Numbered from the stretch's first letter, positions 1 through 64,000 are shown. The stretch is DNA of 64,000 nt from Mayamaea pseudoterrestris (GCA_027923505.1 BROI01000011.1:496001-560000), one strand, 5' to 3'. The notes: a model not told the origin generated them from the sequence alone. Made by a program: numbers and translations.

Positions 1-394
1 CCGTGAATGCTCCCAGTGCCTTGCCGAGCAAGGTTCCAAGCGCCCAACCAGCCGTGAATGCTCCCAGTGCCTTGCCAAGCAAGGTTCCAAGCGCCCAACC
101 AGCCGTGAATGCACCCAGTGCCTTGCCGAGCAAGGTTCCAAGCGCCCAACCAGCCGTGAATGCACCCAGTGCCTTGCCGAGCAAGGTTCCAAGCGCCCAA
201 CCAGCTGTGAATGCTCCCAGTGCCTTGCCGAGCAAGGTGCCAAGCGCCCAACCAGCTGTGAATGCTCCCAGTGCCTTGCCGAGCAAGGTGCCAAGCGCCC
301 AACCAGCTGTGAATGCTCCCAGTGCCTTGCCGAGCAAGGTTCCAAGTGCCCAACCAGCCGTGAATGCTCCCAGTGCCTTGCCTAGCAAGGTTCC
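1..394 (+). repeat. 51-bp coding tandem repeat, about 7.7 copies visible, continuing off the window
   Basis: Unit GCCGTGAATGCTCCCAGTGCCTTGCCGAGCAAGGTTCCAAGCGCCCAACCA recurs at 51, 102, 153, 204, 255, 306 and 357 with only synonymous changes. Confidence 0.97.
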
Positions 395-1643
395 TTTGCT
401 GACAATTCGACCCACTGCGCGGCAACAGCCTACGCGCAAACCATTGGCGAGTACCATGTCAATGAATATGAATATGGGAGGCAGTGGAGTACCAACAAGA
501 CAGCCCGTTGCACCGTCTTTAACCAAAAAACCAACAACCAAGCCCATCAAGATACCGAGTTCATCGCCACAGGTAAAGACTCCCACAGTGGAGGGCATGA
601 AAATGGGCATGAGTAATCCAACAGCTACTCCGGCTGCCTTCAGTAAAGGTAATGGAAGCAAGGCAGGAGGAAAGGGTGGAGTTAGCAAGCTACCAGTAAA
701 AGGCGGCAGCAACGCTGGAAAAGCTGGAGGTGGCAATTCAGAAGGAAAGGGCAGCAATAGCAGCTTAAGCAAAGGCGGTAGCAAGAGCACTCCAAAAGGA
801 CCATGGAAAGGAAGCAAAAAGGTTGCTGAAAGTAAGATGATGAAAGGAGGCTCAGGAGGTGTTGTCAATAATTTGGGAGGAAAAGGCAGCAAAGGTAATT
901 CGATAGAAAGTGGCAACAAAAGCTTTTCGGTGGGAGCGAGTAAAGGAAAGACAAGAGATGGTGGAAGTAAGAACGCAAAAGGATCGAAAGGAGATGGAGG
1001 AACAAGCGCCACGGTTACAAAGTCATTAATTCAGTCAATCATTGACGGCAAGAATAATTGGGACGGAATGGCTAAAGGCAAGATGATGTTCACTGGAAGT
1101 AAAAACGTTAAACGTGCAACCGGGGGAGTTGAAGACGCAAGAACGAAGATTACGAATTCAGTAATCCAGTCAATAGTTGGCAACATGAACATACGACCAA
1201 TTAAAAGTGCAAATAACTATGCACAAAAAGGAAAAGGTGTGAAAGGTTCCAAGGCAAATACATCGAAAGGGAGTGCTGTGCAATATTTTGCTGGTGTTTA
1301 TATTGTTCCAGAGAATAGACTTGCCTCGTCTTCAGCACTGAAGCCGCCGGTGTCAATCGTTCCGAAACCATCGAAAGATCAGTCTCCCGCTAAAGTGGCG
1401 ACAAATTCGCGCGAACGAGGCCGCGAGCAAGCAGAGTCCACTCGAGCCACCAACTATTCCTCTGCTTCGTACGAAGACAGCAAAAGCACCATTGCTGGAT
1501 ATCAGTCCATCTTGGTTGCACTTGCAAGTGTTTTTGGCGTGCTGAGCGTTGCATTGTGGCGCAGCCATCGATCGCACAACGGCAAATGGAAGCGCCAGGC
1601 TTCACGCAAGCGCAAGGCTGTCCAGTCCGTTTACCTAGAGTAA
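1..1643 (+). CDS. 5'-truncated P/S/A-repeat and Lys/Gly/Ser-rich protein with a C-terminal transmembrane helix (putative cell-surface/cell-wall protein)
   Basis: Open frame from the window edge. It has a 17-aa repeat (VNAPSALPSKVPSAQPA), a long KG/KGS-rich tract, a hydrophobic segment (ILVALASVFGVLSVALW) and a short basic tail. Confidence 0.8.
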   Translation, partial: VNAPSALPSKVPSAQPAVNAPSALPSKVPSAQPAVNAPSALPSKVPSAQPAVNAPSALPSKVPSAQPAVNAPSALPSKVPSAQPAVNAPSALPSKVPSAQPAVNAPSALPSKVPSAQPAVNAPSALPSKVPLLTIRPTARQQPTRKPLASTMSMNMNMGGSGVPTRQPVAPSLTKKPTTKPIKIPSSSPQVKTPTVEGMKMGMSNPTATPAAFSKGNGSKAGGKGGVSKLPVKGGSNAGKAGGGNSEGKGSNSSLSKGGSKSTPKGPWKGSKKVAESKMMKGGSGGVVNNLGGKGSKGNSIESGNKSFSVGASKGKTRDGGSKNAKGSKGDGGTSATVTKSLIQSIIDGKNNWDGMAKGKMMFTGSKNVKRATGGVEDARTKITNSVIQSIVGNMNIRPIKSANNYAQKGKGVKGSKANTSKGSAVQYFAGVYIVPENRLASSSALKPPVSIVPKPSKDQSPAKVATNSRERGREQAESTRATNYSSASYEDSKSTIAGYQSILVALASVFGVLSVALWRSHRSHNGKWKRQASRKRKAVQSVYLE

Positions 1644-2656
1644 CATTGTTCATGTTATACATATTTTACAAATAATATCCTGTACATAATCATATAAACA
1701 ACATGCTGTATTAACAATATGGTGCGTACTATGTAAAGTCGACGGTTTTAGTTGATTCTGCAATGTGCTTGCTTGCTAGTCGACAACCGAGGACGAGGCT
1801 CTTGCGTGTCAAAAAGAACCTACGGCAAGGTGCATGGAAGAGTTTGATTCACATTTTAAGGTCGTTTTTGGCTCTCGTTCCGTCCATTCGCGAGCATTGC
1901 GGATCGCCAAACGATCCAGTCAAAGAGTTTCTTTGGTACTTAAGTTGGCGACCATTTCCCCCCGTGATTTTGCAACAAGCGAACGAATGCTCCGCCGCTC
2001 CACAACGAATATATAGTTCCATCAGGCTAATTTCGACTTTCTACGTTAAAATGGATACGGAAGGTAAAAATTGGAGCATATACTACCGCTAATTACGCGA
2101 AGTGACAAATATGATCTACAGTCGACGCATGAGCCATTTTTTGGCGATTGCACATCAGGTCCATGTCGTTGGTCGAGAATGCCAAGACGTCAGAGTCAGT
2201 GCAATATAGGGCCAGTTTATTCAGCGCGAGTTTGCCAATGGTCTGGATTATCGAGCGAAATAACGACGCAGCTGTGTATAATAGCAGTTTAGCATTAATG
2301 GCGCGAACGAGTGAATGCCAGCAGCCCGGATGAGAGCGTCCAGCCCACATGGATTGAAGCAAGAGGTGTAGTTGAGGCAGCAATCTACTACTCCTTGTGC
2401 TTTTGGCGAAGCGCTTGAGTCATGCGGCTCCTCTTGAAGGGCTTTGCCGATGAAAGACGACCAGCGATTGAGCGACGAGCAGTCAAACGAATTGGAACAA
2501 GTACCAAAGTTATGAGCGCTATGCTCAACTGCATCCTGTACTTCTCTTGCAACACTTCTCCCAAATGCGTTCATGCAAAAGTCATCAGTATGCAGATCAC
2601 TACTTTTGCGATCCGACAATGTCTATCGTTGTCAAAAGATCATAAATGCAGCATTA

Positions 2657-5600
2657 CTACATCCTTTTAACCTTAAAATGGCGCTCGTGACCAGCATTTG
2701 CAAGCATTAGCGCTGATATGGCGGTGTTTGACATTGAGCGGGTATCAACTCCATCAATCTCGCAAACGATATCCCCCACCGCAATATGCTCTCGAATGGC
2801 GGACGTGTGATGCACCTGGTAGACGCTTGGAGTCCCAGTGCTGGTGTCCAGAACGATTCCAAGCTTGCCTGGAGGAGCCACGAACGAAACAAATCGCGCC
2901 TCGCTTGCTGCACTTGGTGCCCCTTCGGGCACAGCTGCAGCGACACGCATTTCATCCATGCTCGTAGTCTCTGCAACAGAAGCTAAAGACTCTCTTGACG
3001 TGGTTGCACCAGAGTATGTCTCTGATTCACTCTTGACAGCAAAGTCTTCGGAGGGTTGTTCCGCGGTAAACTCGGCGGATAGATTTTCTCGGACGGATGC
3101 TAAATTTCTTGATGAAAGCAATCTGGCTTCAGAACCATCTCGAGACATGCGCCGCTTGCCTACACCCTCGTTGACCCACCACGTCCTCATTTCACCCTTG
3201 CCCTTGATCTTAATTTTGCCACGGTTCTGCAAGCGCATATCTGGGCACTGCTCCTTGAGTATTTTAGCAGCTGCATCTGAACAATGGATTCGATTCTCTC
3301 TTGAATTACTTTCCATGCGAGAAGCCGTATTGACAGCGTCGCCGAATAAGCAATATCGCATGTTGCTCGTTCCCACAACGTCTGCAACGACTGGTCCGCA
3401 GTGGAATCCGACACGTATGTTTACGTATCCTTTGCTTGGGTTCTCGTCGTCAATCAGAGTCTCATTTGCAGCAACAATGGCGTCAATGGCAAATTCAGCA
3501 ATACGTCTAGCATGATCATTGGGCTGATCTTTAACAAGATTTGTTACAGCTGATATAAGCGAAATCATGTTAGACAAGTATATAATGGCCGGAATTTCAG
3601 CAAACCATGACACGTACCAACATAAGCGTCACCAATGGTTTCAAGCTTGAAAACCTCATGGGTTTGAGATAGATTGTCAAACTTGGTATACAACCGACCG
3701 AGCATGGAAGCAACTTTCCTGGGGTCCAAAGTAGCAGAAATGTCTGTAAAGCCGACAATATCACTAAAGAAAATGGTAACGACATCACGATGCTCTGCTT
3801 CAACTGGCCGGCCATCTCGTAATGCTTCAGCAATGTGCCGAGGAAAAATATCAAACAACGAGACGGAGCTCTTTGTGTTGCTACCGTCGACATTCACTTT
3901 CTCAGCGTTGACTCGTTTCAAACGGGTGTCCAGTTCTTCGAATGAAGGTCGAAGCATCGGAGAATCATCAAGGCAGTCGATCATAAGTTGTTTAACCTGG
4001 TCACACATACTTTTTGGCACTGGAGGACGTTTCTGGACCGAGTCATCAATGACTCCCATAATAACAGTTTTTGGGTCTTCACCTTCGTAGGGATCGCGGC
4101 GCGAGTACACTTCGTACAGTATGATCCCAAAGGAATACACATCTGTCGCAGCAGTGTTTGTGCTTTCCTTGCGCAACAACTCCGGTGCCATCCAGAATGG
4201 TGTGCCCGTACCTCCCTTCTTCTGAGACAGTCCAAAGTCAGCAACCTTGGCACGAAATCTGTTATCGACAAGAATGTTTGCCGCCTTCAAGTCGCCATGG
4301 ATGACTTGAGGAACTGCAGAGTGAAGAAACCTTACACCTTGAGTAATATCCTTGAGAAAATTTAATAACATGTCGCCTTCCAAAGCCACAGTCTCGTTGT
4401 GAAGCAGATCGTAGAGCGAGCCATGGTCCATATACTCCATAATCATCATGGGCTCCTCCTTGTCTACGACGGCACCCATAATTGTTGTCACACAAGGGTG
4501 ACGAAGCTTTGACAAATATCTCATCTCGTCAAGAAACTCCTGACGCAGTCTCCTTCGCCAAGCGAAATCACTCTCTCGTCTCTGTGCCATTGGAGTGCTC
4601 AAGTGTCCAGCATTATTTCCGCTCTTGTTGAAACGACTTGTCACTGCTGTAGACGCTGTCGCAAGCGATAGTGAAGCGCCGCCCCAAGAACTTCTGCCAA
4701 ATCCTTTCACAGCACCCATTTCTTCGTCATCCGAGTGACTTGCGTCATTGTCCGTCGAGCGCGAGTGGTCAGTATCATGGTGTGACGACGAAGTTGTCCT
4801 GTCACACTTGCGTCGTGGAATCACATGCTTCACTGCTACTTGCGTGCCTCGGTACTCTGCGAGAAGGACCGTTCCAAAGGTTCCTTGACCAATAACGACG
4901 GGTGGTTCACTAAACTTGAGCTCGCCCCTGTCAACTTTCCACACTGAATCGTTACGTCTTCTTTTACTTTCGAGCCATATAAAGGCTCCGACGCCGAGAA
5001 TGAACGCCAGGGCAATGGGAAGTGCTACAGCGAGTGCAAGATTCGCATCCTCTGGAGGAGGAGCAATGTCAAGTGGAAGTTGAGTTGTTCCATCGTTGAA
5101 TATGTACGCCTCGCGCTGCTCCCAAATTCCATCCACAAATAGCGTCGATACAATTGGTTGGAATGTCACCTTGCTTTCACCAACGTCTTGCTTGATCCAG
5201 TTGGTCACGCGATACAGCGTGCTTGTAGGAAGGCGCGTACCACTGACCGGATCAAACGCCACGGATCCACCGATCCCCGTAAAGTTGGTCTTCCGAAAGG
5301 CTTTGTACTGCTGCCTGCCTGTTATTGACAACGTATTCAGTTCCGCTGCTTCGCAAGCGGCTAGCCCAAGCCCAATGGCCGCTTCATAGTGGAAAGGAGA
5401 ATACGTGTTGGTGACTGGGCTTAAAAACTCCTTTTGAAATATGAACGGATTCTCCTTGTAAGTGGCAGGATAGCTGGGATTGTTGTGCTTGGGAAGAAGG
5501 CTTCCAACGTAATTCAAGTCGGTTGGATTTTTAAGCTTCAACATTTGCGACGCGTATTTGTCAAACCCCTTCATGCCCGGCAAACCACCCGAGGCTTCCA

Positions 5601-6864
5601 CCAAACCGATTCCTTGATACGCCTTGGCCAATACCGAGTCTTTTGAGAACTGACGCCCCTGCAGGTAATTGGCGAATGAATCACCAAACAGCCAATTCGT
5701 CACTCCATTTCCGGCCATATCATTCTTGTACGCCTCCAGCAACAATGCATCGTTCGTTTCAGGCGTAAAGACAATACAGAAAATGAAGCGGTAGTTTGTT
5801 TCTTTGACGCTTTGTATGACTTGCTGAATGCTTTCGTCCGACTCGTCGTTCAACGGAAACTGCCGAATCTGCATGCCGGGCGCATGCACCAAGGCAGCAT
5901 CCCGGAGACTACCAACAAAGGCATTTCCAAAGGCGTCATTCACGTTAATGACAGACAAATATTTCAGTTTGAGTACGTCATGCATGAATTTTATGATTGG
6001 AATGGCATTGCCTTGATCCGATGGAATGGTTCGTCCAAAGAGCGGATACTGCGAACGATCATCCAAGTCCACGCTCGTGGCGTAGGCGGACACTTGCGGA
6101 TACCCCAGGAAACCAGAAACAATGGAGGTTGGAATGGTAATGGAGGACAGTGAGTTGCCAATAAAGGCGCACGGCAACGGCGCCGGGAGTGTTCGCGCCG
6201 TTTGCTCAACCAAATGGCGCAGCGCCTCTCCGCCCTGGCCTTGGTCGTCGGTGAATTCGGCTGTGAAGCGAATCTTGCATCGTTGATTCAACCCGGCAAC
6301 TTGCGGAACAATACTTCCATCGCCCGTATTCAAATGATGCAAGGCCAAGGCAATCGAGTATGTGTCCTCGAGGCCGTCCAGTTGCGGCACAAAGTCGCCG
6401 TAGGTGAACGATGTAATGAGGCTGACGTGACAGATTGCAATCGTTTCATTTGTTTCCGGCAGCGTCAATAAATCGACATTGCTCGTATCCTTGCGTTGGA
6501 TTGTAGTAGTATTGTTGGAGGAAGAGGTTGATGAAGCAACGACGCTCAATTTACGAAGGGCGTCGTAGTATCGGAGCGAAGTGAGAAAGCCGTCGTCGCC
6601 ATCTAAGACTTGGTTGCTGCGTAGTAATGTTCCGTTGTTGACATTCCCATTTGCAAGAGAATCATCATTGTTAACAGTAAGATCATCGTCGTCATTATTC
6701 CCATTCGTGCTCGTTACCGCCAACGTTGGAGCCGTCGTTTCTTCGCTAAATGTCACAGCCGTCGGACCAGCCGTTGATGCTCGAAGGTTTGGCGTGGGAG
6801 CTTCCGTAGTCGCAACGGCTGGCGTCGGCGTGACTCCAAAGACCGTATCGTCAAAGAGAGACAT
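2657..6864 (-). CDS. Receptor-type kinase/guanylate cyclase: ANF-receptor-like ectodomain + TM + TKL-like kinase + class III cyclase + PDZ-like tail; 2 exons (intron 3550-3617)
   Basis: Ectodomain motif [36 protein letters not shown]; kinase [24 protein letters not shown]; cyclase [34 protein letters not shown]-like [17 protein letters not shown]...CAG intron joins DAYV-AVTNL. Confidence 0.9.
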
Positions 6865-7794
6865 GACTTATGATTGTCAAGTGAACAAGTGCTATAATAG
6901 AAGCCTGCCGCTGTTACTTGATCCGATAAAGACCATCTCGAATTTTGAGACTCCGTCTCGTGCCATGGCCAAGCAAAATGCAAAATGACCGGAGATCCCG
7001 CATGACTTCAACATATTTATGCCTGGTGTCACGGGCATATATCAACGAAACAGCTTGGCGTCACTAGGCCCGACAGTAGCCGTTTCGTTGCATGTTTCGG
7101 CCCCGGGCCCCGGGACCATCACAATCACTCAAGGAGGCGCTGACAATCTGTGCAGATTCTACAAAAAAATATTTGCTAGCGCATAGAAAGCAATTTTAAA
7201 GCTAAAGATGAATGAACAGGATCGACGGCGAAGCTCCGCCTTGCTCCTTGACTCCTCGGCTCCTCGAACCTGACTCCATGACGGCGTCGGCGACGGCAAC
7301 GGCAAGCCCACAAGCATCAAGCTTTTGTGGCTGAGCATGCAATTGCGACCCTGTTTAGTTGCTTAAAGCAAAAGTTGAAACCAAGACACGGACAAAAGGT
7401 AGCAACTGCAAAAGGTAGCTAAAAAGGTGAAACACGGTGCGACACGTGTCACTATGCGACATTTAAAGCAGGCATAATTGTTTTCACAATGACCGCTGAA
7501 CCGCGACTGGGTTACGCCACGAAGGCTTCTCGTCACCATGTTCCTCGTCAATCCCAACAACCCTGCCGCTTGCTTGCCTTTGTTGCTTGCTTTTATACCG
7601 CCGAGTCCTTTCGAAGGACGCGAGTAAAACAACATAGTAATCGCTGTGCCTCCTTGTGAGTGAAGCAGAAAAGGCTTCTCGTTGGCGTACGTTTGGGCGA
7701 GCGAGAAAGTCACGACAGCATTTGAATCAACATTTGAATCATACGGAACCACGGAAACATACCGACAAAGCAAACCAAATAAAAAATATATACC

Positions 7795-10700
7795 ATGGAT
7801 AAACATATACAGCAACCAAACAACAATTCTCCTCAGCGACTCTTGCTGTGCATGTTTTCCTCCTTGCGAACATGCCAATCCGTCGACGAAGCAGCCTTTG
7901 AATCCTGCACGCAGCACGCGCAACTGACTCGCAATAACCAGAAGGTTTCGCTGTACAGTCTGCGAAACGAGATTCAAGCGGCTCTGCAACACAATAGTTA
8001 CAGGACTGCACTCGACGCGTTTCCGTCCATGCAAGCGTACGTGGCGGCCGTCGGCGCCTTGCCCAATGCGCGGATTGAACTGAAATGGAAGGCGGCAGCA
8101 GCGAATGGCCAGCCCGAAGTCTTTGGGTCGCTGCACTGGGATCGCTGCAACATGCTGTGGAACATGGTGGTGCTGCTGGCATATCAGAGTACTACTACTG
8201 CATTGACGAGTAATAATGCTGCGAGTCAAACAAAGGCGTCATCGCAACAGCAACAGCAACCATTTTGGTACCTGCAGGCAGCTGCCAGTCTATGCCAAAC
8301 ACTGCGAAACGAAGTGCAGGAGCTATTGAGTGTTTCATCACCATCTACAAAACACGACTCGACTAGCAGCAACACTAGCTTGGAACTATCACCCATCTTT
8401 CTCAAGGCGTGGCAGGAGCTACTCTTGGCGCACGCGCAGCGATCAACCTACGAAACCTTTCGCCAGTTGCAACTGGCGCAGAGGCAGCCCCGCCACTTTT
8501 TGCTCGCGCAGCTGGCGTCCGCGGCCGTCCCACTCTTTGGCGCGGCGGAAGCGTCCATTGAAAAGGTGCTGCAGAATGAGCACGTGTTGGAGCAGGCGGA
8601 GCAACAACAAGCAGCAGCGAGTAATGGAGTCTTGTCCTTTTTTGGTTTGATGGATGTTTGGAACCAAGCGACGCAAGCCTGGGGCATGTACTTGAACAGC
8701 ATGGCGGAGTATCATGAGGCGCTCAAGCACAAGCAAACGAACACGCAGCAGCAGCAACAATCTACGCAAACCAAGTCATCTTCAAATAAGGCGCCAGCAA
8801 CTGTCTCACCCATTCATTTGGCCCGACTGCAGGCTGCCATTCGATACGCCGAACTGGCGCAAGTATTTTTGGATCAAGCCGATGAAGCGAGTGATCTTTC
8901 CTCGAGCTTGTCGTCGGAAACGCAACGACTCGATGCACTGGTGCGCGACGCGTTGGAGCAAATGCAAAACGACTTGGTGCTACTGGTGCCAGACCAAAAT
9001 GCTGAAGAATCAGCGCCCTTTCACGATGATGCGTACGAGCATCCGGCGCAAAACAAGCTACAGGAGGAGTTGCCGGCGATTCGGCCGCAGCAAACAGTCA
9101 AGCTCATGCAAATGCCGGAAGGTAAAGTGTTGCCATCGCTCGAGCAGCTCAAATACACCATGAGCATGAGCGACGCATCAGCCGAGTCGCCGCTATTATT
9201 AAACTCTTCCTCGCATCGCACGCCACCATCCTCAAGTCATCATTATCCACCCATGACAATGGTCATGAGCAATCGGCAGACACCGCCGTCCGTCTTGTCA
9301 TCGCCGGCTGTTTCGGCCGGCTTGACTTTGGGAGCGGGCGGAATTAGCAGCACTGGCAGTAGTAACCTCAGTCCGTCAACCTTTCAGCGCTACCGACAGT
9401 CCTTTTTGCATCAATTGATGGATTTGCATGAGGAATTGACTACATTGGCGCAAACAAAGACGGAAGCAGGTCGACAAGCGCTCACAGCAGTCGATTTGCC
9501 ACAATCGCTGACGGCATATCATCGCGAGCAACAGCAACTGCAGCAACTACGAGAGCAACAACAACATGAAAAGATGAATACTGCCTACGCCCGACGCCAT
9601 ACTGGTAGACTGCCACCGCAACTTTGGGCTCGCGTCGCAACTTTGCAGCAGCAACGGAGCGACCCGTATAGTCCGTCGTCAAGTTCTTCTCGTCGGAATG
9701 CGGAAACTGACCATGTTGCTTCGTTGCAGCAACAATTATGGGAGCTTCGCGATTCAGCCGACGTGGCGCGAGGCTTGCTCAAGCAAATGGACCTGCAGCT
9801 ACAGGAAGACTTGGAAATGGATCGCACCTTTCGACAAGACGCGAAACATGCCGAATTTGCTGGTCACGATGTGCTGGAAGTTCAGCGGGCGGTTCGAGAA
9901 AATTTGTCGCACTATGCCGGCTTGTTGCAGACGGCGCAAGAAAGTGACGATGTTTTGTGGGAACAGTGCCAGTCGCTGGATACGGATCCTAAATTCCAGC
10001 TGTTAAAGTTTGATAAGGAGCAGCTGGAACATTTGATTGAACCAATGCCAAGTCATGTTCCTCCTCCAATGATGGATGGAGGGGCCGAAAGTCGGAACAA
10101 ATTGATGGTTGTCTCGAATTTGAGCAAGCACTTGGTGGAGCTATCAGCTCTATTTGAGATGCGCGAGTCGAACCTGCAGACCATGCATCGGCGGATCAAC
10201 GATTTTCCATTTGAGGAGGAGCTGCTTGGTTTAATAACAAGCGGTGTTCGTTCAGAGCAAGCGCTGAGTACGGCCGTTGAACAAGCCAAGGAGGTAGTGC
10301 AAGTCTTTGTCGACAAGGTTGAAGCGAGTATTGAGCGACAAGCCGATTTGCTGCGCAATATTATGCAGGACAACGAAGAGTTTGTTCGCATTCGTGAGGC
10401 GTCACAACCCATTGAAGGCGGCAACTGTATTGCCAAGTTGGAAGATGCGCTTGACGAGATTGACGTCTTTGCTAAGCACTTGAAGGAAGGTAAGGACTTT
10501 TACGATGTCGTCATTCCCAAGCTTGACCGACTCAAGACGCAGGTAGAAGATGTGAGCGCACGATTGACGATTGAGCGAATGGAGTACGAGGACCGCATCG
10601 CCATGTCTCGCCAAGAAGCTGACGATGCTCGCATGGCGGCTCGTTTCGCTGAACAACAGCAGCAGCAACAGCAACAGCCACAGACTGGGCCCACGAATGG

Positions 10701-10998
10701 TGCACCACCTACTACATACACACCTTCGCAACCTTCGCAGCAACGCATCTCCAACTCCTACTACGGAGGCAATACGAGCACCAACAGCAGTAGTAACATT
10801 GGAAACGTTCCTCGGCATGAACCTGCTGGCCATCCTGGAGTGGAGCAAGTGGATCACATGTCGCCCATGGTTCGCGTCGATGATTCCAAGGTGGCCACGC
10901 TCATGGCCATGGACTTTGATCCGGACAAGGTGGTTGCCGCTCTTCGTTTGTACGACAATAACTTTGATCAGGCTTTGAATGCGCTCTTGTCGGGGTGA
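7795..10998 (+). CDS. BRO1/ALIX-family ESCRT accessory protein with V-domain and C-terminal UBA domain
   Basis: 1067-aa ORF. BRO1-like 'SLHWDRCNMLWN', V-domain end 'HLKEGKDFY', UBA 'KVATLMAMDFDPDKVVAALRLYDNNFDQALNALL'. Confidence 0.8.
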   Translation: MDKHIQQPNNNSPQRLLLCMFSSLRTCQSVDEAAFESCTQHAQLTRNNQKVSLYSLRNEIQAALQHNSYRTALDAFPSMQAYVAAVGALPNARIELKWKAAAANGQPEVFGSLHWDRCNMLWNMVVLLAYQSTTTALTSNNAASQTKASSQQQQQPFWYLQAAASLCQTLRNEVQELLSVSSPSTKHDSTSSNTSLELSPIFLKAWQELLLAHAQRSTYETFRQLQLAQRQPRHFLLAQLASAAVPLFGAAEASIEKVLQNEHVLEQAEQQQAAASNGVLSFFGLMDVWNQATQAWGMYLNSMAEYHEALKHKQTNTQQQQQSTQTKSSSNKAPATVSPIHLARLQAAIRYAELAQVFLDQADEASDLSSSLSSETQRLDALVRDALEQMQNDLVLLVPDQNAEESAPFHDDAYEHPAQNKLQEELPAIRPQQTVKLMQMPEGKVLPSLEQLKYTMSMSDASAESPLLLNSSSHRTPPSSSHHYPPMTMVMSNRQTPPSVLSSPAVSAGLTLGAGGISSTGSSNLSPSTFQRYRQSFLHQLMDLHEELTTLAQTKTEAGRQALTAVDLPQSLTAYHREQQQLQQLREQQQHEKMNTAYARRHTGRLPPQLWARVATLQQQRSDPYSPSSSSSRRNAETDHVASLQQQLWELRDSADVARGLLKQMDLQLQEDLEMDRTFRQDAKHAEFAGHDVLEVQRAVRENLSHYAGLLQTAQESDDVLWEQCQSLDTDPKFQLLKFDKEQLEHLIEPMPSHVPPPMMDGGAESRNKLMVVSNLSKHLVELSALFEMRESNLQTMHRRINDFPFEEELLGLITSGVRSEQALSTAVEQAKEVVQVFVDKVEASIERQADLLRNIMQDNEEFVRIREASQPIEGGNCIAKLEDALDEIDVFAKHLKEGKDFYDVVIPKLDRLKTQVEDVSARLTIERMEYEDRIAMSRQEADDARMAARFAEQQQQQQQQPQTGPTNGAPPTTYTPSQPSQQRISNSYYGGNTSTNSSSNIGNVPRHEPAGHPGVEQVDHMSPMVRVDDSKVATLMAMDFDPDKVVAALRLYDNNFDQALNALLSG

Positions 10999-11294
10999 TG
11001 GCCCTGTAAAGAGTTGCCTATGTTTACTTTAGTATTGCATTAATGCATACTTTAAGCTCCTACTCTATGTGGTCTATGTATGCAATGATGATTACAACCT
11101 CTTCGGTCGTCGCTACAAAGAAAAGACCATTGTAATAAGAAAATTGTCGTTATATTATAAGTCAATACTTGAATAATTCTAAAATGTTTCTCTTCGAAAT
11201 GTTGAAATAGAAAGTGATGTTGGTGAAAATAGTGTGATATGTGAAAGTGTTGTTCCAAGTGGCGCTCTCCAGCAACTTGATGCAGCAAGCCGCC

Positions 11295-12437
11295 CTATCC
11301 CTTGCGAGCCCACCAACCGCCAGAGTCCCAGCCCTTCTTCTGATGATAGTCCGACAGATGCGTGTAGGCTTGCTCCGCTTCCGTCGCCGAGTACGAGCCC
11401 GCCGCCTGCGCCGAAGTGGCAAAGGCAGCCAAGTCGTCATCGTCTTCAGTGCCATCATTGGCCTTCTTGTCGTCATCGCCCAGCGAGTTGACTCGCTGAC
11501 GCTTCATCACGCCGGCGTTACCGTCTTCGTCTCCAGTATCCTTTGCGTTCGCCTTGACGTTAACGCAATCTTGCTGCAATGCCTGCGCCTTGGCCAGACG
11601 CTTGGCGTAGGTACTCGCGGACATTTTGCTCACAGCATCAATCCGTCCATCGCCAACGACCAGCAAGCTGCGAATACTAACAATGACACTCTCAATGTCA
11701 TTGACAGGGTTCCATCCATCCTTGGTCAATAGTTCCATGCACAAGGCTCCATTCATGACAAAACCAGTTTGCTTTTTGAATCGAGGACACGAGACGCGCA
11801 CAAAGGGCGGCTCGAACGGATAATGCTCCGGAAAGCTCATGTTCAACTCAATCGCGTCAATTCCCAATACAAGCATGTCCTTGGCCAAATTCGAGTCTTG
11901 ATCAAACTGAAACAGCTTAATCGTCCACTGCTCCATCGAGTCTTCATTGGTTGGTTCGAGTGAAAACCCCGCCGCCTGCGTATCTTGGTTCATAATGCGG
12001 TACAAGTCCTGCGCCAAGCGACGCTTGCTTCCATTCTTCTCCTTTTCGGCGCGCAGACTCATGTCCACGGCCTGGCGGGTTGGTTCGCGCCATTTTGTTG
12101 CGGCCGCCGGCTCATCCTCAATGGTGGCTGGAGTGGTAGTAGTACTAGTCGCCGATGTCTTGGCCGCCGCCGCTTCGTTACTGCTCGCCGTATTTTGCAA
12201 AAAGGAGGAAACGTATCCTTCATCGTCGTCTTCGTAGGAATAGTCCGAGTCTTCGCCGATGACTTCATCCTCCTCCACATTGGCCGGAACGGAAGCCGCC
12301 TGCTGTAAGTAGTCATCGTCGTCGTCAATGTTTTCAATCGTCGCCGCCGCGACTAAAACGTTATCGTTTAAATGGGAGGGCAACTCAAAGTTTTCATCTT
12401 GATTCGCCGCGGAAACAGTGCGGACGGAAGGCTCCAT
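11295..12437 (-). CDS. UBE2Q: Ubiquitin-conjugating enzyme E2, UBE2Q-like
   Basis: FPEHYPFEPPFVRV, GFVMNGALCMELLTKDGW (catalytic Cys), YSATEAEQAY, C-terminal HQKKGW; acidic N-terminus. ATG at 12437. Confidence 0.85.
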   Translation of the reverse strand: MEPSVRTVSAANQDENFELPSHLNDNVLVAAATIENIDDDDDYLQQAASVPANVEEDEVIGEDSDYSYEDDDEGYVSSFLQNTASSNEAAAAKTSATSTTTTPATIEDEPAAATKWREPTRQAVDMSLRAEKEKNGSKRRLAQDLYRIMNQDTQAAGFSLEPTNEDSMEQWTIKLFQFDQDSNLAKDMLVLGIDAIELNMSFPEHYPFEPPFVRVSCPRFKKQTGFVMNGALCMELLTKDGWNPVNDIESVIVSIRSLLVVGDGRIDAVSKMSASTYAKRLAKAQALQQDCVNVKANAKDTGDEDGNAGVMKRQRVNSLGDDDKKANDGTEDDDDLAAFATSAQAAGSYSATEAEQAYTHLSDYHQKKGWDSGGWWARKG

Positions 12438-13016
12438 GTTAGAAGTGACTCGCGGAGAAACTTGCTGGTTGGTGGGTTCGCTAGCGTGGGGTTGCGAAGC
12501 AAGGAATGGACAGCAGAAGCGAAATATCTTTGCTGCTGCTTTGTGAATAAGCAATACTAGGTACTAGACGAAGCGCTTGATGCTTCTGCTATTGAATGTA
12601 TTGGTATACCGGTATGCTTCAGCTTTAACAGCTTCTCCAGCAAGGCCCAAAGCGTATCGAGCGGAAGCAACCGAGTCTTCGGTTTTGGAGTGTTGCGGAA
12701 GCCCGTTGATGCACGCAGCGCCAACGAAACGACTTGCCGCGGAAAGTGACGTCATGACGGGCAATGACTGCGTTCAACGGTGCGACATTATTTTCATGAT
12801 TGCTTATCATTTCATTTCGAAATGCTGCGATCCTTATTCGCACGGAACATCCACAATACTATCCCTCTTGGTCCCGTCTCCTGGTGAGCAAAGGGAAAAC
12901 ATCACACGTTTGAAGACTATAGCATCCGACTGCAGATAAATTTTTAGACTATTGATCGTTTTCTCGTCGTTCCTCGAGATCAAGCCTGCCTTCATCGCCA
13001 GCAGCCAGCAGCTAGC

Positions 13017-13580
13017 ATGAAACTGCTTGGACCGGAGCAAAAGGTGCCGTTGGACAAGCACTATCACGTTTCGACGCGCCACAATAGTCAATACAAGTGG
13101 CAGCAGCATGCGCATCGTAACGTTGTCATTGTGGGCGCGCTGGAAGTGCCGTCGGAACCATATTTGAATATTCACGCGAGTCAATACTTCGAACGGCGCG
13201 TTGAAACGGAGAAGTCGAATGATGATCAGCAGCATACTGATAATGACCAAGTATTCGATCACGCATTAGAGAATTGGAAGAGACTCAAGCTCCACCAAGA
13301 CTTTGTGAGTGCCGCCCAATCCGTTCCTGTCGAAACCTCCTGCTGCGGATTGGTGGCCGACGATGACGCTACACTACGCACGCTGGTGCCGCATTTGAAC
13401 GAAACTTGGATCGTCACGGTGAATGAGCGACTCTCACGAGAGAATGCTGGCTTTCAGTTGGACGTTTTTCTATGGAACTGGTCCAACGTCATGGGCAAGA
13501 GTCAAACGAATATTTTGCTCATTCGATTCATGCGGTTTGCCAAGGAGAACGGTACTGGAGCTGTAGAAGCAAACGAGTAG
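13017..13580 (+). CDS. Hypothetical protein (187 aa)
   Basis: ATG-initiated ORF with a natural globular composition, lying between two clear genes; no family recognised. Confidence 0.6.
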   Translation: MKLLGPEQKVPLDKHYHVSTRHNSQYKWQQHAHRNVVIVGALEVPSEPYLNIHASQYFERRVETEKSNDDQQHTDNDQVFDHALENWKRLKLHQDFVSAAQSVPVETSCCGLVADDDATLRTLVPHLNETWIVTVNERLSRENAGFQLDVFLWNWSNVMGKSQTNILLIRFMRFAKENGTGAVEANE

Positions 13581-13786
13581 ATGATAATTGTTATCGCGTA
13601 CTGGAACAGCGACTGCAATGATGGTTAGCTTGGCGAAGGAAAAGGCGACGAATAAAATGTCGCAGTCGGTCCCGCTCAGACACATAAGTCGACTGACGTT
13701 TTTTCGTCGCGCGAGATCCATCGATTTGTTCGATTGAAGTGTTCTTCCGCAGTGCACGACAAGTCCATCACTGTCTTCAAAGCACC

Positions 13787-14990
13787 ATGGCGCAACGACA
13801 AGGACTGATTGCTGCGTCTCTAGTAGCATGCTGTCTACTGGTATCGAGTGTTTCTGGATTCGCGCCGCCGCAGCATCTTTCACAAGTGTCTCGACGACGG
13901 ACAAGCATTGAGAATGCAGGAGCGCGGCGGATTCACAGTCCGCATGTTCCGACGAAACATCATCTGCCACAAAATGAATTTAAATCATTATTATCAAACC
14001 AACCAGCAAGCAAAACAAGTCTGTCAATGGTGGCGCAGCCTGGCGTTGCTCTAGCAGCCATTACCGGAGCACTGACGGCCGGTTTTGTTTCGGGGGGCCT
14101 TCACGCGATTGCAGGTACGTGAAGACGAGAAGATTGCGTTGTACGAACGGCACTTGCGAATGTATATTTGAATTATATATGCCTGGGACGTACAGTAACA
14201 TGCGTCAAGCATCGACTTACATAACCCTTCTGTTTGACTGTTGAGGATTGATGATTGATGTCTTTAATCGTCGTAATAAATGTCACATTTATCTTTGTGA
14301 CTCATATTGCATCTCCTCTTCACTTTTAATAACACAGGCCCCGACCACTTGGCGGCGTTACTTCCTCGATGTTGCGGACAGCGATGGTACAAGGCTGGTC
14401 GCGTGGGTGCCCTGTGGGGCATGGGCCACGGCGTTTCGGCGACACTGATTGGCATTTTGGCCTTTGCCTTCAAATCAACCATGCATACTCGCATGAATGG
14501 CAATTCCGCTTCCAAACTATTGACGAGTTTAGGACAATTCACCGAAGTTGCTGTTGGAATTAGTCTACTGTTGATTGGCGCCATGGGTTTGCGCGAGGCC
14601 CGCGAGTGGAAGGAGGAGATCGCCACGCCGCAGCCGCAGTCGCTCAGTGCCGCCGCGTCGGATCATGGAGGTTTGAAGACGGCGCAGAAGCGTGCCGTGA
14701 TATTCAATGGAATATTGCATGGGTTTAGTTGGGATGGTGCGCCGAGTTTGGCGCCGGCGATTGCTGTCGCAACGTGGAGTGGAAATTTGGCGTTTCTGTC
14801 GGCGTATGCACTTGGCACAATGAGTACCATGGCGCTGGCGACTACGTTGATTGGTGAAGGCACGCGACGGGCGGGTGAAGTCTTTCAACGACCGGATATT
14901 CCGCAAAAACTCAGTTTCTTTTCGAGTATTTTGGCCATGGCAATTGGTGGACTGTGGTGTGTATTGGCCATTACAAAGCATGGAGCATAG
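13787..14990 (+). CDS. Plastid-targeted NiCoT/UreH-like (DsbD_2-type) membrane protein; 2 exons (intron 14115-14337)
   Basis: Spliced signature GLHAIAGPDHLAAL, plus WGMGHG and GILHGFSWDG; several TM helices; signal peptide ending VSG-FAP. Confidence 0.85.
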
Positions 14991-15321
14991 TATTGGTGTA
15001 TGCAGGCAGTGCAAAACGAAGCCTTTTGCATAAGATTTGGGCAAGGGCAGGAAACTCAGTAGAGCGCACCGGTCCGAGCACTAAAGTCGCAACTGGACCT
15101 GCTGATTGTAATTCATAGTTTAATCTTGATTTATTATCGACAACCGCGAGCTGCAGAATATAACAGAATGGTAGTGTAGTTAAATGTTACATAATTGTTT
15201 ATGTACATTGACAGTTCTATGTTCTCTAAAGTTCGCGCCGCTCAGCTGTACAAGTTCATGGCGCCGAGCCAACACTATTTCCCCTTGTGGCAAAGTGATG
15301 AAGAATGAACTACATCTGCGT

Positions 15322-17517
15322 TCAATCGATTTTGATCGCAGACGCCGCTTCCTGGGCGTCTTCTTCTATAGCTAGCTGATGTAACCAGTCCAGCGTCGCT
15401 TGCATGATTTCACTCCAGGTATCGTAGCATTTATATGTAACGCCAAACTCTTTGCAGGTTTCCTTGACAACCGGCGCAATGAGATGCAAATGACAGTGGT
15501 TCAGACCGGGGAACAAATGATGTTCAATCTGGTAGTTGAGCCCGTTGGATAAAAAGTGCCATAGAGTCGACTGACTCGCAAAGTTGTTGGAGGTTTCAAT
15601 TTGCTGAGCTGCCCATGACTCGGCCAACAGCTTTTGACGCTTTGGGTCGCTCGAAAAATCTTGCTTCTCACTCAGATCAAGCGAAGCTTCATTCAAGTGG
15701 TTTATTTGCGAGAATATGGCAAAGATGAGACCCGATGTGGAAACGTGCACTGTCACAGCCGCCCACGCCGAGAGCCATGTTGCGTGGACAAAGTACGGCA
15801 ACACCATGATGATTCCCACGTAGGCAATCACATGAGCAACAAAGCCAAAGTATCGCAGAGGCCTCGACTTGTCCGTCCACTGCACCATGCCATATAAGGA
15901 CGCGCCGTCTTGAAGCATACCCCATGGAATGTAAAAGCAAGTGCCAAAGACCACAAACATGTACGCAAACATGACATACAACCAATGTTGTTGCCACGAA
16001 TGAATGTTCTTCCTCTGAAACCTGCGATGTACCCGCAGCAACGTTTCAAAATGATGCATGTCCGGATCTTTGTAAAAGTCGTTTGTGTGACTATGGTGCG
16101 CATAGGTATGCTGATGCTGCCACAGCATGGGGTTGCACAGCAAGGACATGGCCCAGACGCCAGCATCGTTGATCCACGGAACGTGCGAAACGCAGTAGTG
16201 ACCAGCGTCGTGGCCGAGTGCACCCAAGAGCCAACCAAAGACGGCGAACAGAAAGCTGCCCCATATGCTTCCCTGCGTATTGTACGATGCATGGACGAAA
16301 CAAGCGTGAGTGAGTGCCCATTTAGAGAGCATTTTCATAGTGATCCACCATTCAACAACAACAAGACGTACCTTGCAATGAGCATATCCACAAACAATGA
16401 CACACAATGCAACGACTCCATAGTAGAGCGTTCGTTGCGTGGTCGCCACGCGGTCGCGCATGGGGTCAATGTGATGGCAACGTAGCTTTGCCTGCACTTT
16501 TTGCGCAAGGGTTGCGTAAAACTCGTCGCGCGGCGGGACAGTATCATTCTCACTCGCCAATGTTGAATTCTTGTCAACGCGATACTTGTTCAACACTTGC
16601 ACATGCGACTTGGAAAAGGGATGGTAGGATTCAAAGAGGGCCGTGCAGTCGCGCGACTGGCCCAAAAGAATGGCTTCTTTTCCGCCCGGATGTTTGTCGA
16701 CGTAGTCGTCGAGTCGATAGGCCACGCCGTGAATGATCCAAGTGTTATTGTTGTTACTGTCGCTGACAGGTTTGCCGTTGGTGTCTTTGGTTGCAAGAAG
16801 TTTGTCCGCAAGAATTGACGGTGACGGCGCGCTCACGTTGCAGGAGGTTGCCGAGTCTATTGATTCGTCGTCGAAACACTTGATTGTTGGTGAAGCGTTC
16901 GCCTCGAGATGCAGCCACAGCGACTGCCAATGCTGCACCAGATCGTAGACCAGATACGCTGCGACCACTAGCCAAGCGTTGTCTTGGTAGTCGGCGGTGA
17001 CAGTTGTTGTTGACGATGATGTACTTGTGGCTCGCTCCGTCGTTAAATTTGCCAAGAGTATGACGGAGCAGGTCAACGTCACGGCATCCTGGACAGTGCG
17101 CCGCAGCGGCTTGTGCAGCTTTTTCAGCGCCACGAACCAATGGTCAAAGGCAAGGTATCCGGCCAAGATCGAGTAGCAATGTGATGGAGATGAAGACGTT
17201 TGAACGAACAAGGAGATCGATAGGGCAATGACGGCAATGCCGTGCTGCACAGTCACTGCGTTTCGATGAGACGCATGAAAGGTGGAACTTGTATTCCTTT
17301 GCTTATTCAGTCTCCGCAGCAGCAGCAAAAGTATTCCAGCCACCAACCAAGACACGGCAAAGGAGTAAAAGACGTGAATGTAGTGCGGCTTGCGCGACAC
17401 CAAGGAGGTGCACAGGAACAGCCACATGACCGATAGAACGTGGTCCAACAGTCGTGGTGAAAGTGATGATGATGAATTTGGCATGAGCGAGTCAATGGTT
17501 TTTGTTGTCGTCGCCAT
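15322..17517 (-). CDS. Cytochrome-b5-fused front-end-type fatty acid desaturase with a long N-terminal membrane extension; 2 exons (in-frame intron 16273-16371)
   Basis: HPGG heme motif; His boxes HDAGH, HTYAHH and QIEHH. A 99-bp GTACGT...CAG intron removes an out-of-place segment. Confidence 0.9.
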   Translation of the reverse strand: MATTTKTIDSLMPNSSSSLSPRLLDHVLSVMWLFLCTSLVSRKPHYIHVFYSFAVSWLVAGILLLLLRRLNKQRNTSSTFHASHRNAVTVQHGIAVIALSISLFVQTSSSPSHCYSILAGYLAFDHWFVALKKLHKPLRRTVQDAVTLTCSVILLANLTTERATSTSSSTTTVTADYQDNAWLVVAAYLVYDLVQHWQSLWLHLEANASPTIKCFDDESIDSATSCNVSAPSPSILADKLLATKDTNGKPVSDSNNNNTWIIHGVAYRLDDYVDKHPGGKEAILLGQSRDCTALFESYHPFSKSHVQVLNKYRVDKNSTLASENDTVPPRDEFYATLAQKVQAKLRCHHIDPMRDRVATTQRTLYYGVVALCVIVCGYAHCKVRLVVVEWWITMKMLSKWALTHACFVHASYNTQGSIWGSFLFAVFGWLLGALGHDAGHYCVSHVPWINDAGVWAMSLLCNPMLWQHQHTYAHHSHTNDFYKDPDMHHFETLLRVHRRFQRKNIHSWQQHWLYVMFAYMFVVFGTCFYIPWGMLQDGASLYGMVQWTDKSRPLRYFGFVAHVIAYVGIIMVLPYFVHATWLSAWAAVTVHVSTSGLIFAIFSQINHLNEASLDLSEKQDFSSDPKRQKLLAESWAAQQIETSNNFASQSTLWHFLSNGLNYQIEHHLFPGLNHCHLHLIAPVVKETCKEFGVTYKCYDTWSEIMQATLDWLHQLAIEEDAQEAASAIKID

Positions 17518-18141
17518 GCTGATGATTTTGATTTTGCAGATGATGTTGATGAATGATCGGCAGATGGAAAGTGCCGATGAAATGATGGATCGGAATGCGT
17601 ACAGAAAATGCTGGTAGATTGAGCCTTCAAGGGTAACAGACTGTTTGATCAAGCTTTCTATTCAATCTTCTTAGTCAAAATAAATCGATACTGTTCATGC
17701 TCGTTGGATGTTCCTACAGATTCTTGACATGAAGCCTCCGGTTTCGTCCTGACTGACTCGACTGCTCGAGCAACAATTGCATTGTTGCGCCAGAAATGAT
17801 CGTGTTCTGGCATTAACAACGTGCGTGTTTCATGAATACGAAAATGTCACATAAGCCTCTCGTTTGAATCAACCAATCAGAAGTGACTGGGAGTGACGTA
17901 CTTGGCGCGCCACTCGTGCCTGCCGACGAGCATCCTGTTCCAGCGCGACGCAACCCTTCCCCGACGACGCAGTTTTGAAACGACGTGTTCCTCCTTGATC
18001 CTGCATCACAATAGAGCCAGTAACAAAAGGTATAGCAATCAAAACACTACTCCTAGAACCAAACAAAGGATCTTGAAGCTTTGAGCGAGAGAAAGCAGGA
18101 CGCTCATTTACATTAACAACCAGGCATTGAGATTTGCCATC
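17518..18141. promoter_or_regulatory. Putative bidirectional promoter between the desaturase and the oxidoreductase-CFA gene
   Basis: About 620 bp between divergent ATGs; CCAAT at 17873-17877 and TGACGT at 17894-17899. Function is inferred. Confidence 0.4.
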
Positions 18142-21100
18142 ATGACGACGACGCCTCCAACGAGCAACGCGCCTCAAGCCAGCAACGAGCCTTCAAAGCA
18201 TCCATCTTCCTCTGAGAAGAAACAAATTGTCGCCGTCATTGGCGGCGGCGTGGCCGGTCTCTCCGCCGCCTGGCACTTGCACGTGAACTGCAACGACTAC
18301 CAAGTCTATCTATATGAAGCGTGCGACCGGCTTGGAGGACACGCCTGGACGGTGCCCGTCGTGGACGAAAACAACAAAGCAGTCGACGTGGACATTGGCT
18401 TCATGGTCTTTAATCAAGCCAAATATCCCAACATGGTCGAGTGGTTCCAGGCGCTGAATGTAACAGCCGAAGATTCCGACATGTCGCTCTCCGTCAGCTT
18501 GGATCAAGGCGAATCGGTGGAGTGGTCGTCAAACGGATTGTTTGGGCTACTGGCGAAACCGACGCAACTGCTGCAGCCGTCCTTTTACATGTTCTTGCTG
18601 GACATGGTGCGGTTCAATGCGCAGGCGCCGCAGCTGCTGCTCTTGCCAAACGACGATCCCCGCAAGCATGCCACCACGGCGCAGTACTTGCGCACGCACC
18701 ACTACAGCCAGGCGTTTACGCAGTACTATTTACTGCCAATGATGGCGGCCCTGTGGAGCGCGTCTCTGTCAGACGTCTTGCAGTTTCCGGCCGCGCAGCT
18801 GATTGGTTTCCTGTGCAACCACCGCATGCTGCAACTGTTTGACAGGCCGCTGTGGAAGACTGTGCAGGGGCGGTCGCAAATGTATACAAACAAGTTGCAA
18901 CATGAAATATTTGATCCAGCGCAAGTGTTTGTGTCGGCAAGTGTGCAAGCCGTGGAAAAATTGGAGAGTGGGCAGTATCGCATTGTAACGAATAAATCTG
19001 GTGCCAATGGTGACGGTTTAGTGGTTGATCATGTGATTTTCGCCTGCCATCCGCCCACGGCGCATGCCATTTTGAAGCGAGGCAATGCCAAAAGCAACAA
19101 CTTTGATTCTGTAGCTAACTTAGAGCTGCTCGACTGTTTGAGCAAGATTGACTACGCCGACAATGTGATTTACGTTCACTCGGACCCAAAGCTAATGCCA
19201 AAGCGCAGGCAGGCGTGGGCCTCGTGGAACTGTCTTGGCAAGAGTGAGCATTTGAACATGACCATGGAGAGTCAAAGCAATGCCAGCAAGGGCTCCTTTG
19301 AAGGCGCGGAAAGCGGTTTCGGAAATACACTCGAGCAAGCGAATGGAAACGACAATAACTCGACAGTATCGCTGGAAGGTGCCGATGGCCGCATGAAGGC
19401 CGTATTCGTGACGTATTGGCTCAATCGTTTGCAAAATTTGGAGACTGACAAGAACATTTTCGTATCGCTCAATCCCCACGAGCCACCGGCGCCAGAGTTG
19501 ACGCACAAGCGCGTCATTATGGCCCATCCACAATTCGATCCAGCAACATTGGCTGCGAGAAATAAGATTGAACAAATGCAAGGCCAACACAACATTTGGT
19601 TCTGCGGCGCTTGGTCTGGATATGGCTTTCATGAGGATGGATGTCGATCGGGTTTCCAAGTGGCGACTGCTCTCAGCGAAACGGCTCTTCCGTGGGCGAA
19701 ACAAGCAGATCAGCCGGTCTTGGCGCCGCCCGACCTGTCGCTGGCGTCGGCGCAGCAAGGGGGATTGCTGAAAGTACTCATGGCAGCACATCAGCGTCTG
19801 ACATATGATTGGCCAGTGTCAATTTGCAGGCGGTTCGTCTATCATTTCTTAAAGAGCGCAGTGCAGCAAGGGACTTTCCGGTTGCGACTCAATGACGGGA
19901 CAATCAAAAGCTTTGGCGATGGAACTCCCTGCGGATGTGACGATCATCCTGTGACGCTTCGAGTGTTTGTAAGTATCACCTACTTGTCAAAAAATTATCG
20001 CTGCCTCAATATGTGAGCGAAATGCTAACACTGAATGCTCATCCAATGCAACATCCAGGACGAGTGGTTCTTTGTCAAGGTGGCACTTGAGTACGACCTG
20101 GGTCTGGCTCGATCGTACATGGCTGGGCATTTCGTCGTGGAGCCTCTAAAGGATAGCAGCATGTATCACCAAACCATGAAGCCAAGCGGAGCGCGAGATG
20201 AGACAAATCTTACACTTGGAGATCCCATCGGACTAACTCGACTTTTTCTCCTGCTTGTTGGCAACCGTGATCGCGCTGGAGGCATTCATGTTCCACGCAA
20301 ATCAGGTCGCGGTAACACATATTCGAATGCGTTGACAAATGCATCGGGCCTGATTCTCGCAAAGATTGGTTCACTCTTCAATTACGTTCGCTACAAGCTA
20401 ACAATGGACAATTCAGAGCGTGGAGGAAGTTTGCGAAATATCCACGCACATTATGATCTGAGCAACGATCTTTTTACGTCATTCCTTGACAAGGAACATC
20501 TCATGTATTCTTGTGGAATATGGGACGCCATACCAGCACCGACATCGAGATCAGGCTTGATTTTCCGTGGAACATTAGAAGAAGCACAGACTCGCAAGCT
20601 GGATAATTTGTTGGAGCGAGCGCAGGTGAAGCCTGGTCAAACTGTCCTGGACATTGGCTTTGGCTGGGGCGGATTGAGTATTCGAGCAGCAAAGCGATTC
20701 GGCTGCAAGGTAACAGGCATTACATTGTCAGTCGAACAACAGGCTTTAGCCGAGAAGCGAGTGAAAGAAATGGGTCTCGACCATTTGATTACATTTGAGG
20801 TAGTCGATTATCGCACCTTTGCTCGACGATTAGAGAACAAAGGGAAGTTTGACCGTGTGCTCAGCTGCGAGATGATTGAAGCTGTCGGCCATGAGCATCT
20901 CGGCGAATTCTTCTGGGCGGTGGAGCAACTTTTGAGTCGGGACGGTGTGCTTGTCATGCAGGCGATTACTACACCAGAGGAACGATATGAAACTTACCGA
21001 CGATCAACTGACTTCATCAATACCATCATTTTTCCTGGCTCGTGTTGTCCGTCGCTTCACGCTCTGACTGTTGCCATGTATAGAGAATCGACCCTTTGTT

Positions 21101-21399
21101 TGGAGCACATCGATAACATTGGTCTACACTACGCTGAGACGCTGGCTGAGTGGCGACGCAGGTTCAATGCGAATGAAAGCATTGTTCGAAGCCTTGGTTT
21201 TGATGATGTGTTTCTCCGCGCCTGGAACTACTACTTGACGTACTGTGAAGCAGGATTCTTCTCGCAAACCGAGAATTGCCTGCAGCTCGTATTTGCTCGC
21301 CCAGGATGTCGATCGCTCGTTCCGCTCTGCGAGACGAGGTCGGTGAAGCAGGCCCCTTTGCTGACTAAAGGAGAGATTCAGAATTGGATTAACGCTTAG
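18142..21399 (+). CDS. Fusion of FAD-dependent amine-oxidase-like oxidoreductase (COG2907-like) and cyclopropane-fatty-acyl-phospholipid-synthase-family SAM methyltransferase; 2 exons (intron 19969-20058)
   Basis: VIGGGVAGL, RLGGH, DIGFMVFN, AWASWN, GAWSGYGFHEDG; then NIHAHYDLSNDLF, LDIGFGWGG, EMIEAVG, HYAETLAEW, WNYYLTYCEAGF. A GTAAGT...CAG intron joins both ORFs in frame (VF|DEWFF). Confidence 0.92.
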
Positions 21400-21452
21400 T
21401 CTTGGAGACAGAGGAAGTTTGTTTATAAATTTTTCTATTGCAACATACACTT

Positions 21453-24400
21453 CTAAGCTATTGCTTGTACTTTGGACTCTGCAAAGGATGTTGCAGTTTC
21501 GATAACGCTCTCGATTGATTGGCATTCCTGTGCCTGACCCTGCGCATTGTTTGGTCTTCCGCCACCGCGTCCACCGCATGCCTCAAGCGCTACCCGAACC
21601 CATTCGTCAGCTTTAAACCCTACGTCAACTAATTCATCAGGCACGCATGCAAAGGCAAGTACCTTTCCGCCACTTCCAACCTCCTCTTCGCTCAATCCAA
21701 AAAAGGCCAAGTCAGGTGCCAACTCTTTGATGGTATTTGTAACGCGCTGAGACGCTTTCGAGTCTGCGCCTATGTCCACGTTTAATACCAGTGACTTTTT
21801 ACCAGCAGCATTTGCCGCTTCGACCTCGCGTCGAACATCATTGAGACACAAGTCAACTCGTTGTTGCATTTCCTTTTTCTTTGCTTCGCTGGCGTTCTTT
21901 TGTATGCCTTCTATTTTTCCTCTTAGTTCAGCTTTTATTGTCGTTGCAACAAAAGCCGCATCAAGGTCTTTACGAACCGCGCCGGCTTTCTTGTCAAGGT
22001 CGGATGTGGTGGCTGGTATTTTTTCAAGTTCGTTAACAAGCTCGACAAATCGTTGACCTTCCGCAATCGCCTGCTTGGCAGCACCCTTCGTGACGGCACT
22101 TATACGGCGAATTCCCTTAGCAACTGCTGTCTCTTCAACAAGCACAAAGGCTTCTGCTTCAGCAGTGTTCGACAAATGCGTCCCGCCACAGAATTCTACG
22201 GAAGTCTCGTCACCAACTGTCACAACTTTGACAGGATCAGGATAAACCTCGCCAAACACAGCCCGTACCCCATTTATTTGCTTCGCCTCATCAAGAGGCA
22301 TTACCTGGCTAATGACTACCTGCTTCTTCTTGACAACATTCTGGCAGTAATCTTCGACAGCTTTGAGTTGCGCCGGCGTCAACGCCTTCTTGTAGCTGAA
22401 ATCGAAGCGAAGTTTCTCTTCATTACAAAGGCTACCTCGCTGGTCGCAATCAGCTCCGAGAACTTGTCGCAGAGCAGCATTCAGTACATGCGTCATGGAA
22501 TGGTTCGGAGCGATGAGGCGGCGGCGTTCATAGTCAACTTTGCAATTGACTGCCTGGCCCACTCGAAGCGAACCTCCTTCAATAACACCCTTGTGAAGAA
22601 TAAAGCCTGCATACACCTGAGAGTCTTTCACGTTAAATTTGCCAGACACTGTCTTGCTGTCGTTCCAAATTTCAACAATGCCAGTGTCAGCGACTTGTCC
22701 ACCAGATTCGGCGTAGTAGGACGATTTGTCGAGAATGACACCAACAAAATCGCCTTCTCGTGCTTCTGCACCGTCCTCGAGAAATCCATCCTCGCTGAAA
22801 ATTGCCATGACTGTCGCTGGAAGCTCCACGTCCCACTTATATTTAAAGCTGTCATCCGTTGGTTCAACATCATTGTCTGCCAACCAAGCCGTTTGTTCGG
22901 CAATCAGCTCCAACGCAGGCGCGCCACCTGCTCGAGCAGCCTTTTGCGCTTGTCGTGAGCGATTCTTTTGCTGTTCCATTTCAGTCTCAAATCCCTTGAC
23001 ATCCAGTGACATGCCCGCTTCCTGCGCCATGAGTTCGGTCAAATCAATGGGAAAGCCAAGCGTGTCGTACAAGTAGAATGCTCGACTACCAGAAACCACC
23101 GTTTCACCCGACTCCTGCAGCTCATGCTGCATGTCGTCAAAATACTTGATACCTCGCTCCAACATGCTGCTGAATGCTTGCTCTTCCTCTTGAATAATTT
23201 CCGTAATTGTGGATTGCGCTGCCTTAAGCTCTGGATAAAATTCGCCAAACGTTTCCACCACCACTGGCACGAGCGTTGCGAAAAAGCCCGGTTCCGCCTT
23301 TAGTATTTGCTGTCCATATCGCGTGGCTCGTCGAAGAATGCGCCGCAACACATAACCCCGCCCTTCATTGTTTGGCACGGCGCCATCGGCAATGGCGAAC
23401 GACAGTGTGCGAACGTGATCGGCAATGGCGCGGTAGGCCGTATCCTTCAAGTCGACATCGTCTTGGCCAACGCGTCCCTCGTAGGCTCCAATCTTGCTGT
23501 GCTTGGCGAGTTGCGCAAAGATTGGTTGAAAGACGTCAATGTCATAGTTGGAAGTCTTAAGCTGCAGAATGCTCACCAGTCGCTCCAATCCCATGCCCGT
23601 GTCAATATGTTTCGCGGGTAGCAGCTGCAAACCCTTTTCGTCGCGATTGTACTGAATGAATACAATATTCCTGTCACAAAGAGCAGTGTTTGTGAGACAA
23701 GAACGTGTAACAGCATGATCACCATTCAATCACAACAACAATAATATCATACATACCATATTTCAATCACATTGGGGTCATCCGCGTTGACCAAGTGTCG
23801 CGCGTCTGGTCGTTCTCCACTACTATCATCAATACTACGCCGATCGTAGTGAATCTCGCTGCACGGCCCGCACGGCCCCGTGTCACCCATTTCCCAAAAG
23901 TTGTCGCGCGCGTCGCACGCAATGACCCGCGATTCCGGCAAGTATTTCAACCAGCAGTTTCGAGCATCAACGTCCTCGTCGACTTGATCGTTGCCGTTAA
24001 AGTACGTGGCGTAGATTCGCTCCGGATCAAGTTTGTACACATTGACGAGCAAGTCCCACGCCATGTCAATGGCTTTTTCTTTAAAGTAGTCGTCAAACGA
24101 CCACGTGCCAAGCATTTCGAAAAACGTGTGATGATAGGTATCGCGGCCCACATCCTCCAAGTCGTTGTGCTTGCCGCCGGCGCGAATGCACTTTTGCGCG
24201 TTCACCACTCGTTTCAGACGCGCCAGTGGACTCTGCGGATCCACTTGGCCTAAAAAGATGGGTTTGAACTGGTTCATGCCGGCGTTGGTGAAGAGCAAGG
24301 TGGGATCGTTGAGGGGAGCGCAGGCGCTGGAGGGTTGAAAGACGTGATGGTGCGAGTCTTGAAAGTAGTTGATAAAGGTGGAGCGGACCTTGTCCGTGGA

Positions 24401-24604
24401 CCAAGTGATGTCACTGTTGTTTTCGTCATTGCTATTGCTAGTGTCGGATGCTGAGGTAGAAGCCGTCATGAAGCGCAAGGTGCGTGACATTCCAAACTTG
24501 CGACCATGGTGGTAAGGGACAAAGGCGAAGGCTCGTCGCCAGACGAGAGCACCACCAATAACAATCATGGCCAATTGGCGAGAGGATGAAGCAGCAAGAG
24601 GCAT
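21453..24604 (-). CDS. AARS: Alanyl-tRNA synthetase with N-terminal organellar presequence; 2 exons (intron 23671-23756)
   Basis: [33 protein letters not shown], spliced [19 protein letters not shown], editing motifs HSMTH and EFCGGTH, C-terminal GGRGGG. Confidence 0.97.
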
Positions 24605-24924
24605 AAGGAAGCTTGGAGTTGACGTAAATTTCGTTCCTTGACAGAAAATTGAGTGATGGCAGCTTGTCGGTCGATCGTAGAACGATTCGGGCAGCTAAAA
24701 TCAAGCGGCAGAAGAAAAATCTTCTCAATCTTTTTCTAGTGCTTTTGCAAGTATTGAAGCTTGGCAGCAGGCTCGTAGGTTGCTAGTGACAAGTCGTCGC
24801 GTCAGCAGTCACACGGATTCTATCCCCATGGTCCAGTCGTTCGTTCGTTGACGGATGGAACGAGGATGACGTACAAATGAATTGCGTTACGACACTTTCA
24901 AATGTCGCGAGTGAAAAGGTATAT

Positions 24925-24995
24925 CGATGGCGTCAAAGTGTACCGATGACGTCAGAATGTACCTAACGATGACGTCAAAGTGTAACGATGACGTC
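24925..24995. repeat. Four-copy array of CGATGACGTCA-type units (19-23 bp period) containing CRE-like palindromes
   Basis: TGGCGTCA at 24928, TGACGTCA at 24947 and 24970, TGACGTC at 24989; the first three are followed by AAGTGTA/GAATGTA. Confidence 0.85.
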
Positions 24996-25022
24996 GGGCG
25001 ACGAGCAACCATTCGGGCAGGC

Positions 25023-25248
25023 TGTGCTATCTGACACGATTCACATGCACCGGCCCAGCCTCAACGGCGAGCCGGACAGTCAACGGACACGCCCGTCGGG
25101 TATTAGCGAAGATGGGCGATCCTGTTGCGACATCTGCGATCCTCGCCAGTAAAAGAGCGATGGCTCGCCATGGAGGCAATCTTCAATTGCAGTCTTTAAA
25201 ATACCATCATAATTTCCATTTACATATCATCCTACGATAGGTACTTCA
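25023..25248 (+). repeat. LTR copy 1 (226 bp)
   Basis: TGTGCTATCT...GGTACTTCA; identical to copy 2 on reading. Confidence 0.97.
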
Positions 25249-25298
25249 CTTTGAATTCAAAATAGACAACTGTCTATCGAAAACGGAAACGAAACAAC

Positions 25299-25816
25299 AT
25301 GTTGATTAGAGGAGTCGACGTCAAGATCCCTTTGGTGCCTCGCGTCAAGTTTGAGTCGCTACCGAAACAAGATCTCACGTTCACCAAGCAAGATGGATCC
25401 AAGCACAAGCGCAAGATACAGATTGCTAGTGATGAAGACGTCGTGACCGTCCTTCGTGTCATCGGGGAGGTGATTGGTGCAATGGAGCAGCTCGCCTTTG
25501 ATGGACAGGCAGCCCATCGCATGAGGGTCCGCAAGGAATCCTTTCGCCTTTGTCTCCTTGGAGCGCCTCGTGATACTTGGGATCAATCAGTTCTACCAGA
25601 CGATACAATCGCAGCGTGGAACCAGTCGCTCAAAGCTTTCCTCTCCAACCTCATGGTCGTCGACGATGATTTGCGTCGACAGAAAGAGTACCTCAAGAAT
25701 CTCAAGTTGCCTGACGGCTATACGGTTACCCAATCAATTAGTTTGTTGCGCAATATGTTCAAGTTGATGGCTTATATGCCGCAAGAAGACGAGGCGGTTT
25801 ACCCAACGGCGGTCCA
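25299..25816 (+). pseudogene. gag: Truncated gag copy interrupted by LTR copy 2
   Basis: Matches 26093-26610 except C25795 vs A26589, then breaks at GGTCCA|TGTG. Confidence 0.9.
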
Positions 25817-26042
25817 TGTGCTATCTGACACGATTCACATGCACCGGCCCAGCCTCAACGGCGAGCCGGACAGTCAACGGACACGCCCGTCGGGTATTAG
25901 CGAAGATGGGCGATCCTGTTGCGACATCTGCGATCCTCGCCAGTAAAAGAGCGATGGCTCGCCATGGAGGCAATCTTCAATTGCAGTCTTTAAAATACCA
26001 TCATAATTTCCATTTACATATCATCCTACGATAGGTACTTCA
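25817..26042 (+). repeat. LTR copy 2 (226 bp)
   Basis: Same sequence as LTR1, offset by 794 bp. Confidence 0.97.
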
Positions 26043-26092
26043 CTTTGAATTCAAAATAGACAACTGTCTATCGAAAACGGAAACGAAACAAC

Positions 26093-27190
26093 ATGTTGAT
26101 TAGAGGAGTCGACGTCAAGATCCCTTTGGTGCCTCGCGTCAAGTTTGAGTCGCTACCGAAACAAGATCTCACGTTCACCAAGCAAGATGGATCCAAGCAC
26201 AAGCGCAAGATACAGATTGCTAGTGATGAAGACGTCGTGACCGTCCTTCGTGTCATCGGGGAGGTGATTGGTGCAATGGAGCAGCTCGCCTTTGATGGAC
26301 AGGCAGCCCATCGCATGAGGGTCCGCAAGGAATCCTTTCGCCTTTGTCTCCTTGGAGCGCCTCGTGATACTTGGGATCAATCAGTTCTACCAGACGATAC
26401 AATCGCAGCGTGGAACCAGTCGCTCAAAGCTTTCCTCTCCAACCTCATGGTCGTCGACGATGATTTGCGTCGACAGAAAGAGTACCTCAAGAATCTCAAG
26501 TTGCCTGACGGCTATACGGTTACCCAATCAATTAGTTTGTTGCGCAATATGTTCAAGTTGATGGCTTATATGCCGCAAGAAGACGAGGAGGTTTACCCAA
26601 CGGCGGTCCAGTATACGGACGAGGACATCAAGGATCTCCTGCTCGCAATGGTCCCTACTTGGCTGCAAAGCAAGTTTGAGGAGCAATCTTTAACGAGTCG
26701 CCTTGCAGACCTTTCTCTGATTCAATTTGCTTGTTGGTTGGATAACATGATCAATCTAAAAGCAAGCAACAGGACTCCAGTCGACTCGAACGACAATGGC
26801 GGCAGCCGTCGGAGCGGCAAACGCTCGCGTCGCAACGGTGGCAACGGCGGCGGCCAAAACAACGACCATGGGAATGGATCGAGAAAGAAGCATAAAGCAA
26901 ACAACGATGCCAACGTGTGCAAATACCATGGCGGCCACACTTGGGAGCAGTGTTTCGGCAACCCCAAGGGCCCGCGCTACAAGCCGGGTTTCAAACTCGA
27001 CAAGTCGAAATTGAAAAAGAAAAACAACAATGGAGGCGGCAACAATGGAGGCGGAGCTGCTCAAGGAGCTGATGAAGACCAGCACATGATAGTGGATGTT
27101 ACAACAGAGGAACCAGCGCCAGCGCAAGAGCAAGAGAGCGAGTCGGAGGTTGATTGGGATCAAGCAATTGGAGCGGTCTTTGAAGAATGA
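26093..27190 (+). CDS. gag: Gag-like protein
   Basis: First ORF after the LTR; basic/Gly-Asn-rich C-terminus with a Cys/His knuckle (CKYHGGHTWEQC). Confidence 0.85.
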   Translation: MLIRGVDVKIPLVPRVKFESLPKQDLTFTKQDGSKHKRKIQIASDEDVVTVLRVIGEVIGAMEQLAFDGQAAHRMRVRKESFRLCLLGAPRDTWDQSVLPDDTIAAWNQSLKAFLSNLMVVDDDLRRQKEYLKNLKLPDGYTVTQSISLLRNMFKLMAYMPQEDEEVYPTAVQYTDEDIKDLLLAMVPTWLQSKFEEQSLTSRLADLSLIQFACWLDNMINLKASNRTPVDSNDNGGSRRSGKRSRRNGGNGGGQNNDHGNGSRKKHKANNDANVCKYHGGHTWEQCFGNPKGPRYKPGFKLDKSKLKKKNNNGGGNNGGGAAQGADEDQHMIVDVTTEEPAPAQEQESESEVDWDQAIGAVFEE

Positions 27191-27685
27191 GATACGGCGG
27201 CGGTCTCAGCGGCAGCCAGTGCGACGGAAGACGCTCTTGTAGCGGACGAAGTTAATCAACAAGCTACTAGCGACAAAGTTACGGATTTCATTCCTGTTGT
27301 ACTTATTGTCGTTGGTAAAGCTAATGGCAGTCGTTGCAAACGCACGCTTACCGCCCTTTGCGACTCAGGAGCCTCGACAAGTTGGATTAGCCAAAGAGCG
27401 GCACATGGATTGCCTCAGTGCAAAGCGCCACGTTTAGTATCACAGACTGCAGTTGGCAAATTGGAGAGCTCTACCAAGATTGATTTTGCCGAGTCGTTCC
27501 TTCCCGAGTTAAGTACTTCAAAAAGGATCGGCGCCTTTCCAGTGCGAGTCTTCCAGCAGGATATAAGGTATGACATGCTGCTGGGGCGAGACGTCTTAAC
27601 GGCGCTCGGATTGACCATTGACTTTGGAGACAAACAAATCAATTGGGGTAATCAATCGACTCCAATGGTGACGATGGAGGATTGA
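27191..27685 (+). CDS. Retroviral-type aspartic protease region, in frame with gag beyond its TGA
   Basis: Translating on from the gag stop gives ...[13 protein letters not shown]...YDMLLGRD; there is no ATG upstream of the DSG motif. Confidence 0.85.
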
Positions 27686-30684
27686 GCAACCGGCCAAAAC
27701 AAATCAGAGACTCTTTGATTGAGCGGTTTGTCCTTTTCTCTGATACTGAACCAGACCTGCATACAAGCGAGGAGATTTTATCAGCTAAGTATAACAAAGT
27801 GTCGACTGATGAGGTTGCAGACCAATCGACTCATTTAAATGAGAAGCAACGTACCGATTTAAAACGCCTCTTACGACGCTTTCCCGCTCTCTTCTCAGGC
27901 AAGCTTGGCAAATACCCACACGAGCTAGTCCACATTGACATTGATCCACAAGCTAAACCAGTCCATAAAAGACATTATCCAGTGCCTCGAGTGCATGAGC
28001 AAACCTTTAAGGAAGAGCTTGATCGACTCGTCGAACTCGGTGTACTTGAGCCTTGCGGCCGCAGCGAATGGGCGGCGCCCACCTTTATTATACCAAAGAA
28101 GGACAAGACTGTACGCTTTGTCTCTGACTTTAGAGCATTGAACAAAGTAATCAAGAGGCGCACGTTCCCGATGCCGCGGATCCATGAACTGCTGGCGAGG
28201 CGCAGCGGATACAAGTTCTTTACCAAGCTTGATATTTCAATGCAGTATTATACCTTCCAGTTGGACAAGGAGAGCAGCAAGCTCTGTACAATTGCAACGC
28301 CGTTTGGTTTGTTTCGATACTTGCGTTTGCCAATGGGCGTCAATCAAGCCCCCGATATTGCTCAAGAGGTGATGGAGAAGGTTTTACAAGGATTGCGCGA
28401 CGTTGAAAAGTACCTTGATGACGTCGGTTGCTTTAGCGACACTTGGCAAGAGCATTTAAAGCTATTGGAGTCTGTTTTAAAGCGACTCGAGGATAGCGGC
28501 TTTACAATCAATCCAAGCAAGTGCGAATGGGGCGTCAAGGAAACCGACTGGCTTGGGTACTGGCTCACGCCGACAGGCCTCAAACCCTGGCCCAAGAAAG
28601 TCCAAGCAATTGTGGATATGAAGCCTCCTACCAATCTCAAGCAGTTGCGCTCATTCCTTGGTCTTGTTACTTACTATCGCACCATGTGGCCTCGTCGGTC
28701 GCACATGCTTGCTCCGTTGACGAATCTCGTTGGCAAAAAGACCTTTCAATGGGGCGCGCCTCAACACAAGGCATTCGAAGAAATGAAAGCTGTTGCAGCA
28801 AGCGATGTACTCCTTCGCTATCCTGATCATAACAAGCCATTCGTCATCAAAACGGATGCGTCTGATTATCAACTCGGCGCCGTCATCCTTCAAGATGGCG
28901 TGCCGGTGGCTTACTTTTCGCGCAAACTCAATTCCGCCCAAGTCAATTACACAACCATTGAAAAAGAATTGCTAAGTATTGTTGAAACGCTCAAAACGTT
29001 TCGTTCGATGCTGCTTGGAGCGCGTTTGCAAATCCATACGGACCATAAAAATCTCACCCACGATTTGACCGCCTTTCAAACACAGCGCGTCCTTCGCTGG
29101 CGCCTGTACTTGGAGGAGTTCGGGCCCGAGTTCTGTTACCTCAAAGGGGAGCTAAACACTGTTGCAGACGCTCTTTCAAGGGTGCCAACAGAAAGGGAAA
29201 CCTCTCTAGTGGGGGAGAGCCCTGTTGATGTTTTGAAACAACGACAGGAAGCGCAAAAGGCAGCAATGCCCATGCGACAATCGCTACCTTTGCGACAGAA
29301 TTCCCATCACGATGACAACTTACACGGTGTCAACGATGGCCATCACGATGGCGGCGTTCTTGCACATTCAAACGAATCAACAACAAACGACCATGGGGAA
29401 AGGCAAATTGAAGAGCTATCAATTGCTAATAATGAAGGTTACTGTCTCCTACGGGACGAACCAGAGCTTGCAGAGTGCCTGCTCCTCCATCCGGAGTTCG
29501 ACGAACAAGGGCGATATCCCCTGTCGTATTCAACCATTGCCGAGTATCAACAAGAAGATGCAACGCTAATGGCCGCAGTCCAAAACCAAGACGCGGCAAC
29601 CATACAATACAAACAACTTGGAGACGTTCAGATTGTTGTATTCCAAGCAGACGAACGCTGGCGAATCTGCATCCCCAGTGCGATCCTCGATCGCTTGATT
29701 CTTTGGTACCACCTCTCAATGGCCCACGCTGGAATGACTCGCCTCACAACGAGCATCAAACAGCACTTTTACCATCCTAAGCTCAAGCAGCGCGTCGAGC
29801 ATCTTGTTGGTGCTTGCGATACTTGCCAACGCAACAAAGGAGGCAGCCGCCAATATGGAGAGCTGCCAGCGAGAGACGTGCGCGTCGCTCCTTGGTATGA
29901 AGTCCACGTTGACCTCATCGGCCCATGGAAAGTATCAGTGAACGGCATTGACTGTTATTTCAGAGCGTTAACGATGATTGACCCAGTTACTAACCTCGTC
30001 GAAATTGTTCGCTATCAGGACAAGTCGGCGTATCATATCGGCCGTCTCTTTGAAGACACCTGGCTCTCTCGTTACCCTCGACCAATGCGACTCATTGCAG
30101 ACCAAGGCAGTGAGTTTAAAGGGGCATTTGGAACTATCCTTGAATACAATGGGATTGATTGGCATGCCGCTTCGGCCAAGACGCCCACCGCTAACAGCAT
30201 TTGCGAGCGCTGTCACCTCGTTATTGGCAACGTGCTTCGTACACTTGTACACGCTCATCCGCCCGAGGATTTGATGGAAGCTGACGATATAATCGATCAA
30301 TGCCTCGCGACAGCAATGCATGCAACACGAGTTGTATCAAGTGGAGCTCTTGATAACCTTTCTCCCGGCGCCGTCGTCTTTCAACGCGACATGTTCTTGG
30401 ATATACCTCTTGTTGCCGACATTCTAGCTATCTCTGTTAAACGAGAAGCGATTGTCAATGAACGTTTGCTCCAAGCGAATCGTTCGAGACTGACTCATGA
30501 CTTTAAAGTTGACGAGCAGATCCTCAAAAAGGTATACGACCCTAACAAGCTCGAAGAACGATGGATCGGTCCTTATTCAATTGAACAAGTCCACGTTAAT
30601 GGAACGGTTACCATTCGCCTCTCGCCTATGGTGACTGACCGAGTTAATATTCGACGTATCAAGCCGTACCGGCAAGACGTTTAA
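27682..30684 (+). CDS. pol: Pol: reverse transcriptase, RNase H, integrase (in the -1 frame relative to the protease)
   Basis: RT DFRALN, LPMG, YLDD; RNase H TDASD, EKELL, TDHKNL; integrase HHCC (HLSMAH...CDTC), DLIG, DQGSEF, ER, GPY. No chromodomain seen. Confidence 0.95.
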
Positions 30685-30829
30685 GGTTTGCGCAGCTCCC
30701 TTGTTCGATTCATCAAGATCGAGCTAAATTACGGCACCCTGTACGACAGGAAGGCCGCTGCCACTTTACAAACAAGAAGGACGACATCTTACCCCAGCTA
30801 CCCTCATGGTCACTCTTAGTGTGGGAGAG

Positions 30830-31055
30830 TGTGCTATCTGACACGATTCACATGCACCGGCCCAGCCTCAACGGCGAGCCGGACAGTCAACGGACACGCC
30901 CGTCGGGTATTAGCAAAGATGGGCGATCCTGTTGCGACATCTGCGATCCTCGCCAGTAAAAGAGCGATGGCTCGCCATGGAGGCAATCTTCAATTGCAGT
31001 CTTTAAAATACCATCATAATTTCCATTTACATATCATCCTACGATAGGTACTTCA
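30830..31055 (+). repeat. LTR copy 3 (3' LTR, 226 bp), preceded by PPT GGGAGAG
   Basis: One difference seen versus LTR1/2: A30915 vs G25108. Confidence 0.97.
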
Positions 31056-31405
31056 CAGGCTGCACGCAATGAAGTTGGAAAGGTTCATTCGAAAGTACGT
31101 TAGGGTCAGGCTGCAGTACATCCTCTACACGTGGATACACAGTGCCGGTAAGACTTTGGTGCACAATTTTTATCGTTGCAAATGGCTGTTAGGGTCTGGC
31201 TGCAGGTACGAATGCTGAAAACGAAGCACAGTTCACTCTTGGCTGCACACAATGAACTTGACATGTTCGTTCGAAAGTCAGGCTGCAGAGTGTTGTAAAA
31301 CAAAATTGAACCATGCATTAACTGTAAAGTAGTTCACAGCAAATTCATTCATAACTTCATTCCAAACTAGTTCATAACAGATTCATATTTCAACATGTAT
31401 ATTTG

Positions 31406-33232
31406 CTACTTTTTGTTTTCAGATAGCTCTAAAGCTCGCAAAATGCTAGACGTGGCCATGCCGTAAGCTCCATTTCCTTCCAAGCCTTGGACTTGCTTTT
31501 CCATGTACAAAAAGCAATGAAGAACCCAATCCAACTCTAGAACACCATCTGAAAACTTGTCCAGTGCATCAAAAAGTTGGTCTTTGGCAAAAAAGTACTT
31601 ATTGTTTCCCAAAAATCTGAGAGCCAAGGTCTCCATTTCCTGCCAAATACCAAGCAATAAAGGCTTCAATGGAACAATGGCAGATGGCAAAATGCTAGTG
31701 CTGCTACCACTGACATCTAACTTGCCAACAGAATTGGATTCCTCCGATTCTTTCAAGTCAGAGATCTTGCGCTTCTTGGCATTTTCAACATTTACAGAGC
31801 TGCTTGTGCTTGCAGAGCCAGCTTGTGAGCCTTGGCTGCCTTCACAAATGCTCAAAAGAGGATTTACTTGATCCTGCTGCACGACTCCTGCTGTAGCTTG
31901 CTTCTGTCCAGCAAGTGTTGCTGTAGAATCACTTTTGTGTATGGAATGAACCAAAATTCCCATCCCAAGTTTCAGAGAGAAATCCAAAGGGTGCATTTCC
32001 GCCTTGGCTGTGGCATCATTCTCCAACTTGAAAAACCGATACAACAGATGCTTGACAAACCACCTACAACTGTTGATTTCAATGGGGGTCCACCCAAGAG
32101 TCTGGAGCTTACCTGCAAATGGTGCTCCATTGTAAAAACCTTGACCGAAGTGCACAGTATGGTAGCCAGCTGAGTCCGACAGAAATTGGTACATAACAAG
32201 GGCACTCATTGCAGCAAAGGTTGATTTGTTCTTTTTGTTCTGGTTGAGAAAATTTTTGAGGCCTAGCTTCTGCTGCATCATTTTCTGGATGTTAAGATCT
32301 GCAGATACATGCTGAAAAACATTTTTAGCAATCCATGATTATTCTGAAATACATTCAGGACATGAGTGTACTTACCGTGCTTTGATAATGCCCAAAAATT
32401 ATTTGAGCCATGGACTGGAAAGCCACTCGCATAGCCTGCATTTCACGCTTTGAAGATGGATCAAGGAAGGCCTCAAAGTATGAAGAGATGCAACTGTGGG
32501 GATCCTTGCGCCCATTTCTTGACAGCTCACTTTTTGGAAGCACCAAAACAGCTCCAATGATGACCAAAAAAGCCATGAGATTCTTGTAGGATGTAATGTG
32601 ACAAGATTCTTTCTTGCCTGTCTCCATGGTTTCTTCCTTGACAGTGGCATAAGGAATGAGACTGCCAATATTGTCAAAAACAAACTCTCCCTGCAGCTCA
32701 GTGACCCACTTATGCAAAATGCATGCATATTCCTTGAAATTTAAGTTGTTTTGCTGCGACAGGCCATGCAAAACTGAAAACAAAAATGAGTTTCACTGAA
32801 ATTGCAGCACTTTTCACCAAAACACCAAAACTTACCAATTACTTTGCGAAGCAGCATCATCAAATCCTTTCCTCCCTTGGTGACCTGAATCAGCTCCAAA
32901 TCAAGGGCTTGGCAAGCAAAGACAGTGGATTTGGTGAGCTCAGCAAGCATGCCATAGAATTGCTTGCCAACCTCACCATTTGCAAAAGAGAAAAGTGCAT
33001 CAAGTGCTATTGAGCTTGAGAGATCAGCCTCTTGAATGTTAGTGACCTTATTGACAACCTCCTTGATGATGTTTTGGTACTTTAATAGTTTTTGCTGGAA
33101 CTCTTCTTTGGATCGCAGGTTGAGCAAGGCGGGCCTATCTTGATTGGCATGAATAATGTCTTGCACCAGCTTTTCAATGGCTTCAATGTGAGAAGTAGAC
33201 ATGGCTGATGTTACATTGATTGGAAAAGGCAT
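31406..33232 (-). CDS. Orphan three-exon gene (about 566 aa), strongly CpG-depleted; introns 32774-32835 and 32312-32375
   Basis: Three consecutive minus-strand ORFs are joined in frame by two GTAAGT...TTTTCAG introns (KVI-V-LHG and QST|HVSADL). No family recognised. Confidence 0.7.
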
Positions 33233-33537
33233 GGAGTGGCGAATGCTGTGTTCAAAATCTGTTTTTGTGGCTGCAAAATATCCTGTGTGCTGTCACTTCA
33301 ACAGTGAAGATTTGACGGTCAGTGATGCTCGTCAGTTTGTCGGAGGGTATCAGCTCATTTCAGTTACTATGGAGTTTCATGTGCTATTATAACCGCTATT
33401 AAACGGTATTTGCGACAATGGGTACACTAGAAACCATACTCACAGTCGATCGATGCTTCGCGGCAAACACCATCCGTTTTTCCGTTTTTCAAGTTTGATG
33501 TGCGATACAAACTTGCACTTTGGAGCGTATTTCCAAC

Positions 33538-35463
33538 ATGAAGGAGTCAAAGAAGGAGAAACGAAAGGACGAAAAGAGAAAGGCTAAAAAGGAAAAGCGA
33601 CGATCACTTGATAAAGACAAGGACGACAATGCAAGCATTGACTCGGATAATGATGATGATCGCCGCGCTAAGAAGAAACGCAAAATGGAAAAGAGAAAGC
33701 GAGAACGAAAATCTCAAGAGAATAATGATTCATTCTCGTCCTCCCTGTCGCCGTCAAAAAATGACGCTGCTACTGATGATTCATCCTTGAGCAAGCAGAC
33801 GCCTCCATCTGCCGCAGCGACTGCCGCTCCAGTTGCATTTACGGTGGAGTCTCCTCGTCCCTTTGTCGAGTCATCGGCTCTCCAAGAAGTCACGAGCAAG
33901 CCGCAAGCTGAAACTGACTGCAATACATCACTGCTGCTCTTTTACCAATACGTCGAGCCCGCATGGTCGGCGCAGTACTACAGCAAGACGGTCAAGCCAA
34001 AGGTGCAGGAGATTGCATCGCAGGCTGGCGTCAAGGGACGCATGCGCGTCGCTCGGGAAGGCTTGAACTGCACACTGACTGGCACCAAACGTGCCATTCA
34101 TGACTTTTGCAATCATCTTCGTCAATGGCAGCCCGAGCTGTTTTGCAGCACGGAATTTAAAATGACGCACGACTTGCCGCAGAAGCAAGCTTTTGGCGAT
34201 TTGAAACTCATTCCAGTGACGGAGTTGGTAAACTATGGCTTGCAGGACGGCACGGCTTTGGCGCAATACGGCGGCACGCACTTGGAGCCGCGCGACTATC
34301 ACGCGAAACTCGCGCAACCCGAGACGGTGGTCATTGACGTGCGCAACCATTACGAAACCAACATTGGTCGGTTCACTCCACCGGGTGCAACGTGGCTGGA
34401 TCCGCACATGCGCAAGTCGACCGAGTTTCCAGTCTGGCTCAATGATCCAGAGACGCAGCAGTCGCTCAAGGACAAGACGGTGCTCATGTATTGTACCGGT
34501 GGTATAAGGTGTGAGCGGGCGAGTGCGCTGCTCAAGTATAAAATGGAAACGGATCCAGCGGTCAAGGATTTGAACATCAAGGGTGTGTATCAACTGCAGG
34601 GTGGTATTGACAAGTATTTTAAAGAGTTTCCCGATGGTGGATATTGGAAGGGCAAGGTGAGTGGTCACTCCTCGTTTGGTATGCGCAGCGACATGTTTGA
34701 TGATCGCATTTGCTGACATATCATCATTCTTTTCTCGCAGAACTATGTATTCGACAAGCGATTTGCTCATTATCCACCTGTGCAGCAAGCTGCTGCATTG
34801 TCAAAGGAGGAATCTGCATCCACTTCCGCGTCCTCGCAACCTTTGGATTCCGACTCGAACGTGTCAGCCATTGATTTACAGCCATTGGGCAAGTGCGAAG
34901 CCTGCGACAAGGCCTGGGACATGTACCGCGGCAAGCGCCGGTGTCCGACCTGCGGTGTTCCAAGCCTTATTTGCCGAGACTGTTGGAAGGCGCACGAGGA
35001 GGGCATTAGAGTTATTGATCGATCCGTCCGGTGTGACCTTTGCGTCCAGCAAAACATTCAATCGAAGCATGAATTGCGAGAAAAGGAGCAACATGATTTG
35101 CAAGAATACGAGGCGACGTTGCTGGAGAAAGGTTTGCTGTCGTCAAAGGGCGAGGAGTGGGTTTCTGAAGCGAATCCCGACGGCATTACGCGGCTCTTTT
35201 TGCGAAACATGTGCCGCAAAAGTATGACGGATGAGCTCTTGATCCAAACGCTACCTGGCGTGACGCACATTGTTTGGCGAATGGATCGCAAGACTGGCGA
35301 ATTCTCCGGTCAAGCGTGGGTTGAAATGGAGTCTGCTGAAGCTGCTGCTCTTGCAGTGGCGAAGAATGGTGTCAAGGTACTTGGTCGACCGATGTACATT
35401 GAATACCAGCTAGCTGATGGAAAGGATGCGTGGCCTCCACCGTCTAGTGCAGTCGGGAGGTAG
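33538..35463 (+). CDS. UPF0176/TrhO(TSTD2)-like rhodanese protein with Cys-rich Rhodanese_C region and C-terminal RRM; intron 34657-34740
   Basis: LLFYQY, GRMRVAREGLN, DVRNHYE, MYCTGGIRCERAS, QLQGGI, spliced WKGK|NYVFDKR; RRM RLFLRNM...SGQAWVEM. Confidence 0.88.
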
Positions 35464-35489
35464 TTAAAGTCAGTCGACCAATCATTGTA

Positions 35490-35870
35490 TTAATATCCTT
35501 TTTCCCCTTGTCTCTCGTCTCGTCCCTTCTCATTCAAATTCATCCTGTCACTTCGCCAGATCAGATTGTACCGACCATGATTCCAAAACGAGGTTCCGCA
35601 AATAATCCTTTTGGAAACGCGCACCATACGTGTCATCGGCAGATCAATGAGAGCGTGGGAATGCTTCGAGTCGCTCCCAAGTGAGTGGCAATGTCCCAAC
35701 CTCATCAGCGTCCCAGCAAATGGAATGCAATCTTCTTTGTGCGCTATCCAGTGATCCCTCTGGCGGTCCTTGCTATAGTAAGCCTTCTTCTTGCACCGGC
35801 TGCAACATTGAAACTTAACGCTTGTTAGTGTATCGCAGTAGGAGCAAGTGAATGGATGAGAAAAGGACAT
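35490..35870 (-). pseudogene. Degenerate partial copy of the neighbouring MYND gene
   Basis: MYND with two Cys lost (AYYSKDRQ vs AYCTKECQ); the next motif, LPLTWERLEAF, lies in a shifted frame. Confidence 0.7.
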
Positions 35871-35975
35871 AATTGAGCTTTCCTGACAGGAGAATGATTT
35901 GCAGTCTACAATTACAGTAGTACTTGCAACAATAAAAAGTAAGCAGCACAGATTACAACATTCTGTTATATTTCT

Positions 35976-37010
35976 TCATTTGATTCGAATGTTTACCAAG
36001 TCTTCCTCCTCGATTCGGGCGCCCGAAGATCCATCCAGGAAACCATGGAACCGTGGATTCTTCCAGACCAACACCTTGCCCGTTGTGAAACCGGGAATCG
36101 TTCGACTCTCCGTGTAGGCGGCGACTCGCTTGCAAATGCCTGCACGATCCTTGCACAAGGCGATCAATCGCAAATGTGGTTCTTGATGAATAAAACGAAC
36201 TTCCAAGCTCTTGCCAGGGGCGACGCCAAATTCCTCCAATTGCTCCCATGTCAATGGCAGGCGCTTGGTATCCTCCTTGCTCAACTCTTCGATCGAAATA
36301 CACTCCTTCTTGTGCGCCTTCCAGTGACTAACCTGGCATTCTTTGGTGCAGTACGCCTGCTTCTTGCACCGACTGCAGCACTGAAGCCTGTGTGTCGTGA
36401 CTTTGCGACAAAAAGTACACGTGTGCGGATCAACCGAAATGTCTCGCTGCGCCGACGGAGGCTCGGCAATAAATTGCTCGTACACGCGCTGCGCCTCGGG
36501 TCCGTCCCACGTATCATCATCAGTAATTGGCCCATTCGATTTAAGCTCCTTCACCAGTCGAGCAATACCAGCTCTTGCTGCAGTTGCAGGGCTAACTTCA
36601 CCCCTGTCTTTCATAGCTTTTTCAAATGCAACTCGTTCAGCTTTCATCGTCAAAAGCTTGTCCCGCTCCTTGCAAAGAGCGTCATTTATCTCCAAGCCCC
36701 TGCCTTGCTTTTCCAGTATATGTAGTTCAAGATGTACATCCAACATTTCCTCCCGCTGCTTCTCGCCAAAGTAAGACTCCCAATGCGCTCGAGCCTCTGG
36801 ACTCTGGACGGACAAGCTCGCAAAACTCTCTTCCAGCAACACTTTGCGCTCCGCTAGTTCTTCGATGCGCGTCGGAGGCCGACGCAATCTTGCTCGCTGC
36901 TCGGCCATGCGGTTCGGCATGTCGAAGCTCATGCAACATTCGTTGCAGTGCTCGCGACGATGAGGCTCGCAGAAACAGCGTCCAATGCTGTCGTTGTATA
37001 CAGATGGCAT
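35976..37010 (-). CDS. MYND zinc-finger protein
   Basis: CTFC...CSRCKKQAYCTKECQVSHWKAHKKEC; N-terminal Cys/His cluster CEPHRREHCNEC. Confidence 0.85.
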   Translation of the reverse strand: MPSVYNDSIGRCFCEPHRREHCNECCMSFDMPNRMAEQRARLRRPPTRIEELAERKVLLEESFASLSVQSPEARAHWESYFGEKQREEMLDVHLELHILEKQGRGLEINDALCKERDKLLTMKAERVAFEKAMKDRGEVSPATAARAGIARLVKELKSNGPITDDDTWDGPEAQRVYEQFIAEPPSAQRDISVDPHTCTFCRKVTTHRLQCCSRCKKQAYCTKECQVSHWKAHKKECISIEELSKEDTKRLPLTWEQLEEFGVAPGKSLEVRFIHQEPHLRLIALCKDRAGICKRVAAYTESRTIPGFTTGKVLVWKNPRFHGFLDGSSGARIEEEDLVNIRIK

Positions 37011-37721
37011 GATAATGTGGAGAAGAAGAGGAAACAAATTAATGGTTGGTCATCATCTATTTTGATTGCAACGTCGAATGCCATCTGCCGATGATTGTGA
37101 TGGTCAACATTATCGCCAAACGGTCATTTTTACAATCGCACCGGTTCTGCATTAAAGCTTCTACACTGTGGCTCATAGTGCAAAGCTAAACTACACCCCG
37201 ATGCTGAGTATTTTATTCAATTGGCCCAGAGACGCTCTTAATGACGTCAAAGTGGTCTTTCGCCCCACACAACATGGCTACAGTGTTTTATTCAAAAGCT
37301 TGGAAATGATCCTTTTTGCCCACCCCCTTTGGCCGACTGACGAGCATCTCCTGCTTCTTTTGCCTCTCTACGTTGCTCTTTTGCTCTATAAACCTAGTAA
37401 ACAAGCATTTATCATTTACTTTGGACAAGCAAGTCAGTCTCTAACTAGTCGCCGCTCACTCGGAGCACCCCAAGCTTCAAATATGATTCCACGATACGTA
37501 CACTACCTTAATCGTATATGAGTACGGTAGAAGTTCATTGACGAGAACAACAGCAATGCTACAATAAGACATATATAGGTAGATCTATAGATGCTGCATG
37601 TTACCCAAATCGAGTCGCATCTATACCCGGCATCTTGCATAGAGCTAGCCATTGACGCTCGAGGCAGCGTCGTTACGAATGATCCGTCATTGTTCGCCGT
37701 ACCCACCAAGCGGCCCAACTG

Positions 37722-38294
37722 CTAGACGTCCTCATTCGCCGAGGCTGCCTCGTCATGCTCACTAGATTCACCTCCAGTCTCGCCCCGCGTCACATTCTCG
37801 ATAGGCAGAGCCGCACGTCCCTCCGTATGAAGTGTCTCAATATGATTGCGGTATATGAACATCATATGCGTTAAATGTTCCTGGCGCAGCTCGAGATTGG
37901 CCAATTGTTCAAGACTAACATTGTACCTTTCGTGCAACTCGTTCCGCGCCCGTACGATAGTGGTTAGCTCAATCTCGCGCGCCGCGTCAAGACGCTCCGA
38001 TTGCAGAAGTTGGCGTTGCAGCGATTGCACTTGATTTCGCTTGGCGTTCAATTCCGCCAAAAGAAAGGGCACCATGAGAGCGAGAGAAAGTTCATGCTCA
38101 TGCTGCAGGAGAGTCGGCTGCTCATTGACGTCAATTGGTTCTACAACGTCATTGACAGAGACGGGAGCATCTTCTTGGTCGCGTGGAGCAGACATGATAT
38201 TGACAGGATGAGGGGCATGTAATGTAGGTGCTGGAACCAGAGCTGCAGTAGGCGCAGCAGTCGAAGGATTGTTTGTGTTGACGACCAATGCCAT
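37722..38294 (-). CDS. Hypothetical coiled-coil protein
   Basis: ORF with a heptad-like L/E/Q/R-rich stretch; no family recognised; start uncertain. Confidence 0.45.
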   Translation of the reverse strand: MALVVNTNNPSTAAPTAALVPAPTLHAPHPVNIMSAPRDQEDAPVSVNDVVEPIDVNEQPTLLQHEHELSLALMVPFLLAELNAKRNQVQSLQRQLLQSERLDAAREIELTTIVRARNELHERYNVSLEQLANLELRQEHLTHMMFIYRNHIETLHTEGRAALPIENVTRGETGGESSEHDEAASANEDV

Positions 38295-38467
38295 TTTGCC
38301 ATCGAGGCGCGAAGCGGCAGCTCGGTGAATGGTGGAGCGACGCAGCTGAAATGTCGCATCACGAATGAGGCTTCGTCGAAGGCGCGCCGCGCCGCGCCAT
38401 GTGCCATGGTTGACCATGAGAGATTCGCAGTCAAGGAACAGCGTCAAGCCACCATCAAGACCTCAAT

Positions 38468-39838
38468 ATGACTTGTAGTAGTAGCGTCCCTCCTCCACAG
38501 CAAACACTATTATGCATCGGCCAAGACTTGTTTTCAATTGACAATTACGTGCGCGAGCAGTATAACTACAGTCTCCATCATTCCGACAATCATTTCCATC
38601 GGCATGCCAACAAGCACCATCAAACGCATGCTGCGCTGAGCGACTACGTTCCAAATGTCGTCATGTCATACACTGACATTCAGACGTTAACGGGTCTCGA
38701 GTCGCCGGCAGATTACGGCAGTGGCATTGAGTATGCCAACATGTTGGACGATCCAAACGGACTATGGAGGAGTCTTCGAATGCGCCAAGACGACGAAGAC
38801 GTTCCTCCGCCGGCGCTCCAACTCGGCCTTTGGCTCAATGGATCGCGAGGATGTCGCGATGTCATCAGTGGCAAGTTGCAACACAATGTCCATCGCCTCT
38901 TTCGCTTTCTCGCCAGCCGATCCTTTCACACGTACTTGCGCATTGGCTACGAGTTTGACAATCCCTCCTTTGGGTATGTCAATGATCCGCAAGCGTTCCA
39001 ACGCGCCTTTAGAACCATGGTAAACTACTGTCGCAGCCGTGTCACGCATTGCCGCACTAAAGTTTCCTTCGTGTGGCACTCGTGGGCAGCGTCGGACGTG
39101 AACCTGGAGCAGTTCTATCCGGGCGACGATTACGTGGATTGGATTGGAGTGAGTCTCTTTCTGCAGCTTCGACGCGATGTGACGAGTAGCATTACGAATA
39201 GTAGCGCAGCAGCTGTTGGCAACTCCATCAACACCGTGGTACGGCGCGTCTTGGACTTTGCCAAGCGTCGCAACAAGCCAATCATGATTGCCGAGTCGAC
39301 TCCCTTTGGCGGCCTGAGTAACATGTTTGATCCATGGAACGAATGGTTCGCACCACTGCTGAACGTCATTGACGACTACAGCGTTGGCATGTTTTGCTAC
39401 ATACACTGCGACTGGGATGCGCAACCAATGTGGCACAATGTTGGCTTTGGCGATACGAGGCTTGCGACGAATGATACAGTCATGCGATTGTGGCGAAAGC
39501 GAGTTTTGAGTAATCCAAGGTTTGTTAGACAGTCAAAGATAGTATCTTGCGATGAACGTGCAGACGTGGAGGAAGAGGCGTCGATGCTCGGTACAAGCTT
39601 TGGCGATACGTTGTCGCTGTCGAGGTGCAGGCCCAACAATTCGACGATAAGAACTTTTGCGTCTGGGGGAATGCTTCTCTTCGGTGCGATGCTTTTGACT
39701 GTCATCCGCCGACGAATGAAGCGACGTGCTATTGCGTCGGAGTCGGAGTCGGTGCGGCTGGAGCAAGAAAATGGCAGCGGCGACAATCTTGAGCATGAAC
39801 GGCAACACTTGGGGTACGGGTCTATCGTAGTACCATAA
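38468..39838 (+). CDS. Glycoside hydrolase family 26-like protein with C-terminal TM anchor
   Basis: LRIGYEFD (acid/base Glu), FVWHSW, FYPGDDYVDWIGVS, KPIMIAES (nucleophile Glu); TM GGMLLFGAMLLTVI followed by RRRMKRR. Confidence 0.85.
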   Translation: MTCSSSVPPPQQTLLCIGQDLFSIDNYVREQYNYSLHHSDNHFHRHANKHHQTHAALSDYVPNVVMSYTDIQTLTGLESPADYGSGIEYANMLDDPNGLWRSLRMRQDDEDVPPPALQLGLWLNGSRGCRDVISGKLQHNVHRLFRFLASRSFHTYLRIGYEFDNPSFGYVNDPQAFQRAFRTMVNYCRSRVTHCRTKVSFVWHSWAASDVNLEQFYPGDDYVDWIGVSLFLQLRRDVTSSITNSSAAAVGNSINTVVRRVLDFAKRRNKPIMIAESTPFGGLSNMFDPWNEWFAPLLNVIDDYSVGMFCYIHCDWDAQPMWHNVGFGDTRLATNDTVMRLWRKRVLSNPRFVRQSKIVSCDERADVEEEASMLGTSFGDTLSLSRCRPNNSTIRTFASGGMLLFGAMLLTVIRRRMKRRAIASESESVRLEQENGSGDNLEHERQHLGYGSIVVP

Positions 39839-39956
39839 GACTATTTGTGATAACATGATAAATTAGATAGATACAGCAACGCAGACATGAAAGACTGAAA
39901 GTGGTTTGTCACCAGCCAAATAGGACAACTCCATTCACCAGGACGACATATATTCT

Positions 39957-40397
39957 TTAGCGAACTCTGCTCAACACCTTGCAAAGAAGTGACCGGTGCC
40001 GGCTAATGCGGCTCTGGACAGGAACCACGGAGGAAGTCTTTTGTTGTTTTCGTTGCTTCATTTTTCGTCGTTCCTCCACGGTGCTGGTGAGGCACGTGAC
40101 AATGACGCTGTCGCCATCCTCCACTTGATGAGACGATCCGTTCCATTCGACGTTGTGTTCCTCGCACCACATTTCAATGCGAAACTGCAGCGCATGGTTG
40201 GGCACCAAATTGGAGGCATTCAAGGGCGCTCGCGTCAATGGACAAGTGTTGCCATGGTGGACGAGCCATTCAAGAATGGCGGTTCGGTCAAAGCAAAGTC
40301 CAGATCTGGTCATCATTGGAGCGATCATAATGTCGGATGTAATGGGACAGAGAAAGGCGTCGGGAATCGATGCGGAGGCTTGTTTGAGTGGACTCAT
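39957..40397 (-). CDS. Small U-box domain protein
   Basis: IPDAFLCPITSDIM...FDRTAILEWL...CPLTR...LVPNHALQFRIEMW. Confidence 0.88.
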   Translation of the reverse strand: MSPLKQASASIPDAFLCPITSDIMIAPMMTRSGLCFDRTAILEWLVHHGNTCPLTRAPLNASNLVPNHALQFRIEMWCEEHNVEWNGSSHQVEDGDSVIVTCLTSTVEERRKMKQRKQQKTSSVVPVQSRISRHRSLLCKVLSRVR

Positions 40398-41516
40398 GGC
40401 GTTTGGCAATGCTGGGAAAATGAGATTGTGAGATCGAGTGATGGATCAAAAAGTGAGGCAATCGTGGGGGCAATGGTGAAAACGGGCGGTGAAACTACTC
40501 GTTCGAAAGTGATCTTCGGTCACAATGATGTCACTGTTTCCGCAGATTCGACATGATGGCTGCGTCGCCAAGCGGAACATTCGACATGACAGGGCCATGG
40601 ACAGTTTGTTAAGATGCACGTAAGTATTGCCTTTTCTTAATGACACTTCCTTGTCATTAGCCACATGCGATTCTTTTGTGACCATTCAGGTATGGACAGC
40701 CAAGGGAATTCTGAAAGAATAGCCTGCGGAAGGCCTTGGCAATACCGCAATTATGGCCGACCATCGACGTAACAAGGTTGACACCTTCCCACGATCGGAA
40801 CCTTTGGCGCCACAGAAGCGAAAAACGTTCCCACTGTCGTCTAATCGTGCGACGCCTCGAGGAACACTGGTGCAGCGATACTGCACGCCGTCGAGTCGCC
40901 TTCCGTTGTTGTATCCATTGACGACCAAATTACCTGGTCAACATGTACTCGAGGTCTGCTCCACGACGAAGCAAGCATGCATTCTCTTCGAATGGATGCT
41001 TCTCTTGAATTCTCGCTCATCGTAATTTGTGATGGGTTGATTCTCTTGAATTCTCGTTCCTGAAGATTGTGACACGGCATGCAGTTTCGCTCTTCGGGAC
41101 CGAGCTGACTAATGATTTGGCATTGGACGAGCCATTGCATTTGAAACTTAGGCATTTGCTTTCCTGTTCCACAGAAGCAAACTGTTTAGACGGTAGATTC
41201 GCCGCCTACTTGCAGAAGCTGCTACCAGTACCCCTTCAGCAATGCGCCTCTGACAATACCTTACTCTTGACAGGAACAAGATTTACAACAACACATGTGT
41301 TGCTTTGTCTTACGTTAGTATAGTCGTAGGGTACTCCTGTATCGCAGAATGTGTTTCGTTTTCAGACGTGCATGAAAACAGCTGAGCGCGCCGGCCGTAG
41401 CTCATGACGTCACAATTGGAGGACGATTGCGGGTTTCGCGGCATGCCACAAAACATCCGACATCAAAACGCTTCTTGTTGACCTCCATTTTTTTAATCCC
41501 GCTCCTACTGTATATT

Positions 41517-44138
41517 ATGACTGAGGTGAATCATGCAAGTAACAAGAGACCAGGTCAAGACTTGGAGGAAGAAGATGAATCATGGATGAATGTAGTCGTG
41601 AACAACCACCATGCAGCAGCAGCAGCAGCAGCGTCGTCGTCGTCACCATCATCCCCCATGGATCTTTCGCATCACGAACATTCGACGCCGCCTCGCAAAC
41701 GGCTCTTTGTAGACGCAAACATCAAACAAGAAAGAGCAGATGATGACGGAAGAGAAGAAGAAGTAAAGGATGAGGAGGAGGAAGCCATGGCGGATTTATT
41801 AGAAATCAAACAAGAGGACGCAGAGCACGACGACGACGACTACTGCAGCTACATTCCACCTGCTCTTTCATCCGTCACCTTGACCAAGGAGCAGTTGAGT
41901 ATCTTAGCCTCCTGTCCGCCTCCCACAGCCGCAACGAGACCACGCCGAAAGGCCCAGCTCTTTCGCATCACCGCCGCCGCCGGCTCCGGCAAGACCACCA
42001 CGTTATTGCACTTGGCCGTGCAAGCCTATCGCAAGGGCCATACGCACATTACCTACTTGACCTTTGGCAAGGCGGCCGCCGCGGAAGGACGGAACCGCAT
42101 CCTGCAAACGTTGGCGGAGCAAGGGTTGCTGCAGAATAACGTGACGATTAACGCGCGGACGCTTCACTCGGCCGCCCACATGCTCATCGCCAACGACTTA
42201 AAAAACGAGTCGGACGAGGCCCTCGTCCAGTGGGACGAGAAGCGACTCAAGCGCTATATCTCGGAAGTTTGTGCGTCCGATATTGATAACTTTATTGACC
42301 GCGGCTGTCGCGCATTTATCATGAAAACATATCCAGTGGCGCAGCACAAGGAAGCGCTCAACAGGGCGCGCAACCAAGTGGAAACGTTTATCTTCAAGTC
42401 CTTGCAGCACTTTTGCCAGTCGGCCTGGTCGCTCCCGGAATACTTGACTGGCGTGAGTGCATTGACTGGCCAGGAAATATTTGGTCGCGACTACTATCCC
42501 GCCGCGCTGTTTCACGCGGGTTCCAAGTGCAAGAACGACGAGGAGAGACGCCACATGATTTTTCCGATACACATTTACGCCAACATGGTGGACTTTTACG
42601 CCCAGCAGGCGCACAAACTATTCGTCACTGCCATGGAGCAAAAGCTGTTTACGTTCGACTTGTGCATGAAGCAGGCGCAGCTGTCGCAATTTCAAATTCC
42701 CGGAAGCATTATACTGCTGGACGAGTCGCAGGATTTGGACGGCTGTCAGGTGGACTGGGTGGCGCGAATACAGGTGCAGAGGCATGGCACGCACGTTTAC
42801 GTGGTGGGTGACGCGGCGCAAACCATTTACGGCTTTCGTGGCGCCAAGTCGCAGAATTTGATGAATTTGAACGTTGACAGAAACTTGTCGTTGCTGGGAA
42901 GCTTTCGGTTTGGTAAGGCGATTGCGAATATTGCGCAGTGCATCTTGTTCGCCAAGGAAGTTTCGGATCAAACGTCGCAGATTTGTGATAGATCTGCGTC
43001 ATATGATAAACGATATCGGGACAAGGTCTGGTTGCCCTATCAGATCCATTCGGCCATTGACAGAGAATGCTTTGCCATTACAGAGTCCTTGATTCCCCGC
43101 TGGCGTGACAAGAAATTTACTCTAATTGGACGACGCAATTCGAGCTTGGTTTCCGCTATACTCACTGCCTTTACGCGCCGCACGTTAAAGGACGAGGATG
43201 ATCCGGAAGGACCTGCTGACTTTTTCTTTGACGCTGGCAGTATTCCCAAGATTCATGTTGCTGGAGGTTCCAATTCTGGTGCCAAATTGTTTTCGTCAGT
43301 GTTTAAAAGTATTCATTGCCTCATGGATCTCTACCAAGGCAAGGTCTCGTCACTGCCCGACAAGGATTTTCCCGAGTTTGCTGGCAGCAAGAATTTGACT
43401 TGGGCAAGCTTTTGTGAAGATGCGCATGCGCGCGAAATCAACAAATATATATTTCCAGTTGACTTGATTGAACTATACCAGGAAAATACAATGGAGGCGG
43501 TCGACTTTTTCAAGTCGCAAATATTGGACAAGCGCATCACGGCCGAGGACGCTGACATTATCCTCACCACGTGCCACACGGCCAAGGGACTGGAGTGGGA
43601 CAATGTGCAGCTATGTGACGACTTTATATCCCTCGACAAGGAAGCCAAGCAAGACTCTCGCAAGCTGCACGTATTGAACGGGTATCGTTGGGATACTGTA
43701 AATACTTACGGAAAGTGGCTATTCGATCTCGGCATATTTCCCGATGACATTAACCTCTTGTACGTGGCCTGCACCCGCGCCAAGCACATCTTGTCCGTCC
43801 CGCCACGGCTCGTGACTTTTTTAGACAAACTGGATGACATGTTTCGCGAGCGCCGCCACGGCATCAGGGATGCGCAGCTGTTCAAGTCGCTGGTGTGGCC
43901 GCTGCGCCAGCGATTGGGTTTGTCGATGGACGGCAATGATTTGCTCAAGGACTTTTTGCTCACGTCAAACTACTTTGGTGAAGCAGAGGCGGAGTTTGAA
44001 GATGATGCAGACGACGGCAATGGCGAGGAAGACTACAATGGCGACGAAGACGAATTTGACAACGACATGAATGCGCTACCTTCATTGCCTATCGTGACGC
44101 AGTCCATACCAGAGGAGGCGATTCCAATGTCGCTCTAA
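41517..44138 (+). CDS. SF1 UvrD/REP-type DNA helicase, FBH1-like
   Basis: AAAGSGKTT, LLDESQD, VGDAAQTIYGFRGA, SFRFG, TCHTAKGLEWDNV, NLLYVACTRAK. Confidence 0.9.
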   Translation: MTEVNHASNKRPGQDLEEEDESWMNVVVNNHHAAAAAAASSSSPSSPMDLSHHEHSTPPRKRLFVDANIKQERADDDGREEEVKDEEEEAMADLLEIKQEDAEHDDDDYCSYIPPALSSVTLTKEQLSILASCPPPTAATRPRRKAQLFRITAAAGSGKTTTLLHLAVQAYRKGHTHITYLTFGKAAAAEGRNRILQTLAEQGLLQNNVTINARTLHSAAHMLIANDLKNESDEALVQWDEKRLKRYISEVCASDIDNFIDRGCRAFIMKTYPVAQHKEALNRARNQVETFIFKSLQHFCQSAWSLPEYLTGVSALTGQEIFGRDYYPAALFHAGSKCKNDEERRHMIFPIHIYANMVDFYAQQAHKLFVTAMEQKLFTFDLCMKQAQLSQFQIPGSIILLDESQDLDGCQVDWVARIQVQRHGTHVYVVGDAAQTIYGFRGAKSQNLMNLNVDRNLSLLGSFRFGKAIANIAQCILFAKEVSDQTSQICDRSASYDKRYRDKVWLPYQIHSAIDRECFAITESLIPRWRDKKFTLIGRRNSSLVSAILTAFTRRTLKDEDDPEGPADFFFDAGSIPKIHVAGGSNSGAKLFSSVFKSIHCLMDLYQGKVSSLPDKDFPEFAGSKNLTWASFCEDAHAREINKYIFPVDLIELYQENTMEAVDFFKSQILDKRITAEDADIILTTCHTAKGLEWDNVQLCDDFISLDKEAKQDSRKLHVLNGYRWDTVNTYGKWLFDLGIFPDDINLLYVACTRAKHILSVPPRLVTFLDKLDDMFRERRHGIRDAQLFKSLVWPLRQRLGLSMDGNDLLKDFLLTSNYFGEAEAEFEDDADDGNGEEDYNGDEDEFDNDMNALPSLPIVTQSIPEEAIPMSL

Positions 44139-44334
44139 TAAGTAGTGACGAGTGGGCGAGGCGGGGTGGGTTCATTTCTTATACATGTTTCCATTTTGTA
44201 GTTTCAACTACAAGCTGAACTACACGCTAACTATGTATGTATAATAAACTTTTTGCGTTATCCATTTCTTTATCAAGTATGCTGAAAGAGCAGCAACCTC
44301 GCCATACATCTTTGTGAGCACCCTCTCTACTGCG

Positions 44335-45330
44335 CTACTTCCGACACGTTTCGTAATGTTCCACAAACCAGTCCACACTCTTACGAATACCCTCCTCCAT
44401 GGTCGTAAACTGGTAGTCTGGCTTGAATCGCCTCAACTTGGTGTTGGAGGCCGTCTTTTTGAACTGCCCATCCGCCTTGGTCTTGTCAAACACAATTTCG
44501 CCGTTAAAATCCATCGCCTTGGCCACTGCCAGGGCCACTTGCTTGATGGAAACTTCCATATCCTCATCCACCGAGAGTGTAATGGGATTGGGATCGTCAT
44601 TGTAGTCGCGCAATACCCACACGGTGAGCTCCGCCAAGTCGCGACTGTATATAAACTGCCGCAGCGGCGTGCCGCTGCCCCAAATGCAAAATGGAGTGTT
44701 GTGGAGCTTGGCCAAATAGCACTTGTGAATGAGTCCCGGCACAACGTGACCATGATCAATGCTGAAATTGTCGTTCGGCCCGTACACGTTGGTGGGAATA
44801 ATGCTGGTAAAGTTGCACTTGTATTCCTCGAAATAGGCGCGATTCATCGTGTCAATGAGTCGCTTGGCGTAGGCGTAGCCTTCGTTGGACGAGTGCGGCG
44901 GCCCGTCGTGCAGCATGGTTTCGTTTATGGGAAAGGTGGTTTCGTTGGGGAAAATGCAAGTCGACAAGAACGAAACGAGCTTGGTTACCTTGTAAATGCG
45001 GCAGCACTCCATGACATTGTCGTTAATCAAAATGTTTTCGCGAAAGAATTCCACCTTGTGCGCCATGTTGGCGAACAAGCCGCCCACCTTGGCGGCCAAG
45101 TGAATCACGTGGGTCGGTTGGTGCTTTTGGAATATAGCTTCCGTGGCGGCGCGGTTTCGCAAGTCGCCGTCGGAGCTGCCCAAAAAGATCCAGCGTTCGT
45201 TGGAGCTGCTCGAGTCGGTGGTGGAGTCAATGTAGTCCTTAATGGCGGCTCCAACGAGTCCCGTTCCTCCAGTCACCAAGACGATCATTTCGTCTGGCTT
45301 GTCGTTATTGGTGCTAGTAGGTTCGCTCAT
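44335..45330 (-). CDS. GFUS: GDP-L-fucose synthase (GDP-4-keto-6-deoxymannose epimerase/reductase)
   Basis: VTGGTGLVG, HLAAKVGGLF, LSTCIFP, GYAYAKR, WGSGTPLRQFIYS, DGQFKKTASN. Confidence 0.96.
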   Translation of the reverse strand: MSEPTSTNNDKPDEMIVLVTGGTGLVGAAIKDYIDSTTDSSSSNERWIFLGSSDGDLRNRAATEAIFQKHQPTHVIHLAAKVGGLFANMAHKVEFFRENILINDNVMECCRIYKVTKLVSFLSTCIFPNETTFPINETMLHDGPPHSSNEGYAYAKRLIDTMNRAYFEEYKCNFTSIIPTNVYGPNDNFSIDHGHVVPGLIHKCYLAKLHNTPFCIWGSGTPLRQFIYSRDLAELTVWVLRDYNDDPNPITLSVDEDMEVSIKQVALAVAKAMDFNGEIVFDKTKADGQFKKTASNTKLRRFKPDYQFTTMEEGIRKSVDWFVEHYETCRK

Positions 45331-45634
45331 GGTGAAGGAATGGGTCTGTTTGTAGTTTGTATAGCACAGCTTGTGCTCCCTCCAAAGAATTATGCGGCGC
45401 AGAGGCGTGGAATCGCTGGTCATTTTGGCGAGGGCTTTCCATGCACACACACGTCACGCTTTTCAAAATCCGTAAATTTGGTGACGGTCAGGCGGCTGCG
45501 AGCTAGCTACCCGGTAAGTATCTATTACTCTTATAACTCATACAAGCTACCGATATTATCCAAACAGAACATGTAGACATTTATCACCATATAATTATAT
45601 CTAAGCCTATTGCACTTGCATTGCTCACATTTAT

Positions 45635-47623
45635 TTATACACTCGGCGCAGCCGACAGTGTTGAATCAATCGCCGTGGGACTGTTGGAAGTGCTGCTTGG
45701 CAATGACGCGACACTGGGTGCATCGCTCGGCCAGGGACTACTAGCAGAAGTAGTGGCGGTTTCTGAAACTGGAGCGGTTGCCGTTGGAAACTGCGTGACG
45801 GGAGCACGCGTGAGAACGGGAGTACTCGTTGGAGCAACCGTGTCCATCTTCGACGGCATTGTCGAGGGAGAGCTAGTGTCCATCGCAGCAACTGCCGCCG
45901 TTGGAGCCTGCGTGCTAGTTGCTTCCGTCATTGTCGCGGTCGGAGACGCGCTGGGTGATTTCGTTGGAGCGGTAGTGGGAGATGCGCTTGGCGATTTCGT
46001 TGGAGCCTTGTTTGGAGACAAACTTGGCAAGTCTGTTGGAATAGAGGATGGAGTGGCAGTGTCCAACTTTGTCGGAACTGCCGAGGGAGCGGCAGTGTCA
46101 ACCGCTACGGCCGCAGTTGGTGCGTCCGTCGTAATCACGCTCGGCGTCGAACTAGGTGACTGGGTTGGAGCGTTTGTCGGCGACGAGCTTGGCGACTTGG
46201 TTGGATTGCCTGTTGGAGCAGTAGTCGTTGGTTCCTTCGTTGGAAGGGGACTTGACTCGGCCACAAACTGAATGCTTGGAGCGTCACTGGGCGAGAAACT
46301 GGGTGACGGACTTGGCAAGCTGCTGGGGCTTTTCGACGGCCGGGCCGAAACGGAAGGCGAGGCTGATGGCGAAACACTTGGCGAAAGGCTTGGCAAGGCA
46401 CTCGGAGACTGACTTGGCTGGCTGCTTGGTGATGTCGATGGAGCTGCACTGACCGTGGGCTGGCTGGAAGGACTGCTTGAGGGGCTGGTCGATGGCATGC
46501 TTGAAATGGTCGGAGCTGCACTTGGACTGCTGCTGGGACTAGTTGATGGCATGGAACTGATGCTCGGCGCACTGGACGGTGAGTCAGATGGAGCTCCTGA
46601 CGGCATGGCCGAAATAGTTGGAGCTGCACTGGGTGTTTCTGATGGGGCGCTGCTTGGAGCCGCCGAAACTGAAGGTGACGCTGATGGCAAGCTGCTCGGA
46701 GCAGATGATGGCGTGCTACTTGGAGAAACACTAGGCGAGGCAGACGGGGATGCGCTGGGTGCAGCCGAAGGCAAAGAGCTGGGAGACGCACTTGGCGATG
46801 AGCTCGGTGCTGATGACGGAGCAGCACTCACCGAGGGTGCAGGTGAAATAGTGGGCACCGGTGACGGTACATCGGATGCGGGAGCTGTTGTGTCCACCGA
46901 CGCTGCTGGTGCCTTGGTATCAACTTGAGCGGTGAAGACTGGTGCTGTTGTCAATGTCGATGCGGCTGGAGCAGCCGTGGCGGGTGAAGCGGTCACTGGG
47001 GTCGTCGCTGTCTCAACCTCGGCCAAGCTGAATCGAATCCAAGCCTCGCTCAATGTACCTCGCGCGACAAAATCAGCCTCTCGCAAGGTGTAGCAAAAGT
47101 CCTTGACGTAAACCTTGTACCATGCCGTGTCTTCGGTAGCAGCAGAATCCCAGCCATCGTACCACACAACGCCAGAAAAGTTTGGATTCGCGACAACTTC
47201 GTCGCTGTACGGAAACCCAGTCGTTTGGATCGACTGCTGGGTTTGCGCGCATTGAATGCCAGCTCTAGAGCATACAATCTCTCCAATAGTGGATGAACCT
47301 GGTGGACTTATGCACACATTTACTCCAGCCTGTAGCGCCGCACCAGAAGCGTCGTCGTAATACAGTGTTCCGCTACCATCGGCGACAGCGCCAATACTCT
47401 GTCCATCCAAACTCACTACCCAATTAGAAACCGAGTCTGGCGTCAGGTCTGTCGTTGAGCCTTGATTGTTTTCCCACATGTAGTGGTTGGCGTCCAAAAA
47501 GATTCGCACCTGTAGGCCCTTGGACGATGTTTGCAGCTGACGCCTCCTCAAGCCGCGCAGCAAGCTATAGTCGGCCGAAGCCTGCTGCAAGAGGAGCAAA
47601 CCGAATACGTTGGCAATCTTCAT
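45635..47623 (-). CDS. Secreted protein: signal peptide, RRRQLQ motif, unrecognised ~170-aa domain, long P/S/T-rich stalk
   Basis: Signal MKIANVFGLLLLQQASA; domain paralogous to 56033-56881; many PSxxPS and PTxxP repeats. Confidence 0.85.
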   Translation of the reverse strand: MKIANVFGLLLLQQASADYSLLRGLRRRQLQTSSKGLQVRIFLDANHYMWENNQGSTTDLTPDSVSNWVVSLDGQSIGAVADGSGTLYYDDASGAALQAGVNVCISPPGSSTIGEIVCSRAGIQCAQTQQSIQTTGFPYSDEVVANPNFSGVVWYDGWDSAATEDTAWYKVYVKDFCYTLREADFVARGTLSEAWIRFSLAEVETATTPVTASPATAAPAASTLTTAPVFTAQVDTKAPAASVDTTAPASDVPSPVPTISPAPSVSAAPSSAPSSSPSASPSSLPSAAPSASPSASPSVSPSSTPSSAPSSLPSASPSVSAAPSSAPSETPSAAPTISAMPSGAPSDSPSSAPSISSMPSTSPSSSPSAAPTISSMPSTSPSSSPSSQPTVSAAPSTSPSSQPSQSPSALPSLSPSVSPSASPSVSARPSKSPSSLPSPSPSFSPSDAPSIQFVAESSPLPTKEPTTTAPTGNPTKSPSSSPTNAPTQSPSSTPSVITTDAPTAAVAVDTAAPSAVPTKLDTATPSSIPTDLPSLSPNKAPTKSPSASPTTAPTKSPSASPTATMTEATSTQAPTAAVAAMDTSSPSTMPSKMDTVAPTSTPVLTRAPVTQFPTATAPVSETATTSASSPWPSDAPSVASLPSSTSNSPTAIDSTLSAAPSV

Positions 47624-48604
47624 TCTCGTATCGTTTGATTATTTGTAATTGTTGCGGAGGTGAAAAAGCGAAATGAAAGAATAATCTGTGTCGGTTGTAG
47701 TCCGGTTTGAAATTTCCGCCAGCGAATGAGCGATGCCATCGCTCGCCGAACGAGTACCGCTCCGACTCTGAACATCAGCTACCCGTCATGTCCTGCAACG
47801 TTGTACCGGTAGATTGTCCCGGTAGATTGTCTTGTAGCTCCATGCCATGAATCAAACAACAAACACAATTACGGGTAGTTGCAACAAAGAATATCATAGC
47901 TGTTCTGAGATGCAGGATGTGTGGCAGGTCAAGCGAAATCTAGCGGACGCGTTCAAAAGCTCAACCGTTTTGGCGGGTATTCATGCAGGTGTGCAGCGTT
48001 TGCGTGAATCAATCGCCTTGCATATTTGATGCTGACTTTAAAGCCCTTCTACTATCGACACAAAACCTCAATGTGACAGACTTGTGCCACATACTGTTCA
48101 AACGTGTGTCATGCTCATTCCATTCTAGTACAAGCTCACAGTCAGTTGATGTTAACGTAGCTGCGCAGCCAACGGCCAGCAAATCGTGTCTCCATGAAGC
48201 AAAGTCAGCAAGTATTGCATGCAAGTCTATCACACTCGTCTTGAGCAGTCGCAAGTGGCACAAATGGGTACCGGAAAGACGCGTGTAACGATACGACAGT
48301 ACACGGTGCGGAGACCGTCAAAACTGCAATGATCACCATGAATCGCAAGATCATTTTTAGTTTTGCGTGAAACAACTCGACTACAAACCAACAAATACAG
48401 AGGAGAAGGGATATAGAGTCGCTATAAAGGCGTTGGCGATAGCTAGGATGTGAAACCGGTCAGACACTGTCACGCGTGCGCCGCAAGAAAACGGCTGCTT
48501 CACGCAACAAACCGAGTCCGTCAAAACGTCTCAAACTTTATACTAACTTCAAAGCCCAATCGCAATTATACGCGCTAACATTCAGACAAAGAAGTCTATC
48601 TACA

Positions 48605-50071
48605 ATGACGCTCATCTTTTGGAAGAGTGGGAAGAATCTTGGTGACTTCCTAAAGGAGCTGAAGGGCATTGACAGCACTCGAGGTTGCCTTAGTATCACG
48701 CAGCGTTTCATCGACGCTTCCGTGTCTCTGAACGCTGAGCCTTTCGAAGAGCTTTGTAAAGCCATGAAGACTTATTGCATTCCGCTTCTTAAACTCGACA
48801 ATGATGTCACCGCTTATTTTGACAGGAGCTCCACCCGAGCCCTGTCGACTGAGCAGCGGAGGGCTCGCATCGAACATATCTGCGCGGCACTTGGCTCAAA
48901 TGTTTCGTTATGCAAATTCTCCATGCCATTAATGAGATTTGAGTTTAAGCTAGCCGGCATCTTGCTTCGCAGTCTTCGACAGGTAGACAAGCTCGAGCTC
49001 CGCGAAGACGGTTTCCCAACGAATTCTGACCTTGCTCGTTTGCGAGATTTACTCGAAAGACATCCGTTGATATCGGAGGTAGAGCTTGCCATCAGAACAC
49101 GAAACTATCGAACCGTTCTTCCAGTCTTGTCGACGTTTCCCCTGCTGTCAAAAATTAAATTTCATCATATTTACAACGATATGCCGCGAGTTGCAGTTGC
49201 ACCTGAGGACGGGCAGGCTGTGGGAGAGTTGATTGCTGGTAAACGTACACTGCGAGATGTGTCGTTCAATTATCTTATTTTTGGAGATGGAGCATCGTGT
49301 CACTTTGTTTGCGACGGTCTTCGGAATTCGCGAATAAGCAGCATGGAGATGAATTTTTGTGAAATTAACGATCAAATGCTTGCCACTGCGCTCACCAATT
49401 TACCATTGCGCACAATCAATGTGGATAATATGGGAGTGTTGTATTTATGGTCGACCACGCTTTCAGAAAGCCAAGCCCGTTACGATGTGGAGATGGTCAG
49501 AGTGACAAGAGTCCCTATGGACGAGCGCTTTGTGAACATCATTCTCCAGCTCACACATTGTCCAAATCTGAAGAAACTTGTTCTCGAGACGAGACAATAT
49601 TCCGATGGTATTGATATCGCTCTGGCGGAATGCGTCGACCGATGTCCCAAATTGGCCACTATTTATATCGGTTTCCCGAACACGTTGCCGGGGTTCCCCA
49701 ATATGTTTTCATGTCCCTTGCCGGCTCTTTTCAAGAGCATCATGTCCAACTACACTATTCAGGTGAACTTTGGGGCATCGCACCAACCCCAAAACGGAAC
49801 GGTTGCTGATTCAATTGAGCTTTTACAAATGGTATCAAGCCTCAACCAAGCAGGTCGCATTTACCTTGCAGAAGACCCAAACAACCAGCGCAAAGGTTTC
49901 GCCGTGCTCGGCGAGGTGAAGGACAATTTGAACAGTTTATTCTTCCACTTGCGCGAGAATCCCCTGCTTTGCCGACGCGGATCTGCTTTGGAGGCCATTA
50001 CGGGGCAAAAGCGACAAGCAGCGGCGGCTGCTGTAGATGAGCGCCCCGCGACTCGTGCGCGGTCCACGTAA
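48605..50071 (+). CDS. RNI-like/LRR protein of the diatom-expanded type
   Basis: Degenerate LxxLxL repeats (CPNLKKLVL, CPKLATIYI); C-terminal LNQAGRIYL...LNSLFFHLRENP. Confidence 0.7.
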   Translation: MTLIFWKSGKNLGDFLKELKGIDSTRGCLSITQRFIDASVSLNAEPFEELCKAMKTYCIPLLKLDNDVTAYFDRSSTRALSTEQRRARIEHICAALGSNVSLCKFSMPLMRFEFKLAGILLRSLRQVDKLELREDGFPTNSDLARLRDLLERHPLISEVELAIRTRNYRTVLPVLSTFPLLSKIKFHHIYNDMPRVAVAPEDGQAVGELIAGKRTLRDVSFNYLIFGDGASCHFVCDGLRNSRISSMEMNFCEINDQMLATALTNLPLRTINVDNMGVLYLWSTTLSESQARYDVEMVRVTRVPMDERFVNIILQLTHCPNLKKLVLETRQYSDGIDIALAECVDRCPKLATIYIGFPNTLPGFPNMFSCPLPALFKSIMSNYTIQVNFGASHQPQNGTVADSIELLQMVSSLNQAGRIYLAEDPNNQRKGFAVLGEVKDNLNSLFFHLRENPLLCRRGSALEAITGQKRQAAAAAVDERPATRARST

Positions 50072-51111
50072 TGGTGCTTTATAAATTTGCTCAGCCGCTA
50101 GCGCGGCTCACATAATGGAGGTTTATAGATAATGCTCAGCCGACATATAGTTTATATGATTTAAAAGTCTGTAAACTATGCGTGGCTTCATTGTCCAATA
50201 AATTTTCAACAATCGAAAGCCAACGTTTCTCCAATGCGTTTTGCTCCACGCCTACATTTTTCTTCTTCCACCAGCGTCCAAGCACTTGTAGTACTACTAG
50301 CTGGTAGCAATGTTTCCGCAAGTACATTGTATTCACTGGCACATCTTGACTCATTCAAGCAGGGCCTCTGGTCGAAGAGATGAACATGTGAAGCAACGGT
50401 GTGCTTGTCACTACTAGAAGGCTGTCATATATATTACATGAACAATTCTGGAATAATTAGGTCATGTATTCCGCGCGAATTCTCATGCAGCCAACGTTAC
50501 CGCAACACTACACTACCGCAGGAGCGTTTGGCGTGGGTGGGCTGATTTAAGATAGCTGACATTGCTAAATGACGTCATACAAAATATCGCTCCGGTACTC
50601 GATACCGCTCTACTAGAATCACCATGGAACGAAGATGAAGCCCTCATCGCGGTTGTGTTTCAACTCAGTGATTCGAAGGGTACGTGACTGCCTCTGCTTT
50701 GCTTAGGCTTGCTGTGAATGAACGATACTAGACGAGAAGATTATATAGCGGAGAAATAGTAGCGCTCGATACTTGCGACAAAATGCGTTGCGCGCCTCAA
50801 TTCGAGCGGCGAACTTGGAGCTGTTGCATGCGCTGCAAACGTGCAGCTCGAGCATGGGAAAGGCTCCTCATCGCGCGCGAATAAATCAAGGGAGCTCGCA
50901 AAATATTGTACTGCAGTTTTGCATTGCCGAGTGCGCTCGAGTCGAGTCGAATGATGCGCGACGAAGCGTATCGATGTGCACGTTTGTTTCGTTTGCGTCT
51001 CGTACGTCTGGATCATCGTTATCAGCTCTCCTTGATACTCACCTGCATTTCTTCACTAATTTATAACAGAAAATTCACTTCATTAATATATTCAACTAAA
51101 CAAAATAAATC

Positions 51112-51765
51112 ATGGGTCGCCGTCCAGCTCGTTGCTACCGCTACCAAAAAAACAAGCCCTACATCAAGTCTCGCTACTGCCGCGGCGTGCCCGAGAGCAA
51201 GATTCGCATCTTTGACTCGGGCGCCAAGAAGGCTCCCGTCGACCAGTTTCCTTTCGTTGCGCACTTGGTCTGCGACGAAAAGCAGCAAATTTCCAGTGAA
51301 GCGCTCGAGGCCTGTCGAGTTGCCATTAACAAGCACTTGACCAAGAACATTGGCAAGGACAATTACCACATTCGCATTCGCGCGCATCCCTTTCATGTGT
51401 TGCGGGCGAACAAAATGTTGTCGTGCGCCGGCGCCGATCGACTGTCGTCGGGAATGCGTCACTCGTACGGTAAGCCGATTGGAGTGGCGGCGCGTGTGGA
51501 TATTGGACAGATTCTGTTGAGCGTGCGCTCCAAGGATACGCACGAGCCGCACGTTATTGAAGCGATTCGTCGCGGCAAGTTCAAGTTTGCGGGGCGGCAA
51601 AAGATTCTCAAGAGTTTGAAATGGGGTTTCACGGCGTATCCGCGTGAGGAGTATGTTAAAATGCGACGCAACGGAGAGTTGTCGGCGGATGGAAACATTG
51701 TCAAGGTTCACAACAGACGTGGATTGTTGGAGAAGAGTGCCTTGTATCAGGCTGGACAGGAGTAA
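51112..51765 (+). CDS. RPL10: 60S ribosomal protein L10 (uL16)
   Basis: [38 protein letters not shown]. Confidence 0.99.
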
Positions 51766-52180
51766 ATTGGAAGGTGACCATTGCATTGGTGTTTGGAAGG
51801 AGTAGAAGGAAGAATTGATGCGGGAGGAGGCTTGTTCGTTCACATCGATCCAGCAATTAATTAGACTTTGTTACCCTATATATTTTTTGACTTCCTCATG
51901 TAGCATATACTTTGTTACTTGTACTTCCTCGTGTCGCGTAACTGTCGAGTGCTACGTTTACACAGGGTGGTGCGACGTGGCCATGCCAGCTGCCAGGGAG
52001 TTCTCGTTTAGCAATTTGTCATGTGTTTTTCAAGTTTGCAACTCGTAAAAATGTGAAATCCTTCGTCCATGGACTTGCTCTAATATCCTAGTCCGGACCT
52101 GCATCAAATTTACAAGGTTAAGTGGTAATCACGTCTAGTTAAAACTAGCTACTTTCTATCGGTGAACCAAATGAGCCCCG

Positions 52181-53503
52181 TCACTCAACTGAAGCATGAT
52201 GCTGCGCACATTTATTTTCGTGCTGCAACCTTGCTCTCTGATCGCCAAAGTTTTGTTTACAGTAGGAGCAAGCATGAACGGATGGTATCGGCGCGCCGCT
52301 GTTTAGTGAGCTCGAGGGAAGAAACGTCGTTTCGTGCGCCAGCAGCTCGGATTCCGTCGCAAACACCTTGTCGCAGACGGAGCACTTGCCAAAACTAGCC
52401 TCTAGTTTGTCGTGACAACTCTCCTCTACTGTATTTGCAGCCATCTTTGCGGAGATACTCCAGTCAGGTAATATCTTGGTGTGAGGCCCGGAATGCTTGG
52501 CCAAGACATGCTCCGCCAAGGCATTTTCAGACGAGTAAGTTCGTTTCGTTTCGGATGGACAATAAGAGCAAGTCAGTGCCGGTTTTTTGCGGGGCCTCAA
52601 GTCGGCATCGTCGTCGTCGCCAACATGTTTGGCTAGTAAATGACTGTTGAGTGAGCGCTCCTCGCGAAACGACCTGGAGCAGTACTGACAGGTAAATGCA
52701 GCAGGCGTTGCAGCAGAATCGCTTGACGACGGCGCAAAAGAATACCATGGTAACGGATGAGACAATGAAGTCACTGCATCATCATTTTCGCTCTTGTCGC
52801 CGTGAGTTGCCTTCAATGCAAAGGTCAGTGTTTCACTTGGACCCGCCACTCGATTTCCAAACGATTTTCCCGTCTGATGCCGTCGTACTTGGTAGTAGCT
52901 TGGTTGGCCATGTTTGGATAAGGGAGGCGACTGAAACGTGACTCGATGTACAAGGTGAAATCCATGTCTTTCCGCCGCTGCCAAACACTTCCATCGATGT
53001 GCCTGCTGATGCGCCAATGTCACGTGCAAGTAGCAACTGCAGTCACTGTCAATGAGCCAGCGCTCTCGACAAGCATGAAACAAATGCGACAGAAACTGAT
53101 AATGTCGAATGCAGTCCTCCGTTCCCAAGTGCGGATGATTGAAAATCACGTGGTGAGCCTTTTGTATTTGATCGTCGGACGCGACGTCGTCGTCGTAATC
53201 GGATGCGACGGCATTGACGCCATGGCGAACGTCAATCTGAAGCAACGGAGTGGAGCATTCCCGCAGTGATTTGAGTATAAAGGGACTGTCCTTATATTTT
53301 TGCTTCAGTTCGGTGAAGGAATCGAAACCAGTGGCAATGAGATGGATTCTTGCAGACGACAATTGAATTGTAAGTGAATGTCGTTGCTGAAACTCTTGAT
53401 GTTGCAGATAACGCGCCAAATCCAAAGAAAATGTAAAATCGCCGTCTCCGAGAATCAAATAAGTCAATACTGATTCATTGCGATGCTCTAATGGAGCCGC
53501 CAT
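52181..53503 (-). CDS. BMT5/DUF2431-like rRNA methyltransferase domain protein with C2H2 zinc fingers
   Basis: LILGDGDFTFS, IATGFDS, HGVNA, VIFNHPH; then CQYC..HLLAKH, CSYC..HVLAKH, CSVC, CSYC. Start could be 53515. Confidence 0.8.
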   Translation of the reverse strand: MAAPLEHRNESVLTYLILGDGDFTFSLDLARYLQHQEFQQRHSLTIQLSSARIHLIATGFDSFTELKQKYKDSPFILKSLRECSTPLLQIDVRHGVNAVASDYDDDVASDDQIQKAHHVIFNHPHLGTEDCIRHYQFLSHLFHACRERWLIDSDCSCYLHVTLAHQQAHRWKCLAAAERHGFHLVHRVTFQSPPLSKHGQPSYYQVRRHQTGKSFGNRVAGPSETLTFALKATHGDKSENDDAVTSLSHPLPWYSFAPSSSDSAATPAAFTCQYCSRSFREERSLNSHLLAKHVGDDDDADLRPRKKPALTCSYCPSETKRTYSSENALAEHVLAKHSGPHTKILPDWSISAKMAANTVEESCHDKLEASFGKCSVCDKVFATESELLAHETTFLPSSSLNSGAPIPSVHACSYCKQNFGDQRARLQHENKCAQHHASVE

Positions 53504-53952
53504 GGTCGATAACATGAATGGTACTTGTAGTAATGAGTAATGAGCGATATTGGTGAGAAACGAGTGATTCCAGTTTTCATACGCGCGGCATGAAGTATTC
53601 ACCATGCGTGCAAGATCGGAGACTTCCCGGAAAGCTCCCGTCGTGTATTACGGCCGCACTAACTTGTTGTACCATAAATTATTATGCTATTTGCCATAAT
53701 CGACACGAACAACTACAAGTAACTCTTTTTATATAAGTGGTTTGTCTTGAAATACTTGTACTAACTGTAAAGGGCAAAAACATTTTATGAGGTAGAAGAA
53801 GCGCGAATCGCCAATTAGAATAAACGTTTTCGGCTGCCAATACACCTGCAGTTTCCAAATTATTTCACGAGATCCATTGTAATCGCCGCGGAGAAACCCA
53901 AAGTTATATAAGACAAGCACAGTTGGGCAAGAAAAAAGCTCGAGTCGCCCAG

Positions 53953-55680
53953 CTACAAATGGCGTTCCTCGGCTGCCGCTGCACCTGCAGTCTCCAGAAT
54001 CATGTCGCGGCAGCCGTAGCAATCGCCGCGGAGAAGCGCAAAGCGCGCAACACTGTCAAGCGGTGCCAGGGCTTGCGCAAGTTTGGTGCGGCGCGCGTCA
54101 GCGTCAGTCTCTTGTCGAGCCAGCTCGAAAGATGGACCATGAATGCGCTTGAGACGATTGACGTTATAAAGCGTCGCCTTTTCAATCATCGCTAGCCCAT
54201 TACTAGTCAAAATGCCCGAAAAGTCAATTTCGTCGATACAGCCTGTCCCCGCGCTGATAGCCTCGAGTAGAGCGTTACGAGGTTCCTTGGCAGCGCCTTG
54301 AGCGCAAGTCACTTTGAGATTGCGCAAGTGAGTCGTCGCAGCAATCATCTGGGCGAGAGCAAGTTCGACATTGTCATTCCAGTGTTCCGCTTTCAATGCA
54401 AGAGTCAGCTTGCAAAGTCTCCAGCTGGAAGAGTCTTGCAACAGCGCAAGGATACAGTTTGTGGCTTGCAACGCCGGGAGGTTGCCGCAAGCATCAAATG
54501 TAACAGTTAGATCTTCAACCACAACGCTAGGCGAATCGCGTAGTCCATTGTTGAGACCCATAAAGAACTCCACAGAGGACAATCCAGCATGACACTCAAG
54601 GTCGAGGGCGAGAATTTTGCTTCCAACGATTGCCTCGGCCAAACTAGATCCCTTACTCTCAGGAATGGTCAACGCCAAGGCCTGGAAACGCTGAACATTG
54701 GAGTTCCTGAGTCCCTCACAAAAAATGTCGGTTGCCTCCTCCGTCATGAAAGCAAGTTGGTTCATGGTCGCACTCGTCAAAGTCTTGACCATCAGACCAC
54801 TGCCGAGCACAGCAGCGCCTTCCACGGTGGACACAATTACATGGCTACCATCATGGAGAAAATTTACGACATTATCATCGAAATATTTCTTCACGTCGAG
54901 TGCGTTGACTGTTAACTTTCTTAGACGCGGTAAAGAAAGAAGTGGGCGAAGAGCAGCTACCAGCGGGCCAATCACTTCCGTAGAATGAAATGCGACTTCT
55001 TCAACTGTGGAGTTGCCTTTCAATGCATTGGCAAAGATTTGAAGTGATTCAATTCGTTCATCTTCCCATTGTACCACATGAAAAATCCCGGTGACGTCCA
55101 TCGCCAACTTTTTGAGATTCAGGCAATAAGGCAAGATATGCGCGAAGGCAATGGCTGGGTTCTGTGAAGGAGAGTCATATAACTGAACAATTCCCTCTTC
55201 AAGCATAGGCAAGCAACACGCAACCTGTCCAATTTCGATAGCTGCTTTGATTATCTTTTCTCGTGGCGGAAGATTCTCAAGTCGTTCTTCGTTGCCATCA
55301 AAGGCTTGAAAAAATAAGCTTTTTACAGGTGCAATGCCTGTGGAGCGTGTAAGTAATGCTTCCAGCCAGCGTTGGAGAGAATCTGGACGAAGGGCCATGA
55401 CAACCAAATCAATAAAGTCGACGCGTCCATGGATCGAAGCTATATTCTCATCGAGATACCGTTCCTGCCCGTCCAACCATTCTTCTAATGGAATGACTTC
55501 AAAATCCTGCATCTGTGGCAAAGGGTCCCAATGATCGAGTGGAATCTCGGAAATTCTTTTAGCAATCGCAACCGCTTCCATCGCTGTCAAGGGGTTAGGG
55601 GGGCGAAGAACGAGTCGCGGAGCTTTTCCTGGCTCCTCGTTTTCGCTCGCGGCACTTCGTTTTAAAAGACTGTTACTCAT
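53953..55680 (-). CDS. RNI-like/LRR protein, distant paralog of 48605-50071
   Basis: CLNLKKLAM, LPRLRKLTV, THLRNLKV; shares FCEGLRNS/VCDGLRNS and ELALAQ/DIALAE with the paralog. Confidence 0.7.
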   Translation of the reverse strand: MSNSLLKRSAASENEEPGKAPRLVLRPPNPLTAMEAVAIAKRISEIPLDHWDPLPQMQDFEVIPLEEWLDGQERYLDENIASIHGRVDFIDLVVMALRPDSLQRWLEALLTRSTGIAPVKSLFFQAFDGNEERLENLPPREKIIKAAIEIGQVACCLPMLEEGIVQLYDSPSQNPAIAFAHILPYCLNLKKLAMDVTGIFHVVQWEDERIESLQIFANALKGNSTVEEVAFHSTEVIGPLVAALRPLLSLPRLRKLTVNALDVKKYFDDNVVNFLHDGSHVIVSTVEGAAVLGSGLMVKTLTSATMNQLAFMTEEATDIFCEGLRNSNVQRFQALALTIPESKGSSLAEAIVGSKILALDLECHAGLSSVEFFMGLNNGLRDSPSVVVEDLTVTFDACGNLPALQATNCILALLQDSSSWRLCKLTLALKAEHWNDNVELALAQMIAATTHLRNLKVTCAQGAAKEPRNALLEAISAGTGCIDEIDFSGILTSNGLAMIEKATLYNVNRLKRIHGPSFELARQETDADARRTKLAQALAPLDSVARFALLRGDCYGCRDMILETAGAAAAEERHL

Positions 55681-56032
55681 TTGTGTAATTGTTTGAGCGG
55701 TTCAGAGCTTGCAGCAAGATAAGTTCTAGCGCCTTGGATTTCTGCGTCTCCACGATTTTTATGTACGTACCGGTAGTACCGGTACTACGAGTTGCGTGTC
55801 AAACCGGATGTATTTGGACACATGACTGGCTTACTCGAAGATACTACTTGCTGGCTTGTTATCGTATATAATAATCCGTCATCGAGCAAGCCGGTCACAC
55901 ATTCTTTCGCTTCGCCAAGTCCCATCGCCCAAACGCGAAATGGCGAGGACGAGCGTATTCATTTTCAAATGACAAAAATTTCGAACTGAAAAAGGCACTG
56001 GAACCCTTTAACAACACCATCCTCCACGCATC

Positions 56033-56881
56033 ATGCCAAACACACTTTTGCCGCTCGCTCTGGTGCTTTCATGCTTGTCATCAGCGACGGCAGACGCACA
56101 ATGGCATCCCCTTCGAGGAGGTAGAGAAAGAAGAAGCATTCGAGCACTGCAACAAACCACTCGCGGTCTGCGCGTCCGTGTTTTTAACGATGTGAACCAC
56201 ATCATGTGGGACAAGAACCAAGGAGCTGATACTGACCTTACTCCAGCCAATGTGAACAACTGGATTGTCAGTTTGGACGGAGTCGACGTTGGAAGTACCA
56301 TGGATGGCACCGGATTGGTCTTCGAAGAAGCTAGTGGCAATCCACTTTTGCAAGCGGGTGCTAACGTTTGCGTGCGACCGCCATCCACCAACGTTGCCAA
56401 TGAAGCTTCCTGCGCAACTGTCGGCATTGACTGTGAGCAGACAAAGTGGAGCATCAATGCAACGCAATTTCCCTATCGCGATGAAGTGGTGGACAACCCC
56501 AACTATGACGGCGTCGTTTGGTACGATGGACCAGATTCTGAAGCTGGCACGGTCGAGACATGGTGGAAGGTATATGTCAAGGACTTTTGCTATACGCTGC
56601 GAGAGACGGATTTTATTACGCGAGATTTGTTGGATGAAGCTTGGATTCGTTTCAGCCTCGTGCAAGGTCCGGTCGTCATTGCTACCAGATTCCCCACTGG
56701 CAACCCGAGCGACTCTCCGTCTATGACACCATCGGATGTTCCCTCTTTTGCACCATCGGATGTTCCTTCGGCCTTTCCGTCGGATGCGCCGTCACTTTTG
56801 CCGTCGGCTGTTCCTAGTGATGCTCCAAGTTTGAGCCCTTCGGACGTCCCGTCTCGGGCTCCAACCCTCGTGACTCGATAA
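56033..56881 (+). CDS. Secreted protein, short paralog of 45635-47623, with PSDVPS repeats
   Basis: Signal peptide, IRALQ motif, shared domain (GVVWYDG, KVYVKDFCYTLRE, EAWIRFSL), PSDxPS tail. Confidence 0.85.
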   Translation: MPNTLLPLALVLSCLSSATADAQWHPLRGGRERRSIRALQQTTRGLRVRVFNDVNHIMWDKNQGADTDLTPANVNNWIVSLDGVDVGSTMDGTGLVFEEASGNPLLQAGANVCVRPPSTNVANEASCATVGIDCEQTKWSINATQFPYRDEVVDNPNYDGVVWYDGPDSEAGTVETWWKVYVKDFCYTLRETDFITRDLLDEAWIRFSLVQGPVVIATRFPTGNPSDSPSMTPSDVPSFAPSDVPSAFPSDAPSLLPSAVPSDAPSLSPSDVPSRAPTLVTR

Positions 56882-57818
56882 GCTGACAGGCAAAACCATG
56901 ATACGAATGGCCCATTGCATATCTCATAGTAGTATTTATATATAACAGGAAAGTTTTAGATTCAGAAGCTGTATGAGTAATCTACGCGACGTTATCTGTA
57001 GTAACAAAGCGACTGACATCCAGGCCCCGTTCAAACACCGTCGCACCGCAATCTTGTCTCTCCTCTGAGAAAACTAAGTCGATTGGAACGTGAACGTATC
57101 GAAGAAGAGTGATTTGTATTGGAACATGCATTGCAGTGTGTTGCAGGCAGTTCAGCCCACTGTGGGTCTGGGTCTGGGTCTGGGGGCTCGCCTACCGTAG
57201 TATCGTCAAGCTCACTGATGTTGCAAGCGCAGTTCCATGTTATATATCAACGCCAATTTGTATTATCTTTTAACGCCTCCATCGTTTGCGTAATGGAGTT
57301 GTAAGGATTTCAGGTTGGGTTACCCTACGGCAGTCTTGCAATCTCGAAATGACGGATATCATCAAGCACTAAAACGTATATGAATCGACCTAAATCGCTA
57401 TGCCTATTTTAGCGTTGTGCATGCACCCACATCTAAAATACCGGTAGTATGTAACTATCGAAACAAACTACCGGGAGTTTGTCCATAGCTAAACGCATTG
57501 GAAGCTGTTCCTATTCGCGTGGCACGGCGCACCCATAATTGGACACGCGGACAGAACTCTTCCGTGACCCAAATTCTGCGGGCAGTTTGACCATGATGGC
57601 CTATCGCCAAGTTCTTGCTTGCTTCGCATCGTGCGAGCCCACGTGGAAGGAAGCAAAGAAATTTTTGCACTACGAAGCTAATCGCAAAGGATAAGGTAGA
57701 TATAGTAAACTTATGATCATTTTCATTATGTACAACTCGTTATGACTAAATTAAAATTCGAGTACAGCGACCGCGCTGCAATAAACTGCTGCTGCGTGTC
57801 GCAAGATGTTCCGTAGCT

Positions 57819-58605
57819 TTATGCGAACGAAAAGGCCGGAAGACGACGCTGGGTGGCCGGAAAGGCACTGCGGCGCTGCCGCATGGGGGTGGGAACAACC
57901 TTGGTCGGAACGACAACTGGCCTAGACTGGATGACAGGAGCAACTTCCTCCATGATTGGAAGCGAGTGGTTGGGGTCCTTAAAGTCAACCTCAAGCAATA
58001 GCTGAATCTTGTGTTGCATACGTGGTGCTAGTGTAGTTGTAGCTTTCGACTGCTGTAGCGCGAGCATGCACTTTTTGACAATGGCAATCTCTTGGTCAAT
58101 CTGTTCCAAGCGGCGACGCGCCTCCTGATGGATCTTTTCAACTGCCCAGTCCGCCATGCCGTTTTGAATGGGCTTTTGAGCACGCTTGAAGCGTATTTGA
58201 TGAGTGATGCGATGGGAATAGAGAATTCTCATGGTCTCCTCCAAAACACTGAGAGCATTGTCTGGCAACTGAAGTGCAGCAAAGGGGAAGGTGAGCCGAC
58301 GGAATCGTGCTGTCTGAAACAGGGACTGATTTCAAACGTCGACGTACCTTCTTGAGTTCCTTGCGATCCGCGTTCCTCATGCGGATAATGGCAGTCATGC
58401 TTTCGACTGGCATTTCCTTCGGTTTAGAAGGGACGGTTGAAGTTGTTGCTGTTGTTGCAGCTCGAGTGCTGCTGGGAGCGGCAGGAGCAAGTGTAAATGC
58501 CGTTGTCGAGCTGTTGGAGCGCTGGAATACAAACGACAAAAAAGCGAGAGACAACACTCGCATGACACGTGATACGACTTGGTTCGACAATGTTTCCATC
58601 TTCAT
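57819..58605 (-). CDS. Hypothetical protein with possible signal/plastid presequence; intron 58269-58347
   Basis: A GTACGT...CAG phase-0 intron joins two ORFs (ELKK|LPDNAL); hydrophobic N-terminus followed by TA-FTLAP. Confidence 0.55.
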
Positions 58606-59302
58606 GACTGAGAAGGTATAACAAGAGGAAGATCTTTGAGGTTGGATATGTTGATTCTACTTTTTTGAATTTGTGAGAACGCTGCTCGAGTGAGGGAATT
58701 CGAATTGGCCTAAAATGGACGACGATGGAAAGGCGGAATCGAGGATCCCGGATTCCTGGTTCCTTTGAGAGACGTCGATGGAAGCGTTTGCGCAAATTCC
58801 GATTCCGTATGCCGCGTCGTTGTGCGTCATGTGCTGCTTGTATGCAGCATCTGCAAGCCATCTGTGCAGGATAGTTTAACCGCATGACGCCATGCTTAAA
58901 GAACAGCACATGTAACTTATGTTAGAGATGCTCCGAGACGAGTAATAAGAATGCGAAGAAGGACGGTCGGAACTTCGTCGGAGCAACTTGAGTCGATGAT
59001 GAGTCGATCGTTCGGAAACCGCACGTTTCGCCAATTTTAAAGAGCTTGAAAGCAAAAGACACCCTCGACGACATGATTCTTTGCGAAAGAGGTAAGCAAC
59101 TTTGGTGCTCGTGTAGAAACGATCCTCATAGGCGTGTGCATACAGGTGCCTAGATCGAAGCCGTCGCATGCGCCCTGCTTTGGGATCGGTGCTGGCAATC
59201 GCCTATCGATAAGACAACTATTATCGGCCATAAGCTACTGCAAAGAAGTCAAGCATGCGTTCCTACCATTATCTGTAGTTCTATCCGTCTGAAACTATGA
59301 AA

Positions 59303-59975
59303 CTAACCGAGAATCATGTTGACATAGTCCTTGTAGGCAATCATACCATCGCCGACACTCTTTTCCACTTCCTCCCACTCCTCCGGCGAAAACTTTTCTC
59401 CAAGATTGGTCAAAATATTCTTGAGCTCCGCCGTTGAAATGTATCCTTGCCCGTCCTTGTCAAAGATGCGAAAGCACTCCATGAGGTCCTCGGCCTTGTC
59501 GGGTGGATCGGCTGCCTTCTTTTCAATGACTTTCATAAAGTCTTCAATCTTGGCCTTGTCGGAAATCTGGTCAATGATAGTATACAGCATTGAGTGTAAG
59601 ATCGTACATGTATCTTTCAACAGCAGTAAATATAACAGCCATGTTTGACTTACTCCTTCCTTGATGGTCGCAACTTCCTTCTCCGACGGATTAAAACCGC
59701 AGGCTCGAACAGCCTTGATAAAGGTTTCCTTGTTGACAAAGCCTGCATCGAGTGAAGGAATGAGACAAAAGTTAGACTCATGCGTAGCGCTTATGCACTT
59801 GAGGCCACCAAGCCATGCACTTCGCATCGTTTTGGTCGAACGACGGCAATGGACGAGCAATGAGCCGACAAGAAGCAAGCAACGTCATCGTACCTATATC
59901 ATTTCCCTCCTTGTCCTTTTGGTAGGCATCAAAGATTTCTCGAAAGTCCTTTTCCTGTTCCTCGGAGAGTCCCAT
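59303..59975 (-). CDS. Myosin-light-chain/calmodulin-like EF-hand protein; introns 59743-59893 and 59567-59653
   Basis: Spliced [18 protein letters not shown]...[13 protein letters not shown]...[28 protein letters not shown]; only one canonical EF loop. Confidence 0.88.
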
Positions 59976-60264
59976 GATGTCTATATGATGTAATGTAGCA
60001 CAAGTTTTAGGCAAAGCAAGGCGACGATGGCTTGTTGCTTTTCGTCGTTGTCGTGACGGGTCATTTTCGTTGGCGCGCGCGGACATTTTCCGATCTCAAG
60101 ACCGCATGACTTTGCGTTAGCGCGAATGAAAACCGTCTCTACATGTCGCATAATCACTCGTGCACGTTCGACCGCGACGTTCATCCGATTCACAGTCAAT
60201 TCATCATCCATCCTGTTGCACTCTCAACGAATCACATTGATTATAGCTTTATTAGCACTCACTC

Positions 60265-61230
60265 ATGGCGCATGCCCTTCCGTAAGTGTCAGAGTGTTTG
60301 GAGTTGCGGTCTTGCCGAAATCGCCATGCAGTGCTGTCGATTTGGCCGTAGAAATTTGAAGCGTTTCATGCTTGCTTTTTCGCTGTCTGTCGACAATCAT
60401 CGAGAATGTCTTGGCCCATTACCTCCTTTTTTGGAAATCATTGCGAGAGTTGTTATAAGCTTAAAAAGTCAATGGTTGCATGTCAAATATTTCATGGTGA
60501 TGCCTCGTTGATGTGACTCACATTGCTGCAACGTTTGCTGCTGTCATACTTTCACAGCCTCGCCAAACTCGGCGGCTTGCTCATCAAAACACTCGCCAAG
60601 CCCCTCTCCAAGCGCGTCAAGCATGAATTCTCGCGGTCACCCTTTACGCAAAACATTTTGGTCGCCATTGGCCAAGGCACGCATCAACTGACGAGTCGCA
60701 TGACCATTTGGAGCGCCGGCTACAAGGTGCGCAGCATTAAACCGCTCGAGGAGGAGCAAGCCATTAAGCAGGGAGCCGAGTTTGTGGGAGAAGGCTTTAT
60801 ATTGACAGTCAGTATTGGTGTATTAATGTATGAATACAATTCACAAACGACAAAGGCGCGAGAGAAGGATTTGCAGCAAAAGGCCAAGGCGCAGGCCGAG
60901 CGAGATGAACTGCAAACCAAGCTGCATGCGTTGGATGTGAGACTCAAGGCGCTGGAAGTTGTTGTCAAGAACAACTCCAATAGCTTGCTAAACGTGATTG
61001 GCAAAAAGTACAAGCAACCCGAGGAGGCGGAACTAGTGCCGATTGAGCTGCGGCCGATTGAAGAGGTTCAGGCGACGGATCCGACAGCAACCACACTTGC
61101 TGCGGCTAGTAATGAAGCAGATGCGTCAATCGGACGCGAAACTGGTAGTTTGACTGCATCCGAAACTGACAGTTTGACTGTCGATACAGCATCGAGCGGA
61201 TCTTGGCGAAAATGGTGGCCATGGAGTTGA
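60265..61230 (+). CDS. OPA3: OPA3-like mitochondrial protein; intron 60282-60557
   Basis: Spliced MAHALPLAKLGGLLIKTLAKP, KPLEEEQAIKQGAEFVGEGF, then a coiled coil. Confidence 0.88.
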
Positions 61231-61344
61231 CATGCCGGTGCCGTCACGCACAACACTTTCGCAGTACTGCTATCCGATTCACACTATATATCGGTTCCGT
61301 TCTACACAAACAAGCTTTGCATTTACTGCCAACATAACAATAAA

Positions 61345-64000
61345 TTAACTTACGTACAGACTAGACGCGAATACGATATCCCGCTTGATGGCGACACTGG
61401 CGGACTCAACCTTGCGGTAAAGGGTCGGATTGCCGATGACTCGAGCGCAATTCCTGACTTCGCGCAGCAACTCGTCTAGCCTCGTGATTGCTCGAACAAT
61501 CAAGCCTTCCTTAATGTCGGTCAAAGCGCATATTTGTTTAAACTCGACTCCCAGAGCCCATTCATAGATGACATGGACCAACCCGAAATTCATGCTTGCG
61601 TCGCAATACTCGCCAGGGTCAACTTTGAGTCCTTGTTCCTTCTGAAGTAAGCCTAGGTTCGTGGCGATCTGTTTCATTTGGTTGCAGCAAGTCACCAAAT
61701 TTTCGGGAAGCTCCATATCCAGCTCTTCGTCCGTAGAACGACCCTGAAACACAAGCGCGCTCAACACTGCTGCAATCTCTTCGGGCTCGAGCTCGTCGAT
61801 GATACCTTCAAAGATCATTTCCGTCAATATTAGTTCCTCGGTCGAGTTGCACTCACAGGCTACTCGACCCTTGACCGACACGGTCTCATTTTGCTCAATG
61901 TAGCCAAGCTTTCGCAAGACACTCTTCTTATTCATAAAGTCTGGGAAGAGTGACAGACTTTCATTGGACAATAGGTGCTCCAAGGTCTTGACGTGGGCGC
62001 GCAAGGTCTCCTTTCGCTCCAGCTCGCCAAAGTACTTTTCGAGGTTTGGGCTGTATTGAGACGAGTTAGACCGTACTTGTGACAACAACTCTTTGGCGTG
62101 GGCGCAAACTTGCTGAATCTCGACTGCATCAGCGCCTCGTTTGACAAAGCTGCTCAAATCGAGCATTGGCAAGCCGGAATCCCGACCTTGCTCGGCCTTC
62201 TCCGAGTCAATCAAGCAACTCATGCTTTTGCTTAGCTCCTCGTCGCCTTTTGCTGTTCCGCGATGACTAACGCTAGATCCCATATCCATCTTCTTCTTGC
62301 CAATGGCTGTCATGCTAGCGAACGGATCACTTGGGCGGCCAGTCGACTTCATTCCCGCAAACGGGTTCGCCACGGCCGTCGACCGAGGCGCGCTGACAGC
62401 AATTGAGGCACTTGCGCCTATATCCTCGACGAAAAGACTCTTTGTATCAATCTTACACTTCTTTGCCGAGACCACCAACACCTGATCCATTCGAATGCTG
62501 GCAGTTGTGTAATATCGCTCTTTGCAAGTGCCCACATACCCCAACCGTAGCGGTTTTCCTATGTTCTTGCCGTCTTTCAATTGAAAACTTGCTGGTAAAA
62601 GAAGCAGGCATACCAATGGTCCATTTTCGTGTGCATCGGGCGACGCAGACGTTGCTCCGATGGCCGAAAACGCATTCCACTTGAGAATAATAGCAGGCGC
62701 TCGAACACACTCGAGTTTTCGTGCGGCTGACACGAGAATGATGCGTCCGGGGCAACAAATGTCACTTATAAGCTCTGGCGCAGACATCGATACAAAATCG
62801 AGAATCTCAGCATTGGCACGTGTCAGTTGCAAGCATGTATTGTAATACGCTTCAAGGTCGTCCAACCCGACGCGATCAATGGCGCCCTTCTTAAATTCGG
62901 CCTCCAGCTTCTCCAAAGTTCGTGTACCCCGAACAAGAAGCCGCGGATATTCTTTAGCCGTCAATGCGCGCTGAGTCGCAAACTCCGAAAACGACCTGGC
63001 GATCATCGACTCCACGCTCATTTCTTCCACTCGCAGCAAGTTTAAGATCATATTATACGTCAAGCGAAATTGACTCGACAACAAGGTGGATGATCCTGTG
63101 AGCATTTGCTTTAATACCTGCTGTGGCGAAGGCTCTTCTCCAAAGCAACACATGATCACCGTCCCCACCTTGTCGAGACCCCGTCGTCCCGCTCTCCCAG
63201 CCATTTGCGTATACTCGCCTGGCTCAAGTACGCGGAACTTTGTTCCGTCGTGTTTCCGAATGGAGTTGAAAACAACAGCTCGAGCGGGCATATTGACCCC
63301 CATTGCCTAAATAGAAGATCAGCAGGGTTAGTTTTAGATGTTGCTCAAAGCGGACATATCACAGGTAAACTCACAAAGGTTTCGGTGGCAAATAGAACTT
63401 TGATGAGGCCCTTGCCGAACAAAATTTCGACCACCTCTTTTAGTAATGGCAAGAGACCACCGTGATGTATGCCAATTCCCCTTTCTACCATTTCACAAAC
63501 AGCAATGACCTGCGGTAAGCTAGCATCATTCTTTGAAAGACGCGCCATGGCCTGCAGACAAAAGCCTTGTACAGCCGAACGTTCCTTTGCAGTATTTAGA
63601 TCCAACGATCGGAGCATCTGAGCAATCTCTTCGCATTTCTTCTGAGAAAAGGAAAACACCACCGTTGGCGTCAAGAGCTCTCTGTCAAGAAACCTGACCA
63701 GCGACATCCAGTTCTGCTTGCTTCCCTGCGCTTGCCACGCTAAGTGTTTTGATCCAGTAGCGTGCGGCTTGGGGGCTTTTGGATCCGCCTTTTTCTTTGG
63801 ATCTTTCGCAGATGGCGGAAGGAGGGCGCGAGTTGCCGCCTTGTACCCTGCCTCGATAAAGCCTCCTTTTCCTTCCATGATTTTGTGGAGCTCCAGGCCC
63901 GCCCAAAGGTGATGCGACAAGGGAACGGGTCGGTAATCCGTCTTGACGACGTGAATTGGCTTTCTCTTGGTACGTCCCACCCAGTCTGCAAACTCTAGCG
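61345..64000 (-). CDS. SKI2: SKI2-like DExH RNA helicase, 5' part outside the window; intron 63307-63374
   Basis: WVGRTKRK..RPVPL, GIHHGGLLP, spliced ATETF|AMGVNMPA, QMAGRAGRRG, DSHCT end IKRDIVFASSLY. Confidence 0.93.

Follow-up and report, generated by a model that had tools for sequence, protein, structure and literature searches.

Divergent neighbors in the diatom Mayamaea pseudoterrestris: a cytochrome b5 desaturase and a possibly UfaM/UfaD-like flavoprotein-methyltransferase fusion

The 64,000-nucleotide stretch of Mayamaea pseudoterrestris DNA analyzed here, referred to as the window, carries two divergent genes: a membrane desaturase and a fusion of a flavoprotein with a methyltransferase. 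Our preferred reading, held with about even confidence, is that these are two separate, expressed lipid-modifying neighbors, that the fusion is UfaM/UfaD-like, and that the adjacency is lineage-specific. The fusion is the diatom orthologue of a known and widespread eukaryotic oxidase + CMAS family, which includes the plant cyclopropane synthases and Arabidopsis AtUFAMD1. A first-pass annotation had proposed a diatom host and three activities for this locus, namely a cytochrome b5 (cyt b5) desaturase, a flavoprotein, and a CMAS methyltransferase; the host is indeed a diatom, and Pfam finds all three where they had been placed. The contents of its gene models hold as well, whereas their exon structure does not: the two plus-strand ORFs are one spliced gene, and the desaturase ORF had been read through a 99-nt intron (Table 1).

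Table 1. Features of the divergent gene pair, in window coordinates
Feature	Position	Strand	Basis
Desaturase exon 2, including stop codon	15322..16272	-	ORF, comparison with GKY96367.1, spliced contigs
Desaturase intron, 99 nt, in frame, GT..AG (GTACGT...CAG)	16273..16371	-	Sequence, contigs
Desaturase exon 1	16372..17517	-	PF00173, alignment of family, AlphaFold models
Divergent spacer, ATG to ATG, 624 bp	17518..18141	.	Sequence
Fusion exon 1, 609 aa	18142..19968	+	PF01593, PF13450
Fusion intron, 90 nt, phase 0, GTAAGT..CAG	19969..20058	+	Sequence, contigs
Fusion exon 2, 446 aa + stop	20059..21399	+	PF02353 (E 2e-73), alignment to 6bqc and 5z9o

The desaturase ORF (15322..17517, minus strand) matches Pfam Cyt-b5 (E 3e-9) and FA_desaturase (E 6e-31). 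The true protein is the 698-aa GKY96367.1, against which the intron that the ORF reads through appears as a 33-aa gap. One contig each in public runs X2, X3, and X4 skips this intron exactly. Exon 1 covers a six-helix membrane domain at the N-terminus (aa ~21-208, nt ~16894-17457) and a cyt b5 domain with HPGG (PF00173; aa 255-314, nt 16576-16755), joined by a disordered linker, and then runs into the desaturase domain. Exon 2 encodes most of the FA_desaturase domain (PF00487, ORF residues 419-697) and contains the His boxes HDAGH, HTYAHH (within WQHQHTYAHHSHTN), and QIEHH.

AlphaFold models predict the N-terminal helices at residues 21-42, 44-72, 79-108, 111-131, 138-165, and 175-207, with pLDDT mostly 80-97. 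The motifs of this domain are kept in ~29/35 aligned family members, and only 29 representatives of the domain occur among the 1.84 billion proteins searched; it is lineage-specific to the desaturase clade. HPGG, HDAGH, HTYAHH, and QIEHH are invariant across the 35 aligned members. The hallmarks of a front-end cyt b5 fusion desaturase are all present: HPGG, three His boxes, and a glutamine heading the third box. Judged by its sequence, the protein is a cytochrome-b5-fused, O2-dependent di-iron enzyme of an orphan diatom/ochrophyte clade, and none of its best 120 matches is a characterized member of that clade.

On the plus strand, the ORF at 18142..20016 matches Amino_oxidase (E 1e-14) and NAD_binding_8 (PF13450, E 2e-11), and the ORF at 20035..21399 matches CMAS (E 2e-73). 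A phase-0 GT..AG intron joins both into a single gene whose 1055-aa product is identical to GKY96368.1. In X3 and X4, contigs run directly from position 19968 to 20059, and X2 has loose ends that agree. The splice evidence consists of contigs of public runs that all belong to one study; since these contigs skip both introns exactly, the desaturase and fusion genes are both expressed.

Exon 1 of the fusion encodes a UfaD-like FAD flavoprotein and, after it, the first part of the N-terminal lobe of a CFA-synthase-like module. The flavoprotein half contains GxGxxG at aa 33-38 and the FAD motif VAVIGGGVAGLSAAW at aa 30-44. Its similarity to bacterial proteins spans aa ~30-511, with 31-37% identity to the products of genes that precede DUF1365, and its closest solved structure is the amine oxidase LkcE (E 2e-24). 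The intron lies inside the CFA-synthase N-terminal lobe, away from the domain junction, and the start of exon 2 aligns with E. coli Cfa residues 47-73. Downstream in exon 2 is the CMAS-family SAM methyltransferase domain (nt ~20431-21285), with the SAM motif VLDIGFGWG.

An FAD amine-oxidase-like domain followed by a CMAS domain in one polypeptide is the architecture of the eukaryotic oxidase + CMAS family. As the first-pass annotation had stated, it is the oxidase-methyltransferase fusion of the plant cyclopropane synthases (PMC3132707). The same paper marks the family by an FAD motif at the start of the oxidase domain and a SAM motif VL(E/D)xGxGxG, and the Mayamaea fusion carries both. Among its best 120 matches, 82 are at least 750 aa long, and most are listed with both flavoprotein and CMAS Pfam domains; they include proteins of Nitzschia inconspicua, Phaeodactylum, Fragilariopsis cylindrus, Thalassiosira pseudonana, Cyclotella, Skeletonema, and Amphora. 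Arabidopsis AT3G23510 was named AtUFAMD1, with 34% identity to UfaM and 38.5% to UfaD, and a combination of UfaD and UfaM roles in this type of family was proposed on similarity only (PMC10940516).

In 80 bacterial loci retrieved with the flavoprotein half as query, DUF1365 follows the flavoprotein gene in every locus (80/80), a CMAS gene follows in 76/80, and a DesA-family desaturase gene precedes it in 75/80. These counts confirm the bacterial grouping named in the first-pass annotation, in which a desaturase and a COG2907-type flavoprotein occur together with DUF1365 and a cfa-like gene; the link it drew to UfaD, UfaM, and UfaO agrees with the literature (PMC7380195, PMC10940516). The operon order is desaturase, flavoprotein, DUF1365, CMAS, DUF1295, and second CMAS, often preceded by an ECF sigma/anti-sigma pair. 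Desaturase-bearing loci extend beyond Xanthomonadales to Hahella, Marinicella, one member of the Planctomycetota, one of the Fibrobacteraceae, and one of the Pseudomonadales. Judged against these operon flavoproteins rather than UfaD itself, the flavoprotein half of the fusion shares the UfaD-type trait of bacterial relatives encoded beside DUF1365. As had been noted earlier, the window contains no DUF1365 gene in a Pfam scan of its 29 long ORFs.

At the positions of C139, E239, H266, I268, and Y317, which we take to be the active-site set of E. coli Cfa, the fusion carries C/E/Q/I/Y, so that four of five are kept; the five identities were checked on E. coli K-12 cfa. The H266 position is Q in all 75 of the 75 first CMAS proteins of the operons and H in 58/60 of the second, while eukaryotic fusions have E in 76/82 and Q, as in Mayamaea, in 2/82. 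The C139 position is S in 79/82 eukaryotic relatives and C in Mayamaea. Given C rather than S at 139 and Q rather than E at 266, the product may differ from that of other eukaryotic fusions. To our knowledge, the chemistry of no diatom member of the fusion family has been established.

A canonical E. coli Cfa-type synthase is rejected, as H266 is replaced by Q and the scores fall below both NCBIfam cut-offs for true CFA synthases (NF008686, 216.1 vs 400 bits; NF053839, 218.5 vs 600 bits). Identity between the diatom methyltransferase and the first CMAS of the bacterial operons is 36-45%. In a 76-row tree with one canonical Cfa, and with operon CMAS as proxy for UfaM, the eukaryotic clade (SH-aLRT 100) joins operon CMAS, and E. 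coli Cfa falls outside (SH-aLRT 98). The operon CMAS used here could match the dispensable RSP1089 of C. sphaeroides instead of UfaM (PMC7380195). Both fusion halves appear to derive from bacterial genes of the sort found on either side of DUF1365 in operons of the furan-fatty-acid type.

In a UfaM/UfaD-like fusion, the C-terminal SAM methyltransferase would, like UfaM, add a methyl carbon to a lipid-bound monoenoic acyl chain at its cis double bond. The N-terminal FAD domain would next dehydrogenate the adjacent C-C bond, like UfaD, to yield a methyl-branched conjugated diene, which an unlinked DUF1365 (UfaO-type) protein could close to a furan ring with O2. In phototrophs, such a furan route would belong to the singlet-oxygen response. 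In Chlamydomonas, singlet oxygen induces CFA1, CFA2, and a DUF1365 gene via SAK1 (PMC4067076).

The spacer, previously put at ~620 bp, measures 624 bp. It probably holds both 5' UTRs and a promoter region that is either shared or back-to-back; the head-to-head layout would probably give both genes adjacent or shared promoter sequences. Candidate promoter elements within it are CCAAT at about 17873 and TGACGT at about 17894. Contigs of X2-X4 reach 17710 on the desaturase side and start at 17984-18027 on the fusion side, and about 270 bp of the spacer is uncovered by intron-skipping contigs. Depth in X2-X4 is zero in the bin 17732-17942, which run X1 covers.

This compact arrangement invites the alternative of a true mini-cluster, in which one bidirectional promoter drives the orphan cyt b5 desaturase and the fusion, both acting in a single pathway. 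The desaturase would make the specific monoene attacked by the methyltransferase or act on the methylated product, and the pair would be the eukaryotic counterpart of bacterial operons of the type desaturase-ufaD-ufaO-ufaM. Besides the short spacer, spliced contigs of both genes occur in the same runs, X2-X4, and the desaturase gene lies immediately upstream of the flavoprotein gene in most of the bacterial loci. The Mayamaea desaturase is without an assigned part in PUFA synthesis, and the C and Q of the methyltransferase are an unusual active-site pair. Chance adjacency of two acyl-chain modifiers is also rare a priori: as a rough estimate, ~15 desaturases among ~10^4 genes, both figures assumed rather than counted in the genome, give a desaturase neighbor for ~0.3% per gene, although this value overstates significance because the pair was chosen after the fact.

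Comparison with other diatoms argues against the mini-cluster, and the earlier step from adjacency to a co-regulated pathway is not supported. In Nitzschia inconspicua, the one other species examined, the adjacency is absent, which was the first of the refuting outcomes named in the first-pass annotation. Contigs of 5.38 and 4.35 Mb carry the desaturases KAG7366384 and KAG7352298, and two further contigs, of 3.52 and 4.24 Mb, carry the fusions KAG7347900 and KAG7368559. Because the N-terminal domain is missing from the Nitzschia desaturase models, these may be incomplete or may represent paralogues. Phaeodactylum, T. pseudonana, F. cylindrus, and Cyclotella all have the fusion, but no desaturase orthologue from them is named in the best 120 matches; furan acids reportedly occur in Phaeodactylum, according to the title of Batna 1993. 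The diatom and operon desaturases are unrelated beyond the superfamily (BLASTP E 0.034), and a flavoprotein or CMAS gene lies within 10 kb in 0/80 metagenome loci that hold distant desaturase relatives. Desaturase contigs of at least 20 kb (22165, 20837, 105577, 20381, 154420, and 184654 nt) match no listed fusion contig, which is weak evidence because only the longest contig per cluster is listed. A mini-cluster is unlikely, though it keeps a real chance, and functional coupling of the two genes is unlikely to the same degree. As far as the evidence goes, the pairing is specific to the Mayamaea lineage rather than a conserved two-gene pathway.

It is decidedly unlikely that the fusion is a plant-type cyclopropane synthase that makes dihydrosterculate-like acids, with a flavoprotein domain that merely assists or stabilizes. 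The two-domain architecture and SAM motif are the same as in the plant enzymes, the top solved relatives of the methyltransferase half are the CFA synthases 5z9o, 6bqc, and 7qos, and the C139-equivalent cysteine is kept as in E. coli Cfa. The Sterculia enzyme and cotton GhCPS1/2 are producers of dihydrosterculate, a cyclopropane acid, and their oxidase domain is dispensable, with ~30% activity left in GhCPS1 without it (PMC3132707). Because these enzymes belong to the same family, fusion architecture does not fix the product. However, the Mayamaea protein has Q at the H266 equivalent and misses the NCBIfam CFA-synthase cut-offs, and GhCPS3 and the Arabidopsis clade yielded no cyclopropane acids in the account of PMC3132707. 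Many residues of the flavoprotein half are invariant across diatoms, which fits a catalytic role. By title and abstract, the few papers that mention both this synthase and diatoms describe no diatom enzyme, a weak point against this reading.

An ordinary front-end PUFA desaturase (Δ4, Δ5, or Δ6) that neighbors the fusion by accident has only a slim chance of being correct. The N-terminal cyt b5 with HPGG and the Q-type third box QIEHH are typical of front-end desaturases (PMC3877899), and relatives carry the automatic names 'acyl-lipid (8-3)-desaturase' and 'Probable Delta(5) fatty acid desaturase'. The full His boxes, HDAGH / WQHQHTYAHH / QIEHHLFP, nevertheless differ from those in Table 1 of PMC3877899 for Fistulifera, Phaeodactylum, and Thalassiosira, which are HDFLHH / WKNKHNGHH / QVDDHHLFP in the Δ6 enzymes and HDANH / W..(Q/K)HWTHH / QVEHHLFP in the Δ5 enzymes. 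These differences argue against a Δ5/Δ6 enzyme of the diatom EPA pathway, and in our preferred reading the desaturase is not one. Fistulifera members of the clade (GAX16474 and GAX19479) are outside the PUFA set of the same table. Phaeodactylum has five cyt b5 fusion desaturases, covering Δ4, Δ5, and Δ6 (PMC4377986 Table 2), and their absence from the best 120 matches, where no named Phaeodactylum or Thalassiosira desaturase appears (weakest listed E 3e-42), counts against this reading. The Mayamaea desaturase clade also has an N-terminal membrane domain of its own.

Fungal sphingolipid C9-methyltransferases are CMAS-family enzymes, and long-chain base (LCB) Δ8/Δ10 desaturases are cyt b5 fusions. 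On this precedent, both genes could modify sphingolipid LCBs (a cyt b5 LCB desaturase plus a C9-methyltransferase-like enzyme giving 9-methyl polyunsaturated sphingoid bases), but this is barely plausible: the weak fold likeness of the N-terminal domain to ceramide synthases (VIA-align Z 8.7, rmsd 3.6, 147 aligned) and TMEM120A (Z 9.4, rmsd 2.3, 113 aligned) is under the meaningful level of VIA-align for helical bundles, Foldseek gives no match to the domain and Pfam no TLC match, the sole sphingolipid desaturase among the matches is listed at E 4e-4, a T. pseudonana protein is absent from the close desaturase relatives listed, and Arabidopsis likewise has members of the fusion family (PMC3132707, PMC10940516), among them the CPS-family fusion AT3G23510, which is located at lipid droplets (PMC10940516).

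The two genes can be compared with several known systems. By its published description, the GhCPS3/AT3G23510 type likewise joins an FAD amine-oxidase-like domain at the N-terminus to a CMAS domain at the C-terminus of a single chain; the protein of Mayamaea is 1055 aa long, with C and Q at 139/266. Sterculia foetida and GhCPS1/2 have the same fusion architecture, from which Mayamaea differs by Q at the His266 equivalent. E. coli Cfa (6bqc) and the fusion have in common the CMAS fold, the N-terminal lobe, and the equivalents of C139, E239, I268, and Y317, whereas the fusion has Q for H266 and a sub-cut-off NCBIfam score, and Cfa lies outside the eukaryotic and operon group in the tree.

UfaM, UfaD, and UfaO correspond to RSP2144, RSP1091, and RSP1090 of C. 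sphaeroides and to RPA2569-2571 of R. palustris. For each half of the fusion, the best bacterial relatives are encoded in operons of the order ufaD-ufaO(-ufaM), and a non-His residue at the Cfa H266 position is common to the operon CMAS and the diatom fusion. Unlike that system, represented in the comparison by these operon relatives, the diatom enzymes are fused, intron-bearing, eukaryotic, and without DUF1365 nearby, and the flavoprotein half (609 aa) is longer than its bacterial homologues of about 420-450 aa. In the operon of Xanthomonadales and other bacteria (e.g., Xanthomonas arboricola), a membrane desaturase gene directly adjoins the flavoprotein gene, as in Mayamaea, but it encodes a 332-aa DesA-family protein without cyt b5 and is co-directional with the flavoprotein gene. 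PtD5, PtD6, and the Fistulifera Δ5/Δ6 enzymes share with the Mayamaea desaturase a cyt b5 domain with HPGG and three His boxes with glutamine in the third, while the Mayamaea protein has other His boxes, an extra conserved six-helix N-terminal domain, and a separate clade.

The flavoprotein-methyltransferase fusion of Mayamaea pseudoterrestris (GKY96368.1) belongs to a known family and was to be expected; it adjoins a cytochrome b5 desaturase (GKY96367.1) of an unstudied clade. Three long ORFs make up the region, with 624 bp between the start codons of the two genes. The joined plus-strand ORFs encode 609 + 446 = 1055 residues and are 100% identical to the deposited 1055-residue protein MPSEU_000596400 of the same species. 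The deposited desaturase, MPSEU_000596300, has 698 residues. Directly downstream of the fusion, and convergent with it, lies an alanyl-tRNA synthetase gene; the other neighbours are unrelated, among them an ORF pair that probably forms a single, intron-containing gene for a receptor-type cyclase.

Features of the desaturase-fusion region, its neighbours and one bacterial operon
Feature	Position	Strand	Description
Two adjoining ORFs	2660-6867	-	ANF-receptor ligand-binding region, protein kinase domain, split guanylate cyclase domain
Desaturase ORF	15322-17517	-	Pfam Cyt-b5 + FA_desaturase
Desaturase intron	16273-16371	-	99 nt, in-frame, read through by ORF
Six-helix membrane domain	16894-17457	-	Conserved; residues ~21-208, fused ahead of cyt b5
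Fusion 5' ORF	18142-20016	+	Pfam Amino_oxidase/NAD_binding_8
Fusion intron	19969-20058	+	90 nt, phase-0, GTAAGT...CAG, between the two plus-strand ORFs
Fusion 3' ORF	20035-21399	+	Pfam CMAS
Fusion exon 2	20059-21399	+	Methyltransferase
Alanyl-tRNA synthetase, two ORFs	21456-24694	-	tRNA-synt_2c split at about 23730-23750
Long ORF	27652-30681	+	Reverse transcriptase, RNase H and integrase zinc-binding domains; Ty3/gypsy-like retrotransposon pol
Furan-type operon, Xanthomonas arboricola locus L092	4915-13911		Anti-sigma RskA_C; desaturase DesA-family

The region is covered by contigs from four sequencing runs of one public study (X1-X4), none on record as RNA; the contigs carry no expression levels. 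One contig in each of X2, X3 and X4 lacks exactly the 99-nt desaturase intron, and one in each of X3 and X4 lacks the 90-nt fusion intron; loose contig ends in X2 agree with the latter junction. Both genes therefore have spliced transcripts, and a single transcript spans the junction of the fusion. Contigs of X2-X4 extend to 17710 on the desaturase side and start at 17984-18027 on the fusion side, leaving zero depth in the intergenic bin 17732-17942; X1 covers this bin and has no joints. X1 (15418-20840) also holds contigs with clustered base differences, 95-99% alike, alongside identical ones, and the divergent contigs may represent a second haplotype or a related strain.

The fusion is widespread in diatoms, with named relatives in Nitzschia inconspicua, Phaeodactylum tricornutum (XP_002183150), Fragilariopsis cylindrus, Thalassiosira pseudonana, Cyclotella, Skeletonema, and Amphora. 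Of the flavoprotein half's 120 best relatives, 82 reach a length of 750 residues or more, and in most entries among these relatives Pfam detects a flavoprotein domain as well as CMAS. Among proteins of solved structure, the flavoprotein half is closest to the amine oxidase LkcE and the methyltransferase half to CFA synthases. The methyltransferase scores below the NCBIfam cut-offs for true CFA synthases.

Bacterial relatives of the flavoprotein half lie in operons. Scanning prokaryotic genomes with aligned flavoprotein halves retained 80 loci at 30-37% identity, mostly from Xanthomonadales and phylogenetically clustered. In L092 the Pfam order is ECF sigma, anti-sigma, FA_desaturase (332 residues), Amino_oxidase, DUF1365, CMAS, DUF1295, and a second CMAS. 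DUF1365 follows the flavoprotein gene in all 80 loci, and 76 also contain a CMAS gene that shares 36-45% identity with the diatom methyltransferase; the remaining four loci are short or cut. DUF1295 is found in 68, the second CMAS in 60, and a gene matching the ECF sigma of L092, at varying identity and position, in 49. Among 14 control genomes, only Caulobacter has a DUF1365 match. A desaturase, detected only through the Pfam scan of the L092 ORFs, precedes the flavoprotein gene in 75 of the 80 loci. It is DesA-family according to NCBIfam, with a score below that family's cut-off, and has no specific kinship to the diatom desaturase (BLASTP E 0.034); tblastn with the latter found no match in the 80 loci.

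Methyltransferase active sites were compared across 82 eukaryotic fusions, 75 first-operon CMAS, 60 second-operon CMAS, and E. coli Cfa, aligned together; the derived tree draws on the same four groups. Positions 139, 239, 266, 268, and 317 of E. coli K-12 Cfa, which we take to be catalytic, were checked as C, E, H, I, and Y. Position 266 is Gln in every first-operon CMAS (75/75) and His in 58 of 60 second-operon CMAS; among eukaryotic fusions it is Glu in 76 of 82 and Gln in two. Ser occupies position 139 in 79 of the 82 eukaryotes and 70 of the 75 first-operon enzymes. The Mayamaea enzyme has Cys at 139 and Gln at 266, a pair shared with one distant eukaryotic homologue (P0119); P0009 has Cys and Gly. 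For the tree, rows with fewer than 250 filled columns or at least 75% identity to a kept row were dropped, leaving 76 of 218, and the second CMAS served as root. The 13 eukaryotic rows form a single clade (SH-aLRT 100), which joins the first-operon CMAS in a group that leaves out Cfa (SH-aLRT 98). One mislabelled fragment from L157 is placed among the first-operon rows.

The desaturase retains HPGG and the boxes HDAGH, WQHQHTYAHHSHTN, and QIEHHLFP, all invariant in 35 aligned relatives. In Fistulifera, Phaeodactylum, and Thalassiosira, the Δ6 and Δ5 enzymes carry different boxes, as tabulated in PMC3877899 (Table 1). A search with the cytochrome b5 and desaturase part gave 120 best matches, reaching E 3e-42. 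These include named proteins of Fistulifera solaris, Nitzschia inconspicua, Pseudo-nitzschia, Seminavis robusta, Cylindrotheca, and two brown-line algae, together with transcriptomes, and no named protein of Phaeodactylum, T. pseudonana, or F. cylindrus. Clade members occur in Fistulifera solaris as GAX16474 and GAX19479, and also in Pseudo-nitzschia multistriata, P. multiseries, and Fragilariopsis kerguelensis. Table 2 of PMC4377986 gives five cytochrome b5 fusion desaturases for Phaeodactylum. Seminavis robusta scaffold Sro20 carries three members of the clade (g013920, g014010, g014020) within about 23 kb, at about 36-59 kb of the scaffold, a local expansion, and all three models are without the N-terminal domain.

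This N-terminal extension, marked by the motifs LC..LV, GYLAFD.W, and EDA.TL, is conserved in about 29 of the 35 relatives aligned. An exhaustive search of 1.84 billion proteins with the 250 N-terminal residues returned 29 representatives, in all of which the match sits at or near the N-terminus; Cyt-b5 lies behind the domain in six of seven short representatives scanned with Pfam. Pfam at E ≤ 5, applied to the domain and eight short relatives, found no family except Cyt-b5, and the ESM Atlas gave no usable match to the domain. AlphaFold predicts six long helices for it, with mean pLDDT 81 and pTM 0.73 when the domain is modelled by itself and 80.2 and 0.66 when the desaturase is modelled whole. 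The clade, with a domain seen nowhere else, is of interest even if its adjacency to the fusion is accidental.

We hold with middling confidence that the pair is a UfaD-UfaM-type fusion of known family adjoining an orphan desaturase. The first-pass annotation had proposed a co-regulated mini-cluster for an unusual fatty acid; as it stands, this "cluster" is an adjacency in a single genome. Functional coupling of the two genes is doubtful. In one reading, itself unlikely, the pair is a eukaryotic counterpart of the bacterial desaturase-ufaD-ufaO-ufaM operon. The desaturase would make the dedicated monoene of the fused enzyme or process its methylated product, its six-helix domain would possibly bind acyl-CoA or lipid, and the Cys/Gln site would give a product unlike that of other diatoms. 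The adjacency itself, the transcripts of both genes in the same runs, and the desaturase usually encoded by furan-type bacterial operons speak for a cluster. However, linkage, whose conservation in other diatoms the annotation had put forward as a check, fails in Nitzschia inconspicua: two desaturase and two fusion copies lie on four different contigs there, and named proteins of both kinds are available from no further species. Other desaturase-bearing contigs match no listed fusion's contig by size, which is weak evidence, and the fusion is present in diatoms without a listed orthologue of the Mayamaea desaturase. Pfam confirmed that the window's long ORFs include no DUF1365 (PF07103) gene, as the annotation had noted, and no other lipid gene. 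A metagenome scan with the desaturase alignment gave only distant relatives (24-31% identity) and no orthologues among the matches listed, and at E ≤ 1e-5 neither a flavoprotein nor a CMAS gene is matched in any of the 80 listed loci.

A sphingolipid role for the gene pair, suggested in part by a weak fold likeness of the N-terminal domain, is very improbable. A wide VIA-align search ranks TMEM120A best (Z 9.4, rmsd 2.3, 113 aligned), with CerS6 (Z 8.7, rmsd 3.6, 147 aligned) and yeast ceramide synthase (Z 8.0, rmsd 4.0, 153 aligned) below it, and designed helical bundles score alongside (Z 8). These likenesses serve as a lead only, because the Z values fall below the meaningful level for helical bundles; Foldseek against the PDB at E ≤ 0.001 matched neither the whole-desaturase nor the N-terminal model.

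Fish furan fatty acids are thought to arrive through the food chain. The conserved UfaD-UfaM-type diatom fusion is a directly testable candidate for an algal furan acid route. The operon-counterpart reading, if true, would show how algae make furan or methyl-branched fatty acids, which are presumed to be where the furan acids of fish come from, and would give an unstudied desaturase clade a function. That furan-type operons of bacteria repeatedly recruit a desaturase of their own bears on the interest of the diatom pairing.

Furan fatty acids have been reported in algae, plants, and fish (PMC6213525), and the pathway described in PMC7380195 is bacterial. There, UfaM, UfaD, and the DUF1365 protein UfaO convert vaccenate to the furan acid 9M5-FuFA via 11Me-12t-18:1 and 11Me-10t,12t-18:2 (PMC7380195). 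In Chlamydomonas, singlet oxygen induces CFA1, CFA2, and a DUF1365 gene via SAK1 (PMC4067076). Plant furan-type enzymes are proposed in PMC10940516 from similarity only: Arabidopsis AT3G23510 was named AtUFAMD1 because of its 34% identity to UfaM and 38.5% to UfaD, and it is located at lipid droplets (PMC10940516). As described in PMC3132707, the GhCPS3/Arabidopsis clade of plant cyclopropane synthases yields no cyclopropane acids, and about 30% of the activity of plant cyclopropane synthases persists without their oxidase domain, to which no function is assigned. Plant cyclopropane synthases have the same architecture as the Mayamaea fusion (PMC3132707).
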